A stretch of 64,000 nt of DNA. Source: an uncultured Caldilineales bacterium (GTDB taxonomy: Bacteria; Chloroflexota; Anaerolineae; JAAEKA01). The position numbers and the translations under genes are program-made. The notes beneath the pieces were generated by a model that was not told where the DNA came from, searched no databases, and saw nothing but the letters and a program-made list of their open reading frames with translations. Of this stretch, positions 1 through 64,000 are shown in pieces. The DNA is taken from the NCBI GenBank assembly GCA_937907455.1, contig CALESQ010000082.1, forward strand, positions 10,898 through 74,897, read 5' to 3'. Each line of letters starts with the position of its first letter. Within the stretch, counting starts at the first letter, position 1.

Positions 1-823
1 CGCCGTGGCCCATGCCGCCGATGGCGGTCTCACGGTAGCGGCCAAGCGCAGGGCCGGTGGTGTGCAACCACTCGGTGGCGATGAAGCGCAGGGGATGCGC
101 CTCACCGGCCAGCTTTACTACGTTGACCAGAAAAGAATGGTTGCCACCGTGGCCGTTGGAGAAGTAGAGCGTCTCGGCGCCGAGTGCGGCCAGTCGGGTG
201 GTTACGGCCAGCAAAAAGTCCTCGAAGACGCGACCACCCAGGTTGAGCGTGCCGGGGAATTGCCGCGTGTGGGTGCTGACACCATAAGGCCAGGCGGGCA
301 GGCAGCATACCTCGGCGGGCGCACGCCGGGCCAGGCCGTCGGCGATGGCCTGCACAATCACCGTATCGGTACTCAACGGCAGGTGATGGCCGTGCTGTTC
401 GGTGTGGCCGGTGCTGATCACCACCACGCGGCGAGTCAGATCAGCGGGCCAGGGTGAACAGGGGGCAGGCTCAAACGGGGCAGTTACCACCGGCCAGCCC
501 GTCGGGCGCACGGGGTCGGCCATGCCGGCGGGAGTCAACAACCAGATTTGGCGGAAGCCCTGGCTGAGCAGCTCACCAGCGATGCCGCGCAGCACGCGCC
601 GCCACAGTGTTGATGGCACGGTGAGGGCAGCCAGGGGGTTGCTATCGGTGCGGGCAAAGCCATAGGGCATAGCGGGCAACAGACACAGCGCCTGTGGGTG
701 AGGCAGCCCGGCCAGGGCGTGCAGATCGTATGTTCCCAGGCCGAGGGGAATCAGCATGGGAAGGGTGCGGGGCAACTCGGCCACTTCGGGCCAGGTCAGG
801 TCGGCGTAGGAGATGATGCGCAT
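1..823 (-). CDS. creatininase (creatinine amidohydrolase) family protein; the 3' end runs off the window edge
   Basis: Minus-strand reading frame (codon low position = 2 mod 3) is open from the ATG at complement 823 to position 1 (checked 600-680). The translation contains RVVVISTGHTEQHGHHLPLSTD and NGHGGN, the creatininase signature motifs. The N-terminal ~130 aa (MRIISYADLTWPEV...LIPLG) looks like a second, degenerate creatininase half. An alternative start at complement 523 (MADPVRP) cannot be excluded. Confidence 0.5.
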   Translation of the reverse strand, partial: MRIISYADLTWPEVAELPRTLPMLIPLGLGTYDLHALAGLPHPQALCLLPAMPYGFARTDSNPLAALTVPSTLWRRVLRGIAGELLSQGFRQIWLLTPAGMADPVRPTGWPVVTAPFEPAPCSPWPADLTRRVVVISTGHTEQHGHHLPLSTDTVIVQAIADGLARRAPAEVCCLPAWPYGVSTHTRQFPGTLNLGGRVFEDFLLAVTTRLAALGAETLYFSNGHGGNHSFLVNVVKLAGEAHPLRFIATEWLHTTGPALGRYRETAIGGMGHG

Positions 824-968
824 AAGAGCAAAGCCCAAACAAACAATGTCGGCGGATCGTATGATCCGCCGACATTATACACTGACAGGGCTGGAAGAAG
901 CCAGAGCCGCCATTGCAATCGCATGGAGTCGCAAAACTCGCTTTGCGACTCCGCGGCGCCTGTCTTTG

Positions 969-1418
969 CTAGCTTTGCGATTCCGGTGCGCCTGCGGGTG
1001 AGGGGCGAGGCTTGGGGCCGCGCATGCGCCGGAACAGCCAGCGGATCACGATAACCGCTGCAGTGACTGCGGCAATGATGATCACGTTGCGCAGCAGACC
1101 CATCAGGCCGCGGCCGATGTCTATGCGGCCCTCGCCGCCGCGCTCGCTGCCTTCAAAGTTGCCGTTCGGCGCAAAACCCTCCGAAGGCTGGCCGGACTCA
1201 AACTGCTGCATCTGCTGCGGCGTCAAATTGGTGGGTGGGCGATGGCGGCCACGACCGGCGAATCCTGCGCCGTCAGGGCCAAAGCCGGGGTCGTCCATGC
1301 CAGCAGGGATGCCAATGGCGTTGGCAACCGAAGGATTCTTCTGCACCAGTTCATACGCTCCCAGCGAGACCAGACAGAAGATCAACAACACGATGAGATA
1401 ACGAACTGCGGTTTTCAT
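969..1418 (-). CDS. hypothetical membrane protein with N- and C-terminal TM helices and a Gly/Pro-rich middle
   Basis: 149-aa ORF with a hydrophobic N-terminus (LIVLLIFCLVSLGAY) and a C-terminal TM segment (IIIAAVTAAVIVI); coding-like GC3. Confidence 0.4.
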   Translation of the reverse strand: MKTAVRYLIVLLIFCLVSLGAYELVQKNPSVANAIGIPAGMDDPGFGPDGAGFAGRGRHRPPTNLTPQQMQQFESGQPSEGFAPNGNFEGSERGGEGRIDIGRGLMGLLRNVIIIAAVTAAVIVIRWLFRRMRGPKPRPSPAGAPESQS

Positions 1419-1439
1419 AGCTTGGTTCCTGGGTGCGGC

Positions 1440-1949
1440 TCAGGCGTTGTCGCGATGAGCAGTGATCGGTGCGGGTTGAAGCCGTTGTGACGACACCTTG
1501 CGCCGTATGGGCCGCACGATGAAGCGGGTGATGGCGCTGACGATCCACTTCCAATGCAGCGCAAAGTGAACAGCCAGGGCGAAAACGCTGATGTTGGCCG
1601 ACCAACTGTGAATAAAGCGCCAGCTCGCTTCGGCCTCAAGCTGCAAACCGAGTACAGGCAACACGCTACGCGAAATGGCAATGCCGCTGACCATCACCAG
1701 CACAAAGGCGATAAAGAACACAATGTCTACCACAAAATCCAGTCGTGAGGCATGAAACAGCTTATGGAAGAAGCGCTTGCCTACCTGCACCACCCAATCC
1801 CAATGGGCAGCAAGGTGTAAAACAATGACCAGGGTCAGCGCGATACTGAGCCATTCATGAATCGGTATGCCGGTGAGACGAATTTCGTAGGCTATCAGAA
1901 AGCTGATGAAAATCAAGATGTCTATCCAAAGGTTGGTTTTCGTGGACAT
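1440..1949 (-). CDS. DUF4405-like / cytochrome b-type integral membrane protein
   Basis: 169 aa with four predicted TM helices, each carrying conserved His (HEW, HLAAHWDW, HKLFH, HFALHWKW), typical of b-type heme-binding membrane proteins. Confidence 0.5.
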   Translation of the reverse strand: MSTKTNLWIDILIFISFLIAYEIRLTGIPIHEWLSIALTLVIVLHLAAHWDWVVQVGKRFFHKLFHASRLDFVVDIVFFIAFVLVMVSGIAISRSVLPVLGLQLEAEASWRFIHSWSANISVFALAVHFALHWKWIVSAITRFIVRPIRRKVSSQRLQPAPITAHRDNA

Positions 1950-2167
1950 GGATACCTCAATGCAAAATTACGAATCAGAGAACAGTTCAAGTATAGCGGT
2001 AAATTGTTCAAAAAATATGAAGAAAGCGTAAAAACATAGTGATGGTTTAAATGTTACTGATCAAAGCGATGCGGATATAATAAGTAAGGTTTAAGGGGCG
2101 CGCAGCAGGCAGGTCATTCTGTCACCTTATCCCCTTGTCATCCACTCTTATTCTCTCAGGAGACTCT

Positions 2168-2725
2168 ATGTCTATCAAACCGGATCATTGGATTCGCCGC
2201 ATGGCGCTGGAACACGGCATGATCGAGCCGTTTGTGGATGGGCAGGTGCGCGAGGGCGTTATTTCCTATGGCTTGAGCAGCTATGGCTATGACATCCGCA
2301 TCGCCAACGAATTTCGCATTTTCACCCCCGGCCTGGGCGACCTGACGGTGGTAGACCCCAAGCGCTTCGATACGCGTTCGATGGTTGAGTTCAAGGGCGA
2401 TACCTGTATCATCCCGCCCAATTCCTTCGTGCTGGCGCGGACTATAGAATACTTCCGCATCCCGCGCAACGTGCTGACCGTGTGCGTGGGAAAATCAACG
2501 TACGCGCGTTGCGGTTTGATCGTCAATGTGACCCCGTTCGAACCGTGCTGGGAGGGTTACGTTACGTTGGAGGTCTCGAATACCACGCCGCTGCCAGCCA
2601 GAATCTATGCCAATGAGGGTATTGCGCAGGTGCTGTTTTTTGAGGGCGATCCGCCTGACTTTTCCTATGCCGACAAGAAGGGCAAGTACCAGGGGCAAAT
2701 CGGCATTACCCTGCCCAAGCTATAA
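2168..2725 (+). CDS. dcd: dCTP deaminase
   Basis: [13 protein letters not shown]...SYGYDIR...[11 protein letters not shown] motifs; AGGAG Shine-Dalgarno 8 nt upstream of the ATG at 2168 (the listed ORF starts earlier at 2135). Confidence 0.9.
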
Positions 2726-2775
2726 GCACCGTCCATTTAAGCCACAACGCGCGACAACCTTCTGCAAGCGCTCTT

Positions 2776-4035
2776 ATGAAATCGTCTGCGACTAACTCTA
2801 CCCCAAGCCTGCGCACGTTGCCGCGCAACGTGTGGGTGGTGACAGCCACCAGCTTTCTCACCGACATCTCCAGCGAGATGCTGGTTTACCTGATTCCGCT
2901 GTTTTTGTCCACGGTGCTGGGTGTGCGCCTCAGCGTAGTCGGACTGATTGATGGCATAGCAGAAACTACTGCCAGCCTGGTAAAGGTCTTTTCCGGTTGG
3001 TTTAGCGACCGACTGGGCCGACGCAAGTGGCTGACGGTGGCAGGCTACAGCCTGTCTGCCCTGGCCAAGCCGCTGTTTGCCGTGGCTAACTCGTGGGCCG
3101 CGGTGCTGGCAATCCGCTTCACCGACCGGTTGGGCAAGGGCATCCGCACCGCGCCGCGCGATGCACTGGTAGCTGACAGCATTGATGAGCAGCATCGTGG
3201 GCTGGCTTTTGGCCTACACCGCGCCGGCGACACGGCAGGAGCGATGATTGGCCTGCTGCTGGCCCTGGCTGTCGTGCTTGCGATGCAAGGCCACGAACTG
3301 ACACTGGAGCGAAGTACGTTCCGCACCATTGCGCTGCTCAGCATTATTCCTGCGGCGCTGGCAGTGCTGGTGCTTGTTGTGGGTGCCCGCGATGTGGCGG
3401 TTGTCTCGCAGCGCGAACGGCCACGTCTCTCGCTGGCCGGCTTTGATGGCCGCTTCAAGCGCCTGCTGCTGGTGATGGTGCTGTTCACGCTGGGCAATTC
3501 ATCCGATGCGTTTTTGGTGCTGCGTGCCCAAAGCCTGGGGGTGAGCCTGCCTGCGGTGCTGGGGATGCTGGCGCTGTTTAACCTGCTCTACGCGCTGGTA
3601 TCCGGTCCCGCGGGCGCGCTCTCCGACCGCATAGGCCGACGACGGTTGATTGCGAGCGGTTGGTTGTTTTACGTGCTGATCTACCTGGGTTTTGCCAAAG
3701 CCCAGGCTGCCTGGCAACTCTGGGGGCTGTTTGCGGCTTATGGCCTGTACTATGCGCTGACAGAAGGCTCGGCTAAGGCGCTGGTAGCTGATGTGGTTAC
3801 GCCAGCCCAACGCGGCAGCGCCTATGGCCTGTTCAACGGCGCAATTGGCTTGGCGGCGCTGCCTGCCAGCCTGTTGGCCGGCCTGCTGTGGCAGGGAGCC
3901 GGTGGCTGGAACGGCTTCGGACCGGCTGCGCCCTTTATCTTCGGTGCCGGCATGGCGTTGCTGGCGGTAGCCCTGCTGCTGTGGTGGATGCCGCGAAATG
4001 ATGGCTGGGCAGACACGCCGCGCGGCCAACTGTGA
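2776..4035 (+). CDS. MFS transporter
   Basis: 419 aa with 12 predicted TM helices and the MFS signature GWFSDRLGRRKWL. Confidence 0.85.
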   Translation: MKSSATNSTPSLRTLPRNVWVVTATSFLTDISSEMLVYLIPLFLSTVLGVRLSVVGLIDGIAETTASLVKVFSGWFSDRLGRRKWLTVAGYSLSALAKPLFAVANSWAAVLAIRFTDRLGKGIRTAPRDALVADSIDEQHRGLAFGLHRAGDTAGAMIGLLLALAVVLAMQGHELTLERSTFRTIALLSIIPAALAVLVLVVGARDVAVVSQRERPRLSLAGFDGRFKRLLLVMVLFTLGNSSDAFLVLRAQSLGVSLPAVLGMLALFNLLYALVSGPAGALSDRIGRRRLIASGWLFYVLIYLGFAKAQAAWQLWGLFAAYGLYYALTEGSAKALVADVVTPAQRGSAYGLFNGAIGLAALPASLLAGLLWQGAGGWNGFGPAAPFIFGAGMALLAVALLLWWMPRNDGWADTPRGQL

Positions 4036-4067
4036 GACGTATAGCGGGATGAAATAGCCGCTCAATA

Positions 4068-4116
4068 ACAAGGCGGCTGAACTCTGCGTGTTACCACGGT
4101 GAGTTCAGCCGCCTTG
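4068..4116. terminator. perfect inverted repeat (aaggcggctgaact...agttcagccgcctt) between convergent genes; likely a bidirectional terminator
   Basis: 14-bp perfect stem seen in the sequence between the MFS gene (+) and the DinB-like gene (-). Confidence 0.5.
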
Positions 4117-4160
4117 TCGCGTTGACAACACGCCGCTGCATTGGCTGTTATGCGGGGTGA

Positions 4161-4616
4161 TCAGCGCAGCTTCTTCGCCTCCAGGTTGGCGTGCAGGTTG
4201 AGATAGCGCAGCCAAACGCGCAGATGCAGCGGGCCAAACTGATTGTGCGCTACTTTAACATCCTGCATCAGCGCCGTGGCGAGCTGGCGGGTCAGTGCCA
4301 CCGTTTCGCTGCGGGTGGTGGTAAAGGCAGTTTGCAGCGCCAGCCAATTTGCCTCACGCGGAGGACGATAGCCGTCGTATTCATCACGCAGCAACGGCGC
4401 GCCCAGCGCCACGCGCAACCGGCTTTGCCCCCAGCGTTCAATGCCGATGATGTGGCTTAGCAAGGCACAATTGTGCGGCGAGTCTTTGGCCGCGGCAAAG
4501 GTGCGCTCCAGCGTGCGACCGGACAGCTCCAGTTGCTGCGCGATTTGCTCGGCGCTAAGACCGTTAAAGGGGCGACTGAGAAAAGTATTAACCAGTGCGC
4601 TACGTACACTCATCAT
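4161..4616 (-). CDS. DinB/YfiT-like (DinB_2) family protein
   Basis: 151 aa, helical, with His/Glu/Trp pattern (SHIIGIERWGQ) resembling the DinB_2 / mycothiol-maleylpyruvate-isomerase N-terminal fold. Confidence 0.45.
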   Translation of the reverse strand: MMSVRSALVNTFLSRPFNGLSAEQIAQQLELSGRTLERTFAAAKDSPHNCALLSHIIGIERWGQSRLRVALGAPLLRDEYDGYRPPREANWLALQTAFTTTRSETVALTRQLATALMQDVKVAHNQFGPLHLRVWLRYLNLHANLEAKKLR

Positions 4617-4644
4617 TTCACCTCAACCAACGGAAGTCGCAGCG

Positions 4645-5094
4645 CTAGCTTTGCGGTTCCGACGACTGTGCCGGCATTTGCAGCGTCAGGCGTTTCATAT
4701 GCGCCAAAATCGCGCCAATACCCTTCATGCGTTGCAGGCTGATCACCTGCTGCAAGCCCATCGCCTGAAAGAAATCGGCTGGCACGCCCAGGATTTCCTC
4801 GGCTGTAGAGCCGTTCAGCCCTTCGGCCATCAAGGCAGCATAGCCCCGTACCGTGGGCGCTTCCGGGGGCACATCAAAGAAAAACTCCATCAGGCTATCA
4901 TGTTGCTCGGCAGCCACAAACACCGGTGACATGCACTCATGCACCTGATCCATCTCAGCGTGGCCGGCCCAGCGCTCTGGCAGCGGCGGCAGGCTTTGCG
5001 CAAAATCCAGCAGCAAATCCAGCTTTTCACGGCCCTCGGCACTGGCAAATTCATCTACAATCGCTTTCAAGCGAGGGGGAAGAAGCGATGTCAT
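4645..5094 (-). CDS. sufE: SufE-like Fe-S metabolism associated protein
   Basis: 149 aa; the VHECMSPVFV segment matches the SufE VPGCQSQVWL active-site Cys motif; typical length. Confidence 0.65.
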   Translation of the reverse strand: MTSLLPPRLKAIVDEFASAEGREKLDLLLDFAQSLPPLPERWAGHAEMDQVHECMSPVFVAAEQHDSLMEFFFDVPPEAPTVRGYAALMAEGLNGSTAEEILGVPADFFQAMGLQQVISLQRMKGIGAILAHMKRLTLQMPAQSSEPQS

Positions 5095-5189
5095 GGGTAA
5101 AGCCCTTTCTCTGGAGAGAAATTATCGGTAACAGGTAACAAGTAGCCCGTCACTCAGATCGCAACACCCTGGTTGCCGACGCTGTCTCT

Positions 5190-5217
5190 TCTGAGTTACG
5201 AATTACGAGTTACGGAT
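5190..5217. repeat. four imperfect copies of the heptamer GAGTTAC (reverse complement of GTAACTC), just downstream of the BNR gene stop
   Basis: gagttacgaattacgagttacggattac seen directly; same family as the 10x GTAACTC array at 60244. Confidence 0.6.
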
Positions 5218-8128
5218 TACTGCATGCCGCCGTCCCAAACGCTGCGGTCGTCAGCATGATATCTATAATGTCCACATCGCCATCACCGTCGCGGTCGTAG
5301 CGGTTGTTCCAGTCCGGCGAAACGGTGGTCTCCAGCCAGTGACTCGCTTCTGTGGCAATGTCAATCACATCTATATCGCCGTCGCCGTCAAAATCCGGGC
5401 AAGTACGATAAGGCGCGGCCGGCAGTGGCCAGACATACGCGCCGCGGCCGCGCGTCCACAGCGCCAACGTGGTAGCACCGGCATCCACCGTCATATCCCA
5501 GATCATCACATTGGGCAGGCCCGCCTGGAAGCGATACCACACCGGTGTGGCCGCGTTGATGTCGTTGGTATAGTACAACCCCCAATCTGTGCCCGCGAAC
5601 ACCTGCTGCGGGAAATTGGGGTTGACCATGATCGAATTGGCCGGGATGTTGGGTAGATTACCGCTTTTGTCCAGCCAAGTGAAGCTGGCGCAATTGGTGC
5701 TGCACGTCACTTGAAAAACGTGGCCGGTCGTGGCAGGAGTGTTCTGATCGAAGCCACCCACCGCAGCATACCCCACCAACGGATTGGCCGTGTCCTGATA
5801 CACATCCAGGATGGGACGATTGGGCAGCACCGCATTGCCACCGGTGACGTTGACCCAGGTGGCGCTGTTGGTCACGCCCTGCCCCAGGTTAAACCCCATT
5901 TGCACATTACCATCGTTGGTGCCAACAATGGCGCGGGTGTTGTCGCTCCACGCATAGTTAAGCTGATTGATGAAGGAGCGGTCGGCCAGCGTGTTTTTGG
6001 TGAGATCACCGCTGTTGACCACCCAGCGCGTACCGGTAGTGGCCCCGATAGCGCCATTAATCGACTCGAACACGCGGTAGCTGCCGGCGATCATGTGCGT
6101 GCAGCCGGTGGCCGGGCAGCCGTTTTTCTGGATTTCATAGGGAAAAACAAAGCTCAACCGGTCGCCTGACCACGCGCCTGTGGCCGAGGTCTGTGAGCCG
6201 TAAGCGCCGGTGGTGCTGACAGACAGGCTACCATTCTGGCTTTCCTGATACCAACGTTGCCCCAGCATCGGTTCGATACGGGCAAACATACCATCGCCGC
6301 CTTTGCGCAGTTGCCACACAGCCTGCGTAGGATTGCCCGAAGTCCACACATACACTGCCGAGCCATTGTCCTGCATACCGCCGTTGATGCCCGGCTGCGC
6401 GGCCGTGGCAAAATTGGCCGTGATATCACCAGAATAAAACTCCAGCGTAGGGAGCGAGTTGTTAAGCTGACTGAAGCTGGGCGAGGCTGCGTTGGCATTG
6501 GTGGTTACATAAGCGCCACCATCGTTGCCCGCCAGCAACACACTCGACGACCCCGGCACATAGGCCAGCGCGTGCTGATCTACGTGTACTGTGGTGCCAC
6601 CGGCATAGCCACAGGTCAGGTTGGTGTAGGTGGAGCCGCCATTGGTGGAACGGAAAATGTCCACAGTGCTCAGGTAGGTAGTATCGGCGTTATTGGGATC
6701 CACCGTGATGTTCTGATCGTACCAATTTTGACTGTAGTCACCAAAACAGCCGGTCAAGCCGGTGGGGCCGGTCTGCTTGCTCCAGGTAGTACCACCGTTG
6801 GTGCTGCGCCAGATACCCAGCAGCCCCCCGCGCTGCGTGCCGCCCGTGGCCAAAATCGCCTGAGCCACTACATAGATTACATCGGGGTTGCTGGGAGCAA
6901 TGGCTGCATCCAGACGCCCCAACTGGTTGCCCGCGCCGGTGCTGGTGTTGATGGGCGTGCCGACGGCAGTATCAGCAGGCCAGCCATTGTCCGCGCGGCT
7001 TAGCGTTTCCCAGCTTGCCGGACAGCCCTCAGTGGGCAGCGTGGCGCGGTACACGCCGTTAGCACCGTTCAAGTGAAGATTGCTCTGCACCGTTGTGGCA
7101 AAACCGCGCGCTCCGACGAAAGCATAAACCTGCGTGATGCTACCTTGATCGCGCAGAATCAGGCCGGTGATATCCTGGCGCTGTGTAGCAAAGGCATTGG
7201 TCAAGCAGGGGCCGGTCCAGTTATCGCCGGCATCGAACGAGAAATAAACCCCGGTTTTAGCACCCACCACTACATGGTTGCTGTTGTTGGGGTCCACCTG
7301 CACCTTGCCGATAGCCTGATATTGCGGGAAGTTGCCCGCGGGCTGAGTATAAGCGCCGTTGAACACTTCCGCGCCCAGCACAGTCCAAGTCGCGCCGGCG
7401 TCAGTACTCTTCAGCACTCCGGCGGCACCGAAGCTGAACGAACCAAAGCGCAGATCGCCGGTGCCCGCATACACGGTGTTGTGGTCGTTGGGATCCAGCG
7501 TGATATCACCGATGGCGATGGTACTCAGCAGCGGGTCGTCGGTGACCGAGGCCCAGGTAGTGCTGGCCGAACAGCAGTTCGTGGTTTTCCATACCCCACC
7601 GCCGTCCGAGCCGAGGTAAGCCACGTTGGGCGTCACCGGATCAACCACAATCACATTGGCACGCCCGCTTACCAGGCCATAGCTGTAGCAACTGATGCAG
7701 CCATTGCTTTGCAGCGGCTTGGGGCCCAGCGAAGTAAAGCGGTCAGGACTGAGCGCCAGCGGCGAACGGCCAGAGGTGCGCGTGTAGGTGATCTCACCAG
7801 CAGGCAGTGCGCGCGCCACGCGTGCATCCTGTTCGCGCGCCTCAAGATACCATGCCGGATTAAACTCACCGGTGGGGTAGCTGACACGATGGAAGAAATA
7901 ATCACCCATAGCCAGCAGGTTGGCACTTTCACTGCTCTCATCCTGCCCAGGTTCAGGCAGATAGCGTTCACGCCCCGGGTCTATATTGGGCGCAATGGCT
8001 GCAAACGCCGAGGACTCTCCGCTGCCTGCCGGGGCGCTCTCTGGAGCGGCTGAAGGAACAAGCGCCACACCCAGCACAAACAACAACAAAAACATGCCCA
8101 TCGCTGGGCGCAAGATAGCTTGTTTCAT
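5210..8128 (-). CDS. secreted BNR/Asp-box repeat protein (sialidase/GH74-like beta-propeller) with a C-terminal dockerin-like domain
   Basis: 972 aa; signal peptide (MKQAILRPAMGMFLLLFVLGVALVPSAA); multiple S-x-D-x-G-x-T-W Asp-box repeats (SFDAGDNWTG, STNGGTTWS, STDAGATWT); C-terminal tandem Ca-binding dockerin repeats (DFDGDGDIDVIDI ... DRDGDGDVDIIDI). Confidence 0.8.
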   Translation of the reverse strand: MKQAILRPAMGMFLLLFVLGVALVPSAAPESAPAGSGESSAFAAIAPNIDPGRERYLPEPGQDESSESANLLAMGDYFFHRVSYPTGEFNPAWYLEAREQDARVARALPAGEITYTRTSGRSPLALSPDRFTSLGPKPLQSNGCISCYSYGLVSGRANVIVVDPVTPNVAYLGSDGGGVWKTTNCCSASTTWASVTDDPLLSTIAIGDITLDPNDHNTVYAGTGDLRFGSFSFGAAGVLKSTDAGATWTVLGAEVFNGAYTQPAGNFPQYQAIGKVQVDPNNSNHVVVGAKTGVYFSFDAGDNWTGPCLTNAFATQRQDITGLILRDQGSITQVYAFVGARGFATTVQSNLHLNGANGVYRATLPTEGCPASWETLSRADNGWPADTAVGTPINTSTGAGNQLGRLDAAIAPSNPDVIYVVAQAILATGGTQRGGLLGIWRSTNGGTTWSKQTGPTGLTGCFGDYSQNWYDQNITVDPNNADTTYLSTVDIFRSTNGGSTYTNLTCGYAGGTTVHVDQHALAYVPGSSSVLLAGNDGGAYVTTNANAASPSFSQLNNSLPTLEFYSGDITANFATAAQPGINGGMQDNGSAVYVWTSGNPTQAVWQLRKGGDGMFARIEPMLGQRWYQESQNGSLSVSTTGAYGSQTSATGAWSGDRLSFVFPYEIQKNGCPATGCTHMIAGSYRVFESINGAIGATTGTRWVVNSGDLTKNTLADRSFINQLNYAWSDNTRAIVGTNDGNVQMGFNLGQGVTNSATWVNVTGGNAVLPNRPILDVYQDTANPLVGYAAVGGFDQNTPATTGHVFQVTCSTNCASFTWLDKSGNLPNIPANSIMVNPNFPQQVFAGTDWGLYYTNDINAATPVWYRFQAGLPNVMIWDMTVDAGATTLALWTRGRGAYVWPLPAAPYRTCPDFDGDGDIDVIDIATEASHWLETTVSPDWNNRYDRDGDGDVDIIDIMLTTAAFGTAACSNP

Positions 8129-8138
8129 GGACTGTATT

Positions 8139-9062
8139 CTAACTCAATGTTGCATGCCGCGTGAGCGGCTTGAACCCTTCGCCCAATACCTCGTGACTAG
8201 GGCTGATGACGACAAAGGCCTGAGGGTCGGCTGTCCGCACGATCTCCTGCACACTGCGCGTCTCGCGACGGCGCACCACGGCCATCAGCACTGTGCGTTG
8301 CTGGCCGGTATAGCCGCCTTCGGCCTCCAGCAAGGTAACGCTGTGTTGAAGCTGCGTGGTGATACCGTCACGAATCGCATCAGGCTGTGTGGTGATGATA
8401 AAGGCAGTGATGCTGGCTGTAAAGCCGGTTTCCATGAAGTCAATCACCCGCGCCGATACCCAGGCCACAATCAGCGCGTACAGTGCAGGCTCCAGGCCAA
8501 AGAAAAACGCTGCCAGCGCCAGCGTCAGCACATCCATAACCAGCAGTGACACCGACATACGCACGCCGCGCCAGTGTTCCAGCAGCTTGGCGGGGATCTC
8601 AGTACCGCCGGTGGTAGCATGGCCGCGAAACACCAGGCCCAGCCCTACGCCATACAGCAAACCGCCGTACAGCGTATACAGCAACGGGTCGCCGCGCACC
8701 ACCGGCAGATGGGGCCGCAGTCCATCTATCAGCAACGAGGCCAGCAGCGTGGCTAGAATCGTTTTCGGGCCAAACTGCACGCCCAGAATTGCCATCGCCA
8801 GCAGCAGAAAAGGCACGTTGAGCACCAGCATGGTGACACCAACCGGCCACCCCCACAGCCGGTTGGCGAACATCGAAAGCGCCGTAAAGCCGCCGGGCAC
8901 AATGTCGTTGGGGTCCAGAAAGACCACCACCGCCACCGCGGTGAGCGTGGCCCCCACGGTCAGCAGCACCAGGTTCACCAGCGAGCGGCCGGTAAATGTG
9001 CCCCAGCGTGTGCGCACCCATACCTGCCGGTTAAAGCGCTGGATAAAAGACCACAGGCTCAT
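8139..9062 (-). CDS. YitT family membrane protein (DUF161/DUF2179)
   Basis: 307 aa with multiple TM helices and a C-terminal DUF2179-like soluble domain. Confidence 0.75.
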   Translation of the reverse strand: MSLWSFIQRFNRQVWVRTRWGTFTGRSLVNLVLLTVGATLTAVAVVVFLDPNDIVPGGFTALSMFANRLWGWPVGVTMLVLNVPFLLLAMAILGVQFGPKTILATLLASLLIDGLRPHLPVVRGDPLLYTLYGGLLYGVGLGLVFRGHATTGGTEIPAKLLEHWRGVRMSVSLLVMDVLTLALAAFFFGLEPALYALIVAWVSARVIDFMETGFTASITAFIITTQPDAIRDGITTQLQHSVTLLEAEGGYTGQQRTVLMAVVRRRETRSVQEIVRTADPQAFVVISPSHEVLGEGFKPLTRHATLS

Positions 9063-9080
9063 GGCATAGCCGCGGCCAGA

Positions 9081-10625
9081 TCAGCGGTTGCGGCCATAGC
9101 GTTCGTGGCTGGATACCCAGTCGGATGAAGAAATCGCCGAGGCCAACGAAATTTCACCGGCCAACGCCACCGAAGCGACAATCTCGGCCAGCTTGTTCAC
9201 CGTGCCGCGGCCTGTGCAGCCCAGCAAGTCCAGACATTCGCGCTGGGTAGCCAGGCTGGTGCCGCCGCCGTGCGTAGCCACGATCAGCGAAGGAATGGTG
9301 AGCGCCATGTACAGATCAGCTTCCGGCGTCAGCTCGGCGTACAGGATGCCCGCCGACGACTCGGCTACGTTAGCCACATCCTGGCCGGTGGCGATGAACA
9401 TAGCGGTGATGCCGTTGGCCGAGTGTGCGCCGTTGTTGTTAGCTCCAGACAGGATTGCGCCGATATTGGCTATATTGAAATGATAGAAAAGCTGTTCCGG
9501 CTTGACGCGCATGTGTTGGATCAGCACATCGCGCTTGACCACGGCTTCGGCCACCACGCGCTTGCCGCGCGTGTGCATCACGTTCACCTGGCTGGCTTTC
9601 TTGTCGGTAGCCAGGTTCGATTCCAGATAGAAGTGGCGAATACCGGCATAGTTGTCCAGGATCCAGCTACAGGCTGCAAAAGTGGCGCGCCCCACCATGT
9701 TCTGCCCGGCCGCATCACCGGTAGTGAAGTTGAAACGCAAAAAGGCAAATTTGCTGGCCAGATAAGGGTCTATGTAAGACAGCCTGGCTACGCTGGAGGT
9801 AGCCTCGGCGTGATCACGAATTTCGGTCATGTTGGTGTTGACCCAACGCAGAAAATCGCGCGCGGCGCGGGCATCGTCAAACACAAACACCGGCGCGCGC
9901 TGCATGGCATCGCCGATTACCGTGGCCTCGACACCACCACTTAGGTTGAGCACTTTCATACCACGGTTATACGAGGCCACCAGTGTGCCCTCTGCCGTGG
10001 CCATGGGGATGATAAAATCGCCCTGGGCGTGTTCCCCGCGAATGGTGAGCGGCCCGGCAAAACCCAGCGGGATCTGGGCTACGCCGCTGAAGTTCTCGAC
10101 ATTGCCTGCGGTGATGTGTGCATCGAACGAGTAGTGGGGGATATGTTGCAGCTTGTTGCCGGTGAACTGCTCAACAAAATGCTGACGTTCTTTGATGATG
10201 GCTTCGCTGTAGTTGTCGGCGTTATCACGCGGGATCCTGATACTGTTGTCAACCTCGGTGTTCACCGCGCTGTCTACTTTCAGCGAAAGATTGCCGAAAC
10301 CTGCCGCGGTGAAGTTAATTTCCAGCTTGTGCATGCCCTCGGACAACGGCTTGATGCGGCAAATCACATCCATCATCTTGCGTAGGGGAAAATCCACTGG
10401 CTTTTCGGCCAAATCCTCCGGCTTGAGCTGTTCGCCAGTGTCCAGCAACACGGTGAGGGCCTCGCGCGGCACGGCTACGCCATCAAATTTCACGCTGTGC
10501 AAGGCCGTGACTTTGGTATCGCTCAGGCGGTTTTTGAGCGAAAAGCGCACACCGTCGGCAGTGTTGCGCAGGCTGTTGAATGTGTAGAGCTGCTTCAGCA
10601 CCATGCTGGGGATCGGCAAAGCCAT
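9081..10625 (-). CDS. hydroxymethylglutaryl-CoA reductase family protein with a ~130-aa N-terminal extension
   Basis: Class-I HMGR motifs: IPMATAEGTLVAS, TTGDAAGQNMV, ATGQD, THGGGT; GGAGG RBS 12 nt upstream of the ATG at complement 10625. Confidence 0.8.
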   Translation of the reverse strand: MALPIPSMVLKQLYTFNSLRNTADGVRFSLKNRLSDTKVTALHSVKFDGVAVPREALTVLLDTGEQLKPEDLAEKPVDFPLRKMMDVICRIKPLSEGMHKLEINFTAAGFGNLSLKVDSAVNTEVDNSIRIPRDNADNYSEAIIKERQHFVEQFTGNKLQHIPHYSFDAHITAGNVENFSGVAQIPLGFAGPLTIRGEHAQGDFIIPMATAEGTLVASYNRGMKVLNLSGGVEATVIGDAMQRAPVFVFDDARAARDFLRWVNTNMTEIRDHAEATSSVARLSYIDPYLASKFAFLRFNFTTGDAAGQNMVGRATFAACSWILDNYAGIRHFYLESNLATDKKASQVNVMHTRGKRVVAEAVVKRDVLIQHMRVKPEQLFYHFNIANIGAILSGANNNGAHSANGITAMFIATGQDVANVAESSAGILYAELTPEADLYMALTIPSLIVATHGGGTSLATQRECLDLLGCTGRGTVNKLAEIVASVALAGEISLASAISSSDWVSSHERYGRNR

Positions 10626-10731
10626 TGGGGGATACCTCCATGATATGTATGAATTTGTCGCGGGCAGACGTGGCGCAATTGTAACACAAAGCGGTCAGTT
10701 TGAGTAGTCAACTACAGAACTTGCAGCAATT

Positions 10732-11060
10732 TCAAATATGACTTTGACCCAACGCGATACGGATCAGTGATAGCCGGCACGATGGTGTCGGCTTGAGCGC
10801 CCCCTGGGCTTTCAGCCTGCGGGGTGCTGCGCAAAAACGCCCCAGCACGGGGTCATATTCGCAGCGCCATAGTTCCGTCTGGCGCACACCGCTCGAGTTG
10901 GTGGTGATAGCGGTGGAGGTCAGGTGGTCGTTGAGCAGGTAGAACGTGTTGCCGCCAGTGCGCATTGCGACGCGGACGGCTCCGGCGTAGTAGTCCCTTG
11001 GGGAGGCTACGCACTACTTGCGCACGGTCGTCCGGTTGTCGCGCTCGTAGTAGGCGTCGA
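10732..11060 (-). pseudogene. RHS/YD-repeat core fragment (remnant A), disrupted by a 23-nt insertion with an in-frame TAG and a 35-nt junction insertion; the toxin tip is almost entirely deleted
   Basis: Translation: ...YERDNRTTVRK*CVASPRDYYAG...FYLLNDHLTSTAITTNSSG...YDPVLGRF followed by the hairpin insertion at 10799-10833 and then a short ADTIVPAITDPY remnant. Confidence 0.6.
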
Positions 11061-11062
11061 CC

Positions 11063-11476
11063 TCACGAATTCTCTGCCAACCACCCCAGGAAAGCCGCCG
11101 GAGTGACGATGCGGATACCGTGATGCTCTCCCAAGTCCAAGAGGTGGTGGTCACCGGAAACGATCATCGATGCTCCGGCGACAAGGGCGCACTCAATAAA
11201 CATGTCGTCGTCCCGGTCGTTGTGAACCACATGCAAGTTGCCGGTGATCTCCACCTGCTGACCGAAGCGCCGAAAGTCGTAAACTGCGGCACGGACGTTG
11301 TCGGCCGAAAAACCGAACTTGTCGTAGAGTTTTTCGGAGAACTCGGCCAGCATCTCGCGGCAATAGACCACATCAACCAATCCCGCTCGGGCCGCCAGCC
11401 AGCACTTGTAGGCCGCGCCGCGCCAAAGCACGGCTGCGAGACGAACGTTGGTGTCAAAGACGACTTTGTCAGTCAC
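11063..11476 (-). CDS. PIN-domain toxin (TIGR00305-like) of a type II toxin-antitoxin pair
   Basis: 137 aa with acidic PIN residues (VFDTNV, HNDRDDDMFIE, VSGDHHL); overlaps the upstream small ORF by 8 nt. Confidence 0.7.
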   Translation of the reverse strand: MTDKVVFDTNVRLAAVLWRGAAYKCWLAARAGLVDVVYCREMLAEFSEKLYDKFGFSADNVRAAVYDFRRFGQQVEITGNLHVVHNDRDDDMFIECALVAGASMIVSGDHHLLDLGEHHGIRIVTPAAFLGWLAENS

Positions 11477-11723
11477 GGCGGTCTTCGTGTTTCAGCTCGT
11501 CGATGAGTTGCATACGTTCGTCTTCCGAAAGTGCATCCCAATCGAGACCTCGCTGCGCCGAGATGGCTCGCATGCGCTGATTTCCGTAGGCCACCAGGTT
11601 GTCCAGGTCTTCCAGGTCGGAGATGAGCGCCCGTAGCAACGCGTGTTTGCCGTTGGGCGTAAGTTGACGCGCCAAGCCGATCATTTGTGCCTCTGGTAGG
11701 GGGAGAAGAACCGTTGCTTCCAT
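11469..11723 (-). CDS. putative antitoxin partner of the PIN toxin
   Basis: 84-aa ORF immediately upstream and overlapping the PIN gene; typical TA gene order and size. Confidence 0.5.
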   Translation of the reverse strand: MEATVLLPLPEAQMIGLARQLTPNGKHALLRALISDLEDLDNLVAYGNQRMRAISAQRGLDWDALSEDERMQLIDELKHEDRRD

Positions 11724-11789
11724 GGAAAACGCCTCACACTGGGACCGGATGTCTATGCACTGATATCGCCAGGATAGATTTTACTATGG

Positions 11790-11930
11790 TTGGCGCTTGA
11801 TCGCAAACCGCATATCCATGACACTACTATCTGCCCGCCGCTGCTATTTGTGGTGATGGCGGTGGACGTCAGGCTTGTCTTGAGCATGGTCGAAAAATGG
11901 TCGTTGATTGGGTGCGCAGAGCGGATAGTG
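11790..11930 (-). pseudogene. short RHS core remnant B (...LKTSLTSTAITTNSSG...)
   Basis: Shares the DHL-STAITTNSSG segment with the other RHS core fragments; flanking sequence is unrelated. Confidence 0.35.
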
Positions 11931-12012
11931 CCGCCGATGTGTTGATGCAAAGAGATGCACATCAACACACCGGCGGAGTACTCATTAGGTTGGTAATTAT
12001 CGGCCTTCTGCC

Positions 12013-12366
12013 CTATCTTCCAGCAACGCGTCGCCTCCTGAGCCATTCCACGACAAGCCATGCAATCAGCAGGTTGACGACCAGCGTCAGAGACAACCAG
12101 GCGATGCGATCGTCATGCTCCGCCACCAGCAATACAAGGATCGAGTTGACAATGAGCAGAGATACAGCATAGAACTGAGCGCCAAAACTGCCTGGGTCGA
12201 CGGCAGGTGTCCCGGGGTAGCCAGAAATCCAAGCAAGCCAAGTGGGTATTGGCACCGCATCTGAAGTTGATCTCGAGTATCGCTGCCTTGGGAAGGCCAC
12301 CAGCCATATTACGCCGAATCCTATAAAACCCAATACCCAGTCAGTAATTGCTTCACTCATTGCCAA
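12013..12366 (-). CDS. small membrane protein; putative immunity protein for the adjacent RHS toxin tip
   Basis: 117 aa with three TM helices; immediately downstream of and overlapping the tip at 12357-13067, the position typical for RHS immunity genes. Confidence 0.45.
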   Translation of the reverse strand: MAMSEAITDWVLGFIGFGVIWLVAFPRQRYSRSTSDAVPIPTWLAWISGYPGTPAVDPGSFGAQFYAVSLLIVNSILVLLVAEHDDRIAWLSLTLVVNLLIAWLVVEWLRRRRVAGR

Positions 12367-13620
12367 CGCGCGCGCCTCCCCTGTTTTTCTCTGGTAGGTT
12401 TTGACGGCGCGGGAGTGGCAGCTCTGCCCTGTGAGCGAGATGGCTGCTGGATTCTATCGATCACGGCACTCGCTGGAGCATTTGATGCTATGCCTCCTGC
12501 GAACGACCGAACCACCGCTGGAAAGGCAACCGCTGCGTTTGTCAAGTCCTCGCTAACGATATTACGCGCCTCGTCAGCCCAGCGAGACAACCAAGGCGAG
12601 GCCCTATCCGGTGGCAAGGGATTGGCGCTCTTCAATGGCCCGATTATCCTCGCGGCCACGGATCCAAGTCCGACACTAACCATCAAATCAGCAGGATTGA
12701 CTTGCCGGCCATTCACTGCTTGACTTGCCAAGTATTGTGCGCCGCTCGCCACGGCGTTTGTTACCACAGCCCCCGCCACGGTGGTTGCGGTCAATGGAGC
12801 AAAGAACCCCACAGTAGCACTAACCATCGTTGCCACCCTTACATCCTTCCAATTGATCGTATCCCACCTTTCTTCCAGCGTTCCATCGCTACCAAGCATT
12901 TGACCGGCTAAGGACCCCACAAAACCGACTGTGCCAACGATCAAGCCAGACACTGCCATTGCAGCGATGGGTATGAAAAAATGGCCGCTGGGATCGCTAT
13001 ACTTGAGCGGGTTATTCAGCACATAGCTGTACCTGTTCAGCGCCTGCGGATTGCCCGGCTCCGGCACGATGGTGTCGGCTTGAGCGCCCCTGGGCTTTCA
13101 GCCTGCGGGATGCTGCGCAAAAACGTCCCAACTGCGCATTATACCAGCGCACGTTGTAAAAGCACAGCCCGATTGATGCCTTCGGCAGTCTTCCCACTGA
13201 CCTGTAAAGCGCCACGTGATGGGTGTCGTGCCGGTGCTGAAGCGCGTCTTGTTTTAGGGTTTGTACAGCACCTTGCCTAACAAGCTGCCATCAGTCCCGT
13301 TGGCCGTAACGTTGGTGCCGCCTAAGTGGTCACCGAGCAGGTAGCAGGTCTCCACGCCGCTACGCATCGCCACGCGCGCGCTACCGGCGTAGTAGTCCCT
13401 CCGGGAGGCTACGCACTACTTTCTGACCGTCGTGCCGTTGTCGCGCTCGTAAGTGTTGCCGATGTAGACGGTGGTCACCCCGCCCACCGTGGCCTTGACG
13501 CGCTTGCCGTCGCCGTCGTAGACATAGGTGGCGTTCACACCGCTGCCCGTGATGCTGGTCACGTGGTTCTCCACGTCGTAGGCCAGGGTCACGTCCTGGT
13601 TGCCGTTGATGCGCCAAGCT
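12357..13620 (-). pseudogene. orphan RHS C-terminal cassette C: core fragment (13068-13620, carrying both the 23-nt and 34-nt insertions) plus a toxin tip (12357-13067) with predicted membrane-spanning/glycine-rich segments
   Basis: Core: YD repeats (YVYDGDGKRV, TYERDNGT), RK*CVASRRDYYAGSARVAMR, RWYNAQLGRF then the 34-nt insertion at 13086-13119. Tip starts PEPGNPQALNRYSYVLNNPLKYSDPSGH. Confidence 0.6.
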
Positions 13621-13625
13621 CAATC

Positions 13626-13668
13626 ATGGGCCTCACAGACTCTCCGGTCTGCGAGGCCCATGATGCGT
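13626..13668. other. perfect 11-bp-stem palindrome (tcatgggcctc ... gaggcccatga) at the upstream boundary of cassette C
   Basis: Seen directly; it separates the cassette D immunity gene from the cassette C core fragment. Confidence 0.5.
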
Positions 13669-13691
13669 GCTTTCGCCAGTGGTTCAGCCAT

Positions 13692-14201
13692 TTACTCCTG
13701 GTCTTCATCCATGGACTGTTCGAGGGCGTCGATCAATCGGGATAGCCTGATCTCCAGCGCCTTATGCCCCGATGTGCCGGCCTCTGGCATGCCTGTGATT
13801 TCTGCCGCCGCCACACGCGTCTCGGCGATGGGATGTCGCGATCCATCATCGTCCTGGCTGTACTCCACGGTCCATGCGTGGCCGAACATGTCGATGCGGC
13901 CGAAGCACGGAACGGGCCAATCTTCACGATTGAAGGGACGATCAGTAAGAATCAACGGCCACTCGCCATAGATGATCCCCAGATCGCCGAACCATTCGAC
14001 AAGGATAGCTTGCGACGAGCTGAGATGATTGATATCTGTGGCCGTGGGTGGCAGCTTATAGTGAAATGGAAAGAAGTATCCTAGACCTCCTTTCGTCTTC
14101 AGACTACCACGAACGATAATGCCTGCAGCGTACCCGCCGCTCTGCAATGGTACAGCAAACCATTGTCCTTCACGATACCGGATCCGCTTGGTTCTTGTCA
14201 T
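13692..14201 (-). CDS. putative immunity protein for the GIY-YIG-like RHS tip (cytoplasmic, 169 aa)
   Basis: ORF immediately downstream of the tip at 14214-14936 in the same orientation; no TM segments and no detectable catalytic motifs. Confidence 0.4.
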   Translation of the reverse strand: MTRTKRIRYREGQWFAVPLQSGGYAAGIIVRGSLKTKGGLGYFFPFHYKLPPTATDINHLSSSQAILVEWFGDLGIIYGEWPLILTDRPFNREDWPVPCFGRIDMFGHAWTVEYSQDDDGSRHPIAETRVAAAEITGMPEAGTSGHKALEIRLSRLIDALEQSMDEDQE

Positions 14202-14213
14202 CGGAGACTCCTG

Positions 14214-14988
14214 CTACTGCATTCCGGCCCGCCGTGCTGCGTTGATATACTGGGCGCGTCGTGGATTGCGCGGACTGATAGGTTGGATCTTGTTCTGGGG
14301 GGGCTGATAGCGGTCATAGAGTATCTGTTCTGCGCCTCGTTGCACCTCGCGACTATTCGATTGAAACTCGGCATTGAATCGCAACTCGGGAAAACTGCGA
14401 CCGTGTTCAGCTTCTCGTCGAGCCAGGTTATTGGTGCGACCTGTATATTGCACGTTGCCATTGGCCGGATCTCGCAACGTGTAGACGCCTCCAGATGGAG
14501 TGTTGGCAGTCGCCGCGGCGGGTGTAGTCGGTGCGCGGTTGGCAGCCCTCGGCACATCACTCGCCCGGTTCGCCAGCTCGCCAGCATTCTCAGCCTGCCG
14601 GACCACCGCGGCGGCCTCATCGGCGTGGGTGGCGACCTCGATGATCTCATCAACGTGCGCTGCCGCCTTCGCCACATCATCGGCGTGCGCCAACCCGCGC
14701 ACCAACAGCCCGCCCCCGGTCGCTACCGGGATGATCAGCCCCGCGACATCGGCCGCCAACGAAAGACCACCGATCCACGTCAGGCCATTGGTCTTGATGT
14801 CGGAGATGTCATAGGCGATAAACGCAATGTCGAACGCGCTCTCGACCCAATGACCGCTTGGATCGGTATACTTGAGCAGATTACCGTTTACATAGCTATA
14901 CCTGTTCAGCGACTGCGGGTCGCCCGGTTCCGGCACGATGGTGTCGGCTTGAGCGCCCCTGGGCTTTCAGCCTGCGGGGTGCTGCGCA
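14214..14988 (-). pseudogene. orphan RHS C-terminal cassette D: only the junction (with the 34-nt insertion at 14955-14988) plus a tip carrying a GIY-YIG-like nuclease domain
   Basis: Tip begins PEPGDPQSLNRYSYVNGNLLKYTDPSGH. C-terminal GGVYTLRDPANGNVQYTGRTNNLARREAEHGR fits the GIY-(10-11)-YIG...R...E nuclease pattern. Only about 12 nt of RHS core are retained upstream of the insertion. Confidence 0.55.
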
Positions 14989-15015
14989 AAAACGTCCCAG
15001 CACGGATCGCTTCTC

Positions 15016-15639
15016 TTATTCGAAGTCAATGACTAGGGGCCGTCCATCCTTCGGCCATGCATGCGCCGGCTTGTCATCTGGAAAGACTTCGGCCAAGGTA
15101 CCAGGTTGTACTCGATTCAGAAGATTTAAACGAAAAGACGAATCGAGGCGGAGCGATGCTTGCCTGGGAGGAAAGAAGTAGTATTTCCATCCAGATGCGA
15201 CGATTCCCTGATCCTGCCAAAAAAGATCCACCCGGAGCCGAAAACTTTCCACATCCCGCCCATAGGTACCATAGTAGGAATCAGGTTGTCCCAAGCACGC
15301 TATCAGGTCACGCATGGTAGGACCTTTACCATTATAATCAATGTGCATGCCACTCAGTGTTGAATTCTTTAGATTTATCACATAGTTTGTCTTGCCGCTA
15401 CTCCATGAGATTTTTTGAAATGTTCGATCGACATGCAGACGATCTTCAGATACCTGGAGATATTGCGTAACCCAGGTTTGCATTTGATCCAACGAAACCG
15501 GTATGGTGAAGTAATCTTCCAGGCCAGTAGCAACCATTTCGCTACAATCACGTTGCGGAAGCCATCCGGTGCAGCTGGACAATAGAAAAACTATTAACAG
15601 AACAATATGTTTCGTTATGTGGTGGAATGAGGATTTCAT
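15016..15639 (-). CDS. lipoprotein; putative immunity protein for the HExxH toxin tip
   Basis: 207 aa with a lipobox (LLSSC); low GC (about 42%) versus 62% background; directly downstream of the tip gene with a 4-nt overlap. Confidence 0.5.
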   Translation of the reverse strand: MKSSFHHITKHIVLLIVFLLSSCTGWLPQRDCSEMVATGLEDYFTIPVSLDQMQTWVTQYLQVSEDRLHVDRTFQKISWSSGKTNYVINLKNSTLSGMHIDYNGKGPTMRDLIACLGQPDSYYGTYGRDVESFRLRVDLFWQDQGIVASGWKYYFFPPRQASLRLDSSFRLNLLNRVQPGTLAEVFPDDKPAHAWPKDGRPLVIDFE

Positions 15640-16820
15640 TGTAGGAATGCATTCATTATATTCATCTGGTAACGCAACTCTTGGCTCCAGTGCTCTCCCA
15701 GATGTTTCTGAATTTCAGTATTCTTATAGCCTGATACTCCCATAGTAACATCGTAAAAAACCCACACCGTCACCGCTTCGGCCCAGCGTTCCCAAGCGCG
15801 TACGCACCCTATACAGCTCTCGGCATAATCTGTCAGAGCAGTTCCGCTCCAGGCCATCGAGAACGGCTGGAGATGTGTTTGACCATAGCTTGTGGTACCT
15901 ACCCACATCCTGTTATGCCAATCAATGACGTGAGCCAGTTCATGGACTATGGTGGTTCGATTGTACAAATCATCGTTGACGAAAGGTATTTTTACATTTG
16001 AAGTGCCTGGAAGTAATGCGTTGGGACGCCCGAAAAACGATCCTTCCTTAATCGTTACTGGTCCGCCTAACAGCTTGCCAAGTTGCGCTAAACCGGCTTG
16101 TACAAGCCCTGATCCAAGTCTGCGTCCGAACTCAACCACACCTTGCCCCATGGCTGACATTTGTGCAGCATTCGACTGCCAATTCCATTGACCGGAAAAC
16201 GAGATGCCCGCTTCGGCTAACACTTCGTTAAGTATTCCTATATCGGCGAATGAGGCCAGGCCTGCTGCAGACCATCCGCTGCCGTTATCAAAGTACCCGT
16301 GCGCATTATACCAGCGATTCTTCCAGTACCATTCATTCTCCCAGCAGGCGTGGTCATCGCCAGCGCAGGCGGCATGGCCGCTGGGATCGCTATACTTGAG
16401 CGGGTTATTCAGCACATAGCTATACCTGTTCAGCGACTGCGGGTCGCCCGGCTCCGGCACGATGGTGTCGGCTTGAGCAAAACGTCCCAGCACGGGGTCG
16501 TAGAAGCGCGCGTTATAATACATCAACCCGCCGATGCCAGGGTCGCGCTGGCCGGTGAATGTATAGCTGGTCGGCAGTGCATTGCTGCCTCCGCTGCGCA
16601 GTGATCCCCACGGGTAGTAACGCTGTGCCGTGGAGGTGCTGGTCGCCGTGTTGTACGTGACATTGGTGCTGCCGAGATGGTCGGCAAACAAGTAGTGGAC
16701 CTGGTTCGCGCCGGTCGTGCCGTCCTGCACACGCATGGCAACGCGGCGGCCGGCGGCATGGTAGTAGCTGCGCCAGGTGTAGTTGGCCGGCAAGACGGCT
16801 ACGAGCGCCGGCTCCATCAT
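15636..16820 (-). CDS. orphan RHS C-terminal fragment with an intact core/tip junction and an HExxH metallopeptidase-like toxin domain
   Basis: ...YTWRSYYHAAGRRVAMR...YYLFADHLGSTNV...RFYDPVLGRFAQADTIVPEPGDPQSLNRYSYVLNNPLKYSDPSGH then a ~270-aa domain with HELAHVIDW. It has neither the 34-nt nor the 23-nt insertion. Only ~130 aa of core, so it is still an orphan without its own N-terminus. The tip region has lower GC. Confidence 0.6.
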   Translation of the reverse strand: MMEPALVAVLPANYTWRSYYHAAGRRVAMRVQDGTTGANQVHYLFADHLGSTNVTYNTATSTSTAQRYYPWGSLRSGGSNALPTSYTFTGQRDPGIGGLMYYNARFYDPVLGRFAQADTIVPEPGDPQSLNRYSYVLNNPLKYSDPSGHAACAGDDHACWENEWYWKNRWYNAHGYFDNGSGWSAAGLASFADIGILNEVLAEAGISFSGQWNWQSNAAQMSAMGQGVVEFGRRLGSGLVQAGLAQLGKLLGGPVTIKEGSFFGRPNALLPGTSNVKIPFVNDDLYNRTTIVHELAHVIDWHNRMWVGTTSYGQTHLQPFSMAWSGTALTDYAESCIGCVRAWERWAEAVTVWVFYDVTMGVSGYKNTEIQKHLGEHWSQELRYQMNIMNAFLQ

Positions 16821-16841
16821 AGATGGTCAATGTCATGGCGC

Positions 16842-17324
16842 TTACCCGCTCTTGCGGACCTGCCGACCCAGGTAACGAATCGCCACCCAAACAGCGAAAG
16901 TGATTATCACAATAGCCAGAGCGCTTCCATACGTCACACTCCGTTGATACGCTGGATCGCAGGCCAAGGACATGCGAGAGGCGCGCGCAGCGGATTGTGT
17001 TGAGATCAATACCGCGCATAACATGCGTTGAATCACCATGCTTCCGATCAAAGCTAACAAAGCTGTTAGCCATATAGCTAAATCCGCCAGGCAAGATGCA
17101 CCTCCCCATATCTGGTAGATCAAGATCGCTAGCAAACCACCGACAGTTAGGTAAAAAACTGTAAGTATCTGAAACGCTAGCGTTCCATTGGGATACAAAC
17201 CAATGACTGGAACAGATACGTTGATCACAGCCAGAATTACTGCCGCAGCAATTCCAAAACAGATGCTAAGGATAAATGCCCTGAACAACGCTGATCGGGC
17301 TGTCGGGTCGACGTCTAATCTCAT
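16842..17324 (-). CDS. four-TM membrane protein; putative immunity protein for the glycine-zipper tip
   Basis: 160 aa, hydrophobic, directly downstream of the tip at 17352-18140. Confidence 0.45.
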   Translation of the reverse strand: MRLDVDPTARSALFRAFILSICFGIAAAVILAVINVSVPVIGLYPNGTLAFQILTVFYLTVGGLLAILIYQIWGGASCLADLAIWLTALLALIGSMVIQRMLCAVLISTQSAARASRMSLACDPAYQRSVTYGSALAIVIITFAVWVAIRYLGRQVRKSG

Positions 17325-17351
17325 GAATGAGTCTCCTGAACCTTGACGACG

Positions 17352-18744
17352 CTATGGCCCCGTGTATCCAACTGCTTGCTGACTCCACTCTTGAACGGCA
17401 GCGTCAATGAGCTGCTGCAGGATCTCTGAAGCCACATCATATGTCCCGGCAGAGATTGCCTTCATTATGTTCTCCAGATGACTCGCAGACAAGTTCACTG
17501 TTCGTCCTTCGAGTACGATTTGGCCGCGCAGTACTCCATTGCCAGGCAGGAGCCGGATCATTGGGACGCCGCCCTTGAAGACCTGGTCACCCAACGAGTT
17601 CAGGATCGGGTTCATCAGCTTTTGCATCCCATATCCTGCACCTGCGGACACGCTGCCTCCAAGTGCATCAAAGGTCATAGTCTGGACATCCAGGAAACCA
17701 GCATCCAATGCGCTTTGGAGCAATGCATCATTATTCCAGCCCTGCCCATGCATCCATTGAACAAGTTGTTTGCTCCCACCCTCTGTCAACGCCGCAGCTT
17801 GTCCACCCAAAGCACCACCGACACCTCCCAGGGCCACTGTTCCATATACGCCAACGCCCAGATAGGTACCGATACCCAACGTCCCTCCGGCCACTGCCCC
17901 TCCCATAAATCCTGCTGCTACCTTGCCACCATCGACCTTAAGTGCTGCATCCCCGAATGACATTCCCGCATTTAGGTTGTTCATCACCTGGGGTACATAT
18001 GCGATTGCTGCACCAATCACGCCTCCGATTAATGCGGTCGCAAGCAGTGGAGAATGGCCGTCGCTATCAACGAACTTGATAGGGTTGTTAAGGACATAGC
18101 TATACCTGTTCAGCGACTGCGGGTCGCCCGGCTCCGGCACGATGGTGTCGGCTTGAGCGCCCCTGGGCTTTCAGCCTGCGGGGTGCTGCGCAAAAACGTC
18201 CCAGCACGGGGTCGTAGAAGCGCGCGTTGTAATACATCAACCCGCCGATGCCAGGGTCGCGCTGGCCGGTGAATGTATAGCTGGTCGGCAGTGCATTGCT
18301 GCCTCCGCTGCGCAGTGATCCCCACGGGTAGTAGCGTTGAGCCACGGTCTGGCCGTCACCGGCACGATAGCTCACGCTGCTGGAACCCAGGTGGTCGCTG
18401 AACAGATAGTAAACCTGGTTCGATGTTGTGCTGCGCACACGCATGGCAATGCGCTGCCCACCCAGGCTATAGTAGCTGCGCCAGACATGAGTAGCCGGTG
18501 GATTTACATCCGGTGCAGCAGCCGCATTCTCCACCAGCTCTGCCGGCTGCGCCGCCACTACAGGAGAGATGACCGCACCGGGTTGTACCTCACGAACAGC
18601 TTCTGGCATTACAGATTGCTGCATGGATGTATCCGCCTGACCGCCGGGGAGCGTATAGGTCACCACCAGTTTAGGTCTACGGGTGGCTGTACCGTTTTCG
18701 CGGCTGCCAAAGTAGTAGCTCATGATGGCGCTGTTCAGCGGCAA
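17352..18744 (-). pseudogene. orphan RHS C-terminal cassette F: core fragment (about 18141-18500, with the 34-nt insertion at 18159-18192 and no 23-nt insertion) plus a glycine-zipper-rich, membrane-active-type tip (17352-18140)
   Basis: Core: HVWRSYYSLGGQRIAMR...YYLFSDHLGSSSV...RFYDPVLGRF then the insertion. Tip: PEPGDPQSLNRYSYVLNNPIKFVDSDGH followed by GxxxG-rich hydrophobic segments. Confidence 0.6.
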
Positions 18745-18975
18745 CGTGGGTCGCAGCCGGCGTTACCATCCCTGCCAACAAAGAAACCGCCACTATCCAA
18801 AATTAACCGCGCAGTAAACCTGAAGTCTTCACAACTTTCCTCCGACAGCTTGTGAGTGTCTGTGCCCTGTTCCGGTCAACGGCGTTAGTCATAAGAAGAA
18901 CATGGCCCGCTTTATCTGCATTCGTCGCAGCATAGCGTAATTATAACAACGATTTGCAATAGCGACAAATATCAG

Positions 18976-19143
18976 GTTGTGTATGGATTTCGGTTGAAAT
19001 GTGTTGCCACCGAATTGAATTCGGTGTCTCAAGCCACGAAGCCCCTGCCGGGGCTTTCGGAGAGCGCCTGAGAGCGCTTCGTTCTCTGAACCGCAACCAT
19101 GTATTGTCCGGCTCTTGTCATTCAACCGAAAGTCGCACACTAC
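18976..19143 (+). mobile_element. MITE-like element, copy 1 (168 bp; ~25-bp imperfect terminal inverted repeats; flanked by the 9-10 bp direct repeat CAAATATCA(G))
   Basis: caaatatcag at 18966-18975 and again at 19144-19153. The ends are ggttgtgtatggatttcggttgaaatg and cattcaaccgaaagtcgcaca, which are inverted repeats. About 90% identical to the copy at 52180. Confidence 0.6.
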
Positions 19144-19237
19144 CAAATATCAGCCCGATTCGGATGACCACAAACTGCCCTCAGCCTGATTTCTGACAGC
19201 TAAGATGGCCCCAGCGCAGATAACAACGGACGCTGTG

Positions 19238-19996
19238 TCAGGCCTTTTCGGCAATACACAGCACCGAGGTGCCCACAGGCAACGAAACCACACGCATCAG
19301 CGCAGCTTCTGCCTGGCCCACACTGCTGAGAATACCGTTCAGCAACGGTGGCGCCGGCTCCATCTCCACCTGATAGGCGTCATTGTCGAAATGCGGCGAG
19401 GCCAATTCCGGCTCGGCCCGGTTGCGCCGTGCCAAAATCAGCCCGGCAGCCAGAGGAAATATAAAGAAATTATTGTAAGAGGCGCGCAACACCCGCAAAT
19501 GGTGGCGCTGCAACTTGTCTTTTAATTCAGCGCGCGTATAGCGCCGCTGGTGTGCATTGATCACGTCGTTGTGGCTCCACAGCGCCATCAGCGCAGGCAC
19601 AGTCACCACCAGCTTGCCCCCCGGCTTGAGTACGCGGTAGCATTCGCTGAACACGCCATGTTCATTGGGCACATGCTCAACCACATCCAACAGGGTAACA
19701 ATGTCGAAGCTGGCTGCCTCAAAGGGCAGATCGTCGGCACTGCCTTCCTGCACGTTGAAGCCGCGCTGCTGGGCCACTGTCAGCGCCGGTGAGTAGGTGT
19801 CTACCCCGACTACCTCGCCATAATGGCTAAGGTGGTGCATCATGTTGCCTGCGCCGCAGCCTACATCCAGCACGCGGCGGTGGTGCGCACCGCTGCCTGC
19901 ATAACGATCCAGATAGCCCAGAATGGCACGGGTACGGCTGGCAAACCACCAGTGGCGGTCTTCATCCAGCACAAGGTTCATAGGAGTAGAGGTCAT
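19238..19996 (-). CDS. class I SAM-dependent methyltransferase
   Basis: VLDVGCGAGNM glycine-rich SAM motif and the LKPGGKLVV motif. Confidence 0.8.
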   Translation of the reverse strand: MTSTPMNLVLDEDRHWWFASRTRAILGYLDRYAGSGAHHRRVLDVGCGAGNMMHHLSHYGEVVGVDTYSPALTVAQQRGFNVQEGSADDLPFEAASFDIVTLLDVVEHVPNEHGVFSECYRVLKPGGKLVVTVPALMALWSHNDVINAHQRRYTRAELKDKLQRHHLRVLRASYNNFFIFPLAAGLILARRNRAEPELASPHFDNDAYQVEMEPAPPLLNGILSSVGQAEAALMRVVSLPVGTSVLCIAEKA

Positions 19997-20034
19997 AGCA
20001 TCGCCTGTTCAGAGAAATGATTAGGGATTGTAGC

Positions 20035-21291
20035 CTAAATCGCGGCGCTTGCCAAAGGTGCAAGCCACGGCAGCGCGGCATTCACCACAGCGGCCACGGA
20101 GATATCGCGCACGCAGCCATGCGCCGCCAATGCCGCGGCAGGCCAATCCAGCCGGTTGCAAGGGATGCAACCCCAGTCGGACACCAGCACACGGTGGCGC
20201 TGGGCATTCCCCCACGGCCCGAAGGTGCGCTGGTCCACCGGACCATAGAGATGCACGGTGGGCGTGCCTACGGCCACCGCCAGATGCAGCGGGCCGCTGT
20301 CCGGCCCAATCACCAGCGCACAGCGCCGGTACAGCGCAGCCAGCACACCGAGGCTGGTTTGGCCGGCCAGTGTCACCGGTGTTGGTGCCAAGTTGGGCGG
20401 CAGCAGAGCCAGCACAGCATTGATCTCGGCGGCCTCGCTGGCCGCGCCAGTAAACAGCACCTGCGCGCCGGTGGTGCGCACCAGCGCTGTCACCGTTTCC
20501 GCCCAGGCTGCGGGCTGCCAGCGTTTTACTTCGGCGCCGCTGCCAGGATGCAGCGCCACCACTGAAGCAGCCGCGCGGGCGGGCAACAGAGCTTCGGCCG
20601 CGGCCATATCTTGCGGCGACACCGCCACGCGCAGACCAAGGCTCTCAGGCTGCCAGGCAGCTTCATCAAGCTGGCTGGCAGCGGCCACCAACGCCAGATT
20701 CTGCGCCACCTCGTGGCGACCAGGTTGATAGGGTACGGCCTGCGTCAGAAAAGGCGCCGTCTCAGGCCAGGCATAACCCACGCGCCGGGGGATGCCCGCA
20801 GCCGCAGCCAACCAGGCTCCCCACCAATGATCGAAGCGCAGCACCAGCGCCAGATCGAAATGCTGCGCCGCCAGGCGTTGTGCCTCGGCGCGCAGCAGGC
20901 GATAGGGCGCAGTCAGGACGGTGGCGGGCTGGCGGCTGAAACCGGGAAAAGCACACGTGAGAATCTCATCAGCGTCAGAGGTATCGGCCAGCACCGCCTG
21001 GCTCCACGGTCCCAGCAATACGCTAATGTGAGCAGCAGGCAGAGCGCGGCGCAGCAAATGCAGCGCAGGCGTGGTAAACAGTACATCTCCCAGATGGTCA
21101 GGACGGATAACCAGAATGCGGCGACAGGAGTGCGGCGAAGGTGACGGTTGCGCAGCCCTGTAGCGCCATCCCCAGGCGCGCAGTAATGCCAGCCGCAGGC
21201 GCTGGCGCGGGGTGCGCGCTGCTGCCGCGGCGGCGCGGCGATGCTGCGCCGCTAACGCCTGGCGTTGCGCAGGGGAAGTTGTCGCGTTCAT
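20035..21291 (-). CDS. glycosyltransferase family 9 (heptosyltransferase-like) protein
   Basis: ILVIRPDHLGDVLFTTPALHLLRR N-terminal motif and C-terminal GPDSGPLHLAVAVGTPTVHLYGP. Confidence 0.75.
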   Translation of the reverse strand: MNATTSPAQRQALAAQHRRAAAAAARTPRQRLRLALLRAWGWRYRAAQPSPSPHSCRRILVIRPDHLGDVLFTTPALHLLRRALPAAHISVLLGPWSQAVLADTSDADEILTCAFPGFSRQPATVLTAPYRLLRAEAQRLAAQHFDLALVLRFDHWWGAWLAAAAGIPRRVGYAWPETAPFLTQAVPYQPGRHEVAQNLALVAAASQLDEAAWQPESLGLRVAVSPQDMAAAEALLPARAAASVVALHPGSGAEVKRWQPAAWAETVTALVRTTGAQVLFTGAASEAAEINAVLALLPPNLAPTPVTLAGQTSLGVLAALYRRCALVIGPDSGPLHLAVAVGTPTVHLYGPVDQRTFGPWGNAQRHRVLVSDWGCIPCNRLDWPAAALAAHGCVRDISVAAVVNAALPWLAPLASAAI

Positions 21292-21303
21292 CGGAGGAAA
21301 AGG

Positions 21304-22602
21304 TCAGCTCTGGCCGTTGACGCCCAGCTCGCGATAGATTTGGCGCAACTGCGGCACAATGGCCTGCCAGCCGTAATGTTGTTCGACAAAGCGACGACTG
21401 ACTGCGCCTAGCTCGCGCCGCCGCGCTGGGTTGCCCAACAGCGCAATCACAGCTTCGGCAAAGGCAGGGGCTTCGTCGGCAAACACCACCTCGCGGCCAT
21501 CGGTCAGCGGGAACCCCTCGCAGCCCAGCCGCGTGGAGACCAGCGCCGCGCGCATAGCCATTGCCTCCAGCACCTTGAGCCGTGTGCCGCCACCCATGCG
21601 CAGCGGCACCACGTACACCGAGGCTGCGGCAATGTGAGAGCGAATATCGGGCACGAAGCCGGCCACAATCACGCCAGGCAGTTGTGCCAGCTCTTGCACG
21701 CGCGGGTGGGGCTGTTTGCCCACGATCACGAAGTTAGCATCGGTCACGCGGCTGCGGATCAGCGGCAGCACCTCGTGAGCAAACCAGGTAACGGCATCAA
21801 TGTTGGGGCGAAAATCCATTTTGCCGGTGAATACCAGCGCGTTGGGGCCGTAGTCGGGCAGGCGTGTATCCTGTTGCGGGTCGTAGGCCGCGTAATAGTC
21901 CAAATCAACGCCGTTGGGCACTACGGTGATATTCAGGCCCGGGTCCAGCTCCAGCAGGGCGGCGCGGTCTGCGTCAGACACGGCCACAACGTGATCGGCC
22001 TGACGGCAGATGGCACGTTCGTAGCGGCGCAGCTTTTGCCATTGCACCAACGAATAGGCTGCGGCATGCCAGCGGCCCGGCTTGCGCCGGTCAGTTTCCC
22101 AGGCGCGCTGCTGCAGCACATATTCAGCATTGTGGTTGTCGAACACCAGCCGCGGCCGGCCTATGGGAATAGAAGGCAGATTGGCTTTTTGCTGGGCATT
22201 GCGCCACAATGGGTGATGCGTAAGCCAAAGGCCATAGGGGGCCATTTCAATGCCTTCAATCTGTACCACATCGTAGCGATAGCGCTCCAGCAACATGCCA
22301 AGCTGTGCCTGGAAGGTGTCGGAGGCCAAACGTAGCCCCATGTCTGGCGTGGTAGTGATGGCGGTGGTCCAGGCGCGGCGCATCAGGTCACGTGGCGGCG
22401 GCGCGTCCACAGCTTCGATCACGGTGCAATAGCGTGGCAATGGCGAGTTACCCGGCGGATTGTCGCCCTCAGCCTGAAAGGTGAGCAGATGGATTTCGTA
22501 CTCGCCAGCCAGATTTGCCAGCAAGTTATAGTTGCGGATGGTAGTTCCCTGATGCGGTGGATAGGGAACCTGCGGGGTGAGAAAAAGCAGGCGGTGCGGC
22601 AT
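21304..22602 (-). CDS. glycosyltransferase family 4 protein
   Basis: C-terminal GT-B donor-binding region (VVPLRMGGGTRLKVLEAMAMRAALVSTRLGCEGF). Confidence 0.75.
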   Translation of the reverse strand: MPHRLLFLTPQVPYPPHQGTTIRNYNLLANLAGEYEIHLLTFQAEGDNPPGNSPLPRYCTVIEAVDAPPPRDLMRRAWTTAITTTPDMGLRLASDTFQAQLGMLLERYRYDVVQIEGIEMAPYGLWLTHHPLWRNAQQKANLPSIPIGRPRLVFDNHNAEYVLQQRAWETDRRKPGRWHAAAYSLVQWQKLRRYERAICRQADHVVAVSDADRAALLELDPGLNITVVPNGVDLDYYAAYDPQQDTRLPDYGPNALVFTGKMDFRPNIDAVTWFAHEVLPLIRSRVTDANFVIVGKQPHPRVQELAQLPGVIVAGFVPDIRSHIAAASVYVVPLRMGGGTRLKVLEAMAMRAALVSTRLGCEGFPLTDGREVVFADEAPAFAEAVIALLGNPARRRELGAVSRRFVEQHYGWQAIVPQLRQIYRELGVNGQS

Positions 22603-23811
22603 TCAGGGAGTTCCTGTAGCGTGATAGGCACGCTGGTACACGGCCAGAGTTTCTTCGGCGGCGCGCTGCCAGGAAAAGGTACGGGCGCGGGCCAGCCCTT
22701 TGGCACGCAGCGAGGCGCGCAGGGCCTCATCATCCAACAGCCGCTGCAACGCCACAGCCAAATCTTCCTCGCTGTGAGGATCCACCAGCAGCCCGGCATC
22801 GCCCACCACCTCAGGCAGGCTGGAAACGTTGGATACCACCACCGGCAGCCCGCAGGCCATGGCCTCCAGCGGGGTCAGGCCAAAGCCTTCGTAATGCGCG
22901 GGATGGGCCAGGCACGTCGCCAGATTGTAGAGATACACCAGGTCGCCATTCTGCACGCGCCCCAGAAAAGTAACGTGTGCTTGCAGCTTAAGTTGCTCCA
23001 CCGTCTCAAAAATCTGCTCGGCCAGCCAGCCGGTGGCCCCGGCCAGCACCAGCCCCGCACTCACTTTGTAAGAATCGAGCAGGCGACGGTAGGCATGGAG
23101 CAAGGTGGTGATGTTCTTGCGCGGCTCAATGGTGCTGACGAAGAGGATGAACTCATCGGGCAGGGGAAATTTGTGGCGCAGCGAGGCCAGCGCCTCGGCG
23201 CGGCTCAACGGACGATAGAGGGGATCCGCGGCTTCGTACACCACGGTGATTTTGCTGGCTGACGCCCCCACCAGCTTCACCAGGTCGTCTCTGGTGCTTT
23301 GCGACACCGCGATAATGTGGTCAGCCCGTTCCACCGCGGCATCAATCTGGCCGTAATAGCGCGCGCTGTCTTCGGTAAGAAAGTGCGGCCAGCGCAAAAA
23401 AGCCAAATCGTGGACAGTAATCACCGATTTAAAGCCGTGCGCACGCAGCGGCGGAATGAAATCAGGGCTGTGCAGCAGGTCAATCTCCAGCTTCTGCGCC
23501 ATGCGGCGCAAGCGCAGCTCTGCCGCCAGCAATGTTTGCTCGCGGCGGTGATGGCTGGGGGTCCACAGCCCGCTACGGCTGACATGCTCACCCGTAGCCA
23601 GGGGGCGATGATCGCTGCGGTGCTGCAACAGCAAGTAGCGGTTGGTAGCATCCAGCCGCGCCAAAGCCTGTGCCAAATGGATGGTGTATTGACCAATCCC
23701 GGCACCAGTGTAGTGAGCAATACGGGCGTCTATGGCAATGCGCATGAAAGCGTTGATTTGGCGAGCTGAACATAACAAAAAACCCCCACACCGATGGCGG
23801 CATGGAGGCAA
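22603..23811 (-). CDS. glycosyltransferase family 4 protein
   Basis: EGFGLTPLEAMACGLPVVVS motif; adjacent to and co-oriented with the other glycosyltransferases. Confidence 0.8.
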   Translation of the reverse strand: MPPCRHRCGGFLLCSARQINAFMRIAIDARIAHYTGAGIGQYTIHLAQALARLDATNRYLLLQHRSDHRPLATGEHVSRSGLWTPSHHRREQTLLAAELRLRRMAQKLEIDLLHSPDFIPPLRAHGFKSVITVHDLAFLRWPHFLTEDSARYYGQIDAAVERADHIIAVSQSTRDDLVKLVGASASKITVVYEAADPLYRPLSRAEALASLRHKFPLPDEFILFVSTIEPRKNITTLLHAYRRLLDSYKVSAGLVLAGATGWLAEQIFETVEQLKLQAHVTFLGRVQNGDLVYLYNLATCLAHPAHYEGFGLTPLEAMACGLPVVVSNVSSLPEVVGDAGLLVDPHSEEDLAVALQRLLDDEALRASLRAKGLARARTFSWQRAAEETLAVYQRAYHATGTP

Positions 23812-23875
23812 CGATGCCTGACCTCGCCTACTATACCATGATCGTCAGGTCGTGTCAAGGCTGTCACGGTCATAT

Positions 23876-24499
23876 TCAGATAGCGCTCTGCACCAGCGCG
23901 GCCAGCTCGGCCAGAATCATGGCAGTAGCGCCCCACACCTGATGCCCCAGCACGCGAAAATAGGGCACGTTGAGCGTTTGCCCCAGCACCACGCGCGTTT
24001 CATAGCCGACGCTGTCAGGTTGCGCAAAAAGGTGCAGCGGTGCTTCGATCAGCTCGGCTACCTCGCCAGGCTGCGGGATAAAATGCGGACGCTGTGCGGC
24101 ATAAGCCACATAGGGCGATACATGAAAATGGCTGGGAGGAATGTACAGCGGGGTGAGTGCGCCCAGCAAGCGCAGATCGTCGGTGCAGGCGCCAATCTCT
24201 TCGCAGGCTTCACGCAGTGCCGCGTGGGCGGGCGAGGCATCATGCGCATCCACGCTGCCACCGGGAAAGCTGATTTGCCCGCGATGATTGCCCACAGTGT
24301 CGGTGCGACGCGTCAGCACCAGATACAATTCATCGCTTGATGGTTGCGGATAGAGCAGCACCAGCACAGCACCGACTCGCGGCCGCGGCTCACCCTCTGG
24401 AGGATAAAGCGCGCGCGTCAGCGGGGCCATGCGGCGCATCGCCTCGACCCCGGGCAGTGGGCCTTGCAGCGCTGCCTGAAGCTGTTGCAGGCTGATCAT
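23876..24499 (-). CDS. NUDIX hydrolase (CoA pyrophosphatase-like)
   Basis: NUDIX box GGSVDAHDASPAHAALREACEEIG; LTRR upstream motif typical of CoA pyrophosphatases. Confidence 0.7.
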   Translation of the reverse strand: MISLQQLQAALQGPLPGVEAMRRMAPLTRALYPPEGEPRPRVGAVLVLLYPQPSSDELYLVLTRRTDTVGNHRGQISFPGGSVDAHDASPAHAALREACEEIGACTDDLRLLGALTPLYIPPSHFHVSPYVAYAAQRPHFIPQPGEVAELIEAPLHLFAQPDSVGYETRVVLGQTLNVPYFRVLGHQVWGATAMILAELAALVQSAI

Positions 24500-25425
24500 A
24501 GGTTACCTCGGACGCGCAGATGCGCCAGCGCAGCCGAGGCACTTTTACGCACCTTGTTTTTGGAATCGCTTTGCGCGGCTTGCAGCGCGGCGCTTGCCGC
24601 GCTGCCGCCCAAACAGCCCAACGCCTGAGCAGCGGCCTCGCGCACCAGGCCAGAGCTATCGCTTTGCAGACGAAGAATCAAGGCATCGGCTGTACTGCGG
24701 TCGCCCAACTCGCCCAGAGCCAGGGCCGCCGCAGCCCGTACCGGTGCCACGCGATGGCTCAAGGCATCCAGCAACGGTTCGCGTGCAAGAGAGCCGCCAA
24801 AACGTCCCAGCCAACGCGCGGCCCGCTCCACGTCACCCAGATCATCGCCATACAGCCGTTCAATCCAAGTGGCAGCGCTCAGGGCAATGTCCTCACCAAA
24901 GCGCGCCTGATCCTGTTCGGCACGCAAAAAGCCACGGTAAAGGTCTGCAAAGCCGGGCGCATCGGCTTGCCAGGCAGGATCGGATGCAGTAGCGCGCGGG
25001 GCGGCGCGGGGCGGGGCCAATTGCGCAGCAAACTGCGTAGCCGAACGCACCTGCCCGCCCGCAGCGCGCACCTGCGCAGCCAGCCCGCGGTCGTTGCTAA
25101 CCACGATGATTTCGCGCGGGCGCGCGGCAGCCCGCACCATCTGCACCAGCAGCGCATCAGCCTCTGTGCCTGCCGGGGCAAAACGCACCGTTAGCCAGGC
25201 ATCGGAAAACTGCCAGCGAGGCGCGGGGCCTACACCGCTATCAAACACCACGGTGACAGGCTGCCGCCGAGCCGCAGCAAAACTGCGCAACCGCGTGACC
25301 AGTTGCCATTCATCGTCGGCGTCGGTCAGCTCAATACCCGGCAGCGCGCCGATCAAATTGTGCCCATCAATCAACAAAGTCATGGTGGCTATTAAATCAG
25401 CAATGCGGGGAAAAGGCAAGTGCAT
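24496..25425 (-). CDS. NYN (YacP-like) domain protein fused to HEAT/PBS-lyase-like repeats
   Basis: N-terminal LLIDGHNLIG...VVFDSG (NYN/PIN-like); C-terminal repeated VR.AAAQALG HEAT-like units. The start may be the internal Met at complement 25383. Confidence 0.55.
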   Translation of the reverse strand: MHLPFPRIADLIATMTLLIDGHNLIGALPGIELTDADDEWQLVTRLRSFAAARRQPVTVVFDSGVGPAPRWQFSDAWLTVRFAPAGTEADALLVQMVRAAARPREIIVVSNDRGLAAQVRAAGGQVRSATQFAAQLAPPRAAPRATASDPAWQADAPGFADLYRGFLRAEQDQARFGEDIALSAATWIERLYGDDLGDVERAARWLGRFGGSLAREPLLDALSHRVAPVRAAAALALGELGDRSTADALILRLQSDSSGLVREAAAQALGCLGGSAASAALQAAQSDSKNKVRKSASAALAHLRVRGNL

Positions 25426-25549
25426 CCAGTGCGCTTAAGGCTTCGGCAAAATCCATCCATGCCTGAAAATCCTGCGGTTTTTGCAAACAATGCTACAATA
25501 GCTGCTGTTCACTGCCTGGTTTTCATTAACTTGTCCACCGGAGGCCCCC

Positions 25550-27205
25550 ATGACCCGCACCATCCACGCGCCGCGCGGCGCACAACTCACCTGCAAAAAC
25601 TGGCTGATCGAAGCTGCTTATCGCATGATCCAGAACAACCTTGACCCCGAGGTGGCGTTTGACCCTGCCAACCTGGTGGTATACGGCGGACGTGGCCGCG
25701 CTGCCCGCAACTGGGCCAGCTACGACGCCATTCTGCGCTCGCTGGAGACGCTGGAGCCGGATGAAACCTTATTAGTGCAGAGCGGCAAGCCGGTGGCGAT
25801 CTTTCGCACACACGAGGACGCGCCGCGCGTCCTGATCGCCAACAGCAACATCGTGCCGCACTGGGCCACGCAGGAAAATTTCGACCGCTGGGAGCGCGAC
25901 GGGCTGATTATGTTCGGCCAGATGACCGCGGGGTCGTGGATTTACATCGGCACGCAGGGTATTTTGCAGGGAACCTATGAAACCTTCGGCAGTCTGGCGC
26001 GACAACAAGGCTGGGCTGATGGCCTGCGCGGCAAGCTGGTGCTCACCGCGGGCCTGGGCGAGATGGGCGGCGCGCAGCCGCTGGCTGTTACCATGAACGG
26101 CGGCGTAGCGGTGGTGGCGGATGTGGACCCCTGGCGCATTGAGCGCCGGTTGGCGCATCGCTATCTCGATGTGTCCACCGACAGCCTGGAAGAAGCGATG
26201 ACCTGGGCGGAGGAAGCGCGGGCGCGCGGCGAAGCCAAATCTATCGGCCTGCTGGGCAACGCGGCCGAGGTGCTGCCAGAGCTGGTGCAGCGTGGTATCG
26301 TGCCTGACATCGTTACTGACCAGACCAGCGCGCACGATCCGCTGCTGGGCTATATTCCCGCGGGCTATTCGCTGGAGGCTGCGGCCGCGCTGCGCGAGCA
26401 TGACCGTACCGCGTATCTCGATGCGGCGATGCAAAGCATGGCCGCGCACGTCGAGGCGATGCTGGCAATGCAGCGCGCGGGGGCCATCGTGTTCGACTAC
26501 GGCAACAACCTGCGTCAGCGCGCCTATGATTACGGCGTAAAAGATGCGTTTTCGTACCCCGGCTTCGTGCCCGCGTTCATCCGCCCGCTCTTCTGCGAAG
26601 GCAGCGGCCCCTTCCGCTGGGTAGCGCTCAGCGGCGACCCCGAAGACATCCGCGTCACCGATCAGATCATCCTGGACCTGTTCCCCGAAAACGAACATTT
26701 GCACCGCTGGATCACGATGGCCCAGGAGCGGGTGGCTTTTCAGGGCCTGCCGGCGCGCATTTGCTGGCTGAAATATGGTGAGCGCGCCCAGGCTGGGCTG
26801 GCGTTCAATCAGGCTGTGGCCGAGGGCCGCGTCAAGGCCCCGATCGTGATTGGCCGTGACCATCTCGACAGCGGCTCGGTAGCCAGCCCCAACCGTGAAA
26901 CCGAGGGGATGCGCGACGGCTCCGACGCGATCAGCGACTGGCCGATTTTGAACGCGTTGGTCAACGCGGTGGGTGGGGCCACCTGGGTCAGCTTCCACCA
27001 CGGCGGCGGCGTAGGCATTGGCTACAGCCAGCACGCCGGGCAGGTGATCGTGGCCGACGGTACAGAGGCCGCGGCGCGGCGTCTGCAGCGTGTCCTCACC
27101 ACCGACCCCGGCATGGGTGTGGTGCGTCACGTGGACGCGGGCTACCCCGAAGCGATCAGCTTCGCGCGCGAGGCAGGCATCAAAGTGCCGATGCTCGACG
27201 TTTGA
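25550..27205 (+). CDS. hutU: urocanate hydratase
   Basis: 551 aa; strong identity to HutU over its whole length ([10 protein letters not shown]..., NAD-binding region, C-terminal GYPEAI). Confidence 0.9.
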
Positions 27206-27710
27206 ACCTGCGATCCTGTTTGATCTGCCATTTAAGCGGGTTTTGGATGATATAACGGCGAATGGCGTGCAAGGCGCGCTGGTTGCGAATGATGCGTTCG
27301 TAATAGTTGCGTTTCCACACTGCGGTTCCCTGCGTCTTGCGCAGGCGGTTGATCTTGCGTGCAGATTCGGTTTTGAAACCGCGAATGACTTCGGTCACGC
27401 TATGACGTTTGGGCGCAGGGGTTCGCCGTGTGCGCGGTTCTTCCAGCAAGATAAAGATCGCGTGAATATGATCGGGCATCAACACAAATTGGTCTAGTTG
27501 TAAGTAGGGGTAGTGCTTGGGGAGCGCGGTGAGTACCATGTGTACCAGATGACCGTAACGACTGGGATGAAATACGCCATCCACAACGCTGCCGAGGATC
27601 GGCTTGCGGTTTTTAACAACGATGGTGATGAAGTAGCCCCCCGGTTGGCTGTAGTCATAACCCTTAAGACGGATGGAGCGCCGATGATGACGCGACGGAT
27701 CATATGGCAT
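27180..27710 (-). CDS. REP-associated tyrosine transposase (RAYT; IS200/IS605-like TnpA_REP)
   Basis: 176 aa from [12 protein letters not shown]; HIHAIF (HuH motif) and YYERIIRN (catalytic Tyr); GGAGGG RBS upstream. The listed 270-aa ORF continues into the REP array only because the repeats contain no stop codons. Confidence 0.8.
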
Positions 27711-27730
27711 GAGGTCCCTCCTGTCTGAGC

Positions 27731-28945
27731 GTGGAATCAGGGTCTGGGCAGGTGCGCCGTGGTAAGCGACGAATCCGCGTGAGCATGGGATCAGGGTCTG
27801 GGCAGGTGCGCCGTGGTAAGCGGCGAATCTGCGTGAGTGTGGGATCAGGGTCTGGGCAGGTGCGCCGTGGTAAGCGACGAATCCGCGTGAGCGTGGGATC
27901 AGGGTCTGAGGGCAGGTGCGCCGTGGTAAGCGACGAATCCGCGTGAGCGTGGATGCCGCCCTGGCAGCGAGTCGACGTCTGCGGCGGCGCACCTGCCCTC
28001 ACGCGTGGCGCCGTGGTAAGCGGCGAATCCGCGTGAGCGTGGAATCAGGGTCTGGGCAGGTGCGCCGTGGTAAGCGGCGAATCCGCGTGAGTGTGGATGC
28101 CGCCCTGGCAGCGAGTCGACGTCTGCGGCGGCGCACCTGCCCTCACGCGTGGCGCCGTGGTAAGCGGCGAATCCGCGTGAGCGTGGAATCAGGGTCTGGG
28201 CAGGTGCGCCGTGGTAAGCGGCGAATCCGCGTGAGTGTGGATGCCGCCCTGGCAGCGAGTCGACGTCTGCGGCGGCGCACCTGCCCTCACGCGGTGCGCC
28301 GTGGTAAGCGGCGAATCCGCGTGAGTGTGGATGCCGCCCTGGCAGCGAGTCGACGTCTGCGGCGGCGCACCTGCCCTCACGCGTGGCGCCGTGGTAAGCG
28401 GCGAATCCGCGTGAGCGTGGATGCCGCCCTGGCAGCGAGTCGACGTCTGCGGCGGCGCACCTGCCCTCACGCGTGGCGCCGTGGTAAGCGGCGAATCCGC
28501 GTGAGCGTGGAATCAGGGTCTGGGCAGGTGCGCCGTGGTAAGCGGCGAATCCGCGTGAGTGTGGATGCCGCCCTGGCAGCGAGTCGACGTCTGCGGCGGC
28601 GCACCTGCCCTCACGCGCGGCCCTGGCAGCGAGTCGACATCTGCGGCAGCGCACCTGCCCTCACGCGCGGCGCCGTGGTAAGCGACGAATCCGCGTGAGC
28701 GTGGATGCCGCCCTGGCAGCGAGTCGACGTCTGCGGCGGCGCACCTGCCCTCACGCGTGGCGCCGCGGTAAGCGACGAATCCGCGTGAGCGTGGATGCCG
28801 CCCTGGCAGCGAGTCGACATCTGCGGCGGCGCACCTGCCATCACGCGCGGCGCCGTGGTAAGCGACGAATCCGCGTGAGCGTGGATGCCGCCCTGGCAGC
28901 GAGTCGACGTCTGCGGCAGCGCACCTGCCCTCACGCGCGCGCTCG
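27731..28945. repeat. REP/REPIN (BIME-like) array of about 17 tandem units built from two unit types (about 54 nt and about 90 nt); both carry GGCAGGTGCGCCG or its reverse complement plus GTGG heads
   Basis: Seen directly. Unit A: gtggRatcagggtctgggcaggtgcgccgtggtaagcgRcgaatccgcgtgagc. Unit B: gtggatgccgccctggcagcgagtcgacgtctgcggcggcgcacctgccctcacgcgtggcgccgtggtaagcggcgaatccgcgtgagc. Inverted REP pairs form REPIN hairpins. The array is adjacent to the RAYT gene. Confidence 0.8.
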
Positions 28946-28950
28946 TGCCC

Positions 28951-29646
28951 TTACGGGGACGGAGGAGCTAGTGCTGCGCGCCGAGCGATGGCCGCTGTCG
29001 CGGCATCACGCACACGCCAGTCTTCACGTTTATCGTCGCGATGCGTAACCAGCGCTTTCTCAACCTCGGCATCGCCCCATTTAGCCAGCCCCAGCGCAGC
29101 GGCACGACGCACCATAGGAGTTTTATCACTGTTCAGCAGCTTCAACAACGTTACCTGCACATGCGGAGCTGCCGGCATACCATCTTTTGTAGCAGGCAGG
29201 GGAGCCATGCGCGCTAACGCTTCGCCAGCGCTTTGGCGTACCGCAGAGTCGCGACTGAGCAGCAGTACCACTAATGCCTCGACGCTGTCATCACGGGTGG
29301 GCATTGCACCCAACCCATCGGCAGCAGCGGCCTGTACCGCGGATTTTGGTGATGAAGCAGCTTTCAGCAACACAGCTCGACTTGCACTGCTATCTAGTGC
29401 AGCCAGCGTCAACGCAGCTTCCGAACGCACAATCGGATCAGCCGCATCCAGCAGATCGCCCAATGCGGTGATTTCGTCGCGCCCTGCACCGGTCTCGATC
29501 AGAGTTCGCATGGCGTGCAGACAACGCGCGGCATAGCCGCTGGTCAGATCGGCCAGCAACGCGTGCCGCTGCGCGGCATCCAGCTTACGTCCTGCCGTAT
29601 CAACAGCAGCGATGCGTTGGAACCAGGTTTGAATTGTTTGTAGCAT
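28951..29646 (-). CDS. HEAT-repeat (PBS lyase-like) protein
   Basis: 231 aa of repeated A.VR..AA.ALG helical units. Confidence 0.55.
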   Translation of the reverse strand: MLQTIQTWFQRIAAVDTAGRKLDAAQRHALLADLTSGYAARCLHAMRTLIETGAGRDEITALGDLLDAADPIVRSEAALTLAALDSSASRAVLLKAASSPKSAVQAAAADGLGAMPTRDDSVEALVVLLLSRDSAVRQSAGEALARMAPLPATKDGMPAAPHVQVTLLKLLNSDKTPMVRRAAALGLAKWGDAEVEKALVTHRDDKREDWRVRDAATAAIARRAALAPPSP

Positions 29647-29663
29647 AGTTTGGAAGCAACCGA

Positions 29664-30050
29664 TTAGCCCAGAAAAAGATCACGTGTTTGGTCTTGCAAC
29701 AACACGTACAGGATGGCACCGCCAGCAATCGGACCAAGCGGGATGAGCGGCATTTGCAAAACCGCGGCAATCATAGCCCACAGCCTGCCCCACGGCTTGA
29801 GCTGCCATAACCCCCAGCCAATAGCCAGGCTGCCGATGCCAATCACCGCCAGCAAACCGCCGATGCCCAGCAAACTGAGCGCCAAAAACCAATCAGGCAG
29901 GCGCAGCAAAAAGGCACTGGAACCGGTGGCTCTGGCGCTGAGAGGGACAAAAATGGCTGCAATAGCACTAAGCACAAAGAAGCCGCCAAACAGAAAGTAG
30001 TAGGCAGCGATCAGATTAGTCTTGGTGGAAACAGTGGCGCGCATGGGCAA
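29664..30050 (-). CDS. hypothetical integral membrane protein (4 TM)
   Basis: 128-aa hydrophobic ORF; no recognisable motif. Confidence 0.4.
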   Translation of the reverse strand: MPMRATVSTKTNLIAAYYFLFGGFFVLSAIAAIFVPLSARATGSSAFLLRLPDWFLALSLLGIGGLLAVIGIGSLAIGWGLWQLKPWGRLWAMIAAVLQMPLIPLGPIAGGAILYVLLQDQTRDLFLG

Positions 30051-30123
30051 ATAGTGCGGCTATGAGCTAGTAAGGGTGTACCGTGACGAAGATCGGCGTA
30101 GTTCGCCAATCCTTCAGCTTCGG

Positions 30124-31275
30124 CTATGGACTGACCTGCACGAAGGCGTTGTCTTTTACCTGAAAGATATACACCGTAGGATCGGTCAGATCGCCCTGTG
30201 CGTTGTAGGTGAGCTTGCCCAACAGCGCATTGATGGTGCCGCCGTGCAGGGCATCGGCAATTTTCGCAGCATCCAGCGAGTTAGCCTTTTTTACCCCTTC
30301 AGCCAGCAGCATCACCGCGCTGTAGCCGTTGATGCTATAGGTGTCGGGGTTGCGGAAATCAATAGCCTGATAGTCTTTAATCCATTGAGCATCGGCTACA
30401 GTACCGGGGCTGGGTGCGAACGAACTGACATACATGCCCTCGGCTGCACCCGCGGCCTCGTCAATGGTAGCCGCCAGAAAGGCTCCGTCTGAAGCGAGCA
30501 TGGGCACAGCAACCCCAGCCTTCACCAGCGCAGCGCGCAGATAGGGGGCTTCAATCTCATAACCGGCATAGAAAATAGCATCCGGTGCAGCGCCTTGCAC
30601 GGCCGTTACCTCGGCGTCGTAGCGTTCCTGACCTTCTGCCACCTGGCGGGTGAGTACCACCTGTGCCCCCAGCCCGGCCAATGCCTGGCTGATCTCTTTG
30701 CCAAGACCTACACCATATTCGGTGTCGTTATGTAGCACAGCGATGCGTTTGGCTTTCAGAGTGTTCACCAGAAAACCGGCGTCTACCTGCGCCTGCACGG
30801 CATCATTGGCATTGACGCGGAAGAAATTGCGATAGCCACGTTGGGAAATAGAAGTTTCAGACGCGGTCGGAGTAACGACGATCAACGGAAGATTGCGGTA
30901 GATCTCCATAGCTGCCAGGGTTTGGCCGCTGTTGTAATGACCCACCACGCCCAACACACGGTCACCGCGCGCCACGGCATCACCTACCTCACCAGCTACC
31001 GCCACCGCCACATCAGAGTCGGATTCATCATCTACCGGCACGATCTTCACAGTGTAGCCCAGCAAGCCGCCCTGCTGATTAAGCTTAGCTGCGGCCAGTT
31101 TGGCCCCGCCCAACACCGTTTGCCCGCCGTTGGCCTGAAACCCGGTGAGCGGCGCGGCGACGTAGATTGTCACTTCACCCTTCGATTTTTGTCCGCCGCA
31201 GCCGCTTAGCAGTAGCAGCAGCAGCAGCAAGCCAATCAGCCTTTTTCGCATCATACGTCTCCTTGTTCTCAGCAA
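30124..31275 (-). CDS. branched-chain amino acid ABC transporter substrate-binding lipoprotein (LivJ/LivK family)
   Basis: Lipobox LLLLLSGCGG; periplasmic-binding-protein type I fold motifs throughout. Confidence 0.8.
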   Translation of the reverse strand: MLRTRRRMMRKRLIGLLLLLLLLSGCGGQKSKGEVTIYVAAPLTGFQANGGQTVLGGAKLAAAKLNQQGGLLGYTVKIVPVDDESDSDVAVAVAGEVGDAVARGDRVLGVVGHYNSGQTLAAMEIYRNLPLIVVTPTASETSISQRGYRNFFRVNANDAVQAQVDAGFLVNTLKAKRIAVLHNDTEYGVGLGKEISQALAGLGAQVVLTRQVAEGQERYDAEVTAVQGAAPDAIFYAGYEIEAPYLRAALVKAGVAVPMLASDGAFLAATIDEAAGAAEGMYVSSFAPSPGTVADAQWIKDYQAIDFRNPDTYSINGYSAVMLLAEGVKKANSLDAAKIADALHGGTINALLGKLTYNAQGDLTDPTVYIFQVKDNAFVQVSP

Positions 31276-31337
31276 CCGGTGACCAGTTTACAGTGCTTGA
31301 TAGGACTGCATACTACCTACTGGACACCGGTTATTGT

Positions 31338-32204
31338 TTATTTTCCTGTTCCCAGCGTGCGGTAGTCGTAGACCTCGTTGATCGAATCTACCACGTCCTG
31401 CAAGCTGGATACTTCTCCGGCGATATCAGCGCGCAGCCGTTCGGCACGGTCGCTGTCCACATCTTTGGAATTGAGCAGCAGCAGTTGGCTGTATACCGTA
31501 CCCAGTGAAGCCAGCGAGCTGTCAAGTTGCAAGTCAGCGCGCTTCATTCGATTCTCCAATTCATTGATGTTTTCAGCCAGGCGACGTTGATCGGCCAGGG
31601 TGGTTTCGATCTGTCGGCGCACGCGTTCATCTGCCTCGCGCTGCAAGCGCGCCTCCAGCGAAGGGATGCTCTTAGCCAGTTCTTCGCGATCCCCCTTGAT
31701 AATCGGGTCACCGCGATACGAATCGAGCCGCCGCGCCAGCCGCACCATGTTGCCGATCCAGTCATAGATCTCGCTGGTAGTGCGCTGCATACGATCTTTA
31801 AGCACACCATCCTTTTGCGTCTTGACCGTGTTTTTGATCTGTTGATGATAATCCTCGGCTTTGCCCAGCTTGGTCTTCAGCCGTGAATCGCGCAGGCCGC
31901 CGCTGTCATACTTCTCGTGAAACAACCGGTCTACGGCACGGTCACGCTCATCCTGGTCGTTGATGGCGCTGAACGACACCGTGGCGACACCGGCTGCACC
32001 CAGCGCCAACCATGTCCATGCTCCCCACCAGGGAGCCAGATCGGGCAGGGGATGCGGCAAAAAGAAGGCCAACAGCAACGCGCCGGCCAACAAAATGGCG
32101 TTTTCAGGGCGGATGAAGGCATGTTCCAGCACCGCACGCCGCGCCTGACGTTCAACAGTTTCGTGGATAGAGTCGCCGGGCATTCGAAGTCCTTGGCTCA
32201 ACAA
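31338..32204 (-). CDS. membrane-anchored coiled-coil protein (two N-terminal TM helices, XpaC/TelA-like architecture)
   Basis: 288 aa; two TM segments followed by a long charged, heptad-rich region; overlaps the upstream vWA gene by 2 nt, suggesting an operon. Confidence 0.4.
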   Translation of the reverse strand: MLSQGLRMPGDSIHETVERQARRAVLEHAFIRPENAILLAGALLLAFFLPHPLPDLAPWWGAWTWLALGAAGVATVSFSAINDQDERDRAVDRLFHEKYDSGGLRDSRLKTKLGKAEDYHQQIKNTVKTQKDGVLKDRMQRTTSEIYDWIGNMVRLARRLDSYRGDPIIKGDREELAKSIPSLEARLQREADERVRRQIETTLADQRRLAENINELENRMKRADLQLDSSLASLGTVYSQLLLLNSKDVDSDRAERLRADIAGEVSSLQDVVDSINEVYDYRTLGTGK

Positions 32205-32206
32205 AA

Positions 32207-33940
32207 TTAAAAATACGAACTTAACAGACGATACAACTGGCGGATGGTGGTCAGATCACCTTCACGCAGTTGACCGCCGCTGCTTTCAGCCAGAGTGCTT
32301 AGCATCACGCGGTCGGCATCCTCACCAAAAGCAATGGCAAAGATCACTACCGGAACCCCCTGCGCGTTGCCGGTCTGAATCTCGCGTACCAACTGCGATA
32401 GCGAGGTAGCCGAGTTGTTTTCCAAGCCGTCGGTCATCACCACAATCGCATTGATGCGTTCGGGGTCGTTCTCGCGTTGCAAGCGGATATAGGCAGCGCG
32501 CACGCCATCGAGCAATGCGGTATCACCGATGGCTTCCAGCGTGTCCACAGCCCCTTCCAGGCGGGCGCGGTTTTCGCCCAGCGGAGCCAGCGGCTCGATG
32601 TTGTTCACCGTGCTGCTGAACTCTACCAAGCCAAGCTGTTCCTGGTCGCCTTTGATCTGGCGCAGGAACTCGCGCAGCGCAGTTTGAGCCGCGGCCAGCT
32701 TGTCGCCTTGCATGCTGCCGCTGGTATCTATCACCAAAAAGACGTTGGCCTTGCGCTTGGTGTATTGCCAGACGTTCTGCACCACATCTACCACCGCCGG
32801 ACCCGGCACTTGCAGCGTGGTTTGCGGCTGCGTGGCATCCACCCCGTTGCCCGCATTGATGGGGCTGCCCTCCAGCGACAGGGTGAGATCGGCGGGGCGA
32901 AAACCGGCCTGTAGCACAGTCTGCTGTGCCGCAGATGATTGTACAAAGTCACGCAGCGCGCGCCACGTTTGCCGCTGATTATCAGTGAGCGTGCCGGTTT
33001 CCAGCAGCGCCAGCGGATGATCAGCCCATAGCGTGCCTTCGGCAGGGTACAGCGCCACCAACCGATCGTTCGGCTGCTGCCGGTTGTAGTTCACCACAAG
33101 GTGTTCCTGCACCACAAAGGCATCCAGAAAGTCCTTGCCTTCCTGGCGGATGCGCTGCATCACCGTGGCTTCGCCTTCACCGTAAAATTTCACCGTGCGC
33201 TCGATGGCTGCCACATAGTCCAGAGTCACCTGATCCGTAGCATCCTGCTCGGTGAGACCGCGCGTTTTTCCCGCACCGGCATAGAATTCGGCTAACGTAG
33301 CCAGCAGGCCACTGGCCACATTGGTGCTGGGATGGCTCCAGCGGAAGGCGGCATCGTTGGCCGCGCGGCTTTGGATGCTGTGCCAGCCAACAGGTTGAGT
33401 GGGCCAGCCCAGGTCACGCGCCACGGTATCCCAGGCGGCAATCACCACCGGGCTGACGGCAAAACGTACCGCTTCGCCCACGCGCGAAGGCGCGATAGCC
33501 CCTTCACCCACGGCTTGCAGCTCGCCCCAGCGCCGATCAAGCTGATCCAGCCACAGGCTAGAGTCGGGGCTGATCACCTGAAACGCGGGCACGGCCAACG
33601 CTTCTTCAATCATCACATCGGGGGTCAGCTCTACCAACAGCACCTGCATGGTGCGACGGTCAGCAGTGCGCAGCTTTTGCTGGTTGAATTGATCGGCCAA
33701 TGCAGTCATCAGTGCGGCCTTGTCGGGAGTGTAGGCCACGGTGAGAATGGGATTTTCGAGATCGGCTGACGGCGTGCTGCTGGTCTGAACGGTTGAATCC
33801 GAACGGTTCCAGAGTGTGAGTATACTGCACAGGCAAACAAACGCCACCAGCAACACAGCGATCAGCACCACGGCCAGCGTGCCCTGAGTTTTTTGCGCCT
33901 GGGAAGCAGACGTGCTTCGCCTCTGTTTCGCCTTGGTCAT
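32207..33940 (-). CDS. membrane-anchored protein with a solute-binding-like N-domain and a C-terminal von Willebrand factor A domain
   Basis: N-terminal TM helix; MIDAS motif DTSGSM, then TDG, in the C-terminal ~190 aa. Confidence 0.65.
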   Translation of the reverse strand: MTKAKQRRSTSASQAQKTQGTLAVVLIAVLLVAFVCLCSILTLWNRSDSTVQTSSTPSADLENPILTVAYTPDKAALMTALADQFNQQKLRTADRRTMQVLLVELTPDVMIEEALAVPAFQVISPDSSLWLDQLDRRWGELQAVGEGAIAPSRVGEAVRFAVSPVVIAAWDTVARDLGWPTQPVGWHSIQSRAANDAAFRWSHPSTNVASGLLATLAEFYAGAGKTRGLTEQDATDQVTLDYVAAIERTVKFYGEGEATVMQRIRQEGKDFLDAFVVQEHLVVNYNRQQPNDRLVALYPAEGTLWADHPLALLETGTLTDNQRQTWRALRDFVQSSAAQQTVLQAGFRPADLTLSLEGSPINAGNGVDATQPQTTLQVPGPAVVDVVQNVWQYTKRKANVFLVIDTSGSMQGDKLAAAQTALREFLRQIKGDQEQLGLVEFSSTVNNIEPLAPLGENRARLEGAVDTLEAIGDTALLDGVRAAYIRLQRENDPERINAIVVMTDGLENNSATSLSQLVREIQTGNAQGVPVVIFAIAFGEDADRVMLSTLAESSGGQLREGDLTTIRQLYRLLSSYF

Positions 33941-33950
33941 AGAATTACCC

Positions 33951-35201
33951 TCAACGTGCCACGTTCAGATCAAACCAGCGCAGCAGCGCCAGCAGCACCT
34001 CACGATCAGGCGCGCGCATGGCATCGGTGCGCGAAACAATTGGCGCTACGCCCTGGGCGGCCCAGCGGGTAAAGGGGCTGTCTGGCTGATCTACTGAAAC
34101 CTCTGAGTTGACCGGGCGCAGGCCATAGGAAACAGCCCGGGCTTGCACCTCGGCCGAAAGCAAGTAGCGCTGGAACTCCAGGGCGGCGTTCTTTTGGGCG
34201 GCGCTGGTTTCCGGGCCAATCCAAATGGTAAAGGGAAAGTCAAACCAGGTGACATAGCGCGGATAAAAGATCTGCAATGCTTCGCCCCAACGGGTTTGAA
34301 TGCCAGCCATATTCTTCAGCAGGTCGGCCTCCAGCAGTTGGCCGCCGTCGCCTGCCGAATAGCCAAACAGGGCAAAATCTTCGGCAGTATAAGCGCTGCC
34401 GCCGCTAAGGTCGGTAGTGCTGGACATCAGCTCGCCCAGCCATTTCTGAAAGGCCGGATCGCTGACCTCGGTCATGCCGATATTGGTGGTATTGAAGTAT
34501 TCGCCGGCCGCGGCCACCATCGCCGCCAGGCCGCCGACATTTTTGCGCGGGTTGGGCACCACCAGCTTGAAAAAGCCCCATTCCGGCTGACCACCCAATG
34601 CCGGCCAGCCACCCGGGTCAATGGCGGCATCGTGGATAACGTTCCAGTTAATGTCACCGACTTTGGCGCTCAACGCAGTGGCGCGGCTTTGGTACAGGCC
34701 CCAGGTGAACAGGCTAAGAGCAATAGGCCGGGCGCGGTATTCGCCATCGGTGAGGAACACGTCGCGGCCCAGCCGCTCTTTGTAGGTCACGTTAGCCAAT
34801 TCAGGCAGATAGCGGCTGTCGGGGATCCAGGCTGTGGGAAAGCGCGCCAACGCCTGCTTTTGCTGGTCGGTCAGGGCTTGCAGATCGGCATCAGCAGGCA
34901 GAGCGCCGAATTCATCGCGATCGAACCGGCCCAGGGCCGCCAGGCCATCCACCGAGATGATCTCAACCTCGATGACATTGCCATCCAGCTCGTGCTTTTC
35001 CGCATTGAATTGTTTGGCAGCGTCGTTGACCCAATCATAGACTGGCAGCGCGGTCAATACCCGCACTGCGACCGGCCCTCGCTGCGGGGTTGCCAAAGAG
35101 GTGCCGCTCTGGTTGCCGGTGGTGCGCAACAAAGCAGCCGCGCCCACAACCAACAGGGCAGCTACAATGATGACAACGAAAATCACACGGGTTCGGTTCA
35201 T
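33951..35201 (-). CDS. membrane-anchored extracellular solute-binding-like protein
   Basis: N-terminal TM helix; periplasmic-binding-protein-like domain; paralogous to the N-domain of the vWA protein. Confidence 0.5.
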   Translation of the reverse strand: MNRTRVIFVVIIVAALLVVGAAALLRTTGNQSGTSLATPQRGPVAVRVLTALPVYDWVNDAAKQFNAEKHELDGNVIEVEIISVDGLAALGRFDRDEFGALPADADLQALTDQQKQALARFPTAWIPDSRYLPELANVTYKERLGRDVFLTDGEYRARPIALSLFTWGLYQSRATALSAKVGDINWNVIHDAAIDPGGWPALGGQPEWGFFKLVVPNPRKNVGGLAAMVAAAGEYFNTTNIGMTEVSDPAFQKWLGELMSSTTDLSGGSAYTAEDFALFGYSAGDGGQLLEADLLKNMAGIQTRWGEALQIFYPRYVTWFDFPFTIWIGPETSAAQKNAALEFQRYLLSAEVQARAVSYGLRPVNSEVSVDQPDSPFTRWAAQGVAPIVSRTDAMRAPDREVLLALLRWFDLNVAR

Positions 35202-35265
35202 CGTTATTCTCCGCGATGGTACGCGATCCGAACCATGAAGGCTCGGATCGCGCCTAAACAGCCGC

Positions 35266-35952
35266 TTATCCTTGTTCAGACAATCCCAGGCGGCGCTTGC
35301 GTTCGATCAGGGCCGCATCAATTTCGGTGCGATCCAGCACCTGATCCATCTGCTTATCCAGGCTGGAGGCCAGCATTTCGCTTTCGGCAGAGGCCTTGTC
35401 CAGGCGGGCACGCACGGCATCGGCTACGCGCGCTACATCGGTATCGCCAGACCCGGCCAGATCGTCCAGGCTGCGCATGGCCTTGTTGCTGAGTTCCTTG
35501 GCGCGTGCCAGCTCCATCAGGGCTTGCAGCTCTTCTTTTTCCTGCACGGTTGTGGCCAGCTTGGCTTCCAGCTTGGTTTTGGCGCTGCGCAGGGCATCGT
35601 ATTCCTGTTCCAGCTGCTGAAGCTGCTTGTCGTAGCTTTCCACCGTGCGCTGTGTAGAGTTGAACTTGGCCTGCGCGGCTACAGCCAACGACTCGTTGCC
35701 TTCGGTGAGGAAGATATCTATGTTGCGGTCAAGCTGAGCTGCCTTGTCGCGATACTCGTCACGCTTGCGGCGAATGGTCTTCACCTGGCCGCCCACAGTG
35801 GCTACGGCATCGTTCAGGTCTTCCAGGTTGTTTTCAATCTCGCGAATATACTGGTTGACCACTGCCACCGAATTGGATTTCAAAGCCTGATCGGCCAGGT
35901 AGTGCAGGTTAGCCTTGATGAGAATTTGTACTTTTTCCAGCAGAGATGCCAT
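35266..35952 (-). CDS. pspA: PspA/IM30/Vipp1 family protein
   Basis: MASLLEKVQILIKANLHYLADQA... coiled-coil; GGAGG RBS 9 nt upstream of the ATG at complement 35952 (the listed ORF starts earlier). Confidence 0.8.
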   Translation of the reverse strand: MASLLEKVQILIKANLHYLADQALKSNSVAVVNQYIREIENNLEDLNDAVATVGGQVKTIRRKRDEYRDKAAQLDRNIDIFLTEGNESLAVAAQAKFNSTQRTVESYDKQLQQLEQEYDALRSAKTKLEAKLATTVQEKEELQALMELARAKELSNKAMRSLDDLAGSGDTDVARVADAVRARLDKASAESEMLASSLDKQMDQVLDRTEIDAALIERKRRLGLSEQG

Positions 35953-36135
35953 GAGAGATGCCTCCAGAGTTGTGATAGGTAATATGTAACTGTCACAGAG
36001 CATCTTCGCGGTTTAGCTTGGTGGGAGATTGCAAACCATCCCGAAAAGCCGGCCAGAGCGAAGATGTGTCTTAACGGTTACTGACACGAAGCTCGTTTTG
36101 CACGAGGGCTGATAGACTGCTTGCCTGTTGCCATG

Positions 36136-39100
36136 CTAGCGCGTGCGCCGCCGCTTGGCTGCCGGCGCTGCTTTGCCGGGCACAGGTGATTTGGTTGGCG
36201 CGGGTTTGGCCGCAGCCGGTTGAGCCGCATTGACTGGCGGGCCGCCGCCTGCGCGGTCGCTGGCCATGTGGCAATGCTTGTATTTCTTGCCGCTGCCGCA
36301 CCAGCAAGGATCGTTGCGGCCCGGCCCGGCAGGCGATGCCGCCGCAGGAGCTGCCGAGGCCGCAGCACTGCCTTCGTCGCTGCGGTTGGTTTGCACCACG
36401 CGGCGCGCCGGTTGGGGCTGGCGGGCCACATCCACCTTGTAGATGGCGTGAACAATGTCGTTTTCAATCGCAGCCAGCAGCTCCTGGTACATGGCGTGCG
36501 ACTCTTTTTTATAGGCCACAATCGGCTGAATTTGGCCGATGGCCCGCAGGCCAATGCCTTCACGCAGCGCATCAAGATCGGTAAGATGGCGCACCCAGCG
36601 GTTGTCCACCGCATTCAGCATCACCATGCGGTCGCGGAACAGCGCCGCTCCCTGGGCGATGCCTTGCAGCACCGCGTCTTTAGCTGCATCGGGCAATTGG
36701 CGCAGCGGCAGATCGGCCACATCGTCAGGGATAACCCCATCAAACGCCTCGCCGATGCGTTGGTGCAGCGTGACAAAGAAAGGATCGGGCCGTTCGGCCA
36801 TGCCGTTCAGGCTGAGTGCCTCGCTGCTAAACTGGCGCAGCAGGTCTTCACCGCTGAGCGCCGCGCGGCGGTCATACAACGCTTCGGCATATTGGCTGAT
36901 CTCAGCTTCGATTTCAGCAGGGCTGAACGTCTGCCAGGCAGCCGCGCTGTGGGCGGTGTCCAGCGGCAAGATAGCGTTCACCGCGGCATGAAGGCCAGGC
37001 AGGTCGCGCTTGCCGTCGGCATCGGGCGTGGCGAAGGTGTCTACCAGCCGTCCGATCTGCGACTGCACCATGTCCAGCACGGTGGGGCGCAGTGTCGGTT
37101 CGCTGAGAATACGCCGCCGCTGGTCGTAGATCACTTCACGCTGTTTGTTAACAACATCATCAAACTCTAATACGTGTTTGCGCACATCAAAGTTGTAGCC
37201 TTCGACACGAGTTTGGGCATTTTCCAATGATTTGCTAACCAACCCATGCTCGATAGGCACATTATCTTCCACGCCCAGCCGCTGCATCAGCCCGGCCACA
37301 CGTTCACCGCCAAAGCGGCGCATCAACTCATCGTCCAGCGCCACAAAGAAATGGCTGGAGCCAGGATCGCCCTGCCGACCGGCGCGGCCACGCAACTGGT
37401 TGTCAATGCGCCGTGCTTCGTGGCGTTCCGTGCCCAGCACATGCAGTCCGCCTGCGGCCAATACCGTTTCGCGGGCGCGGGCGCAGTCTGTGCGCGCTTC
37501 GGCCAGTGCCTGCTCCCACACCCCCGGTTCCAGCGCGATCAGGTCGTGCCCGGCGCGGCGCAGGGTGTCGCGGGCAATGCCTTCAGGATTGCCCCCCAGC
37601 AAAATATCTACGCCACGCCCGGCCATGTTGGTGGCAATCGTCACCATGCCGGGGCGCCCGGCCTGGGCAATCACCAGGGCCTCACGTTCGTGGTTTTTAG
37701 CATTCAATACATTATGAGGGATGCCGCGGCGCTTCAGCAGGCCGGCGAGATATTCGCTGGTTTCGATGGCTACGGTGCCGACGAGAACCGGCTGCTGCCG
37801 CTGATAGCAAGCCTCAATCTCATCCAGCAAAGCGCTGAACTTGGCCCCGCCATTGCGGTAAACGGCATCCTGCTGATCCACGCGCTGCACCGGCACATGG
37901 GTGGGAATAGCCACCACCTCCAGATTGTAGATCTTGGCGAACTCTTCGGCTTCGGTTTCAGCGGTGCCGGTCATACCGGCCAGCTTGTTATACATGCGGA
38001 AGTAATTCTGAAAGGTGATGGTCGCCATGGTCAGCGACTCGTGTTGGACTTTCACCCCTTCTTTGGCCTCGATAGCCTGGTGCAGGCCTTCGGAATAACG
38101 GCGACCTTCCATCAGGCGGCCAGTGAACTCATCTACAATCACCACCTCGCCGTTGCGCACGATGTAGTCGCGGTCGCGACGATAGAGCACCGCCGCGCGC
38201 AGGGCATTATCCAGATAGGGCGACAGCTCGAAGTGCTCAGGCGAATAGAGGTTGGTAATACCCAGCGCGCTTTGCACCTTTTCGATGCCGCCTTCGGTGA
38301 GGGTGACCACCTTGTCTTTTTCGTCCAGCACATAGTCGCCATCAGCGGCTTCCTTGTTGCTAGAGGCGCGCAGCCGGGGCATCAACTCGGCAAAGGTTTT
38401 GTACCAGTTGCTGGACGCCTGCGCCGCGCTGGAGATGATCAGCGGGGTGCGTGCCTCGTCAATCAGAATGTTGTCTACCTCGTCTACAATGGCAAAGTAG
38501 AGCGGACGCTGCACGCACTGGTTTTGATCGTTGACCATGTTGTCGCGCAGATAGTCGAAGCCAAACTCGTTGTTGGTGCCGTAGGTGATGTCGGCAGCAT
38601 AGGCTGCGCGGCGGGTGATGGGGCGCAACCGCTGAAAACGGTCGTCCTCTGACTGCCAATTGGGGTCGAACAGGTAGGAACCGCGGTTGGGGTCGCCCGC
38701 GGTGGATTGGATCACCGAGGTGCTGAGACCCAGCAGGTGGTACACCGGCCCCATCCACTGCACGCCGAACTTCGACAGGTAATCATTGGGGGTTACCAGG
38801 TGTACGCCGCGCCCGGTGAGTGCATTGAGATAGAGCGGCAGGGTGGCTACCAGGGTTTTGCCCTCGCCGGTTTTCATCTCGGCGATCATGCCGTTGTGCA
38901 GCACTACGCCACCGATCAGTTGCACATCGAAATGGCGCATGCCGGTGGTGCGGCGACTGGCCTCACGCACCAGCGCAAAGGCCGCAGGCAGGATCTCCTG
39001 CATGATCTCTTCTTCCAGGTCACGGATCGCCTTGTCCTGGCGCTTGATCTCCTGGGCCATCTGAGCGCGTACGTTGACATCCCCTTCGATTTCCCATTCG

Positions 39101-39309
39101 CTGCGCAGCTCGACCAGCGCGGCTTTGGCGCCGCGCGTAGCTAATTGTATTTTTTCTTTGAATTCAGCCGTTCGCTGGCTGAATTGCTCGTCAGCTAGCT
39201 GCTGAGTTTCAGCTTCCAGCGCGTTGACTTGCTGTGCCAATCGTTGAGCTTGTTTCACCGCTTTTGTAGCTGTGTCACCAAACGCTTTTTTAAACAGATC
39301 GCGAAACAT
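36136..39309 (-). CDS. secA: preprotein translocase ATPase subunit SecA
   Basis: 1057 aa; Walker A MKTGEGKT; DEAD-like motifs; C-terminal zinc finger CWCGSGKKYKHCH followed by a long basic tail. Confidence 0.9.
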   Translation of the reverse strand: MFRDLFKKAFGDTATKAVKQAQRLAQQVNALEAETQQLADEQFSQRTAEFKEKIQLATRGAKAALVELRSEWEIEGDVNVRAQMAQEIKRQDKAIRDLEEEIMQEILPAAFALVREASRRTTGMRHFDVQLIGGVVLHNGMIAEMKTGEGKTLVATLPLYLNALTGRGVHLVTPNDYLSKFGVQWMGPVYHLLGLSTSVIQSTAGDPNRGSYLFDPNWQSEDDRFQRLRPITRRAAYAADITYGTNNEFGFDYLRDNMVNDQNQCVQRPLYFAIVDEVDNILIDEARTPLIISSAAQASSNWYKTFAELMPRLRASSNKEAADGDYVLDEKDKVVTLTEGGIEKVQSALGITNLYSPEHFELSPYLDNALRAAVLYRRDRDYIVRNGEVVIVDEFTGRLMEGRRYSEGLHQAIEAKEGVKVQHESLTMATITFQNYFRMYNKLAGMTGTAETEAEEFAKIYNLEVVAIPTHVPVQRVDQQDAVYRNGGAKFSALLDEIEACYQRQQPVLVGTVAIETSEYLAGLLKRRGIPHNVLNAKNHEREALVIAQAGRPGMVTIATNMAGRGVDILLGGNPEGIARDTLRRAGHDLIALEPGVWEQALAEARTDCARARETVLAAGGLHVLGTERHEARRIDNQLRGRAGRQGDPGSSHFFVALDDELMRRFGGERVAGLMQRLGVEDNVPIEHGLVSKSLENAQTRVEGYNFDVRKHVLEFDDVVNKQREVIYDQRRRILSEPTLRPTVLDMVQSQIGRLVDTFATPDADGKRDLPGLHAAVNAILPLDTAHSAAAWQTFSPAEIEAEISQYAEALYDRRAALSGEDLLRQFSSEALSLNGMAERPDPFFVTLHQRIGEAFDGVIPDDVADLPLRQLPDAAKDAVLQGIAQGAALFRDRMVMLNAVDNRWVRHLTDLDALREGIGLRAIGQIQPIVAYKKESHAMYQELLAAIENDIVHAIYKVDVARQPQPARRVVQTNRSDEGSAAASAAPAAASPAGPGRNDPCWCGSGKKYKHCHMASDRAGGGPPVNAAQPAAAKPAPTKSPVPGKAAPAAKRRRTR

Positions 39310-39395
39310 CTATTATCTTCTCTCACAGAGTGAATCACAGAAACGCCGCCTCGAAAGGGAGTGGCGTTTCCAGGGTTGGAATAATCAAGCAATGT

Positions 39396-39428
39396 ATTAT
39401 ACCACAACCAGCAAGGGGGACAACCGGC
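39396..39428 (-). promoter_or_regulatory. candidate secA promoter: extended -10 TGGTATAAT with TTGTCC -35 (16-nt spacer), about 90 nt upstream of the secA start
   Basis: Seen on the minus strand; the leader also contains the direct repeat ttgcaacg(N8)ttgcaacg and a stem (gaaacgcc...ggcgtttc) 20 nt before the ATG. Confidence 0.3.
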
Positions 39429-39796
39429 CCGCGACAGGTGGGCAGACGGCAGGGCGATGGGGTTTGCAGATACAGGAAACCAGGGGGACGAATGAAAAGC
39501 GGGCAAAAAAAAGATTTACCGAATGAACGCACCCTGTCGGCAAAGATGCTGGATGAATGATGACCGAGTGCGCTCATCGGTAAAAACTTCGACGCTTTCA
39601 GCCCGGCAAGTCCCCCCGGACCATCCGGAACGTCGAAGCGATATAGGCAGATTGTGTACTCCCAGGAAAAGACCGTTCACAGGATAACACAGGCCTGCCC
39701 AGTCGTTCTATTGAGTTGATCAAACAACCTATCCTAAACCTATCACCACCCTGTCAGAATTGTCGTTGCAATGCGGAGGCGTTGCAACGATTCTGC

Positions 39797-40858
39797 TCAG
39801 ACCATGAAGCCCTGATGCAGCAGCAATTCAGCATTGAGCACCGAACCACCAGCCGCGCCGCGCACGGTATTGTGGCCCAGCAGCACAAATTTCAGATCCA
39901 AAACAGGGTCAGGACGGATACGACCTATCACGGTAGCCATGCCCTGACCGGCCATGCGATCAAGGCGCACCTGCGGGCGATCCGGCTCGTCGCGCACGAT
40001 GATGCAGGGGTCGGGCGCGCTGGGAAGGCCCAGGGTTTGCGGCAGGCTGCGATAGCTACGCAGCACCTCGGCGGCTTGGGCGGGGGTAGCCTTGTGCCGC
40101 AGAGAAACCGACACGCATTCCAGGTGGCCGTCAAGGGTATGGACGCGGTTGCAATGCGCGCTCAGCGCGAAATTAGCAAAATCAATACCTGTGCCGTTAA
40201 ACAGACCCAGCATTTTCAGCGGTTCGGTTTCCAGCTTCGACTCTTCATTGCCGATGTAAGGAATAACGTTGTCGGTGATGTCCATGGTAGACACGCCAGG
40301 ATAGCCCGCGCCTGACACAGACTGCATAGATACCACGAAGACCTTGTCCAGCCCGAAGCTGTCGTGCAGCGGTTTCAGCGCGGCAGTGAGATGGGTGGCA
40401 GTGCAGTTGGCGTTGGCTATAATAAAGCCAGGCCAACCGCGGCGCTGCTGTTGCACACGAAGCAAAGCCGCGTGTTCGGGGTTGACATCGGTGATCATCA
40501 ACGGCACGTCATCGTCCATGCGATGCGGCCCGGCGTTGGTGAACACATAGTAGCCCGCGGCAGCGAATTCAGACTCGACGCGCTCGGCCACTTCGTTGGG
40601 CGTGGCCGAAAAGATGATGCGGCAATCGCGGAATTGATCAGGATGCCCCAAGCGCAGCACCATGTCGCGCGCGGCTGCGGGCATATCAGGTTGCAGCACC
40701 CAACGCCGCTCGTGGTATTTCACGCCTGCCGAGCGATCCGATGCACCCAGCGCGGCTAACTCAAACCAGGGGTGATCGGCCAGCAGTTGCACAAAGCGCT
40801 GGCCCACAGCCCCGGTAGCACCCAGAATGCCAACTTTAACTTTAGAACTCAATTTCAA
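39797..40858 (-). CDS. asd: aspartate-semialdehyde dehydrogenase
   Basis: GILGATGAVGQRF NAD motif; active-site Cys in the SGAG region. Confidence 0.9.
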   Translation of the reverse strand: MKLSSKVKVGILGATGAVGQRFVQLLADHPWFELAALGASDRSAGVKYHERRWVLQPDMPAAARDMVLRLGHPDQFRDCRIIFSATPNEVAERVESEFAAAGYYVFTNAGPHRMDDDVPLMITDVNPEHAALLRVQQQRRGWPGFIIANANCTATHLTAALKPLHDSFGLDKVFVVSMQSVSGAGYPGVSTMDITDNVIPYIGNEESKLETEPLKMLGLFNGTGIDFANFALSAHCNRVHTLDGHLECVSVSLRHKATPAQAAEVLRSYRSLPQTLGLPSAPDPCIIVRDEPDRPQVRLDRMAGQGMATVIGRIRPDPVLDLKFVLLGHNTVRGAAGGSVLNAELLLHQGFMV

Positions 40859-41258
40859 TCTCCTGCAAACGGTCGGTGTCTGTAGCTGGTTGATTGCGCG
40901 CCTCCATCAACGCCAGGCGGTTGTCAAGCAGCACGCGTACAGCCAACAGCAGCTCGCGTTCAGCACCACGCAGGTGCTGCCAGAACTCGCTGCTCAAGCT
41001 GGGCGCAGGCAGCCAGGCGCGCAAACCGCGCAGCCCCTCAGCCAGCCAGCTATTCCATGAAAAATCGTCTCCGGCCTGAGCTATACGCGCAGCCTCTTCG
41101 GCATCCAGCCAGGGCGTGTTGAAAAGATGCTGCCAGGGATCATCCTCGGCAGTTGCCGGTGGCTCGGCGTGCAGGTGACGCGCGGCTTCGGCCTCGCGAC
41201 GGCGTTCCATCTCGGCTTCGTATTCGGCAATGCGGGTACGGATATTATCAACAGGCAT
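40842..41258 (-). CDS. hypothetical protein
   Basis: 138 aa from MPVDNIRTRIAEYEAE; GAGGAG RBS; overlaps the asd 3' end by 17 nt. Confidence 0.35.
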   Translation of the reverse strand: MPVDNIRTRIAEYEAEMERRREAEAARHLHAEPPATAEDDPWQHLFNTPWLDAEEAARIAQAGDDFSWNSWLAEGLRGLRAWLPAPSLSSEFWQHLRGAERELLLAVRVLLDNRLALMEARNQPATDTDRLQEIEIEF

Positions 41259-41626
41259 AGCGGGGGCTCCTCGGCAGGCCAAAATCAACGGCCCGATTGT
41301 AGCCGAAAGTGAGGTAGCTTGCAAGTGACCATTGCAGGCGACAGATCACCAGCCAAAGAACACTCACTGCGTTGTAAAATCAAGTTTGTCTGTGGCAATT
41401 GCTGATAGCCTGTCATTCCCCGGCCCGGCCGGGCCGGGGAAGCCCTTCACGAACGCGTGGAGACTCTTCGCTGCGTTCGGAGTGACAGCACTGAGTGCGT
41501 TTTAGCTTGCTGAAATCAGCGATCTGTGTTACATCAATATAGACGTGTTTGTTGGTTTTTTGTATTCGCAATCAATCTGCCTGCGTTCTTTAGCACGCTA
41601 ATTGATCAGTTTTCCAGCCTGATTCG

Positions 41627-42802
41627 ATGAATCTCATCAACAATATCCCCGTTTGGGGCGATCTGAACGACGAAGGCGCGCTGCGCCAGATTGCTAACTG
41701 CGCCAAAGAGGCCGACGCTGCGGCGCTAATGGCTGATCACCATCTGGGCTATGCCGTGCCCATCGGCGGCGTGGTAGCCTATGCCGACAAGATCAGCCCC
41801 TCTGGTGTAGGCTTTGATATCGCCTGCGGCAACAAGGCCGTGCTCACCGATCTGCCCGCGGCCGAGGTGCGTCGCCACATTCGCCGCATCATGGACGACA
41901 TCTGGGGGACCTTGTCCTTCGGTATCGGGCGCAAAAACGCCACGCGCGTAGACCACGCCCTGTTTGATGATCCGGCGTGGCGCATCGGCGCGGTAGCATC
42001 GCATAAAAAGCTGGCCAGCGAGCAACTCGGCACCATCGGTTCCGGCAATCACTACGTAGACCTGTTTGCAGACGAGCAGGAACGCGTGTGGATCGGCGTA
42101 CACTTTGGTTCACGCGGGCTGGGCCACAAAACCGCCACCTACTTTCTGCAGGCCGGGGGCGCCAAAGATGGCATGGAGGTGGATCCGCTGGTGCTGGATG
42201 CGCGCTCTGCCCTGGGCGAGGATTATCTGGCCTGCATGGCGCTGGCGGGACGTTACGCCTATGCCGGACGTGACTGGGTGTGCAGCGAGGTGGCGCGGCT
42301 GCTAGGCGCCACTATCCTGGACGAAGTACACAACCACCACAACTTTGCCTGGCGCGAGCAGCATAATGGCCGCGATCTGTGGGTGGTGCGCAAAGGGGCT
42401 ACACCAGCCTTCCCCGGCCAGCGCGGCTTTGTAGGCGGCTCAATGGGCGACATCTCGGTGATTTTGGAAGGCGTGGATTCGCCGGAAGCGCGGCTGGCGC
42501 TGCACTCCACCGTACACGGCGCGGGGCGGGTGATGAGCCGCACCGCGGCACGCGGCAAGATCAACCGTAAAACGGGTAAAGTCATCTCCCCGGGCAGGGT
42601 GTCGCGCGAGATGATGATGGCCTGGGTGAAGGGGCAAGGCGTGGAGCTGCGCGGCGCAGGCACCGACGAATCGCCGCATTGCTACAAGCGTCTGCCTGAC
42701 GTGTTGGCGCACCACGCCGCCACCATCCGCATCCTGCACACACTTACCCCGCTGGGCGTGGCCATGGCCGGTGAAAACGAATGGGATCCGTATAAGGATT
42801 AG
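41627..42802 (+). CDS. rtcB: RtcB family RNA ligase (short form)
   Basis: GSGNHY, HNHHNF, HGAGR and PHCYK motifs. Confidence 0.85.
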   Translation: MNLINNIPVWGDLNDEGALRQIANCAKEADAAALMADHHLGYAVPIGGVVAYADKISPSGVGFDIACGNKAVLTDLPAAEVRRHIRRIMDDIWGTLSFGIGRKNATRVDHALFDDPAWRIGAVASHKKLASEQLGTIGSGNHYVDLFADEQERVWIGVHFGSRGLGHKTATYFLQAGGAKDGMEVDPLVLDARSALGEDYLACMALAGRYAYAGRDWVCSEVARLLGATILDEVHNHHNFAWREQHNGRDLWVVRKGATPAFPGQRGFVGGSMGDISVILEGVDSPEARLALHSTVHGAGRVMSRTAARGKINRKTGKVISPGRVSREMMMAWVKGQGVELRGAGTDESPHCYKRLPDVLAHHAATIRILHTLTPLGVAMAGENEWDPYKD

Positions 42803-42906
42803 AAGGGAGGGGCAGGGAAATTGGGAGATTGGTACGCCGAAGGCGGGTAGATTGGGAGATTAGGTGGGAGGATAGAGTGAGAAAAGATAAGCTCCGCCCA
42901 TCGTCG

Positions 42907-43055
42907 CTTGGGCCGGTCCCTGCGGGATGATTCCCAATCTCCAGACCGTGCCCCCGTTGCCGGACTCGGTCTGGAGACCGGCCGGAGCCTTTAGGATACT
43001 CTGCTTGGGCCGCTCCCTGCGGGATGGTTCCCAATCTCCAGACCGTGCCCCCGTG
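42907..43055. repeat. two about 52-bp direct repeats (cttgggccgSTccctgcgggatgRttcccaatctccagaccgtgcccccgt) separated by their own inverted complement; hairpin-rich convergent-terminator region
   Basis: Seen directly. Related attgggagatt motifs (reverse complement of aatctcccaat) occur just upstream, at 42815-42880. Confidence 0.45.
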
Positions 43056-43060
43056 TCATC

Positions 43061-43753
43061 TTACTCAATCACCGCCACTGCGCGAACGGGAGAACCACTG
43101 CCGCCGCGGATCCGCAACGGCAGCGCGATAAAACGAAAGCGCCCGCGTCCGATCAGTTGATGCAGGTTGATCAGCCCTTCATAGTGAGTAAAACCCAACT
43201 CGCCACACACGCGATGCACCGCTCGATTGGAGAGATGGCGCACGCCTGGCGACATACCCTCCACGCCGAACGCGGCGATGCGTTGCTGTCCCAGCCAACG
43301 CGCGGCCTCCTCACTCAGGCCAGGCGGTTCAGCCCAGGTTGAGCTGCCAAAAGTGCGCCGATAGTGATCGGTGTAGAGCAGCACCGTGTCACCCGGCTCG
43401 ATGTTCAGGCCCGCCGTAGCCAACGCGGCCTGCAAATCATTCACCTCAATCAACTCGTTAGGGCCGCGGTGCGACAAATCAAGACAAATTCCCGCAGTAT
43501 AGAACTGTGTCAGCGGCATGGTGTCAATGGTCTGCCCGTGCCAGGGCCGACCCATGTGGCTGAGCGCATCCACATGGGTGCCGCTATGCTCGCTCAACTC
43601 CAGACGATTCACCGCGGGCGTGGCGCCAACGCTGGGCGGCAAACCCTCCCATTGTTCGTGAGTGGCATGCACTGTTACGCGCACCGGCGGCATGCCGGAA
43701 AACACCGGCATATCGCTATACAGTTCCTGGCTGAGGTCAATAAGTTCAGGCAT
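43061..43753 (-). CDS. cyclase family protein (kynurenine formamidase-like)
   Basis: HSGTHVDALSH metal-binding motif; likely start at MPELIDLS. Confidence 0.6.
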   Translation of the reverse strand: MPELIDLSQELYSDMPVFSGMPPVRVTVHATHEQWEGLPPSVGATPAVNRLELSEHSGTHVDALSHMGRPWHGQTIDTMPLTQFYTAGICLDLSHRGPNELIEVNDLQAALATAGLNIEPGDTVLLYTDHYRRTFGSSTWAEPPGLSEEAARWLGQQRIAAFGVEGMSPGVRHLSNRAVHRVCGELGFTHYEGLINLHQLIGRGRFRFIALPLRIRGGSGSPVRAVAVIE

Positions 43754-43818
43754 GACATTCGCGCCGGCAGATGACAGGGCGGCGGAAAAGCAATTCATCT
43801 CCGCTCGCCGTTCACCGA

Positions 43819-45096
43819 TCACCGATCACCGATCCATTCCACCACGGTTGCTTCGCCCTGGCCCACGCCCACACACAGGGTTACCAGGCCATAGCGCACG
43901 GGGTTGCCAGCCGCGGCGCGGCGACGCATCTCATGCACCAGGGTAGTCATCAACCGCGCGCCAGAGCAGCCCAGCGGATGCCCCAGGGCAATGGCGCCAC
44001 CGTTGACATTGGCCTGCGCCGGATCAATCTCCAGCTCGCGCAGGCAGGCAATGCTCTGCACCGCAAAGGCTTCATTGATCTCCACCAGACCTATGTCGGC
44101 CAGGCTGAGGCCCGCGCGCGCCAGCGCCTTGCGCGTAGCTGGCACCGGCCCCAGGCCCATTAGTCGCGGGTCTACGCCTGCCGCAGCCGAGGCCACAATG
44201 CGTGCCAGGGGCTTCATTCCAAGCGCCGCGGCGCGTTCGGCTGAGGTCAGCAGCAGCGCGGCCGCGCCATCGTTCAGCCCGCTGGAATTGCCCGCGGTCA
44301 CCGTGCCGCCCTTGCGAAAAATCGGCCCCAGCCTGGCAAGCTGCTCCAACGTAGTGTCCAGCACGATCTCGCCCGTTTCCTCGCGGCGGTAGCGCGGATG
44401 CTCATCCAGTGCCACTATCGTGGGTGGCCCCTTACGTTGAGCAATTGGCACAGGTGTGATCTCCTCAGCCAGCCGGCCCGCGGCCATAGCCGTCACCGCG
44501 CGGCGCTGGCTCTCGAAAGCAAAGACGTCCTGCTGTTCACGGCTGATCACACCGCCCGCTACCCCGCCCTGCATGCTTAATTCATAGATATTTTCAGCGG
44601 TTTCGCCCATTTGCTCCAGCGGAAACAATGCCTCCAGTCGCGGGTTGGGGTAGCGCCAACCCAACGTAGTGTCGTAGATGGTGGCATGACCGGTGGGATA
44701 GCTGCGCTCGGCCTTGGGCATAGAATAGGGTGAGCGGCTCATAGACTCCACGCCGCCAGCCAGATACACATCGCCTTCACCGGCCTTGATAGCGCGCGCA
44801 GCCTGGTTGATGGCGTTCAACCCAGAGGCGCACAGGCGGTTGAAGGTGACACCGGCCACCTGTTGCGGCAAACCGGCCAGCAGCACGGCCATGCGTGCCA
44901 CATCGCGGTTATCTTCACCGGCCTGGTTGGCGCAGCCCAGATACACTTCTTCGATCAGCGCGGGATCAAGGCCGGTGCGCTGGATCAACGCTTGCAGCGG
45001 CAGCGCGGCCAGGTCATCAGCGCGCACCGCGGCCAGTGCGCCGCCATGACGACCCACCGGCGTGCGGATAGCATCAAGGATCACAACATCGTGCAT
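43819..45096 (-). CDS. acetyl-CoA C-acyltransferase (thiolase)
   Basis: Thiolase signatures including the active-site Cys (LCASGLNAI) and C-terminal [11 protein letters not shown]; start taken at [15 protein letters not shown] with a GAGG RBS. Confidence 0.85.
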
Positions 45097-45330
45097 AGTA
45101 GCCTCGGGAGATAGGGTGAGGGAGTGAGAGGGTGACAAGGTGAGGGGGTGACAGGTAGCGGGGTGACTGCCATTCCCAAACTAACCTGAATATCGCTTGG
45201 GCCTGTCTTCGACCGTGCCCGTGCGTTTCATCCATGAATGACTGTTTACTGGATACTGCGCACTGGGTACCCTTGCAGTTTGCCTTGCGGTGCATTCTAC
45301 CATAGAATCAAGCTGCAAAGGAGAATTGCT

Positions 45331-45609
45331 ATGGCCCCTGCTGAAATTGTGATGTTGGCTACCCCCTGGTGTGGCGATACACGCCTGGCGCGCCGTGTGT
45401 TGGATGAGCTGGGCATTACCTATGATTTCGTAGACTTCAGCCGCGATGAGCCGGCGGCGCGGCGCGTTGAGCAGATCACCGGCGGCTTTCGCAGCTCACC
45501 TACCATCCTCTTTCCTGACGGCAGCGTGCTGATAGAGCCAGCGGCACGCATCTTGCGCGAGAAAATCGAAACGCTGCAAGCCGCCGGCTACCACCTGGGC
45601 ACAGTGTAA
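45331..45609 (+). CDS. glutaredoxin-like protein (CxxT variant)
   Basis: 92 aa from MAPAEIVMLATPWCGDT; Grx fold pattern; AAAGGAGA RBS; the listed ORF starts earlier. Confidence 0.5.
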   Translation: MAPAEIVMLATPWCGDTRLARRVLDELGITYDFVDFSRDEPAARRVEQITGGFRSSPTILFPDGSVLIEPAARILREKIETLQAAGYHLGTV

Positions 45610-45747
45610 CGATCCCCGCGCGTACAGCATCTCAAAACCAAAGCAAGTACTGTCTGGTACAATAAACGCTTGTCCCTAGGAAATACGTCTTGGCCGGTTT
45701 ACCCCGAGCCATAGCGCCTTGCCAACGGATATGACCAAGGATCAACC

Positions 45748-46704
45748 ATGAGCGAACAACACACAGAACAATTGATTATTATCGGCAGCGGGCCGGCAGG
45801 CTATACCGCAGCCCTGTACGCCTCCCGCGCCAATCTGAACCCTTTGCTGTTTACCGGTAATGAAATCGGCGGCCAGGTCGCCATCACCTCAGAGGTCGAG
45901 AACTACCCGGGCTTTCCCGAAGGCATTCTCGGCCCTGAGTTGGTAGAGAAATTCCAAAAACAGGCTGAGAAGTTCGGTACACGTATCGAATATGACTGGG
46001 TGAACGAAGTGGATTTCCGCCAGCACCCCTTTGTGGTGCGCACCGCCAGCGGCAGCGAACACCGCGCCGAGGCAGTAGTTGTCAGCACTGGCGCTACCCC
46101 GCGCAAGCTAGATGTGCCCGGCGAAAAAGAGTACACCGGCTACGGCGTCAGCTATTGTGGCACCTGCGATGGCTTTTTCTTCCGCGGCAAGGAAGTAGTG
46201 GTTGTCGGTGGCGGTGACAGCGCGCTGGAGGAGGGCCTCTTCCTTACCAAGTTTGCCACCAAAGTCACCGTGATTCACCGCCGCGATGAGCTGCGCGCCA
46301 GCAAGATCTTGCAGGATCGCGCCGCGGCCAATCCCAAAATGGCCTGGAAGTGGAGCACGGTGATCGAACGTATCAACGCTGCAAGCAGCGCAGAAGGCTT
46401 GCCGCCCAAAGTGACCTCGGTCACTCTGCGCGATCTGAAAACCGGCGAGGTCTATGATTACACCACTGATGGCGTATTCATCTTTGTGGGTCACATCCCC
46501 AACTCGCAGCTTTTCACCGATCAACTGGATATTGACGAAGCCGGCTTTGTCATCACCGACCGCCGCTATCATACCAGCATCCCCGGCGTGTTTGCCGCTG
46601 GCGAGATTCAGGACCCGGTATTCCGCCAGGTCATCACCTCTGCCGGACAAGGCGCGGCCGCAGCCATGCAAGCCGAAAAATTCCTGGCCGAGCGGGAAGC
46701 ATAG
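45748..46704 (+). CDS. trxB: thioredoxin-disulfide reductase
   Basis: [13 protein letters not shown] motif; redox CGTCDG (CxxC); [14 protein letters not shown] motif. Confidence 0.9.
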
Positions 46705-46773
46705 GCAAAACAAGCCTCGAATTCAAAGAAGAGCCGGCTTTGCGGAACTGCTGCAAAGCCGGCTGACCTCACC

Positions 46774-47310
46774 ATGCTGCCACCTGCGCACATCGAATTC
46801 ACCTGGGCGGCGCTGAATGCCTTGCAGCGCCGTGCCGGTCTTTTTCCCAAAGCCGACTATCGTCTCATAGCGCTGGCTGCCGTGCTGCCCGATCTGGTAG
46901 ACAAGCCGTTGGCTACATTCGTCCTCACCGACGAAGATGCCGCGCTGCTGTTCGGCCACACCGCTTTGGTACATAGCGGCGTATGGGCCTCAGCCTGGGC
47001 CGCGGGCAAGCTGGAGCAAGCCCTGCCCTATCTGCTGGCCTTTTCCGGTCACCTGCTGGCTGACCGCATGTGGAGCTTCCGCCAAACCCTGTGCTGGCCC
47101 TTGCGAGGACGGCGTTTTCATCAGTGGAAGCATGTCGGTTCGCCGCAAGCCATCCTGCAAGCCTATCTTCACGTCATCCGTCAGGAACCGCTGCTAATCA
47201 CCTTTGAGTTGCTGGGCGCATTGCTGCTGGCTTGGTTTGTCCTTGACCGCGGCCTGTGGCAACACGCAGCCATGGCTGATTTTTTGCACACCGGCAGTGT
47301 CACCCCATAA
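46774..47310 (+). CDS. membrane-bound metal-dependent hydrolase-like protein (YbcI/DUF457-like)
   Basis: His-rich motifs (PAHIEFTW, LPDLVDKPL, GHTALVH, SGHLLAD) interleaved with TM segments. Confidence 0.4.
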   Translation: MLPPAHIEFTWAALNALQRRAGLFPKADYRLIALAAVLPDLVDKPLATFVLTDEDAALLFGHTALVHSGVWASAWAAGKLEQALPYLLAFSGHLLADRMWSFRQTLCWPLRGRRFHQWKHVGSPQAILQAYLHVIRQEPLLITFELLGALLLAWFVLDRGLWQHAAMADFLHTGSVTP

Positions 47311-47322
47311 ACTACACCCATC

Positions 47323-47901
47323 ATGCGCGTCATTGCTGGCACAGCCAAAGGCCATCCCCTGCAAAGCGTCCCCGGCGACAGCACCCGCCCCATTGCCGAC
47401 CGGGTAAAGTCCGCGCTGTTCAGCATCTTGGAATCGCAGGATTTCATTCGCGGGCATCGTTGGCTTGATCTGTTCGGCGGCACCGGTGCGGTAGGCATCG
47501 AAGCACTCAGCCGCGGAGCCGCGGGCGTGGTTTTTGTGGAAAAAGATAGCCGCGCCGTGCAAACGCTGGGGCAAAACCTGCGCAGCACCGGCGTGGGCCA
47601 GGATGGGCGTTCGCATGTAGTGCGCGGCGACGCCTTTGCCTATCTGACACGGCCCGACCTGGTTCCGTTTGATCTGATCTACATCGCCCCGCCACAGTAC
47701 AAAAGCCTGTGGCAAAAAGCCCTGCAAATGGTAGATGCGCGGCCAGAACTGCTGACTGCACGCGGCCAAGTGGTGGTGCAGATCTTCCCCAAAGAGGATG
47801 ACCCTGCGTTGCCGCTGCTGCATTTACAGCGCTACGACCAGCGGCAATACGGCAGCACCAGCCTGATTTTCTACGAACCGCCCATCCCGCCATCCCCCTA
47901 A
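47323..47901 (+). CDS. rsmD: 16S rRNA (guanine966-N2)-methyltransferase
   Basis: MRVIAGTAKG...LDLFGGTGAVGIEALSRGA...DPPY-like motif IAPPQY. Confidence 0.8.
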   Translation: MRVIAGTAKGHPLQSVPGDSTRPIADRVKSALFSILESQDFIRGHRWLDLFGGTGAVGIEALSRGAAGVVFVEKDSRAVQTLGQNLRSTGVGQDGRSHVVRGDAFAYLTRPDLVPFDLIYIAPPQYKSLWQKALQMVDARPELLTARGQVVVQIFPKEDDPALPLLHLQRYDQRQYGSTSLIFYEPPIPPSP

Positions 47902-47921
47902 GACAAACAGGAGATATTGGC

Positions 47922-48332
47922 ATGGACCCCCGTATCAGCATTATTACCCTTGGTGTAACCGATCTGGCTCGCAGCACGGCTTTTTATCGCGAAGGGTTCG
48001 GCTTTCCCTATCTGGCAGAGAGCAGCAGCGACGACATCGCGTTCTTCGAGATAAACCGCGGCTCGCTGCGTCTGGCGCTATACCCGCGGGCCGCGCTGGC
48101 CGAAGATGCCACAGTGGCCGACGCGCCGTGCAGCTTCCCTGGCTTCACCCTGGCCCACAATCTGCGCACGACGGAAGAGGTGGATGCAGCCTTCGCGCAT
48201 CTGCTTGCCGCAGGTGCGCGGGCCATCAAGTCACCGCAAAGCGTATTCTGGGGCGGTTATTCATCGTATATTGCCGACCCCGACGGTTTCCTTTGGGAAA
48301 TTGCGCATAACCCCTTCTCGTGGATCGAATAA
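47922..48332 (+). CDS. VOC (glyoxalase/bleomycin resistance) family protein
   Basis: 136 aa with a paired beta-alpha-beta-beta-beta module pattern. Confidence 0.65.
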   Translation: MDPRISIITLGVTDLARSTAFYREGFGFPYLAESSSDDIAFFEINRGSLRLALYPRAALAEDATVADAPCSFPGFTLAHNLRTTEEVDAAFAHLLAAGARAIKSPQSVFWGGYSSYIADPDGFLWEIAHNPFSWIE

Positions 48333-48389
48333 ACGATTGCGCCTAGACACAAACCGGCCCGCTTGTAACAAGCGGGCCGGTTTGTGTTA

Positions 48390-49757
48390 TCAGTCACGGC
48401 GCTGCACAATCATCGGCAGGCCGCTGCGGGGCGAGGTGGTCACCTGGTGCAGCGGTTGGACGTTGGCACCCGGTGCCAGATACAACCGGTAGCGGCTGGC
48501 GATCAGTGCCAGCAGAAGCTGCGCCTCCATCAGCGCAAAATGGTTGCCGATGCAGATGCGCGGCCCTGCGCCAAAGGGCATGTAACCGTACTTGTCGAGC
48601 TTGACACCGGTTTCAGGGTCGAAACGGGCAGGATCGTACACCTCTGGCTGGCTCCAACGCCGCTCATCATGATGCAGCACGTAGGGCGAGATCAACACAA
48701 ACGTGCCCTGCTTGAGCGCATAACCACCCAGCGTTGTGTCCTGCGTCGCCACGCGCACCAGCATCGCCACGGTCGGCTGGATGCGCAGCGTTTCCTTGAT
48801 CACCATCAGCGTATAGGGCAGGTTGGGCAGGTCCTCCACAGTGGGCAGACGACCATCGGTCAGCACCGTGTCCAGTTCGTGTTCCAACGCCTGCAAAACC
48901 GCGGGATTTTGCGACAGGAAATAGAAAGCCCAGGTCAGCGTGTTGGCAGTCGTTTCGTGGCCCGCAAAGAACATCGTCAGGATGTTGTCACGCAGCAACT
49001 CATCGGACAAGCCCACACCATCGGCATCGCGCGCTTCCATCAGCACGGACAGCAGGTCGCTGCGGCCTGCCGTGCCAGTCGTGCGGCGCTCAGCCACAAA
49101 CTGATTGACCAGATCGGTCAACTGCGCGTTGATCTGCGCGGCTTTCTGATCGCGCTTGGTCAGCCACGCGGGCGCGGGCGAGGCCAGATCGTCCACGATG
49201 ATCTTTTGCGCGTCGTTGACGATCTGCTCGAACTGGGCGCTGCGTTCCACCGCGATGCCGAAAATCGCCTCGGCGATGATCCACATCGTCACCTGGGTCA
49301 TGTCCGCATGAATGTTGCGCTGCTCGCCGGGCTGCCAGCCCGCCACCAGCTTATCACCCATCGCAGTCATCGTTTCGGCATAGTGGGCGATCTGACCATG
49401 CTGCATCAGCGGCTGGATCAGCTTGCGCTGTGGCCGCCACTCGTCGTAGCCCGCGGTCAGAATGCCGTGGCCGAGGAAGCGGGCCAGGCCGCGCGTATCC
49501 TGAAACACCGCTTCCGGCTTGACAAATTCCTGGGCGCGCTCCAGCAGCACCTCGCGGATCAGCTCGGGGTCGCTGACGAGGCAGAAGGAGCGTTTCATTG
49601 CTTTGAACTGCACCAGATCGCCATACTCGCGCTGTGCTTGTTGTAAAAAGTCAACAGAAACGCTGTTGTGCGACACAAATTGAAAAGCGCTGCCCACAAT
49701 CGGCATGCCGGGCACAGTCGGAGGAAGGGAAGCGGTTGGTTTTGTAGTTGCGATCAT
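48390..49757 (-). CDS. cytochrome P450
   Basis: Heme loop FGAGPRICIGNHFA; ETLR (K-helix) motif. Confidence 0.85.
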   Translation of the reverse strand: MIATTKPTASLPPTVPGMPIVGSAFQFVSHNSVSVDFLQQAQREYGDLVQFKAMKRSFCLVSDPELIREVLLERAQEFVKPEAVFQDTRGLARFLGHGILTAGYDEWRPQRKLIQPLMQHGQIAHYAETMTAMGDKLVAGWQPGEQRNIHADMTQVTMWIIAEAIFGIAVERSAQFEQIVNDAQKIIVDDLASPAPAWLTKRDQKAAQINAQLTDLVNQFVAERRTTGTAGRSDLLSVLMEARDADGVGLSDELLRDNILTMFFAGHETTANTLTWAFYFLSQNPAVLQALEHELDTVLTDGRLPTVEDLPNLPYTLMVIKETLRIQPTVAMLVRVATQDTTLGGYALKQGTFVLISPYVLHHDERRWSQPEVYDPARFDPETGVKLDKYGYMPFGAGPRICIGNHFALMEAQLLLALIASRYRLYLAPGANVQPLHQVTTSPRSGLPMIVQRRD

Positions 49758-49947
49758 GTGAACCTGCCTGTTGTCTTATTCAAAATTATCTTGTTTATCG
49801 AAATCAAATAGATGTTGATTTTTGTTGATAATTGTATTATACTCTGGAGAGTTGCGCCGTCAATCAGCAATTATTTTCGCTTTGTACAAAATCAGACAGC
49901 GCGCCGTAATCTGTTTGACTTTGTTACATGAGCTGCCGGAGGTTGTG

Positions 49948-50526
49948 ATGGGTGAAAAAGCCGAGTACAAAAGCGCGATTCGGTCGCGCCGTTTGATCCG
50001 CCAGGCATTTGTTGAGCTGGTACAGGAAAGGCCAATCGAAAAGATCACCGTGACCGACATCGTCACGCGCGCCGACATCAACCGCGGCACGTTTTACGCG
50101 CATTACGCGGATACGCGCGCGGTGGTCGAGCAGATCGAAAACGAAATCATCGCCAAGATGCTGGAATTTTTGGGCGAATTTCGCTATAAAAATTTCTTTC
50201 AGAACCCGCTGCCCCTGCTGCTGAAGATTTCGCGCTATTTGCAAGACGATCTGGAATTCTACCGTATCCTGATCAATGCGCACGGCTCGGAGCAGTTTTT
50301 GACCAAGCTGAAAAACATCTTTGTGCGTCACATGGAAACCAGCAGCGACGTACCCGCGCCGCTCAGGCAGGCCCCGGCTTTTCTGATCCGCGTGCATTTC
50401 TTCGCCGGTGGACTGGTGAACCTGTATCAGGTCTGGTTCCGCGCGGATTTGCCCGTGTCGCTGGATGAGATCGCGCACGAGGTAAGCAAACTGATGACGG
50501 GCGAAGGCAGGCTGGCTGCAGGCTGA
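49948..50526 (+). CDS. TetR/AcrR family transcriptional regulator (divergent from the P450)
   Basis: N-terminal HTH ITVTDIVTRADINRGTFYAHY; GGAGG RBS before the ATG at 49948; AT-rich divergent intergenic region. Confidence 0.8.
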   Translation: MGEKAEYKSAIRSRRLIRQAFVELVQERPIEKITVTDIVTRADINRGTFYAHYADTRAVVEQIENEIIAKMLEFLGEFRYKNFFQNPLPLLLKISRYLQDDLEFYRILINAHGSEQFLTKLKNIFVRHMETSSDVPAPLRQAPAFLIRVHFFAGGLVNLYQVWFRADLPVSLDEIAHEVSKLMTGEGRLAAG

Positions 50527-50650
50527 TGTGGGCGCAGCCGCGCGCCAGCTCGTTTTTGTTCTTGACACCCACACCCAGCGATTTTATACTGCACGCTCCG
50601 GCTTCTGGAAGCCGACGCCAGCATTTTTTTCTCAAAAGGACGATGAACGC

Positions 50651-51214
50651 ATGAACAGCCATCAGAACTTGTCACCGGAACAGCGCGACGCATTGCTCGC
50701 CACGCTGCAAGCCCGTTTCGAGAAGAATAAACAACGCCATGCGGGTCTGGCGTGGAGCGATGTCCAGGCCCGGCTCGCCGCTGATGCAGCAAAGCTGTGG
50801 TCGCTCAGTGAAATGGAACGAACCGGCGGTGAGCCGGATGTGATCGGACAGGACGATCAGACGGGGGCGTATCTGTTTTGCGACTGCGCGGCGGAAAGCC
50901 CCAAGGGTCGCCGCAGCCTGTGTTACGACCGCGCCGCGCTCGATGCCAGGAAAGAATACAAGCCGGAAGATAGCGCGGTGGATATGGCCGCGGCGATGGG
51001 GATTGAGCTGTTGACCGAAGCGCACTATCGCGCCCTGCAAACGCTGGGCAAGTTTGATCTGAAGACGTCGAGCTGGGTCGCCACCCCCGCGGCGATTCGG
51101 GAACTCGGTGGTGCGGTTTTCTGTGACCGCCGCTACGACACAGTTTTCCTCTACCACAACGGCGCCGAGTCGTACTATGCCGCGCGCGGCTTCCGCGGCT
51201 TGCTGCGCGTCTGA
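50651..51214 (+). CDS. DUF4256 domain protein
   Basis: 187 aa from MNSHQNLSPEQRDALLATLQARFEKNKQRH; AAGGA RBS. Confidence 0.55.
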   Translation: MNSHQNLSPEQRDALLATLQARFEKNKQRHAGLAWSDVQARLAADAAKLWSLSEMERTGGEPDVIGQDDQTGAYLFCDCAAESPKGRRSLCYDRAALDARKEYKPEDSAVDMAAAMGIELLTEAHYRALQTLGKFDLKTSSWVATPAAIRELGGAVFCDRRYDTVFLYHNGAESYYAARGFRGLLRV

Positions 51215-51240
51215 CATTGCACACCACCCATTAACCGAAC

Positions 51241-52080
51241 ATGCGCAGCGATCACCCTCTCTTCAAGCAATACCCGGTGGACAGCCAGGTGCTTATCGCA
51301 GGCGAACATTGTCCCAGCCCTTATCACATCTACGATGGTTCGATTCTGTTCATCGGTGGCACGGTGGCTGGTACGACAGCGCGCCAGCTTCTGGCTAACG
51401 AGCGGCTCGCCCCCATCATGGATCAAAATGATCGGGCACTGGCCGCGCTTTGGGTCTGCGATTTCACCGAGGCTAATCTGGGGCCGCATCACGAACTACA
51501 AATCTCCCTGTTCGCCTCCGTTGATCCCGTGCCACCGGTGCGCGCCCATCCGTTTGCCATCCATCGGACGCTGGTCAACGACCGCGCAACGCGCATGGTG
51601 TGTCACGGGCTTTGGAACAATACCGCCAAAGTGGTGGGCTACAACACTCAACATCTCGGCTTGAACGCGCGTCGGGGCCACAGCGACATCACGCGGGGCC
51701 GCGGGCGCTGGCAGTTCCGGGTGAGCGACGACAACGGGCTGGTAGCAACCGGCGATCTGGCGCTGCCGGCGCGGGCTGCGCCGGTGCAACTGGCAGCGAT
51801 GATGCAGCATATCGGCGTCAAGGGCCTGCTTCGCTCCCTGCGCACGCCCTACGTCCACGTACCTGTGGTCAATACGCGCAACCGCTTTGCCGACGATAAC
51901 CGGGTGGCGCATACCTATACCCGAAACGATAACCAGGTCATTCGACGGTTCACCGCGCAGGATCAGCTTTCAATTCACTACCCGCAAGCGGCGGTGCTGG
52001 ATTTCGCGCCGGACTTTGTCCAGCACAACGAGGGCGTGCGCTTTGTCTATCTGCGACCAGAGCCGGAAGGCCCGGCTTGA
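51241..52080 (+). CDS. hypothetical protein (possibly acetoacetate decarboxylase-like fold)
   Basis: 279-aa ORF with coding-like composition; no firm motif. Confidence 0.35.
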   Translation: MRSDHPLFKQYPVDSQVLIAGEHCPSPYHIYDGSILFIGGTVAGTTARQLLANERLAPIMDQNDRALAALWVCDFTEANLGPHHELQISLFASVDPVPPVRAHPFAIHRTLVNDRATRMVCHGLWNNTAKVVGYNTQHLGLNARRGHSDITRGRGRWQFRVSDDNGLVATGDLALPARAAPVQLAAMMQHIGVKGLLRSLRTPYVHVPVVNTRNRFADDNRVAHTYTRNDNQVIRRFTAQDQLSIHYPQAAVLDFAPDFVQHNEGVRFVYLRPEPEGPA

Positions 52081-52179
52081 GCGGTCAACCAACAGCGCTG
52101 CTGCTATCTTATCCACGTCTGTAGTCGGGGGGCATCGTGCTTTGGGCACGCGCGGGCCGCGCCCGCGTCCTGAAACTTG

Positions 52180-52344
52180 GGTTGTGTATGGATTTCGGTT
52201 GAAATGTGTTGCCACCGAATCGAATTCGGTGTCTCAAGCCACGAAGCCCCTGTCGGGGCTTTCGGAGAGCGCCTGAGTGCGCTTCGTTCTTTAAGCCGGA
52301 ACCATTGATTGTCCGGCTCTTATAATTCAACCGAAAGTCGCACA
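52180..52344 (+). mobile_element. MITE-like element, copy 2 (flanked by the 8-bp direct repeat GAAACTTG)
   Basis: gaaacttg at 52172-52179 and again immediately after the element; internal hairpins (accgaatcgaattcggt, gaagcccctgtcggggcttc, agccggaaccattgattgtccggct); lies 260 nt upstream of ccr. Confidence 0.6.
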
Positions 52345-52606
52345 TTATCGAAACTTGCCAAAAGCGCCCGCTTATGACACAATGCGTCATGACGTTAATC
52401 TGGTAACGTTCCGCTTTTTTTGGGTAGGTGATTGTCATGCAACCGTGGGCCTCGACGATGATAGCCCAGTCTGCTTGCGCGGCGCACAGGCGCTTTTTTT
52501 CGCCTGCACTGATTGATCGCGCCCTTCCCCTGCCTGCTTGCTCCCTTTCCGCTTCCCATTATTTTCCCCCCGTAAACCTGATACTGTGCGCAAGGAGGCC
52601 ACAACG

Positions 52607-54880
52607 ATGAGCGAACTCAAGGAATTATATGCCGTTGGCGAACAGCCACCGGTAGGCCATGTACCGCCTCAGATGTATGCCTGGATGGTGCGCCCGGAAC
52701 GCTTTGGCGAGCCGACTAAGGCCTGGCAGGTCGAAGTGATTGACACGCCGGAGCCTGCCGACGACGAAGTCCTCGTGTATGTGATGGCCGCGGGCGTCAA
52801 CTACAACAATGTTTGGGCTGGCCTGGGCATTCCGGTGGACGTCATCGGCGCGCGCAACAAGGCCGGCGAGCCGGAGCGCTTCCACATCGGCGGCAGCGAC
52901 GCCAGCGGCATTGTTTACAAAGTTGGCAAGGATGTCACCACCCACAAGGTCGGCGACGAGGTGGTCATCCACTGCGGCACCTGGAGCCGCGACGATCCCT
53001 GGGTCAAGGCGGGCGAAGACCCGATGTACAGCCCAACCTTCCGTATTTGGGGCTATGAAACCAACTGGGGCAGCTTTGCGCAGTTCACCAGGGTGCAGGC
53101 GCACCAGTGCCTGCCGCGCCCCCAGCACCTCACCTGGGAGCAATCCGCAGCCTATATGCTGGTAGGCGCGACCGCCTACCGCATGTTATACGGCTGGGCC
53201 GAACACGCCCTGCGCAAGGATGACATCGTGCTGATCTGGGGCGGCGCGGGTGGTCTCGGCTCGATGGCGATTCAGATCGTCAAGGCCGCAGGCGGCAAGG
53301 CCATCGCCGTGGTCAGCGAAGATGACAAGTTCGACTACTGCAAGAACCTCGGCGCAGTAGGCTGCATCAACCGCAAGAATTTCAACCATTGGGGCATGTT
53401 GCCACACTGGAAAGACACCGTCGGCTACAACGAATGGCTAAAGGGCGTGCGCGGCTTCGGCAAGGCTATTTGGGACGTGCTGGGCGAGCGCAAAAGCCCG
53501 CGTATCGTCTTTGAACACCCCGGCGAGACCACCATCCCCACCTCGATCTTTGTCTGCGACACCGGCGGTACGGTGGTGATCTGTGCCGGCACCACCGGCT
53601 ACAACGCCACGGTAGACCTGCGCTACCTGTGGATGCGCCAGAAACGGCTGCAAGGCTCACATTTTGCCAACGACGAGCAATCCAAGGGCTTCAACGATCT
53701 GGTGCTGGCTGGCAAGGCCGATCCGTGCATGTCGCGTGCCTTCACCTGGGACGAATTGCCCTTCTCGCATCAACTGATGTACGAGAACAAGCATCCCTTC
53801 GGCAATATGTCTATTCTCATCGGCGCGCCCGATTTTGGCCTGGGCATTCACAAACCCGAACCTGCGGGCGCGGTACATGTGGAAGCACCCGCCGAGCCGC
53901 GTGCCGCCGAGAACTTCTATCGTGCGCCGCTGCATCCTGTAGATGAAGCCAAACCGGAAACCGCCGTGGTTGAAGACACCCGCCTGGTGCGCGAGATGAT
54001 GCACTACGGCGTGATTGCCTGTTCGCTGGGCACGCCGATAGACGAAGTAGCCCAACGTATGAGCGACTATCATATACATGCTGTTGTGGTTACCGATGCC
54101 GAAGGCTATGCTGCGGGCATTGTATCACAAACCGATGTAGTGTTGGCGCGGCAAGGGCGCGCCAGCCAGGAACTGGCCGCTCTGACTGCCGGCGACGTGA
54201 TGAGTCGCCATGTGGTGAGCTGTACACCCGACACCACCATCTCTGAGGCCATCACCCTGATGACCCGCAACCATATTCACCGGCTGGTTGTGGCCGACAA
54301 GCGTGGTGCCAAACCGTGGCCGGTAGGAGTATTGAGCATGACCGATATTATCACTTATGGCATGCAAGCACCGCACAGCGGCGCACCTGCCATGTCGCTG
54401 CCGCCCTCACTGATGGCAAGCGACATCTACGAGCCTATGACCCTTGAACCCAGCCTGGAAGACCTGAGCGCGCTGCACGAAGCCAACACCGTGAGCGATA
54501 TCATGCACATCGGTGTGGTGAGCTGCCCCCGCTCCGCCTCGGTGATGGATGCCGCACGCAAAATGCTCGATCAGGGCATCCATGCCGTGGTGGTGGTAGC
54601 CGATGATGGTCACGCGGTGGGCGTGGTGTCGCAAACCGATGTAGTGCTGGCACGCCAAGGACGCACCGTAGAGCAGGCAGCAGCGCTTAGCGTGGGCGAT
54701 ATCATGACTCCCACACTGGTAAGCTGCACCCGCGACCGTGCCCTTTCCGAAGCCATCACTCTGATGACGCGCAACCGGGTACACCGCCTGGTAGTAGTGG
54801 AAGATCAGAACGGCAAGCTGATGCCGGTGGGCATTCTCAGCATGACCGACGTGATCCGCCAGTTCTTCAGCAAAAACTAA
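52607..54880 (+). CDS. ccr: crotonyl-CoA carboxylase/reductase fused to four C-terminal CBS domains
   Basis: N-terminal 440 aa match Ccr along the whole length ([122 protein letters not shown]). C-terminal 330 aa are two Bateman modules (four CBS repeats). AAGGAGG RBS 8 nt before the ATG at 52607. Confidence 0.8.
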
Positions 54881-54897
54881 GCGAAGGAAAACTTGCC

Positions 54898-56067
54898 ATG
54901 ACAGTACTTACCGGTGAATACGAAACCGTACGACGCGAAGCGCGCAAATTCGCTGAAAAAGAAGTTGCGCCCATAGCCCATGACCTGTACAACGAAGGCA
55001 AAGAAATCCCGATGGAGATCATCAAGAAGATGGCCAACCTGGGCTACTTCGCGATGGCGATCCCGGAGGAATACGGCGGTCTGGGCATGGACACGCTGAC
55101 CATCACACTGGTCACCGAAGAATTGAGCCGCGTTTGGCTGTCGGTCGGTTCGGTGATGACCCGCATGTTGATCGCGGGCGGGCTGATCCTGAACGGCGGC
55201 ACGGAAGAGCAAAAGGAACGCTGGCTGCCCGGCATTGCCACGGGCGATGTGCTGCCCGCCGCAGCCTTCACCGAACCAAACGCCGGGTCGGACACCGCAG
55301 GTATGCAGTTGCGCGCGGTGAAGCAGGGCAACAAATACATTCTGAACGGCGCCAAAACCTGGATCACCTTCGCCAACCGCGCCAACCTGATGACCGTGCT
55401 GGCCCGCACCGATCCTGATGCAAGTAAACGGCACAAGGGCTTGTCCATGATCGCCGTGGAGAAGGCCCCCGGCAACGACTTTATGCCGCCGCACCTCACC
55501 GGCGCGCCCATTCCTACCATCGGCTACTACGGCATGAAATCGTTCAGCCTGAACTTCGAAGATTTTGAAGTGCCCGCGGAGAACGTCATCGGTGGCGTGG
55601 AGGGCAAAGGCTTCTACCAGCTCATGGGCGTGTACGAGACCGCCCGCATCCAGACCGCGGCCCGCGCCGTGGGTGTGGCGCAGGGCGCGTACGAGGCCGC
55701 GCTGCAATACGCGCAGGAGCGTGAGCAGTTTGGCCGCCCGCTGTCCGATTTCCAGGTGATCCAGCACAAGATCGCACACATGGCGACCGACATCGAGGCC
55801 GCGCGCCAGCTCACCTATTACGCCGCGCAGAAGAAAGATTCGGGCCAGCGCTCGGATTTGGAAGCGGGCATGGCTAAGCTGTTCGCCGCGGACATGGTGG
55901 AGAAAGTCACCAGCGACGCCTTGCAGATCTTCGGCGGCTACGGCTACGCCATGGAGTATCCGGCGCACCGCTTCTGGCGTGATGGCCGCATCTTCAAGAT
56001 ATTTGAAGGCACCAGCGAAATCCAGGCCGAAGTCGTCGCCAAGCGGCTTATCCCTGAGCGTAAGTAG
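54898..56067 (+). CDS. acyl-CoA dehydrogenase (short form; candidate methylsuccinyl-CoA or short/branched-chain acyl-CoA dehydrogenase)
   Basis: 389 aa; ACAD signatures (TEPNAGSD, catalytic region YGGYGYAMEYPAHRFWRDGRIFKIFEGTSEIQ). Confidence 0.85.
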   Translation: MTVLTGEYETVRREARKFAEKEVAPIAHDLYNEGKEIPMEIIKKMANLGYFAMAIPEEYGGLGMDTLTITLVTEELSRVWLSVGSVMTRMLIAGGLILNGGTEEQKERWLPGIATGDVLPAAAFTEPNAGSDTAGMQLRAVKQGNKYILNGAKTWITFANRANLMTVLARTDPDASKRHKGLSMIAVEKAPGNDFMPPHLTGAPIPTIGYYGMKSFSLNFEDFEVPAENVIGGVEGKGFYQLMGVYETARIQTAARAVGVAQGAYEAALQYAQEREQFGRPLSDFQVIQHKIAHMATDIEAARQLTYYAAQKKDSGQRSDLEAGMAKLFAADMVEKVTSDALQIFGGYGYAMEYPAHRFWRDGRIFKIFEGTSEIQAEVVAKRLIPERK

Positions 56068-56071
56068 TCCA

Positions 56072-56104
56072 GCGTAAGGAGTAAGGAGACGTTTTTGCCT
56101 CCTT
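56072..56104 (+). other. stem-loop ggagtaaggag-acgtttttg-cctccttactcc immediately after the ACAD stop
   Basis: Seen directly; possible intra-operon attenuator or terminator. Confidence 0.3.
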
Positions 56105-56146
56105 ACTCCTCGCTTCTCACTACTTACTGTGTAATCGGAGACCCTT

Positions 56147-57598
56147 ATGAACCTAACCTTCACCCCCGAAAGCATCGCCGGTGTAGTCCAAAACATTGAA
56201 GCTGCCAACGAAGGCTTCCGCGCGCTCTATCCCGGCGACGTGACCACACGCCAACCGGTACACACCGTCTACGGCGGCGCGCATTTGTTCAAATCTGACA
56301 CGGCCAGCAAGCTGGGCGGCATCGCCCTGCGCAACATGGACGCCTACGCGCCCAACTTCGTTGCCTTCGCCAAGGCGCTGGGCCTGCCCGGCGCGGCTGC
56401 GCTGCCCGACACCACCGCGGATGTCGAGCATCTGGCGCAGATCATCGCCAAAGACCCGGAAGCGGCCAGCTTCAGCCACGAACCGGCCTGGATGGCCTAC
56501 ACCGTCTACCAGCGCGTGCGCGAAAAGCTGCAACGCGAGCCGGTGGAAGATTACCGCGTCGACTTTGAAGACGGCTACGGCAACCGCCCGGACGAGGAAG
56601 AAGACATACACGCGGTCAACGTCGGCAAGGAACTGGCCGCAGGCATCGAAAACGGCAAGCTGCCGCCCTTCATCGGCATCCGCATCAAGCCGTTCACGCT
56701 GGAAAGCTACCGGCGGGCCGTGCGCACCCTCGACCTGTGCATTACCACGCTGGCGCAGGCCAGCGGCGGCAAAGTGCCCGCCAACTTCGTCATCACCCTG
56801 CCCAAAGTGACGATGCCAGAGCAGGTCACCGCGCTGGCCGATCTGGTGGATCAACTGGAAGCGAAAAACGGCATCCAGCCGGGTGCAATCGGCCTCGACC
56901 TGATGATCGAAACACCGCAGGCGATCATTGACGACACCGGTGCAAACACGGTCAGCCTGCTCGTGCGGGCGGGCCGCGGGCGCGTGCGCTATTGCGCGTA
57001 TGGAACCTACGACTACACCGCGCTGGTCAACATCACGGCGCACTATCAGACGCACACCCACCCCGCGGCGGATTTTGCCCGCCACGTCATGCAGGTGAGC
57101 CTGGCCGGTACGGGCGTCAGCATCAGCGACGGCGCCACCACCATTATGCCCATTGGCCCGCACCGCGCCACCAAGGAAACGCCCTTGACCGCGCAGCAGG
57201 AAGCGGAAAATATGGCTGTGGTGCAGGCGGCTTGGAAGCTGCACTACAACAACGTGCGCCACTCGCTGCGCCACGCCTTCTACCAGGGCTGGGACCTGAA
57301 CCCGGCACAGTTGCCGGTGCGCTACGCCGCCGTCTACACCTTCTTTCTGGAAAGCCTGGATGATGCCAGCAAGCGGCTCAACCGCTTTGTGGATGCGGCC
57401 GCGCAAGCTACGCTCAGCGGCAACATGTTCGACGACGCAGCTACCGGCCAGGGCTTGCTGAACTTCTACCTGCGCGGCATTGCCTGCGGTGCGATCACCG
57501 AGGAAGAAGCCACCTCCACCGGCGTCACGCTGGAAGAGTTGCGCGGCCGCTCGTTCGTGAAGATCGTGCAGAACCGGGCGTATAAAAAGACGCTGTAA
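56147..57598 (+). CDS. HpcH/HpaI aldolase / citrate-lyase-beta (CitE) superfamily protein, malyl-CoA lyase-like, unusually long (483 aa)
   Basis: DFEDGYG (equivalent to DLEDsV), IGIRIKP, LDLMIETPQAI and AYGTYDYTALVNI match CitE/malyl-CoA lyase catalytic motifs; GGAG RBS. Confidence 0.5.
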   Translation: MNLTFTPESIAGVVQNIEAANEGFRALYPGDVTTRQPVHTVYGGAHLFKSDTASKLGGIALRNMDAYAPNFVAFAKALGLPGAAALPDTTADVEHLAQIIAKDPEAASFSHEPAWMAYTVYQRVREKLQREPVEDYRVDFEDGYGNRPDEEEDIHAVNVGKELAAGIENGKLPPFIGIRIKPFTLESYRRAVRTLDLCITTLAQASGGKVPANFVITLPKVTMPEQVTALADLVDQLEAKNGIQPGAIGLDLMIETPQAIIDDTGANTVSLLVRAGRGRVRYCAYGTYDYTALVNITAHYQTHTHPAADFARHVMQVSLAGTGVSISDGATTIMPIGPHRATKETPLTAQQEAENMAVVQAAWKLHYNNVRHSLRHAFYQGWDLNPAQLPVRYAAVYTFFLESLDDASKRLNRFVDAAAQATLSGNMFDDAATGQGLLNFYLRGIACGAITEEEATSTGVTLEELRGRSFVKIVQNRAYKKTL

Positions 57599-57698
57599 GT
57601 AATGCGTAACTCGTAACCGGATTTGATAGCTTTGGCTGCAAGGTTGTCAGACTCTGGATTATGAGGTACGAGTTACGTGCCATGTTTGGGAGTTTTCT

Positions 57699-59396
57699 AT
57701 GACAGACCCCCATTTCCACCCCCTTGCCGATGCGCTGCACGCCTGGGAAACCGGCGATCTGGCAAAGTCCACCGAGCGCGCGCCGGAACGCGCGGAAACC
57801 GAGGCGTTTCCGCGGCTGGCAACACCACTCGATGCCGGGCCGCAGCCGCCCGCTGCGGCTGATCAGCAATGGTATCTGGACAAGCTGAGCTTTCCCGGCC
57901 AGTATCCCTTCACGCGCGGGGTGCAGCCCACCATGTACCGTTCCCGCTTCTGGACGATGCGCCAGTATGCGGGCTATGGCACGGCGGCCGAGGCCAACGA
58001 GCGCTTCAAATACCTGCTGGGCCAGGGTCAAACCGGCCTTAGCATCGCCTTCGACCTGGCGACACAGATCGGCTACGACAGCGACGACCCGCTGGCTGCG
58101 GGCGAGGTGGGGCAGGCAGGCGTGGCGATTGACTCGCTGGCTGACATGGAGGCGCTACTCGACGGCATTCCGCTGGACAAGGTCAGCATCAGCATGACCA
58201 TCAACGCGCCGGCCAGCGTGCTGTTGGCGATGGTGATCGCCGCGGGCGAGGCGCGCGGCGTGCCTGCGGCCAAGCTCACCGGCACGATCCAGAACGACAT
58301 CCTGAAGGAATACGTCGCGCGCGGCACCTACATCTTCCCGCCCGGCCCCAGCGTGCGCCTGGCCGCGGATACCATCGCATTCTGCGCGCGCGAAGTGCCG
58401 CGCTGGAACGCGATCAGTGTCAGCGGCTACCACATCCGCGACGCGGGCAGCACCGCCGCGCAGGAGATGGGCTTTGCCATCGCCAATGCGCTGGCCTATC
58501 TGGACGCAGTGCTGGCGCGCGGCGTAGCGATTGATGACTTCGCGGGCCGCATCTCCTGGATTTTCAACACGCAAAACAACTTCTTCGAGGAAGTCGCCAA
58601 GTACCGCGCCCTGCGCCGCCTGTGGGCCACGCTGCTCAAGGAACAGTACGGCGCGCAAAAAGCCTCCAGCATGACCCTGCGCACGCACGTTCAGACCGGT
58701 GGCGCGACCCTCACCGCGCAGCAGCCGCTGAACAACATTGCCCGCGCCGGCTTTCAGGCTCTCGCCAGCGTGCTGGGCGGCATCCAAAGCATGGCTTTGA
58801 GCTGCTACGACGAGGCGTTGGCGCTGCCCACCGAGGAAGCACAGGCCACCGCGCTGCGCACGCAGCAGATCATCGCCCACGAAATCGGCGTGTCCGAGGT
58901 AATTGATCCGCTGGCAGGGTCGTATTACGTCGAAAGCCTCACGGACCAGCTCGAAGCCGAAGCGCTGGCCCTGATCAACAAGGTGCAGGAGCTGGGCGGC
59001 TCGGTGCAAGCCATCGAAAGCGGCTGGATGCAGCAGCAGATCGCGGATTCGTCCTGGCGGATGCAAAAGGCTGTCGAGGCGGGCGAGCAGATCATCGTCG
59101 GCGTCAACGCCTACCAGTCGCCCGGCGAGGAACGGCCCGTGGGCATCTTCCGCCCCGACCCCGAAACCTACCGCACCCAGCACGCCCGCCTGGAGCAGCT
59201 CAGGGCGACGCGCGACCAGGCCACGGTGCAAGCTGCGCTCAGCCGGTTGCGCGCCGTAGCCCAGGCCCCCGCTGGCCCCGACAGCAACCTGATGCCGCCC
59301 ATTCTCGACGCGGTGCGCGCCTACGCCACGCTGGGCGAAATCTGCGGCGTGCTGCGCCAGGAATGGGGCGAATACGAACCGCCGACTGTTATTTAA
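57699..59396 (+). CDS. methylmalonyl-CoA mutase family catalytic (large) subunit with no B12-binding domain (IcmA/HcmA/Ecm-like)
   Basis: 565 aa; FPGQYPFTRG, MYRSRFWTMRQYAGYG, GQTGLSIAFD, TIQNDILKEY and RTHVQT match the mutase TIM-barrel domain; no Rossmann B12 domain. Confidence 0.85.
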   Translation: MTDPHFHPLADALHAWETGDLAKSTERAPERAETEAFPRLATPLDAGPQPPAAADQQWYLDKLSFPGQYPFTRGVQPTMYRSRFWTMRQYAGYGTAAEANERFKYLLGQGQTGLSIAFDLATQIGYDSDDPLAAGEVGQAGVAIDSLADMEALLDGIPLDKVSISMTINAPASVLLAMVIAAGEARGVPAAKLTGTIQNDILKEYVARGTYIFPPGPSVRLAADTIAFCAREVPRWNAISVSGYHIRDAGSTAAQEMGFAIANALAYLDAVLARGVAIDDFAGRISWIFNTQNNFFEEVAKYRALRRLWATLLKEQYGAQKASSMTLRTHVQTGGATLTAQQPLNNIARAGFQALASVLGGIQSMALSCYDEALALPTEEAQATALRTQQIIAHEIGVSEVIDPLAGSYYVESLTDQLEAEALALINKVQELGGSVQAIESGWMQQQIADSSWRMQKAVEAGEQIIVGVNAYQSPGEERPVGIFRPDPETYRTQHARLEQLRATRDQATVQAALSRLRAVAQAPAGPDSNLMPPILDAVRAYATLGEICGVLRQEWGEYEPPTVI

Positions 59397-59790
59397 GTAG
59401 ACAAGTACACAAGTAGACAGGTAGACAAGTAGACAGGTAGACAAGTACATAAGTAGACAGGTAGACAAGTAGGCAAGTAGACAAGTACATAAGTAGACAG
59501 GTAGACAAGTACATAAGTAGACAGGTAGACAAGTAGACAGGTAGACAAGTACATAGAGGACCATTTTGTGTACTCATCCCCGTGTACTTGTGTACTCATT
59601 CCCGTGTACTTGTGTACTCACTCCTTGTGTACTCATCCCTTGTGTACTTGTGTACTCATCCCTTGTGTACTCATCCCTGTGTACTTGTGTACTCATCCCT
59701 TGTGTACTCATCCCCTGTGTACTTGTGTACTCATCCCTTGTGTACTTGTGTACTCATCCCTGTGTACTCTCCTCAGGAGACCCCTATGCT
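59397..59790. repeat. two adjacent octamer-type tandem repeat arrays filling the mutase-hydratase intergenic region (GTAGACAa/GTACAtAa, then GTGTACTt/GTGTACTCATCCCt)
   Basis: Seen directly at 59398-59555 and 59565-59775; both contain the palindromic core GTAC. Confidence 0.8.
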
Positions 59791-60247
59791 CGACCAAAGT
59801 TACATTGGCAAGAAGCTGCCGACGATCCGCTATCAGGTGGATGCCAGCAAGATCCGTGAGCTGGCCGGTGCGCTGGGCGACGATAACCCGCTGTTCCATG
59901 ACAAAGCCGCCGCGCAGGCCGCGGGCTATGATGACATTGTAGCACCGCTGACTTTTCCCACGCTGTTCCGCTTCTGGGGTGGCACGGCCGCGGGCGCAGA
60001 AACGCGCAGCCTGCTGCAACAGATGGGCGCGAACGTGCTGCGCATCCTGCACGGCGAAGAAGAATACGAATACTTCAGCCCCTTGCAGCCGGGTGATGAC
60101 ATCAGCGGCGAACTGGAAATCCTCAGCATTGATCGCAAAGAGGGCAGTTCCGGCGCGATGGATATGGTCAAAACGCAGGCTACTTACCGCGATCAAAACG
60201 GCGATGTGAAGGCGATCACCCGCGCCACGATGGTGGTGCGGTGGTAA
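59786..60247 (+). CDS. MaoC-like dehydratase, N-terminal-type (non-catalytic hot-dog) subunit
   Basis: 153 aa from MLDQSYIGKK; AGGAGA RBS; a hot-dog fold partner gene follows. Confidence 0.7.
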   Translation: MLDQSYIGKKLPTIRYQVDASKIRELAGALGDDNPLFHDKAAAQAAGYDDIVAPLTFPTLFRFWGGTAAGAETRSLLQQMGANVLRILHGEEEYEYFSPLQPGDDISGELEILSIDRKEGSSGAMDMVKTQATYRDQNGDVKAITRATMVVRW

Positions 60248-60313
60248 CTCGTAACTCGTAACTCGTAACTCGTAACTCGTAACTCGTAACTCGTAACTCG
60301 TAACTCGTAACTC
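60244..60313 (+). repeat. (GTAACTC)x10 perfect heptanucleotide tandem repeat; its first unit overlaps the TAA stop of the preceding gene
   Basis: Seen directly; related CGTNTTA x4 at 60352-60378 and gtaactcgtaacc at 57603-57615. Confidence 0.9.
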
Positions 60314-60426
60314 GAAGCATACCATCCTTGCAGTCTGTGATGTCAAATCCGTGTTACGCATTACGTATTACGTGTTACAGAACGCTGATAGGTCCGCCTG
60401 CCATTGGCATGGAACGAGGATAATTC

Positions 60427-60840
60427 ATGACCCCCAACTACGAAACCATCCAGGTTGGCGACGCGCTGCCCAGCCTGAGCAAGCCCGCGATCACGGAAGT
60501 GCAACTGGTGCGCTACAGTGGTGCGAGCGGCGACTTTAACCCCATCCACACCGTGCATCAGGCGGGCGTGGACAGCGGCAACGGCGGCGTGATTACGCAC
60601 GGCATGGTGATTATGGGGTTCGTCGGCCAAATGATCACCAATTGGGTGCGCCCTGACCAGGTGCGCAAGTTCGGTGTGCGCTTCACCGGCATCAGTCGGC
60701 CCGGCGACGAGATCACCGTCACGGGCAAGGTCATCGAGAAGTTCATGGTGAACGGCGAGCCGCGCGTGCGCTGCGAAGTAGAAGCCGCGGATCAGGCTGG
60801 TCAGCGCAAGGTGAAAGGCGAGTTCGTCGCCGCGCTGTAA
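60427..60840 (+). CDS. MaoC family (R)-specific enoyl-CoA hydratase, catalytic hot-dog subunit
   Basis: SGASGDFNPIHTVHQAG...ITHGM hydratase motif (D...H). Confidence 0.75.
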   Translation: MTPNYETIQVGDALPSLSKPAITEVQLVRYSGASGDFNPIHTVHQAGVDSGNGGVITHGMVIMGFVGQMITNWVRPDQVRKFGVRFTGISRPGDEITVTGKVIEKFMVNGEPRVRCEVEAADQAGQRKVKGEFVAAL

Positions 60841-61056
60841 TTCTCTTCTTAATCCCAAGAAATTTGTAGCTGTCACTACATCTTTTTGCAGCGATCAACG
60901 GTATGCTTGCTTAAGCACGCGTCCAGGAATAACTCTCGAAATAGCCGGGTCATCAATTGCGCACCATCCCGAAGTCGCCGGTCAAAACAGGATGTTATTC
61001 TTGGCTAGTTCTAAGCAAAATCCTTACCCTAAATCGTTTTCAACAGGAGATAAAAG

Positions 61057-61545
61057 ATGACAACAAAGACTTTCAACACCAGCATTGATTTACCTGCTAA
61101 GACTCGCACGGCTATGGTGGCATTGCTCAACCAGCAATTGGCCGATAGCAGCGATCTATACACCCAAACCAAACATGCCCATTGGAACGTCAAAGGCCCG
61201 CAGTTCATTGCGCTGCATGAGCTCTTCGACGACTTAGCCGAAGGGCTTGAAGGACACATGGACGAAATCGCCGAGCGTGCATCAGCACTGGGCGGTCACG
61301 TCATGGGTACAGCACGCATGGCCGCGGCTGCCTCTACCCTGCCTGAGTATCCTGCAGGCGTGTTTGGCAGCATGGAAACCGTCGCTGCATTGGTCGAGCG
61401 CTACGCCGCGCTGGCCAAGTCTACTCGGGCCGCCATTGACACTGCGGACAAAGCCTCAGATGCAGACACCGCCGATCTATTCACGGGTGTTTCCCGCTTC
61501 CTGGATAAGTCCCTGTGGTTCCTGGAGGCTCATACACAGGCGTAA
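61057..61545 (+). CDS. dps: Dps (DNA protection during starvation) ferritin-like protein
   Basis: HWNVKGPQFIALHELFDD...ferroxidase residues; 162 aa. Confidence 0.85.
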   Translation: MTTKTFNTSIDLPAKTRTAMVALLNQQLADSSDLYTQTKHAHWNVKGPQFIALHELFDDLAEGLEGHMDEIAERASALGGHVMGTARMAAAASTLPEYPAGVFGSMETVAALVERYAALAKSTRAAIDTADKASDADTADLFTGVSRFLDKSLWFLEAHTQA

Positions 61546-61614
61546 AAGCTTGCTTCAATACGCTAACGAGCCTTGCCGTGTGGCAAGGCTCGTTTCTTTA
61601 ATGCGAGGAAAACA

Positions 61615-61893
61615 ATGGATTTTCATCTCGACGATCTTGTCTTGCGCCATAACAAAGAAGAAAAATGCTTTGAAGCCCTGCTCCAGGACCATCGGTTGGC
61701 TCATGTGCAGTACCAGTGCGAGCCGGGACGCATGATATTTACTCACACCGTGGTGCAACCTGCGGCCCGCGGCAAAGGGGTAGCCGGCCAGTTGGTGCAA
61801 CACGCACTGAACTACGCCCGCGCTGAAGGGTTGACTCCTGTGCCGGTCTGCTCCTACGTCCAGCGCTACTTAAAGGAGCATCCGCAGGCATAA
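61615..61893 (+). CDS. small GNAT-fold N-acetyltransferase (YjdJ-like)
   Basis: 92 aa from MDFHLDD; GKGVAGQLV acetyl-CoA binding motif; GAGGA RBS. Confidence 0.55.
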   Translation: MDFHLDDLVLRHNKEEKCFEALLQDHRLAHVQYQCEPGRMIFTHTVVQPAARGKGVAGQLVQHALNYARAEGLTPVPVCSYVQRYLKEHPQA

Positions 61894-61990
61894 CCGGCAC
61901 AGAATGGCAAAGCGAGCTTTGCTCGGCTTGACGCTGTGGTTATTTTGCCTATAATTCGTACCGTACCAACAATGAACGGTTGGCAGGCCG

Positions 61991-62020
61991 ATCCGCCCTT
62001 GCAGGCGGATTGTTTTTTTA
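61991..62020 (+). terminator. intrinsic terminator (gatccgccc-ttgc-aggcggat followed by TTTTTTT)
   Basis: GC stem plus a T-run, seen downstream of the GNAT gene. Confidence 0.6.
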
Positions 62021-62031
62021 CCAGAGGCTTT

Positions 62032-63687
62032 ATGCAGCGGCGCAATCTCCTTCAACTTTATCGCGACGAATTCTCCAACTACAACGCGGCAAAATTTCGG
62101 CAGGATTTGCTGGCTGGGCTGACCGTGGCCGCAGTAGCCCTGCCGCTGGCACTGGCCTTCGGCGTGGCATCCGGCGCATCCGCGGCCGCGGGTCTGGTGA
62201 CGGCGGTACTGTCCGGTCTGCTGATCGGCCTGCTGTCCGGCGCGCCCTATCAGATCTCCGGCCCGACCGGCGCGATGAGCGCGGTGCTGATCGTGCTGGC
62301 CCAGCAATACGGGCTAGCAGGTATCTGGCTGGCAGGCGCCATTGCGGGCGTGCTGCTGCTGGTGATTGGCATCCTGCGGCTGGGGCGTTTCATTGCCTTC
62401 GTGCCTGCGCCTGTCATTACCGGCTTCACCTCCGGCATTGCGCTGATTATCTTCATCGGCCAGATTGACAACTTCCTGGGCACGAAAACGCCGGGCGCTG
62501 ATGCAGCGCTCTTCAAGCTGTTGGGTTACACCAAAGGCGGTTTCAACATAGATTGGCACACGGCCGTGCTGGGCCTGGTGGTGATTGCCACCATGCTGCT
62601 GTGGCCGAAACGGTGGGCGCTGCGTTTCCCCTCGTCGCTGATGGGGATCATCGTGGCGACCGCCCTCAATGCCCTGCTCGGCTGGCCCGTACCGGTGATC
62701 GGCGACATCCCCAAGACCCTGCTGCTGGCCGAGCGCCTGCACCTGAGCGACTTCGCCGCGGTGGACTTGCGCGGGCTGGTCGCGCCGATCCTGTCCATTA
62801 CCGCGCTGGGGGCGGTGGAAAGCCTGCTCTGCGGCGCGGTCGCCAGCAACATGACCGGTATTCGCTTGCAGGCCAATCAGGAATTGATCGCGCAGGGCGT
62901 CGGCAACATCGTGATCCCCTTCTTTGGCGGCGTACCCGCCACCGCAGCCATCGCACGCACAAGCGTGGGCATCAAGTCGGGCGGGCAAACGCGCCTGGTC
63001 AGCATTATCCACGCGCTGGCATTGCTGGCTTCGATGTTCGTGCTTGCACCGGTGATGTCGCGCATTCCCCTCAGTGCGCTGGCTGGCGTGCTGATGGTGA
63101 CCGCCTGGCGCATGAATGAATGGTCCGGCATTCGTTCGATTTTCAGCCACCGCTTTAAGACTGCCATCCTCACCTTCATTGTTACGTTGCTGGCGACTAT
63201 CACTTTCGACCTGACACAGGCTATTCTGATCGGCGTGTTTATCTCCGGGCTGTTCTATCTTAGCCAGAGTGCCAGCATTGACATCACCGTGCAGCCTGTG
63301 GATGCAGAAAAGCTGCGCCAGCGCGGCATCGGCGTAAAGGGCGATTGCCGTCATGTCAAAGTGGCGTACCTGACCGGCCCGCTGTTTTTTGCGGCTACAG
63401 GCAATTTCAGCGAAGCCTTTGCGCAACTAGAGGGCACTCAGGTGTTGATTCTTTCCATGCGCGCTGTGCCGTTGATTGACATCAGCGGGCTGGAGGCAAT
63501 GGCCGCGCTGCACAAACGGTTGCATGCTGTCGGCGGCGTGTTGATGCTGGCCGCGGTCAACGACAAGGTACTCAGCTATCTGCACCGCGGCGGTCTGACT
63601 GAGGAAATCGGCGAAGACTGCATTTTCTGGAGCGCCGATCAGGCGATCCTCGCCGCCGAAAAGCTGCCATGTCACTACTGTCCATAA
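62032..63687 (+). CDS. SulP family anion transporter with a C-terminal STAS domain
   Basis: 551 aa from MQRRNLL; SulP TM core and STAS (VLILSMRAVPLIDISGLEAM). Confidence 0.85.
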   Translation: MQRRNLLQLYRDEFSNYNAAKFRQDLLAGLTVAAVALPLALAFGVASGASAAAGLVTAVLSGLLIGLLSGAPYQISGPTGAMSAVLIVLAQQYGLAGIWLAGAIAGVLLLVIGILRLGRFIAFVPAPVITGFTSGIALIIFIGQIDNFLGTKTPGADAALFKLLGYTKGGFNIDWHTAVLGLVVIATMLLWPKRWALRFPSSLMGIIVATALNALLGWPVPVIGDIPKTLLLAERLHLSDFAAVDLRGLVAPILSITALGAVESLLCGAVASNMTGIRLQANQELIAQGVGNIVIPFFGGVPATAAIARTSVGIKSGGQTRLVSIIHALALLASMFVLAPVMSRIPLSALAGVLMVTAWRMNEWSGIRSIFSHRFKTAILTFIVTLLATITFDLTQAILIGVFISGLFYLSQSASIDITVQPVDAEKLRQRGIGVKGDCRHVKVAYLTGPLFFAATGNFSEAFAQLEGTQVLILSMRAVPLIDISGLEAMAALHKRLHAVGGVLMLAAVNDKVLSYLHRGGLTEEIGEDCIFWSADQAILAAEKLPCHYCP

Positions 63688-63697
63688 AAATCACTGG

Positions 63698-63726
63698 TTG
63701 ACACCTCCAGAGGGGGAGGCTATAAT
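63698..63726 (+). promoter_or_regulatory. perfect sigma70 consensus promoter (TTGACA, 17 nt, TATAAT) opening an AT-rich region
   Basis: ttgacacctccagagggggaggctataat seen directly; about 135 nt upstream of the methyltransferase ATG. Confidence 0.5.
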
Positions 63727-63864
63727 GAAACAGACAAGCCATCAGAGGCGGATAAGCTATTTATCTCGTCAGCCAAGATTCAGGCCAATCCATCACACTC
63801 TTCTGATTTTTATAAATAGCTAAGTCCTGTAAGCCTGTTTTTAGTAGACTGCAAAAGACTCGAC

Positions 63865-64000
63865 ATGGCAACCTACAGCGATACCCATAAAAAAGCACAA
63901 CTGGGCCAATTTTTCACACCTCAGGCTATTGCCGATTTTATGACAGCGCTTTTTCCCCCCGCGCGCGGCTCCTGTCGTTTATTGGATGCCGGCGCGGGCA
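63865..64000 (+). CDS. N6-adenine DNA methyltransferase (Eco57I/HsdM-like), 5' part only
   Basis: MATYSDTHKKAQLGQFFTPQAIADFM...LLDAGAG; preceded by a low-GC region. Confidence 0.6.
   Translation, partial: MATYSDTHKKAQLGQFFTPQAIADFMTALFPPARGSCRLLDAGAG

Follow-up and report, generated by a model that had tools for sequence, protein, structure and literature searches.

Organization of the ccr-CBS locus

The window analysed in this study is a 64,000-nt stretch of contig CALESQ010000082.1 from an uncultured Caldilineales bacterium (GCA_937907455.1), and the gene that we designate ccr-CBS occupies positions 52607–54880 of its plus strand. The open reading frame containing it runs from 52538 to 54880 (+), and translation from the ATG at 52607 gives an in-frame product of 757 codons plus a stop. 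This ATG is preceded by a strong ribosome-binding site, a Shine–Dalgarno sequence AAGGAGG at 52592–52598 (+), which was read directly from the sequence 8 nt upstream. Pfam searches of the 757-aa protein placed ADH_N at residues 52–172 and ADH_zinc_N at residues 216–363, followed by four CBS stretches (E 1.6e-51) that scored 172.9 bits against the PF00571 gathering threshold of 24.

The fusion of a carboxylase/reductase to a CBS tail is genuine and selectively maintained. An identical Ccr-CBS protein is encoded in ENA ERZ795037 and JGI 3300014349, and in a third assembly (GCA_040275545.1) the DNA is 99% identical, with neither a frameshift nor a stop. Intact orthologues of 750–758 aa with two Bateman modules were also found in seven GTDB species genomes. 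The junction between the domains, which the original prediction had described as in-frame, is thus preserved under purifying selection (dN/dS ~0.1) in three independent assemblies and in seven further species; a frameshift or stop codon in an independent assembly was looked for, and none was found at the junction.

Downstream on the plus strand, positions 54898–56067 encode a short (389 aa) acyl-CoA dehydrogenase resembling methylsuccinyl-CoA dehydrogenase, identified by Pfam ACAD, PDB matches and synteny in eight genomes; among PDB entries it matches best two methylsuccinyl-CoA dehydrogenases, 6ES9 (E 7e-123, chain residues 167–550) and 8CIW. The next gene (56147–57598, +) encodes a DUF6986 protein (PF22484, E 4.5e-176) which, by synteny, stands in the position of β-methylmalyl-CoA lyase. 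This protein matches a haloarchaeal malyl-CoA lyase weakly, and its L018 homologue also matches HpcH_HpaI; comparison with PDB sequences gave no meaningful match, and nothing relevant was found in the literature on DUF6986. Positions 57699–59396 (+) encode the 565-aa substrate-binding subunit of an acyl-CoA mutase, without a B12 domain, which is a candidate ethylmalonyl-CoA mutase on the basis of TIGR00641 (700 bits) and synteny. A split pair of MaoC/HadA–HadB-like hydratase genes at 59786–60840 (59786–60247 and 60427–60840, +) matches FAS1_DH_region and MaoC_dehydratas in Pfam and HadA/HadB-like families in NCBIfam, making the pair a candidate mesaconyl-CoA hydratase.

The operon comprising ccr-CBS, the mcd-like gene, the DUF6986 gene, the mutase gene and the MaoC pair is conserved in eight Chloroflexota genomes. 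This gene content suggests that, in this Anaerolineae/Caldilineales bacterium (Chloroflexota), ccr-CBS encodes the Ccr of primary metabolism within an acetyl-CoA assimilation operon of the ethylmalonyl-CoA type. For this lineage the pathway is only incompletely assigned, because the mutase is without a B12 domain and neither MeaB nor an epimerase was identified near the operon; a search of the gaps in the L004 operon for a B12 subunit or MeaB returned just toxin–antitoxin, PIN and SH3 genes.

The catalytic core retains the CO2 pocket

Residues 18–415 (52658–53851, +) correspond to an enoyl-CoA carboxylase/reductase (ECR) core of the MDR fold, made up of ADH_N and ADH_zinc_N. These residues matched the NCBIfam equivalog TIGR01751 'crotonyl-CoA carboxylase/reductase' (EC 1.3.1.85) with 549 bits against a cutoff of 378.55, covering model positions 3–397 of 398. 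When the predicted core was compared with solved structures by Foldseek, TMt values of 0.85–0.90 were obtained for 9KVA, AntE (4Y0K) and Methylobacterium extorquens Ccr (4GI2), with the M. metallidurans ECR 9KVA at 0.90 (58% identity) and the other two at 0.85–0.89. The AF2 pLDDT across the core was mostly 85–98, and its dN/dS was 0.04–0.09.

Pairwise mapping to the Kitasatospora setae enzyme (KsCcr) located the residues of the CO2-binding pocket. The CO2 anchor Asn81 of KsCcr corresponds to Asn67 (codon at 52805–52807, +), the water shield and ordered-water ligand Phe170-Glu171 to Tyr150-Glu151 (53054–53059, +) and His365 to His352 (53660–53662, +), all invariant in 81 family members; KsCcr Ser119 corresponds to Ser97, which is likewise invariant across the 81 homologues. 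The roles of Asn81, Phe170, Glu171 and His365 in the CO2 pocket have been described, and a Tyr in place of Phe170 retains carboxylation (PMC6628652). The KsCcr dimer-coupling residues E151, N157 and N218 are replaced in Ccr-CBS by D129, E137 and A198. Taking the mapping together with the fold comparison, the N-terminal 415 residues are a complete ECR with its CO2-binding pocket intact, and the enzyme should catalyse the NADPH-dependent reductive carboxylation of crotonyl-CoA to (2S)-ethylmalonyl-CoA. The identity given in the original prediction, crotonyl-CoA carboxylase/reductase, is borne out by the equivalog model, the pocket residues, the fold and the ethylmalonyl-CoA operon context.

The tail consists of two Bateman modules on linkers predicted to be disordered

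The core is followed by a first linker (residues 416–457; 53852–53977, +) that is predicted to be disordered (pLDDT <50 at residues 435–455) and is only 22–37% identical across the family, apart from a conserved Y-R-A-P island at residues 438–441 (nt 53918–53929), in which Pro441 is shared by 76 of the 81 sequences. Bateman module 1 (CBS1 and CBS2, residues 458–589; 53978–54373, +) carries the motifs GIVSQTD (504–510) and GVLSMTD (574–580) and the pair His558-Arg559; its pLDDT is 82–93 and its dN/dS 0.09–0.16, and the G/S/T/D and H-R residues are invariant or nearly so in the 81 sequences. A second linker (residues 590–625; 54374–54481, +), also predicted to be disordered (pLDDT ~30–36), is 38% identical overall and contains a D-I-Y-E-P island (residues 606–610; nt 54422–54436) kept in 18–19 of 19 four-CBS sequences; the inter-module linker measures 36–50 residues. 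Bateman module 2 (CBS3 and CBS4, residues 626–757; 54482–54877, +), a tandem duplicate of module 1, has GVVSQTD (672–678), His726-Arg727 and GILSMTD (742–748), all invariant in 19 sequences, with a pLDDT of 76–90. Linker 2 shows a dN/dS of 0.21–0.40, against 0.08–0.18 for the Bateman modules, the latter being also the range of module 2.

The segmentation into modules is based on a module-level HMM, which gave two matches (residues 458–589 and 626–757), and on DSSP, which showed a β-α-β-β-α pattern repeated four times at pLDDT 75–93. The stretches GVIACS (467), HVVSCT (534), GVVSCP (635) and TLVSCT (702), cited originally as well-formed CBS repeats, are the first β-strands of the four domains. 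All four domains possess the ribose-binding motif G-h-h-S-x-T-D (starting at 504, 574, 672 and 742), in which G, S, T and D are invariant or at least 87% conserved among the 81 sequences; the tail is therefore, as had been proposed, a well-formed tetra-CBS region of two Bateman modules with invariant ligand-site residues, and the ribose-binding Asp and Ser/Thr whose conservation was to be checked are present in every domain.

The His-Arg dyads H558-R559 (CBS2) and H726-R727 (CBS4) are invariant and lie on β2 of alternate CBS domains. Together with the S/T/D motif they align to 'IHRLPV' and 'VHRLVVVDE...GIVSLSDIL' of AMPK-γ-1, residues that serve there in the phosphate and ribose sites for nucleotides. 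The top fold matches of the CBS region were four-CBS proteins, namely SSO3205-AMP, MJ1225, AMPK-γ and SNF4, several of them solved with adenine nucleotides; the TM of the predicted region to these four-CBS discs is only ~0.5, at a pTM of 0.42. The prediction of the full-length structure gave a mixed outcome. In AF2 models of the whole protein and of the tail alone, the individual domains were confident, but the packing of the modules on each other and on the enzyme had no confident orientation (pTM 0.57 and 0.42, respectively), and with the linkers at pLDDT <50 no confident tail–enzyme or Bateman–Bateman contact appeared in these models.

Ccr-CBS is a widespread family and the four-CBS form a Chloroflexota variant

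The Ccr-CBS family comprises at least 120 clusters at 90% identity, and the databases name these ECR and CBS fusions plainly 'crotonyl-CoA carboxylase/reductase'. Most members have one Bateman module and a length of ~591 aa and come from Myxococcota-like bacteria, Gammaproteobacteria and SAR324. In the exhaustive search of 50% representatives, the whole fusion clade collapses into the single representative P0121. Ccr-CBS is a compact family of single origin, present in several phyla: in an ECR-domain NJ tree, all 30 of 30 bootstraps separated the fusion clade as monophyletic from the ECRs that have no CBS domains. CBS-less Ccr homologues with 64–69% identity are present in Chloroflexota (L015 and L016); therefore the tail is dispensable for catalysis.

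The two-CBS relatives (~591 aa; P0121, P0108, P0119 and SAR324 MBF0288185.1) are 63–72% identical to the window protein and have in common with it the linker Pro, the Bateman site residues and the pathway, but have a single Bateman module in place of its two. Their operons are canonical: Mcd is long (569 aa), mesaconyl-CoA hydratase (Mch) is fused, Ecm includes its B12 domain, and MeaB is present. In the Chloroflexota operon, by contrast, Mcd is short, the hydratase is split and the mutase has no B12 domain.

The two modules of Ccr-CBS are 55% identical over 122 aa without gaps (E 1e-47), module B1 is monophyletic across both four-CBS subclades in a tree of modules, and the linker motifs YRAP and DIYEP form a repeat, one ahead of each Bateman module. 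These data show that the four-CBS form is a Chloroflexota variant that arose by tandem duplication of a unit of linker motif plus Bateman module. A single duplication is deduced from the module tree because the backbone of the ECR-domain NJ tree is too short (branches of 0.003–0.025), four-CBS monophyly being recovered there in 0 of 30 bootstraps.

Discussion

ECRs are central to the ethylmalonyl-CoA pathway and to synthetic CO2-fixation cycles, and the mechanistic literature on them has centred on catalysis and subunit coupling. To our knowledge, they are the fastest CO2-fixing enzymes known and have so far been treated as unregulated catalysts. The solved ECRs (4GI2, 9KVA, 4Y0K and, more distantly, K. 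setae 6OWE) have cores 53–58% identical to that of Ccr-CBS and share with it the fold, the CO2-pocket residues, TIGR01751 and the role of first committed enzyme of the ethylmalonyl-CoA operon. However, these enzymes of 404–448 residues end where the Ccr-CBS linker starts and have no regulatory domain, and they differ further in the Phe170 position of KsCcr, which is Tyr in Ccr-CBS, and in the KsCcr inter-dimer coupling residues, which Ccr-CBS has not conserved.

In the searchable literature we found no report of allosteric regulation of any ECR, and no paper or solved structure combining ECR, Ccr or ethylmalonyl-CoA with CBS or Bateman domains. To call the architecture unusual, as was done originally, is too strong: ECR and CBS fusions form a large, widespread family in the databases, and the four-CBS type arose in one lineage by duplication from the more common two-CBS type. 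The four-CBS Ccr carries a putative regulatory add-on that is undescribed yet widespread, on an otherwise well-known enzyme. The principle is not new, as many enzymes are under the control of Bateman modules, and databases already listed these proteins under an ordinary name. A conserved and selected putative sensor on the committed step points to an unstudied post-translational control of flux through acetyl-CoA assimilation and CO2 co-fixation, and the natural versions with zero, two and four CBS domains within one phylum are a ready comparative set for the function of the modules.

Overall, the observations are probably best explained by a primary-metabolism Ccr whose four-CBS tail allosterically tunes carboxylation through an adenosine ligand. 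The tail would bind a ligand that contains adenosine and has its ribose free; AMP, ADP or ATP are the most probable candidates, ahead of SAM, NAD(H) or a dinucleotide, and binding would tune the committed CO2-fixing step allosterically. From the AMPK-γ-like site residues it is reasonable to propose, as was done originally, that carboxylation flux may be coupled to energy charge. The conserved site residues do not in themselves name the ligand, because CBS domains may sense Mg2+, ionic strength, c-di-AMP or SAM, or just mediate oligomerisation.

Several known systems indicate how such tuning might operate. By docking onto the mobile catalytic domains, the tail may act as a tethered autoinhibitory or activating element in the manner of cystathionine β-synthase. 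By general knowledge, that enzyme follows the same logic, its catalytic part being joined by a flexible linker to a pair of C-terminal CBS domains that binds an adenosine derivative; it differs in its unrelated PLP/heme fold, its SAM ligand, its one Bateman module and its demonstrated autoinhibition, which for Ccr-CBS is only inferred. Alternatively, the tail may alter subunit coupling, as in IMPDH and CBS-pyrophosphatase, where Bateman-bound adenine or guanine nucleotides are generally known to tune activity and quaternary state; in these enzymes, which have other folds, the module is inserted within the catalytic domain, whereas that of Ccr-CBS is appended C-terminally. IMPDH CBS regions were among the weak matches of the Ccr-CBS tail.

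In the two-CBS relatives, the Bateman module may pair between subunits, and the duplication in Chloroflexota may have rendered the Bateman pair intramolecular, as in AMPK-γ. Like the Ccr-CBS tail, AMPK-γ, SNF4, MJ1225 and SSO3205 have four tandem CBS domains per chain, but they are stand-alone subunits whose contiguous modules pack into a disc, while the tail is fused to an enzyme, has a disordered inter-module linker of 36–50 residues and is just 15–21% identical to them. Because of this long spacer and the covalent fusion, we regard the tail as a functional analogue, not a member, of the AMPK-γ-like four-CBS sensors.

A more specific form of the proposal can be put forward tentatively, namely that adenylate status gates this ECR clade through its tethered Bateman sensor, that the Chloroflexota duplication created an intramolecular, AMPK-γ-like sensor with four sites, and that the YRAP and DIYEP islands are docking elements which clamp or release the mobile catalytic domains. 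If true, adenylate gating of an ECR would be the first case of allosteric control in a reductive carboxylase, and it would supply synthetic CO2-fixation cycles with a portable means of regulation.

There is a smaller chance that the tail senses a signal other than energy charge, such as SAM, NAD(H), c-di-AMP, diadenosine polyphosphates, Mg2+ or ionic strength, which would tie the pathway to redox, osmotic or alarmone state. The matches of the tail include CBS proteins solved with SAM (MJ0100) and NADH (SNF4, 3TE5) and the c-di-AMP-regulated OpuCA, and its highest-ranking matches by sequence are not metabolic sensors of adenylates but CBS proteins of archaeal ribosome hibernation (Sri/Dri). On the other hand, the His-Arg dyads and the Ser/Thr/Asp motif fit best the phosphate and ribose sites of AMPK-γ, and the acidic cluster typical of Mg2+-sensing CBS domains is absent as judged by eye. 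The conserved Asp of CBS domains normally contacts the free 2′- and 3′-OH groups of ribose, so that, from what is known of CBS structures, ligands phosphorylated at the 2′ or 3′ position would be disfavoured; CoA and NADP(H) were accordingly judged unlikely as tail ligands.

It is rather improbable that the Bateman modules serve mainly in oligomerisation or as a scaffold, joining ECR dimers or setting a dimer–tetramer equilibrium with no small-molecule input. Bateman modules are generally known to dimerise often, and CBS pairs do so head-to-head or head-to-tail. For 9KVA, the nearest homologue with a solved structure (58% identity), a dimer has been reported instead of the canonical tetramer, the dimer-coupling E151, N157 and N218 of KsCcr are D129, E137 and A198 in Ccr-CBS, and the speed of ECRs is governed by inter-subunit coupling (PMC9413435). 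A purely structural role is hard to reconcile with the invariance, among 81 sequences, of precisely those residues that contact ribose and phosphate in each of the four CBS domains; moreover, a disordered linker of ~40 residues makes a poor rigid scaffold, and the CBS-less relatives work without a tail.

That the fusion is an artefact of a chimeric contig or a frameshift error, or a functionless decaying relic, is hardly credible. Only two split calls were encountered: one NCBI record annotates just a 294-aa 'CBS domain-containing protein' at the locus (P0271), but the DNA beneath it contains the whole ORF intact and shares 99% identity with the window, which identifies a gene-calling artefact, and contig L022 splits the gene, but within the ECR domain and not at the junction, with 31 gap openings and an adjoining gene that is also truncated, a pattern typical of long-read indel error. 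A 'stand-alone tetra-CBS protein' (P0271, P0122 and P0022) was likewise rejected as a product of gene calling or of an error-prone contig, the contig of P0122 itself being left out. Intact orthologues number ten, dN/dS is ~0.1, and the ECR and CBS architecture recurs in at least 120 clusters.

RESULTS AND DISCUSSION

In this study, we found a single long ORF at 52538..54880 (+) of the window. The sequence AAGGAGG lies 8 nt ahead of the ATG at 52607, so the product is 757 aa, in exact agreement with the coordinates 52607-54880 originally predicted for a crotonyl-CoA carboxylase/reductase (ECR or Ccr) with four C-terminal CBS domains. That architecture was confirmed as written: the NCBIfam equivalog TIGR01751 (crotonyl-CoA carboxylase/reductase) matched end to end over aa 18-415 with 549 bits (cutoff 378.55 bits), while Pfam recognized ADH_N (aa 52-172), ADH_zinc_N (aa 216-363), and four CBS stretches (172.9 bits, E 1.6e-51). 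The GC content is uniform along the gene (~0.58-0.61).

The same 757-aa protein, with no differences, is present on contigs of two further projects (ENA ERZ795037 and JGI 3300014349), and the DNA of assembly GCA_040275545.1 is 99% identical across 2.5 kb, with no gaps, no stops, and four residues changed. The in-frame junction therefore holds in independent assemblies, with no stop codon or frameshift at the junction, and the explanation that the fusion is an artefact is refuted. Intact orthologues of 750-758 aa with two Bateman modules (CBS pairs) occur in seven species-level genomes from Anaerolineae, Caldilineales, and other Chloroflexota.

In GCA_040275545.1 (locus L021, 4001-4885), the product listed comprises only the last 294 residues, under the NCBI name ‘CBS domain-containing protein’ (P0271), and no gene is called over the ECR part despite the intact ORF. 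Because that ORF is intact, P0271 is a gene call rather than a split gene; such an annotation error would conceal the fusion in architecture searches. A gene split in another locus (L022) was rejected as biology, since the break lies within the ECR domain, its alignment contains 31 gap openings, and the neighbouring gene is truncated too, which fits indel error.

The tail of two tethered Bateman modules is under selection: dN/dS was 0.04-0.09 for the ECR part, 0.08-0.18 for each Bateman module, and 0.21-0.40 for the second linker, figures that are approximate because dS is close to saturation. Compared with three syntenic loci (L003, L004, and L006), the CBS-coding third (53900-54880) is the most diverged coding stretch of the region, with a nucleotide identity of 0.70-0.82 versus 0.82-0.96 in the flanking genes and the bulk of the ECR part and a dS of 1.0-1.5 versus 0.35-0.70, although its dN/dS is still ~0.1. 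Possible explanations for this divergence are looser constraint on codons and exchange between the two module copies, by recombination or gene conversion.

Among solved structures, the M. metallidurans ECR (9KVA), AntE, and M. extorquens Ccr (4GI2) come closest, with 53-58% identity and target-normalised TM-scores of 0.85-0.90; no solved ECR among the structure matches contains a CBS domain. The AlphaFold pLDDT of the ECR core is mostly 85-98 (below 50 at aa 305-351). Experiments on the K. setae enzyme (KsCcr) defined a CO2 pocket of Asn81, Phe170, Glu171, and His365, and carboxylation is retained with Tyr at position 170 (PMC6628652). Aligning the K. setae sequence, taken from the PDB alignment, to the window protein placed these residues at Asn67, Tyr150, Glu151, and His352, and the second-shell Ser119 at Ser97; none of the five positions varies in the 81-sequence family alignment. 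The N-terminal part is thus, as judged from sequence, a complete ECR that is predicted to be carboxylating. Unlike in fast tetrameric ECRs, the residues reported to couple dimers (E151, N157, and N218; PMC9413435) are not conserved, and the closest solved homologue was reported as a dimer (PMC12632816).

The ribose-binding residues, to which the original prediction had pointed for checking, form a canonical motif in all four CBS domains (GIVSQTD, GVLSMTD, GVVSQTD, and GILSMTD in CBS1-CBS4), with a His-Arg dyad in CBS2 and CBS4. Motif and dyad positions are invariant or nearly so in 81 sequences (19 four-CBS and 62 two-CBS), over which the linkers are only 22-38% identical. Each linker contains a conserved island: Y-R-A-P in linker 1 (aa 438-441; Pro in 76/81 sequences) and D-I-Y-E-P in linker 2 (aa 606-610; 18-19 of the 19 four-CBS sequences). 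AlphaFold gave a pLDDT of 75-93 for the Bateman modules and predicted disorder at residues 435-455 within linker 1 (aa 416-457) and at residues 588-624. In sequence alignment, the tail motifs line up with ‘IHRLPV’ and ‘VHRLVVVDE...GIVSLSDIL’ of AMPK-gamma-1, which established structural work identifies as the parts of the AMPK nucleotide sites that contact phosphate and ribose. At the residue level, the nucleotide sites of both tethered modules are intact.

The top fold matches of the tail are the single-chain four-CBS proteins SSO3205-AMP, MJ1225, AMPK-gamma, and SNF4, several of which were solved with an adenine nucleotide bound, as well as archaeal ribosome-hibernation factors. The tail probably binds an adenosine ligand whose ribose is free, most likely an adenylate; a ligand other than adenylates is the rival reading. 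The tail model (pTM 0.42; TM ~0.5 to the best fold matches) fixes neither module packing nor enzyme docking, and a purely architectural role is a further alternative to ligand sensing. A ligand-binding tail might modulate catalysis in one of two ways: like that of cystathionine beta-synthase, it could dock onto the mobile catalytic domains, or it could shift the coupling between subunits, for which IMPDH and CBS-pyrophosphatase are precedents. A Bateman pair that would otherwise assemble between subunits may have been brought within one chain by the duplication. Attaching a Bateman module to an enzyme is an old principle, and ccr-CBS sequences are already public; the literature searched yielded no relevant paper linking ECR, Ccr, or ethylmalonyl-CoA to CBS or Bateman domains.

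All of the best 120 homologues (90%-identity clusters) carry CBS domains, 98 with one Bateman module (median 591 aa) and 22 with two. They are named plainly ‘crotonyl-CoA carboxylase/reductase’ in the source databases, where the taxa given include Chloroflexi/Caldilineales, Deltaproteobacteria/Myxococcales/Polyangiaceae, Gammaproteobacteria, and SAR324. With clustering at 50% identity, a single representative stands for the entire fusion clade; among ECRs that lack CBS domains, the nearest show 54-58% identity, and the clade is monophyletic against CBS-less outgroups (30/30 bootstraps). Within the window protein, module 1 and module 2 share 55% identity in an ungapped alignment of 122 residues. 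In the module tree, first modules form a single clade (22/22), and the common ancestor of first and second modules is nested within single modules. Taken together, these results argue that ‘linker + Bateman’ was duplicated in tandem once. The near-zero backbone branches of the ECR-domain tree prevent it from confirming four-CBS monophyly. Bateman module number is labile in evolution: Chloroflexota genomes hold versions with zero, two, and four CBS domains, P0052 (591 aa) is 79% identical to the four-CBS protein P0015 and stops after module 1, and CBS-less Chloroflexota homologues (L015 and L016) are 414-415 aa and 64-68% identical.

Downstream of ccr-CBS lie, all on the plus strand, genes for a 389-aa acyl-CoA dehydrogenase (54898-56067), a 483-aa DUF6986 protein (56147-57598), a 565-aa substrate-domain-only acyl-CoA mutase subunit (57699-59396), and a split MaoC hydratase of two small HadA/HadB-like subunits (59786-60247 and 60427-60840). 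This order is kept in eight Chloroflexota genomes. These neighbours identify ccr-CBS as a primary-metabolism gene encoding the Ccr of an ethylmalonyl-CoA-type pathway, in which it occupies the committed step. The best PDB matches of the dehydrogenase are methylsuccinyl-CoA dehydrogenases (6ES9, E 7e-123; 8CIW); it aligns only to residues 167-550 of 6ES9 and hence lacks the ~165-residue N-terminal extension.

Two-CBS operons are textbook-like, with a lyase-like gene, a 569-aa Mcd, mesaconyl-CoA hydratase, Ecm with a B12 domain, and MeaB, followed by Ccr-CBS. Those of other phyla (L018 and L019) encode a long Mcd (566-569 aa) and a 670-aa Ecm with MeaB, whereas neither a B12-binding domain nor the MeaB chaperone was found near the shorter window mutase; nor are they among the genes inserted at the mutase position in L004 (toxin-antitoxin, PIN, and SH3). 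L018 also has a fused mesaconyl-CoA hydratase (MC_hydratase) in place of two MaoC subunits. The DUF6986 protein stands where a beta-methylmalyl-CoA/malyl-CoA lyase is expected. It faintly matches a haloarchaeal malyl-CoA lyase (E 1.4e-4), and its L018 homologue also matches HpcH_HpaI; it has no sequence relative in the PDB and no mention in the literature searched. It is a candidate uncharacterised pathway lyase.

Directly upstream of ccr are genes for a DUF4256 protein and a 279-aa protein without a Pfam or NCBIfam match (50528-52080, +), and beyond them a TetR gene and a divergent P450 gene. Synteny of the whole set extends to L001 and L003; in L021 the other three genes are retained, and the P450 position falls outside the locus covered. 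One may speculate that the TetR protein is a CcrR-like regulator.

The intergenic DNA flanking the MaoC genes is packed with short tandem repeats, and its GC falls to 0.53: an 8-nt unit AAGTAGAC in ~20 copies (59395-59551), a 15-nt unit CTTGTGTACTCATCC (59566-59769), and ten perfect copies of GTAACTC (60244-60314). The minus-strand ORF at 59708-60361, with ‘YELRVTS’ repeats, is a spurious product of these repeats.
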